Part shown: piece by piece, positions 1 through 64,000 of the stretch
How the letters are laid out: the number at the start of each line of letters is the position of its first letter
Position numbering within the stretch: the first letter of the stretch is position 1
Assembly: GCA_024137785.1 (NCBI GenBank)
Contig: JAHRHZ010000041.1
Span: 33,192,642-33,256,641 of the forward strand
Direction: 5' to 3'
DNA from: Ginglymostoma cirratum
Lineage: Eukaryota
Length of the DNA: 64,000 nucleotides
Made by a program: the position numbers and the translations under genes
Notes under the pieces: model-generated
What the model was told of the DNA's origin: nothing
The model's database searches: none
The model's input: only the letters and a program-made list of their open reading frames with translations

Positions 1-1044
1 CCAGGAATCAGTCTGCTCAGCCTTTGTTGCACTCCCTCCTTAGCCAGATCAAGAAGAGATTACGCAAATTTAATACTCTAGAATCTAAATGCTGGATTGA
101 TCAATGTTCTTGTGGTATTAAGGGGAAACAGGATTAAAGGTAAACAGATAAATTCTTTGTGCAGGTCGGAGACTTTAGGACTTCAGAACTTGTAAATCAA
201 TTAGAGCCAGACCTGTAAGGGGATGTTGTTAATTTTAAAATATAAGATTGATATGTGAGACTGTACAGGGATAGGCTGGAAAGATGCAGTCAAGTCACTA
301 ATCAGCCATGATCTTATTGGATGCCACAATAGGATAGAAGGGGCTGAATGGCCTCCTGTTTTCATGTGGCTTTGATTTCCGTCATGTGGTAAGGAGGTGG
401 GGTTGATACTAAATGTTCAAGAGGTGTAAATGTTACTGTTTAAATCCTCTCACCTACCCCTCCACTCCATGTCCCCTCGCTCAGTAAATACAGGCGGCTC
501 TGGCTGAGTTGGAGACAGTCACTCCAGGGACAAAGTAATGTGGGAATTAATTAATTTGAAAGTGATCCCACGTGGTGGAGTGTGAACGGAGACTAAAGAG
601 GCTGCATAAATATCAGTTTGTGTGAGGTACTGGACAGGGAGGGAATGGGCAGTCACGGGAAGAAAAGCCTTTGTGAAGAAACGTCAGTTTAATAATGTTG
701 AATTATCCTAAGTGGAATTGACTTAACAAAACACTGGCACGTTCGTTCTTACCCAGTGAGTTTCGGTTCTCATCTGCCAAAGTGTCAACTGCACAGTCTG
801 GTAAATGAACTGTCGAGCGTAATTTCCACCACCTTCCCCCCCGACCCCAAAACCATAACCTAACTGTTTTAGTCTGTTTCAAATGTTGAGCTTTTCAAAT
901 AAACACTCATGTGACACTTTCTTGGGCCATTGGTCGGCAGCTTCAGCCTGTTCCGTTTAATGTTTATGTTACAGTTACCACTTCTTGAAGTGAAAGTGTG
1001 TTGACTCTCCGTGTGAGATCAATCAGGCCGCAGCCCCACAGGAG

Positions 1045-1430
1045 GGGGAGAGGGAGGGAGACACAGCTGAACAGAGAGAGATGGAGAGATAAAGTGGGAG
1101 AGAGTGAGATGGAGACAAAGTGGGTGTGTAAGAGTGAGATAGAGACAGAGTGAGAAAGAGAGAATGAGATTGAGACAAAGTGAGAGAGAGTGAAATAGAC
1201 AAAGTGGGGGAGAGAGAGAGATGGAGAAGTAAAGTGGGAGACAGTGAGATAGAGACGTAGTGGGAGAGAGTGAGATAGACACAAAGTGAGAGAGAGTGAG
1301 ATAGAGACAAAGTGAGAGAGAGAGAGAGTGAAATAGACAAAGTGAGAGAGAGAGAGAGATGGAGAGATAAAGTGGGAGAGAGTGAGATAGAGACAAAGTG
1401 GGAGAGTGAGACTGAGATAGAGACAATGTG
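1045..1430. repeat. AG-rich minisatellite (unit about 24-28 bp, e.g. GAGATAGAGACAAAGTGGGAGAGAGT)
   Basis: Visible tandem near-repeats; they explain the low-complexity S/L/H ORFs at 964-1594. Confidence 0.9.
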
Positions 1431-1431
1431 T

Positions 1432-1750
1432 GAGTCTTTTTTCTCAGGGTAGAAATGTCATTTACTAGGGGACGTAGATTTAAGGCAAAAGGGGGAAAGT
1501 TTAAAGGAGATGTGAGGGGCAAGTTTTTTATACAGAGCGTGGTATGTGCCTGGAATGCCAGAGGAGGTGGTGGAGGTAGATACAACAGAAACATTTAAGA
1601 GGCATCTTGACTAATATATGAATAAGCAGGGAATAGAGGGATCTGGACTGCGTAGAAGCAAAAGGGTTTTAGTTTAGAAAAGTGTCATGTGTCGGTACAG
1701 GCAAGGTGGGTTGAAGGGCCTTTCCTGTGCTGTCATGTTCTTTGTTCTTC
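1432..1750 (+). mobile_element. CR1/HER1-type LINE 3' fragment
   Basis: Typical CR1 3' end: 'ggggcaagttttttatacagagcgtggtatgtgcctggaat...gaagggcctttcctgtgctgt...atgttctttgttct'. Confidence 0.85.
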
Positions 1751-4099
1751 ATTAGTATGTACCTGGACATCTACCTCAGCCAGCATCTGATTTCAAAATA
1801 CCACCGTCGCCCAGTGTTGTACTCAGTGATGCAGCAATCTCTGACCTGGGTTGTGTTAACTCATCTAAAGTGGGCTAGTTATTAACATAACCTTTAGCTA
1901 GGAACAGGGAATAGAACTACCTGGACTGACTGCCTCTGATTTCTTGCAGGCAATCCTCCTCCATCAGTGTGACCTTTTCATTGTCAAGCAACCCAAAATC
2001 ATCTTTAGTAAGGCAAGTCAATGCCAAGAGCATGTGGGTGGACAGTGGGCTCTGACAGCCACCGTGATCAAACAGGCTGCTAGCCACTCACCATCACCTC
2101 TGCCTGGAATCTGACCATTTGGACAAGGTACTGGAACACAACCAGTCTCTGTGGATGTGTTTCTGAAGCACGTTTATGGAGAGCTTTCATTGATTCATTC
2201 CTTTAAGAGTAGTGCCATGTTGGGGTTCAGCCATGGCTCAGTAGCAGCACTTTTAATGTTCTTGTTTGGCAAAGAAATTGAAAGTTATCCAGGGTGGATG
2301 GCATATAGAGTTTAAAACACAAACAGATTGGCTGTGATTCTGTTAGATTGGGAAACAGGCTTGATGGGCTGAATGGCCCACATCTGCTATTAATTTGTAT
2401 GCTCATTCGTAGCATCTGCCATTGAATTGACAGGATGTGAGTTGCAAGCAAATTGGGTGCATTACCGGTTGACTGCTGCAGATTTGCTGAAGGTTTCAAA
2501 CCCCAAATCCACCGGAGCCACCAGCTTGATGAGAATTATCCATAGTCACTATGTTGAAAGTAGGGCAGGGTTTTCGCTCTGCTATCCTGGCCAGTAATTA
2601 CCCCACAATTAACAGATGGGGTCAGTTGCCCATTGCTGTTTTGGGAACTTGGTATGCACTTTTCTTTTAATTCTTCACAAGGAGGTGGGTGGCAGTGCCA
2701 ACATTTCTTGGCCATCTCTGATTTCCCTTGAGAAGGTGGTGGTGTGCCACATTCATGAACTGCTGCAGGCTGAGTGCTGCAGGTACACCCACAGTAATTG
2801 CTGGCTCTGTTTCCCACAGTATAGCAGCGACTACTACTTTAAAAGGACTTCATTGTCAGTGCAGGACTTTGGCATTTATATAACGCCTTTCACAATCTCA
2901 ATATGTTCCAATGTGTTTTCTTTTTACCAAAGAGCAAGGAGGTTGATTGATATTTACAGTTTGTCAGCTCTGACTGATGTAAGAACAAAGCCAAACTTGG
3001 AATGGCTGTTGTGCTCACTTCTCGATGTGTTTTGTTCTCATTGAATGTGTGTGCTATTTATCAAACTCATTATCAGCAGTCAGTGCTCCCAGATTTTACA
3101 CAGAGAATGGTTTAGATACTGGAGGAACAGCACCAATTTATATTACCTGTGGAAATATTAGAGTCTGAACTAAAGCCCACGCTATTGCCCTCAGACTGAA
3201 ATTTCCAACGTTCCACCTTATTGTGCAAAATTCAGGCAAATTTACTTCTTGCGCTTATTTGAGATTGCCCTCAATTTATTTCCTGTGTTGGAATCTAAGC
3301 CTATCAGAGAGAGGAGATTGCAATCTTGTCAGGTCCTCAAGGTGAAAGGGCAACGGTCTGATTCAATCCAAGCCACCCACAGTCCCCTAACAGTTTTTTG
3401 TTTGTTAAAACTTTGGAGAAACCTTGTTGACATGAATTATTCATTGACCCGGCTTTATGTGTGTCTCACACAAAGAACTCTCTGGCCTATTTCAACTTTC
3501 TAACCCAAGTTAATCTTGCAGAAACTGAATATAAACATTCAAGAGAGATCCTCTCAACACTGTTTCATGAATGAGTGTCAAGTACTGCCTGAATTGAAGC
3601 AAATACAAAACAAGCTTTGCCAAGAAACGTTCTGCATGGATCTGAAGTATAAACTGGAGATAAAGGCAGCTAATGGTCAAATCATTGCATTGTGGTTTTC
3701 TGAAGCCTCATTCATAAATGAACCCAAACACAACCGAAAATATAGACAATAAGCTGCAGAGAGTTGGCTCTAACTGATGCTGTTGTGTGTCACTTTTTGG
3801 AGAATGAGAATATTTACTTGTCTTAGATCAACAATAGGAATACAACAGAGATCGGTAATTTGGGATTACATCGCTGGTAGCTCCTCAAAGTGAAAAGGAC
3901 ACATCACTCTGCAGACTTTGGCATTAACTTATACATGGAGTTGTATTTAACATGAGGAGGCTGTTACACTGCAGCGTGCTCAAATTTACGCTACAGGTAT
4001 GATGGAAGGATTTACAGGTTGATAATGTCCATGTTACAAGCACATCTTCCATGGGGCTGGAACCCAGAGGCTCTAGGTCAGAGGTAAGACACTGCCCTG

Positions 4100-5100
4100 G
4101 CACCACAGAATTGTAACAATGCTGAAGGAAGCCATTCTACCCATTTTGCCCACAGTGGTTCTATCACCCAGTGCCAATCTCCTGTCTTTTCCCCTACACT
4201 CCAGTTCAGTCTAAAGAGTGCTCCAATACCCTCTTTAACGGCTCAATCGCACCTGCATCCACCAGCTTTCTAGGCAGTGCATTCCAGAGCCTAACTACTC
4301 ACTGGGTGAAAAGCTTTTTTCTCACTTGTTTCATTTATACATCACTTTAAATCTCTGCTCTCTCATTCCTTTAAAGAGCTGGAACAGCTTCTCCCTATTT
4401 ACTGTGTCCAGCCTGCAAAAGATTTTGAAAACATCTATCAAATTTCTTCCTTTTCCTTCGGCCTTCTTCATTCCAGCCTCAGGCGATTGTATAGAGTTTG
4501 TGCATTCTCCCCATCTGCATGGGTTTTCTCTACATACTCCAGTTTCCTCCCACAGTCCAAAGATGTGCACGTTAGGGTGGATTGCTATGCGGAATTGCCT
4601 GTAGTGTCCAGGGATCTGCAGGCTCGGTGGACTAGCCATGGGAAATGCAGGGTTACAGGGATAGGATAGGGGGTGGGTCTGTGTAGGATTATCTTTGTCG
4701 GGTCAGTGTGGACTTGATGGACCAAACGGCCTGCTTCCACACTGGAGGGATTATATGATTGTATGATTCTTCCTTCCAGGGTGAACAGTCCCATCTTCTT
4801 TAATCTATCCTTCTAACTGTTTTTCATTCCTGGAACCATCCTTGTAAATCACTTTTGTACTCTAATACTTTCACATATTTCCCATAATTCACATATAATG
4901 CAATAGCCAGAACAGTACACAGTACTCCAGCTCAGGACCCACTAATGTCCTATACAAGTTTAAAATGACTGCCTGTTCTTCTATTCTATGCCCCTACCAA
5001 TAAAACCAAGAACACTGATTTATCAAACTGCTCTCTCCACCTTTCCTGTCACCTTCGGTGCACAGATCTACCCAGGTCCCTATGCTCCTGCACCTCCTTT
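4100..5100 (-). mobile_element. Old CR1 LINE fragment, interrupted by a SINE
   Basis: Reverse-complement CR1 motifs ('ggcagtgcattccag', 'gaacagtacacagtactccag') on both sides of 4470-4768. Confidence 0.65.
4470..4768 (+). mobile_element. HE1/V-SINE-type tRNA-derived SINE (5'-truncated)
   Basis: V-domain 'gagtttgtgcattctcccc...ctccagtttcctcccacagtccaaagatgtgc' plus CR1-like tail; flanked by ttcttc(a/c)ttccag at 4464-4476 and 4767-4779. Confidence 0.8.
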
Positions 5101-5592
5101 AAAACACAAGACTATCTATACTGTAAGAGAACTCAATGCAATTGTGGCAATGAAAGGAAAGCATCTTGTCCACTGAGTTTGATAGTGACAGAGATGTTGA
5201 TGCACTGTAATAATATCTGATGTGAGTTGATAGACTTATCTGTAAATCAGGTATGAAACAATCAATGGTTTCCCAAACTCTGGGCCACAACCAGAGATAG
5301 AGGTCACAGGAACACCAGATAGGGTTGTGAGCTCCCCCTTCTCCAAGGCAGCAAGAACAGTGGCGAAGAATGTCTAGAGATGCTGGTGGGGCACCAAACA
5401 CAAAGGGGTAGATAGCGAGTGTGACTCAGTGACTGACTGGCTTATATTTCTGGAGTGTGAGAGAAATTGGGGAGTAGAGGAGTAATGTGATTGAGCTGTG
5501 AGTGGCAGCTTCAAACCCTTGGATTTCTGTGCTTGTCTGTCTGGTGTGCAGACTCCTTACCCCAGCCACCGCTTCAGAGTCCACTGCTTTTC

Positions 5593-6048
5593 GTCAGGAA
5601 TGTTGCCAGGGTTGAAAGTTTGAGCTATTGGGAGAGGTTGAATAGCCTGGGGCTATTTTCCCTGGAGCTTCAGAGGCCGAGGAGTGGACTTTATAGAGGT
5701 TAATAAAATCATGAGGGGCATGGATCGGGTAAATAGACAAGGTCTCTTCCCCCGGGTGCAGGAGTCCAAAACTAGTGGGCATAGGTTTAAGGTGAGTGGA
5801 GAAAGATTTAGAAAAAAACCTAAGGGGCAATTTTTTCACACAGAGTGGTGCAAGTGTGGAACGATCTGCCAGACGAAGTGGTGGAGGCTGGTACAATAAC
5901 ATTTAAGAGGCATCTGGATGGGTATATGAATAGGAAGGGTTTAAGAGGGATATGCACCAAATGCTGGCAAATGGGACTACATTAATTTAGGATATCTGGT
6001 CAGCATGGACAAGTTGGACCAAAACAACTGTTTCTGTACTGTACTGCT
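5593..6048 (+). mobile_element. CR1/HER1-type LINE 3' fragment
   Basis: Encodes 'LSYWERLNSLGLFSLE...IEVNKIMRGMDRVN...TSGHRFKV...FFHTE', the CR1 ORF2 C-terminus, followed by the 3' UTR. Confidence 0.9.
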
Positions 6049-7387
6049 CAGAACTAGAGAAGAGAAACTGATTGGTGTGGGTGTGTGTTGGGGATAGTGG
6101 AGGTTTGGGAGTTTTTATTGTGGGGCTGATATGCGAGGATGGGGAAGGGGCTGAGTAGTGTGTGTGTCTGATGAGTGTTCAAGTGTTGCACCTAACTTGG
6201 ATCTTCAGGCCACTACTGGAATCATATTGTATGAGCTAGCTGGACTTTCCCTCTAGACCTCCTCTGACGTGTGAGAATTCATATATTCTCCCATTTGATC
6301 CTACCTACCCTGAAATCAGGAGCTGGGTCAGTTAGGGCACTTCATACCTTTAACAGAAGTAGGTTGCTGAAACCCACATGCACCAATCCTAGAAAGTCAT
6401 CTATAATCAGCAAACAACCAAAATGATATGCTAAAACCAGACCCTCATGCAGGCATATCTTATAATACAGTACCTGCTTCCATTCTTTCAACAAAATAAC
6501 CCTTACTGGCTGTAAAGAAGGGTGTTAGTCACCTTTTGCTTGGGACCATAATCAGCTTCCCCTTGTATCAGTCACTGAATTGCACTATGTAGGATATGTA
6601 AGAGCTACACTGGAAGAGCTATTGAATTCAACTGGAACAAATTGAACTAATTTGTCATGCTATGGCTCAGCTAGAATAATTAATATTAATTGTACTCCCA
6701 TTCACTGCTAGAGAAGGCTTTCTTCCCAACCAATTCTGATATGAATTCAGTGAACACTGTTGGTTGATTTAGTTTTACGAAGTGGAATGGTAACACACAA
6801 ATTTAAAACAAAGGCAAAAGTTTGTTTTCACTTTAGTTGTGTATATACAACTGTCCAGTGATGAGACTTAACATAAACTTCAGAGACCAGGCTCATCTTT
6901 GATTTTTAGTTTCCTGATCTCAGGAAGACCAACAGAAGTAACAAGACAAGGGACTCATTAGGTTTGGGAGGCAACTATCAAACCATATCCCACTTCCTGC
7001 CCAGCAACAGCTGCTGCAAAATGGAAAGGTAAATTGGACAGATTATGGGAAAGGTAAATTTAATTACAATGAAATTCCAAGGCAGATCGCTCAGGAATAT
7101 CAATTGCCCGAATCACTAACAAATTTCCTCAAATGCAAATGTTTCCTCTGGAAAGTATGGGAGCAAGTGGAGAAGGAAAATTGCTTGTTAGGACATGGTT
7201 ATATGCTGCAGGTACCCATACTGATTAGGGCAAACTTTCAGTTCTTGCCCAGCTAGCAATATTTACTAATTTAAATTCTGCGGACAGAAAACTGTACTGG
7301 CACCCATAACCTTTTGGCATAGATTTTTAATACAAGATGACTCAGTTTAATACCCTTTTAATCAGACTTCCCCAGAAAATCAAGAAA

Positions 7388-7486
7388 TAGAGAAACAACT
7401 CCACACACAACAGTTCTGGGTGCTACATGGTACTGCTGCAGCACTACGACCCATAGCAAGTGAAGGCAACAGTATCATCTTTTAAT
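7388..7486 (-). terminator. Candidate polyadenylation signal (ATTAAA at 7481-7486), CA cleavage site near 7461, GU-rich downstream element
   Basis: Minus strand reads ATTAAAAGATGATACTGTTGCCTTCA ... TGTTGTGTGTGGAGTTGTTTCTCT. An alternative AATAAA lies at 9493-9498. Confidence 0.5.
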
Positions 7487-10400
7487 ATTAACAGTATCTT
7501 ACAAACAACATCTCATTGAGCTATCATATTTAAAAATATGTACAATTTCAACAAGAATATTACAACCATTTATGAAAATATAGCATATTTTCTATATAAT
7601 ACAAAAACATGCATTAAAAAAAGACAGCACTATTTGTTTTCGATAGAGGGTGACAGGCAAGAGTACAAAATATAGAAAATTTCAGCCAGTTTGATTTCTC
7701 TTGAAACAATCGGTACTGGGGACAAAGATATAGGGACATAATGCGGCATGTTGTAGAGGCTGGAGGTAATATTTCACCACTAGATGCCCTCAGCATGGAA
7801 CCTCACAGTCAGGGCACAATTCAAGAAACTGCACTGAGCCCACGGCTTTCTGTCAATGGGATCCCAATGAAAATTATGACAGGATTCAGTTTGACAATCA
7901 ACAAATATCCTTAGACCCCAGATTCCCCAGAAGAGCTCACTGGATCAGGAATACAAACCCTGACCGAATCTGTTCCTCTCTGAGCAGCCGGGCCAACTGT
8001 TGCTCTTCTATTGTTACAGTGGACACAGAGTTGTGGGCTGAGAGATTTCCTGACTAAAGCCCTAGCAGGTGAGGCTCAGCACCATGACTAAATAGGAAAA
8101 ACAATACCCTTTCATTTCCTCTGCCATAAACATCTGTATGGTATAGTATCAACAGTTATCTTATTTAAAATATTCCACAGACAGGAATTTAACAAATGAA
8201 GTAACCAGCATGCCAAAATATTTTTGTATGGGGAATGTTATAATGATCATCTGATCCTTGACCCTCCTAGCCTGCAGGATTAAGGTCGCTTTAAAAGCCC
8301 TCTGCAGGGTTAGATATTCTTTTGTGATTTAAGCAAAAATTGAATAATCTTTCTACAAGCCACACAATTGATAATGCACCAATTCCCAAAGTTCTCATGT
8401 GAGCAAATGCATTTGCTGGCATCACTGTGTGGAGTGGGTTTACCAATTTAAATGATATTGATTTGCCATTCTTTTTGCAATTTAGTCACTGGCTAACTGG
8501 GGCACCTCTGCATTGTTCATGGGACTGTCAGATTGCAATGCTACTTGAAAATGCAGCCATTAGTGATTTTGCATGGGAGTGTTGAAATTAGAGAATTTAA
8601 AAAGTAAAAAAAAACCCCACCAAATTCACACATGATGTGCAACATTTAGGGGCCATGCCTGATAAGTGTTTTGAGATATCCAACCCCTCTGTTGTGTTCA
8701 CTCTCATTTTGTAGTGTCTTAGTCCTGTATTATGCTTATGTACACACAAGCATGGTGGTTACAGATTTTTTAAAAAAAGCAGAAATGGTAAAACCTAGGA
8801 AGCACTGCATACACACAGCGATACGGCAGCATCATCAAGAAAAAGCAGAGGGACTGGCTAATTCCTAATGCAGGATCCCACTTAAAGCATTAGCCACCTG
8901 CTTTTTTTCTTCAAAACACAGAACTGGAGACCATATGAGGTAAAAAGGTGTAGAGCTGGATGAACACAGCAGGCCAAGCAGCATCATAGGAGCAAGAGAG
9001 CTTGACATTTCGGGCCTGGACCCTTCTGCTTGGCCTGCTGTGTTCATCCAGCTCTATACCTTGTTATCTCAGATTCTCCAGCATCTGCAGTTCCTACTAT
9101 CACTGGAGACCATATCCTCGTTTCACTCTGTCATTCAGACTCCTGAACATTACTGGATATCCTCGAACCTGCATCTACAGCAATAATTCAACACCATGTT
9201 TTCACTCAAAGGTAGTAGAAAATTAGTTTTAGCAGCCAGGAAATTACAGTAACCGTACTAGGAGCTTGGAACATCCTATTTACACCAAATAGATTTTGCT
9301 TATCCATACATATACTTTGTTTTTTGACCATTTACTGTAAGAATCATGCAATAATCAGTTTTCATGCCATAACCATTAGTAGCAGAGACCAACCATTCAA
9401 CTCCCTCATATCATCTACCCACCATTCTAAGCCTGGGATTCTGCTTCTGTTGGAATAAAAAGCCACCTTTCACATTATTAGTCACCAGTTCTTTTATTTT
9501 TTTTCCAGCTTGTTCGTCACCATGGTGGTGCAACTGGAGGTATTTTCCCAATTAATTTGACAACGAACATTAAAGATGTCCATTATCACTTGTGGGAACA
9601 ATGCTCATAGTGTTGTGTATTATATTAAATAAGATGAAATGATAAATGATATGGGAAATTTTGTACCCAATGGCAGCATCGAAAAATGAGACTGATTAGA
9701 GGGAAAAATGTTGATTGCAGTGGAATGGTAACACAAACACTGAATGGAAACAGGCAGAATCATAAATTTCTTTGCTGCTTCCCCTAGTACCAATAAACAA
9801 ATTGCAGAAATTGATGGCACACAAGCTGGAACTCCAATGGTTCTCCTTTGTTCAGAAACACCCAGGCTCAAGGCTAACACAAACAGAATGGGACAGAAGA
9901 TGCCTAAAAACTGAACACATCATTAATAAACAACTTCACGTCACAATAAGTACAATATACGGTAACTATCATTAAGGAAACCAGAAAATGGCTTGCACAC
10001 TGCAATACATTAATAAGGCTGCAATGTCAACCAAGTACAAATAGTTTCAGTGAAACTTCATTTTCCCTCAACTAATTAAAGTTAATGCTGTATCAGGTGG
10101 GTAAAATGCATCCAAAAAGTGCATTCACCAGGCAATTGAACATAAACCTTTGTCACACTCCCAAAACATTACAATGGTACCAGTTGGTTTGGTTAGTTGG
10201 TGCAGTTGGGTCTGCTGGCCATCTGCTTTCTTTGCATGAACAAAAACTGGTGAATCTCTGTACCTCCACCAACATGGACATCAAATGTTTTGCTTTGCAG
10301 TGTTGCTTGCTTTCCCAGGATGCAAATTCAGCACAAACTCCAGCTGCCAAAAATGCACATTATTGTCTTCAGGAATTCAGAAGACAAGACAACACATTGC

Positions 10401-11230
10401 TTGTTTCAACTATGTGAGTTTCTACTGTTGTTGATTGAAACTACCAAGAAAAGTACTAGCTGGAAATGTTGTCTTCCACAATGGCGTAAGCAGCCAACTT
10501 GCCTGATTTCAGTCAGATCAGCAAGCACCAAAGATAGAAAGGAGTAGGGCATATTGCAATAGATCTTGTCCTAACCTGAGATGGTGTTAAATGATTGAAA
10601 CTCATTGTGGTGAAGCACTGTCTGATCTGTCTAATATTGCAATTGATTAAAAAATAAAAAATTGGTAGTAGATCCACGGTTACAATGAGGACAGCGATAT
10701 GAGCTTTCAACCTGACTGAAATCAAGCTGGTCCATGTAAATGGATTAAGTTTAAAGAAATTCTTTCACAAGCCTCATTACAACACCTTGGTAACTTTGTA
10801 TCTCATGCGTCATATTAAGGTTCCATTGCAACCAGACTGTCTGGTTGCATTACCCGTTGGATGGGTTCTTTCAGGGATCAGCTCCCTCTATCTTCGTCTA
10901 GGTATTGAATCTTAAAATGCCCTCCTTACAAGTGCTTCTCATTCCACCAGATAGGCATGATCTGACATTAATTAACAATTTCTATAGCTTTTTATATTAT
11001 TACAAAACTTTATACAAAACAAGGCTAAAACTCCACATTCTGCAGAGAAGGAATATCTCTTCAGAAAGCATAAATAATTAAAAAGGGTGAAGACATCTTT
11101 AAACCAGATACATTCATATGGAGTAATATTTTACTACTACAAAAAAATAAATAGTATTTTTTGATCCCTCCTCGGTCCTTCCAGTGACTGGCTGCAGTTA
11201 CTGGGTTCAGGCAAACAGGGAATGGGGCTC
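7461..11230 (-). other. CDON: Probable CDON 3' UTR (about 3.8 kb)
   Basis: Follows the stop codon; nearly free of TEs compared with the introns; AU-rich terminal segment 7480-7690; ends at a candidate poly(A) site. The 3' end is inferred. Confidence 0.55.
8937..9101. mobile_element. Fold-back PLE terminal-repeat insertion in the CDON 3' UTR
   Basis: 37-bp inverted arms 8945-8981 / 9026-9062; 14-bp TSD ACTGGAGACCATAT at 8923-8936 and 9102-9115. Confidence 0.8.
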
Positions 11231-63990
<52,760 letters not shown>

Positions 63991-64000
63991 CTGCATAAAA

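What the first reader, a model, noticed from the sequence alone, without database searches (positions are those of the whole stretch)
8923..63345. Recurrent family of short, TSD-flanked, hammerhead-bearing fold-back elements (mini-Penelopes) across CDON
Seen: five 130-205 bp insertions with 12-15 bp TSDs and fold-back arms (8937, 17486, 32135, 45495, 53495), plus longer or older relatives (13385, 19071, 30545, 59085, 63080). They fall into at least three terminal-repeat families with different helix II sequences but the same CUGANGA/GAAAC-GUH core. Turnaround points differ between copies, which points to fold-back or template switching during each insertion rather than copying of one MITE master. 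Inference: a non-autonomous ribozyme-linked retrotransposition system that repeatedly seeds long hairpins, about one per 6 kb here, and is probably mis-annotated as MITEs or SINEs.
Basis: partly seen in the sequence, partly recalled or inferred. Interest (0 to 1): 0.75.

Follow-up and report, generated by a model that had tools for sequence, protein, structure and literature searches.

The report
Stubby two-armed Penelope retroelement insertions
These short hairpin-shaped repeats are truncated end-pieces of an ordinary, very abundant Penelope-type jumping gene, and the places where they stop likely record where the element's RNA starts and, less surely, where its built-in ribozyme cuts.

Summary
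The five insertions and their 12-15 bp target-site duplications are real. They are not a separate non-autonomous family. They are 5'-truncated ends of Neptune-type Penelope-like elements: the same repeat sits 99% identical on 3.5 kb RT + GIY-YIG copies, and one 42-mer has 25,508 exact genomic hits. The head-to-head arms with a ~33-nt 'tail' are the published PLE insertion pattern. Only three of the five carry a whole hammerhead core, and one has no long hairpin. In 11 of 14 readable two-arm copies neither arm contains the other, which favours two primed cDNAs over fold-back. Less ordinary: in two families, arms stop in excess 3-7 nt before the hammerhead, at an Inr-like A with a TATA-like box at -29/-31. 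An extra G precedes that A in 64 of 100 and 13 of 18 copies, as expected if a capped RNA end was copied. Arm ends also fall about 5- to 10-fold across the predicted cleavage bond, which hints at cleavage in vivo. No RNA test confirmed either. The scan found the same elements and the cleavage-site excess before in other genomes.

The parts
8923..9115 (.). Two-arm PLE end insertion (8937-9101) with 14-bp TSD; short arm on minus covers about +5..+93, tail arm on plus about +50..+127 (C of CUGAUGA = 0); no whole hammerhead core
13385..13831 (-). Single-arm family A copy: end of GIY-YIG, 3' UTR with TATA-like box, Inr-like A at 13483, whole hammerhead 13452-13479; 96.6% identical to near-full-length copy L232; no clear TSD
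17473..17629 (-). Tail arm (about +12..+127) with a ~12-nt snap-back, 13-bp TSD; no whole core
19071..19254 (-). Terminal repeat of a different family with a decayed hammerhead at 19101-19134 (helix II GUCACC/GGUGAC); its ORF partner was not traced
30545..31010 (+). Old PLE 3' end: GIY-YIG C-terminal remnant (LGTLQPSG...FNNFR-like), 3' UTR and a decayed core near 30950-30995
31459..31528 (+).
32120..32351 (-). Family B two-arm insertion (32135-32336), 15-bp TSD, hammerhead 32241-32270, tail arm ends at -4
45483..45711 (.). Family A two-arm insertion (45495-45699), 12-bp TSD, hammerheads at 45529-45556 (-) and 45573-45600 (+), both arms end at -4 with G before; 45569-45700 is 99.2% identical to L232
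53481..53677 (.). Family C two-arm insertion (53495-53663), 14-bp TSD, hammerhead 53544-53571 (+)
59085..60026 (.). Older 942-bp two-arm insertion; both arms reach into the GIY-YIG region (plus-arm remnant about 59514-59711), decayed cores; weak TSD
63085..63362 (.). Old two-arm insertion of a B-like family, decayed cores, weak TSD

Best explanation
These are 5'-truncated ends of autonomous Neptune-type Penelope-like retroelements, likely laid down one at a time by the element's own reverse transcriptase-endonuclease and likely dead on arrival. Shown: same terminal repeat as 3.5 kb RT + Zn-linker + GIY-YIG copies; TSDs of about 14 bp; two fixed outer ends 33 nt apart, both at TTATCTC; variable inner ends with a sharp pile-up 3-7 nt before the hammerhead. 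Inferred: the endonuclease nicks both target strands ~14 nt apart; RT starts inside the RNA at one or both TTATCTC sites; one cDNA gives a single arm, two facing cDNAs joined by microhomology or filler give a hairpin. Inferred: because those sites lie only 95-135 nt from the transcription start, RT often runs off the capped 5' end (extra G), which makes the 'mini' size class. Weaker inference: a minority of templates had been cut by the hammerhead.
For: Partner: L232 has two repeats 3,530 bp apart with RT and GIY-YIG motifs; L225 has a 781-aa open frame; Pfam RVT_1 1e-06 (just under cut-off) and GIY-YIG 7e-06 in L110; family B long copies also lead to GIY-YIG (5 of 30 loci with a family-B-type hit). 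Sample = first 100 of 25,508 exact hits: tail-arm outer ends +118..+136 (mode +127), short-arm outer ends +85..+97 in 37 of 38 (mode +93); TSD found in 42 of 100, 11-19 bp, mode 14. 11 of 14 unmasked two-arm copies have mutually exclusive sequence in both arms. Inner ends: 37 of 84 arms reaching +5 stop in -6..+5, 1 stops in -7..-48. Base before the -4 A: G64/A28/T8 in the first 100 of 2,489 hits (hand count) against G 19 of 100 at +28 ends (Fisher p=1e-10). Family B repeats it: 72 of 100 listed copies end at -3..-7, G in 13 of 18 at -4 (hand count; p=3e-5). TATTTA at -31 (A) and TATAAA at -29 in 7 of 11 continuing B copies. Internal priming at two sites that define the tail, and extension of both strands, were shown in vitro for an anole PLE (PMC11167929).
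Against: No RNA evidence for the start site: an unstranded poly(A) run showed no pile of read starts and cannot be told from host transcripts. 44 of 100 sampled copies had withheld letters near a junction and were censored or dropped, mostly two-arm copies. The 14-copy test is small and its anchor favours short tail arms less than long ones in unknown measure. At least one -3 end (L079) is an alignment slip. At -5 ends G is not dominant (about 38 G, 46 T of 100). No intact ORF was seen. 17486 shows that true snap-back also occurs. The RT-binding requirement is borrowed from a Poseidon-clade element.
Confidence: 0.82

Rival explanations
1. A non-autonomous retrozyme-like family: short tandem loci that keep promoter, hammerhead and priming sites supply the RNA and are moved in trans.
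For: Mini-tandems exist: of 37 loci with sequence past the tail, 19 keep only 85-145 nt of it and then rejoin a terminal repeat within 400 nt; L140/L141 repeat a 312-nt unit. Non-LTR retrozymes derive from pLTRs (bioRxiv 10.64898/2026.07.22.740005).
Against: Such loci are rare (45 exact hits of the post-tail 39-mer against 25,508). None of the window copies is one. Over half of arms that reach the hammerhead run on into 3' UTR and ORF. Retrozyme monomers would be expected to begin at the cut site, but the main stop is 32 nt upstream.
Confidence: 0.15
2. Hairpins arise by fold-back or self-priming of one cDNA (first reader; also proposed for rotifer Penelopes on an antisense template).
For: 17486 and several palindromic junctions; PMC3846280 argues for self-priming; 3 of 14 two-arm copies are compatible.
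Against: In 11 of 14 the short arm holds upstream sequence the tail arm lacks while the tail arm holds +94..+127 the short arm lacks; the short arm's outer end is fixed at a second TTATCTC site, and single-arm copies use either site.
Confidence: 0.15
3. The pile-ups at -4 and +28 are stall or microhomology sites (C-tract, hammerhead fold, AAGCTT palindrome, T-rich filler), not RNA ends.
For: 8 of 30 loci ending at +28 are palindromic joins and 2 are slipped continuing copies; T-rich filler inflates +28; ends are spread over about 10 nt.
Against: Near-zero stops upstream of -7; G excess only at -4; same position in a second family whose upstream sequence differs; TATA/Inr spacing; the drop across +27 remains without the palindromes (17 of 92 in 8 of 18 positions, p=2e-7).
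Confidence: 0.25
4. MITEs (DNA transposon derivatives).
For: Short, inverted arms, high copy number.
Against: TSDs 11-19 bp and not constant, arms offset by a 33-nt tail, variable centres, many single-arm copies, direct continuity with RT and GIY-YIG.
Confidence: 0.01

Closest known systems
EN+ Penelope-like elements, Neptune clade: 5'-truncated, tandem and inverted insertions with pLTR and 30-40 bp tail (PMC8557442, PMC3846280)
   Same: RT + CxxCxxC linker + C-terminal GIY-YIG; head-to-head inverted end; tail on one arm only; TSD; partial tandems
   Different: Copy number in tens of thousands per subfamily; TSD mode 14 against 8-10 bp in the rotifer; most copies here are little more than the terminal repeat; fixed stop at the putative RNA start not described in the passages read
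Minimal hammerheads of metazoan pLTRs (PMC4209133)
   Same: CUGANGA, extra base, G-C closed helix II, GAAAC-GUH with no helix III loop, 4-bp helix I; mostly single motifs in truncated PLEs; pairs on opposite strands 100-700 bp apart already reported
   Different: Helix II is 4-6 bp here; helix I starts at the inferred first base of the transcript
PAc (Poseidon of Anolis) internal initiation (PMC11167929)
   Same: Two RT start sites bounding the tail, both strands extended in vitro
   Different: Neptune-type protein; start sites are TTATCTC repeats; that paper found no reads at the cleavage site, while genomic ends here step down across it
Non-LTR retrozymes (bioRxiv 10.64898/2026.07.22.740005)
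   Same: pLTR-derived, type I hammerhead, no ORF
   Different: Those are tandem arrays with two or more whole ribozymes in one direction; the window copies are single or head-to-head and dispersed

Membership tests
EN+ Penelope-like element | RT and C-terminal GIY-YIG in one unit joined to this terminal repeat | tested here: met
   families A; B, GIY-YIG only; window 59085 and 13385 carry GIY-YIG remnants
EN+ Penelope-like element | pLTR in partial tandem or inverted arrangement with a 30-40 bp tail on one end | tested here: met
   modes +93 and +127
EN+ Penelope-like element | Minimal type I hammerhead in the pLTR | tested here: met
   motif only, cleavage not assayed; absent by truncation in 2 of 5
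Neptune clade | CX2-5CxxC Zn-finger-like linker between RT and EN | tested here: met
   CNRRKCYTC in L060, CNCRKCYTC in L110; definition from PMC8557442
Neptune clade | RT phylogeny with Neptune references | not tested
   no reference set at hand
Non-LTR retrozyme | At least two tandem same-direction units each with a whole hammerhead | tested here: not met
   window copies single or head-to-head; a few mini-tandems elsewhere
Non-LTR retrozyme | Circular or monomeric RNA | not testable with these tools
   only an unstranded poly(A) run was informative
MITE | Fixed ends, true terminal inverted repeats, short constant TSD | tested here: not met
   short copies lack the -30 box and post-tail RNA; subfamily phylogeny not done

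The most novel reading that the evidence does not exclude
The tens of thousands of stubs are a genomic record of the Penelope RNA's life: transcription starts on the first base of hammerhead helix I, a dimeric RT primes twice inside the RNA from opposite target nicks, copies through the cap, and some templates were first self-cleaved and so decapped at +28. That would be in vivo evidence for PLE hammerhead activity and would explain the inverted-plus-tail architecture.
Probability: 0.45. Interest if true: 0.65.

Novelty: new member of a known kind. Interest (0 to 1): 0.38.

Why it matters
The elements themselves are an expected product of Penelope-like retrotransposition and matter mainly for repeat annotation in this 4.36 Gb genome. 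The junction statistics are the useful part. How PLEs make inverted ends, where their RNA begins and whether their minimal hammerheads cut in cells are open points in the papers read (PMC4209133, PMC11167929, PMC3846280). A family with tens of thousands of near-identical copies gives exact predictions for 5'-RACE and in vitro tests. Whether the hairpins feed small-RNA silencing was not examined.

Tried and rejected
Rfam: no hammerhead family among 11 matches up to E 5; the miRNA hits are below gathering score and reflect hairpins. Pfam on three short pieces of the window's GIY-YIG remnant: 0 of 3; identity rests on alignment to L232 (67.6% over 68 aa). The first genome search seemed to show a fixed 'TTGA' 5' end in 30 of 30 loci; this was ranking bias, many of those letters belong to the TSD, so an anchor outside the junction was used instead. 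(28,821 and 34,735 hits) cover different subfamily sets and cannot be divided to give a truncation rate. RNA lay on L232: depth on both strands, highest at the repeat, no start or end piles; run X23 laid 17 reads. RNA lay on the window: one splice joint only. Preferential conservation of the core among copies: not significant. Two-sided helix II covariation among families A, B, C: not seen, only G-U/A-U and loop changes; one two-sided change in helix I between A and B, and a wholly different helix II in a further family (n=3). Apparent clusters of ends at -142, -247 and -260 are indels against the reference copy. Part returned nothing through a script error and was redone. Literature searches for cap-derived G in Penelope insertions (0 papers), twin priming with Penelope (2 listings, unread, off topic) and shark hammerhead Penelope found no direct description; the library lacks most subscription journals and Repbase was not available.

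Full report
Observation. Four have long inverted arms; 17486 has only a short snap-back. A whole minimal hammerhead motif is in three of the five; 8937 and 17486 are cut inside it. The five older relatives are PLE-like, and a further fragment lies at 31459-31528. Their TSDs are not above chance. The host gene has Ig and FN3 exons on the minus strand; one exon hits CDON best and BOC close behind, another hits BOC, the only listed relative for that domain. Translations suggest coding ends near 11234, so 8937 is probably downstream of the stop.

What they are. The 59085 insertion carries a decayed GIY-YIG region. In the genome (4.36 Gb) a 42-mer of the youngest repeat has 25,508 exact hits and a family B motif 5,243 (pattern passes only part of the copies). 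Long copies join the same repeat to RT, a CxxCxxC linker and GIY-YIG. L232 has two repeats 3,530 bp apart with frameshifted RT and GIY-YIG motifs, and L225 a 781-aa open frame. Window 45569-45700 is 99.2% and 13385-13831 96.6% identical to L232. The linker marks the Neptune or Nematis type (PMC8557442, passages); no tree was built. No intact ORF was seen.

Anatomy. I fetched all of the first 100 listed hits of the 42-mer (two contigs only) and numbered from the C of CUGAUGA. Tail arms end outward at +118..+136, mode +127; inverted arms at +85..+97 in 37 of 38, mode +93. Both modes sit in TTATCTC. A TSD was found in 42 of 100, 11-19 bp, mode 14; 44 of 100 had withheld letters near a junction. 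Sequence past the tail is the start of the ORF region. This is the inverted-copy-plus-tail pattern described for PLEs (PMC3846280 and PMC8557442, passages), and close opposite-strand hammerhead pairs in truncated PLEs were already reported (PMC4209133, parts 1-2 of 4). For an anole PLE, RT starts at two internal sites that bound the tail and extends both target strands (PMC11167929, parts 1-2 of 4).

Two cDNAs rather than fold-back. In 11 of 14 unmasked two-arm copies the short arm reaches further upstream than the tail arm, while the tail arm alone has +94..+127. Neither can be a copy of the other. Window copy 8937 is of this kind. Single-arm copies end at either site. Three of 14, and 17486, are compatible with fold-back. 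That the two cDNAs come from opposite nicks is inference from the TSDs and the in vitro work.

Why so short. Of 84 arms reaching +5, 37 stop between -6 and +5, and one between -7 and -48 with about 40 still running (at least one is an alignment slip). The -4 base is the A of CCATTTC in family A and of TCAGTTC in family B, both fitting the initiator consensus YYANWYY (recalled), with TATTTA at -31 and TATAAA at -29 in 7 of 11 continuing B copies. In copies that stop at -4 the preceding base is G in 64 of the first 100 of 2,489 hits (counted by hand); in several TSD-flanked cases the G lies outside the TSD. Family B gives 72 of 100 stops at -3..-7 and G in 13 of 18 at -4 (by hand). At +28 ends the same count is 19 of 100 (p=1e-10). 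At -5 the G share is lower, about 38 of 100. An extra G from copying the cap is known for other non-LTR RTs (recalled). So RT likely primes 95-135 nt from the capped start and runs off. Such copies lose the -30 box and the RNA beyond the tail, which PAc needs, so they likely cannot spread themselves. Drosophila Penelope also starts inside its pLTR but was described as TATA-less (PMC2377424, passages).

The cleavage site. Among the first 100 of 4,722 arms ending in +19..+36, 83 end at +27..+36 and 17 at +19..+26; 20 end at +28, the first base after GUC, 8 of them palindromic joins (by hand). Genome-wide probes gave 819 hits for +28, 57 for +26 and 200 for +30. The probes have different chance pass rates, T-rich filler inflates +28, and 10 of 30 inspected +28 loci are palindromes or slipped copies. 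It fits a minority of cleaved templates, but a stall or joining bias is not excluded, and PMC11167929 found no reads at the cut site and no need for cleavage in vitro. I put it near even odds.

Hammerhead conservation. Across families the core is kept while helix II and its loop change; helix I shows one two-sided change between A and B. Among 32 copies of one family the core is not significantly better kept than the rest (p=0.12), as expected for dead copies.

RNA. A poly(A) run covers the whole L232 unit on both strands with no start piles; this cannot separate element transcripts from host introns and UTRs and is not counted as support.

Comparison and verdict. Works like, and passes the tested features of, an EN+ PLE; fails the MITE and tandem-retrozyme tests (definition from bioRxiv 10.64898/2026.07.22.740005, part 1 of 5 and passages; its supplements were not seen and cover one cartilaginous fish). 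PMC6155905 was seen as passages only. Four earlier scan notes agree; they are not independent support. I found no paper on cap-derived G or start-site run-off in PLE insertions, within a library that lacks most subscription journals. New member of a known kind; interest 0.38.

Noticed in passing
L133-L152, L216-L232 (e.g. L140/L141): Mini-tandems: terminal repeat, 85-145 nt of the ORF start, then a jump back to 3' UTR or repeat (19 of 37 loci). They keep promoter, ribozyme and priming sites and look like proto-retrozymes; the clustered stop suggests a further template-jump site.
   Followed up: partly
L030, L014, L005, L093 junction centres: Junction filler made of short repeated snippets (for example AAATC-like repeats) or captured foreign DNA, suggesting repeated slip-and-extend synthesis before joining.
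   Followed up: no
   Followed up: partly
window 45573-45620 and family A generally: The ATG inside CUGAUGA opens only 14 codons here, unlike PAc where it starts the ORF; the first Met of the long frame seen lies about 40 nt past the tail.
   Followed up: no
window 8937-9101: The strongest young hairpin outside introns; it seems to lie about 2 kb past the last CDON-like coding exon, so it may be in the 3' UTR.
   Followed up: partly
L110, L126: Giant head-to-head copies with 1-2 kb arms: the same architecture as the 165-205 bp inserts.
   Followed up: yes
window 5600-6040, 19635-19960, 41010-41740, 58390-58610 and 25365-27870, 56620-56900: Two other dispersed old repeat families (LINE-like and SINE-like remnants), 67-77% alike.
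   Followed up: no
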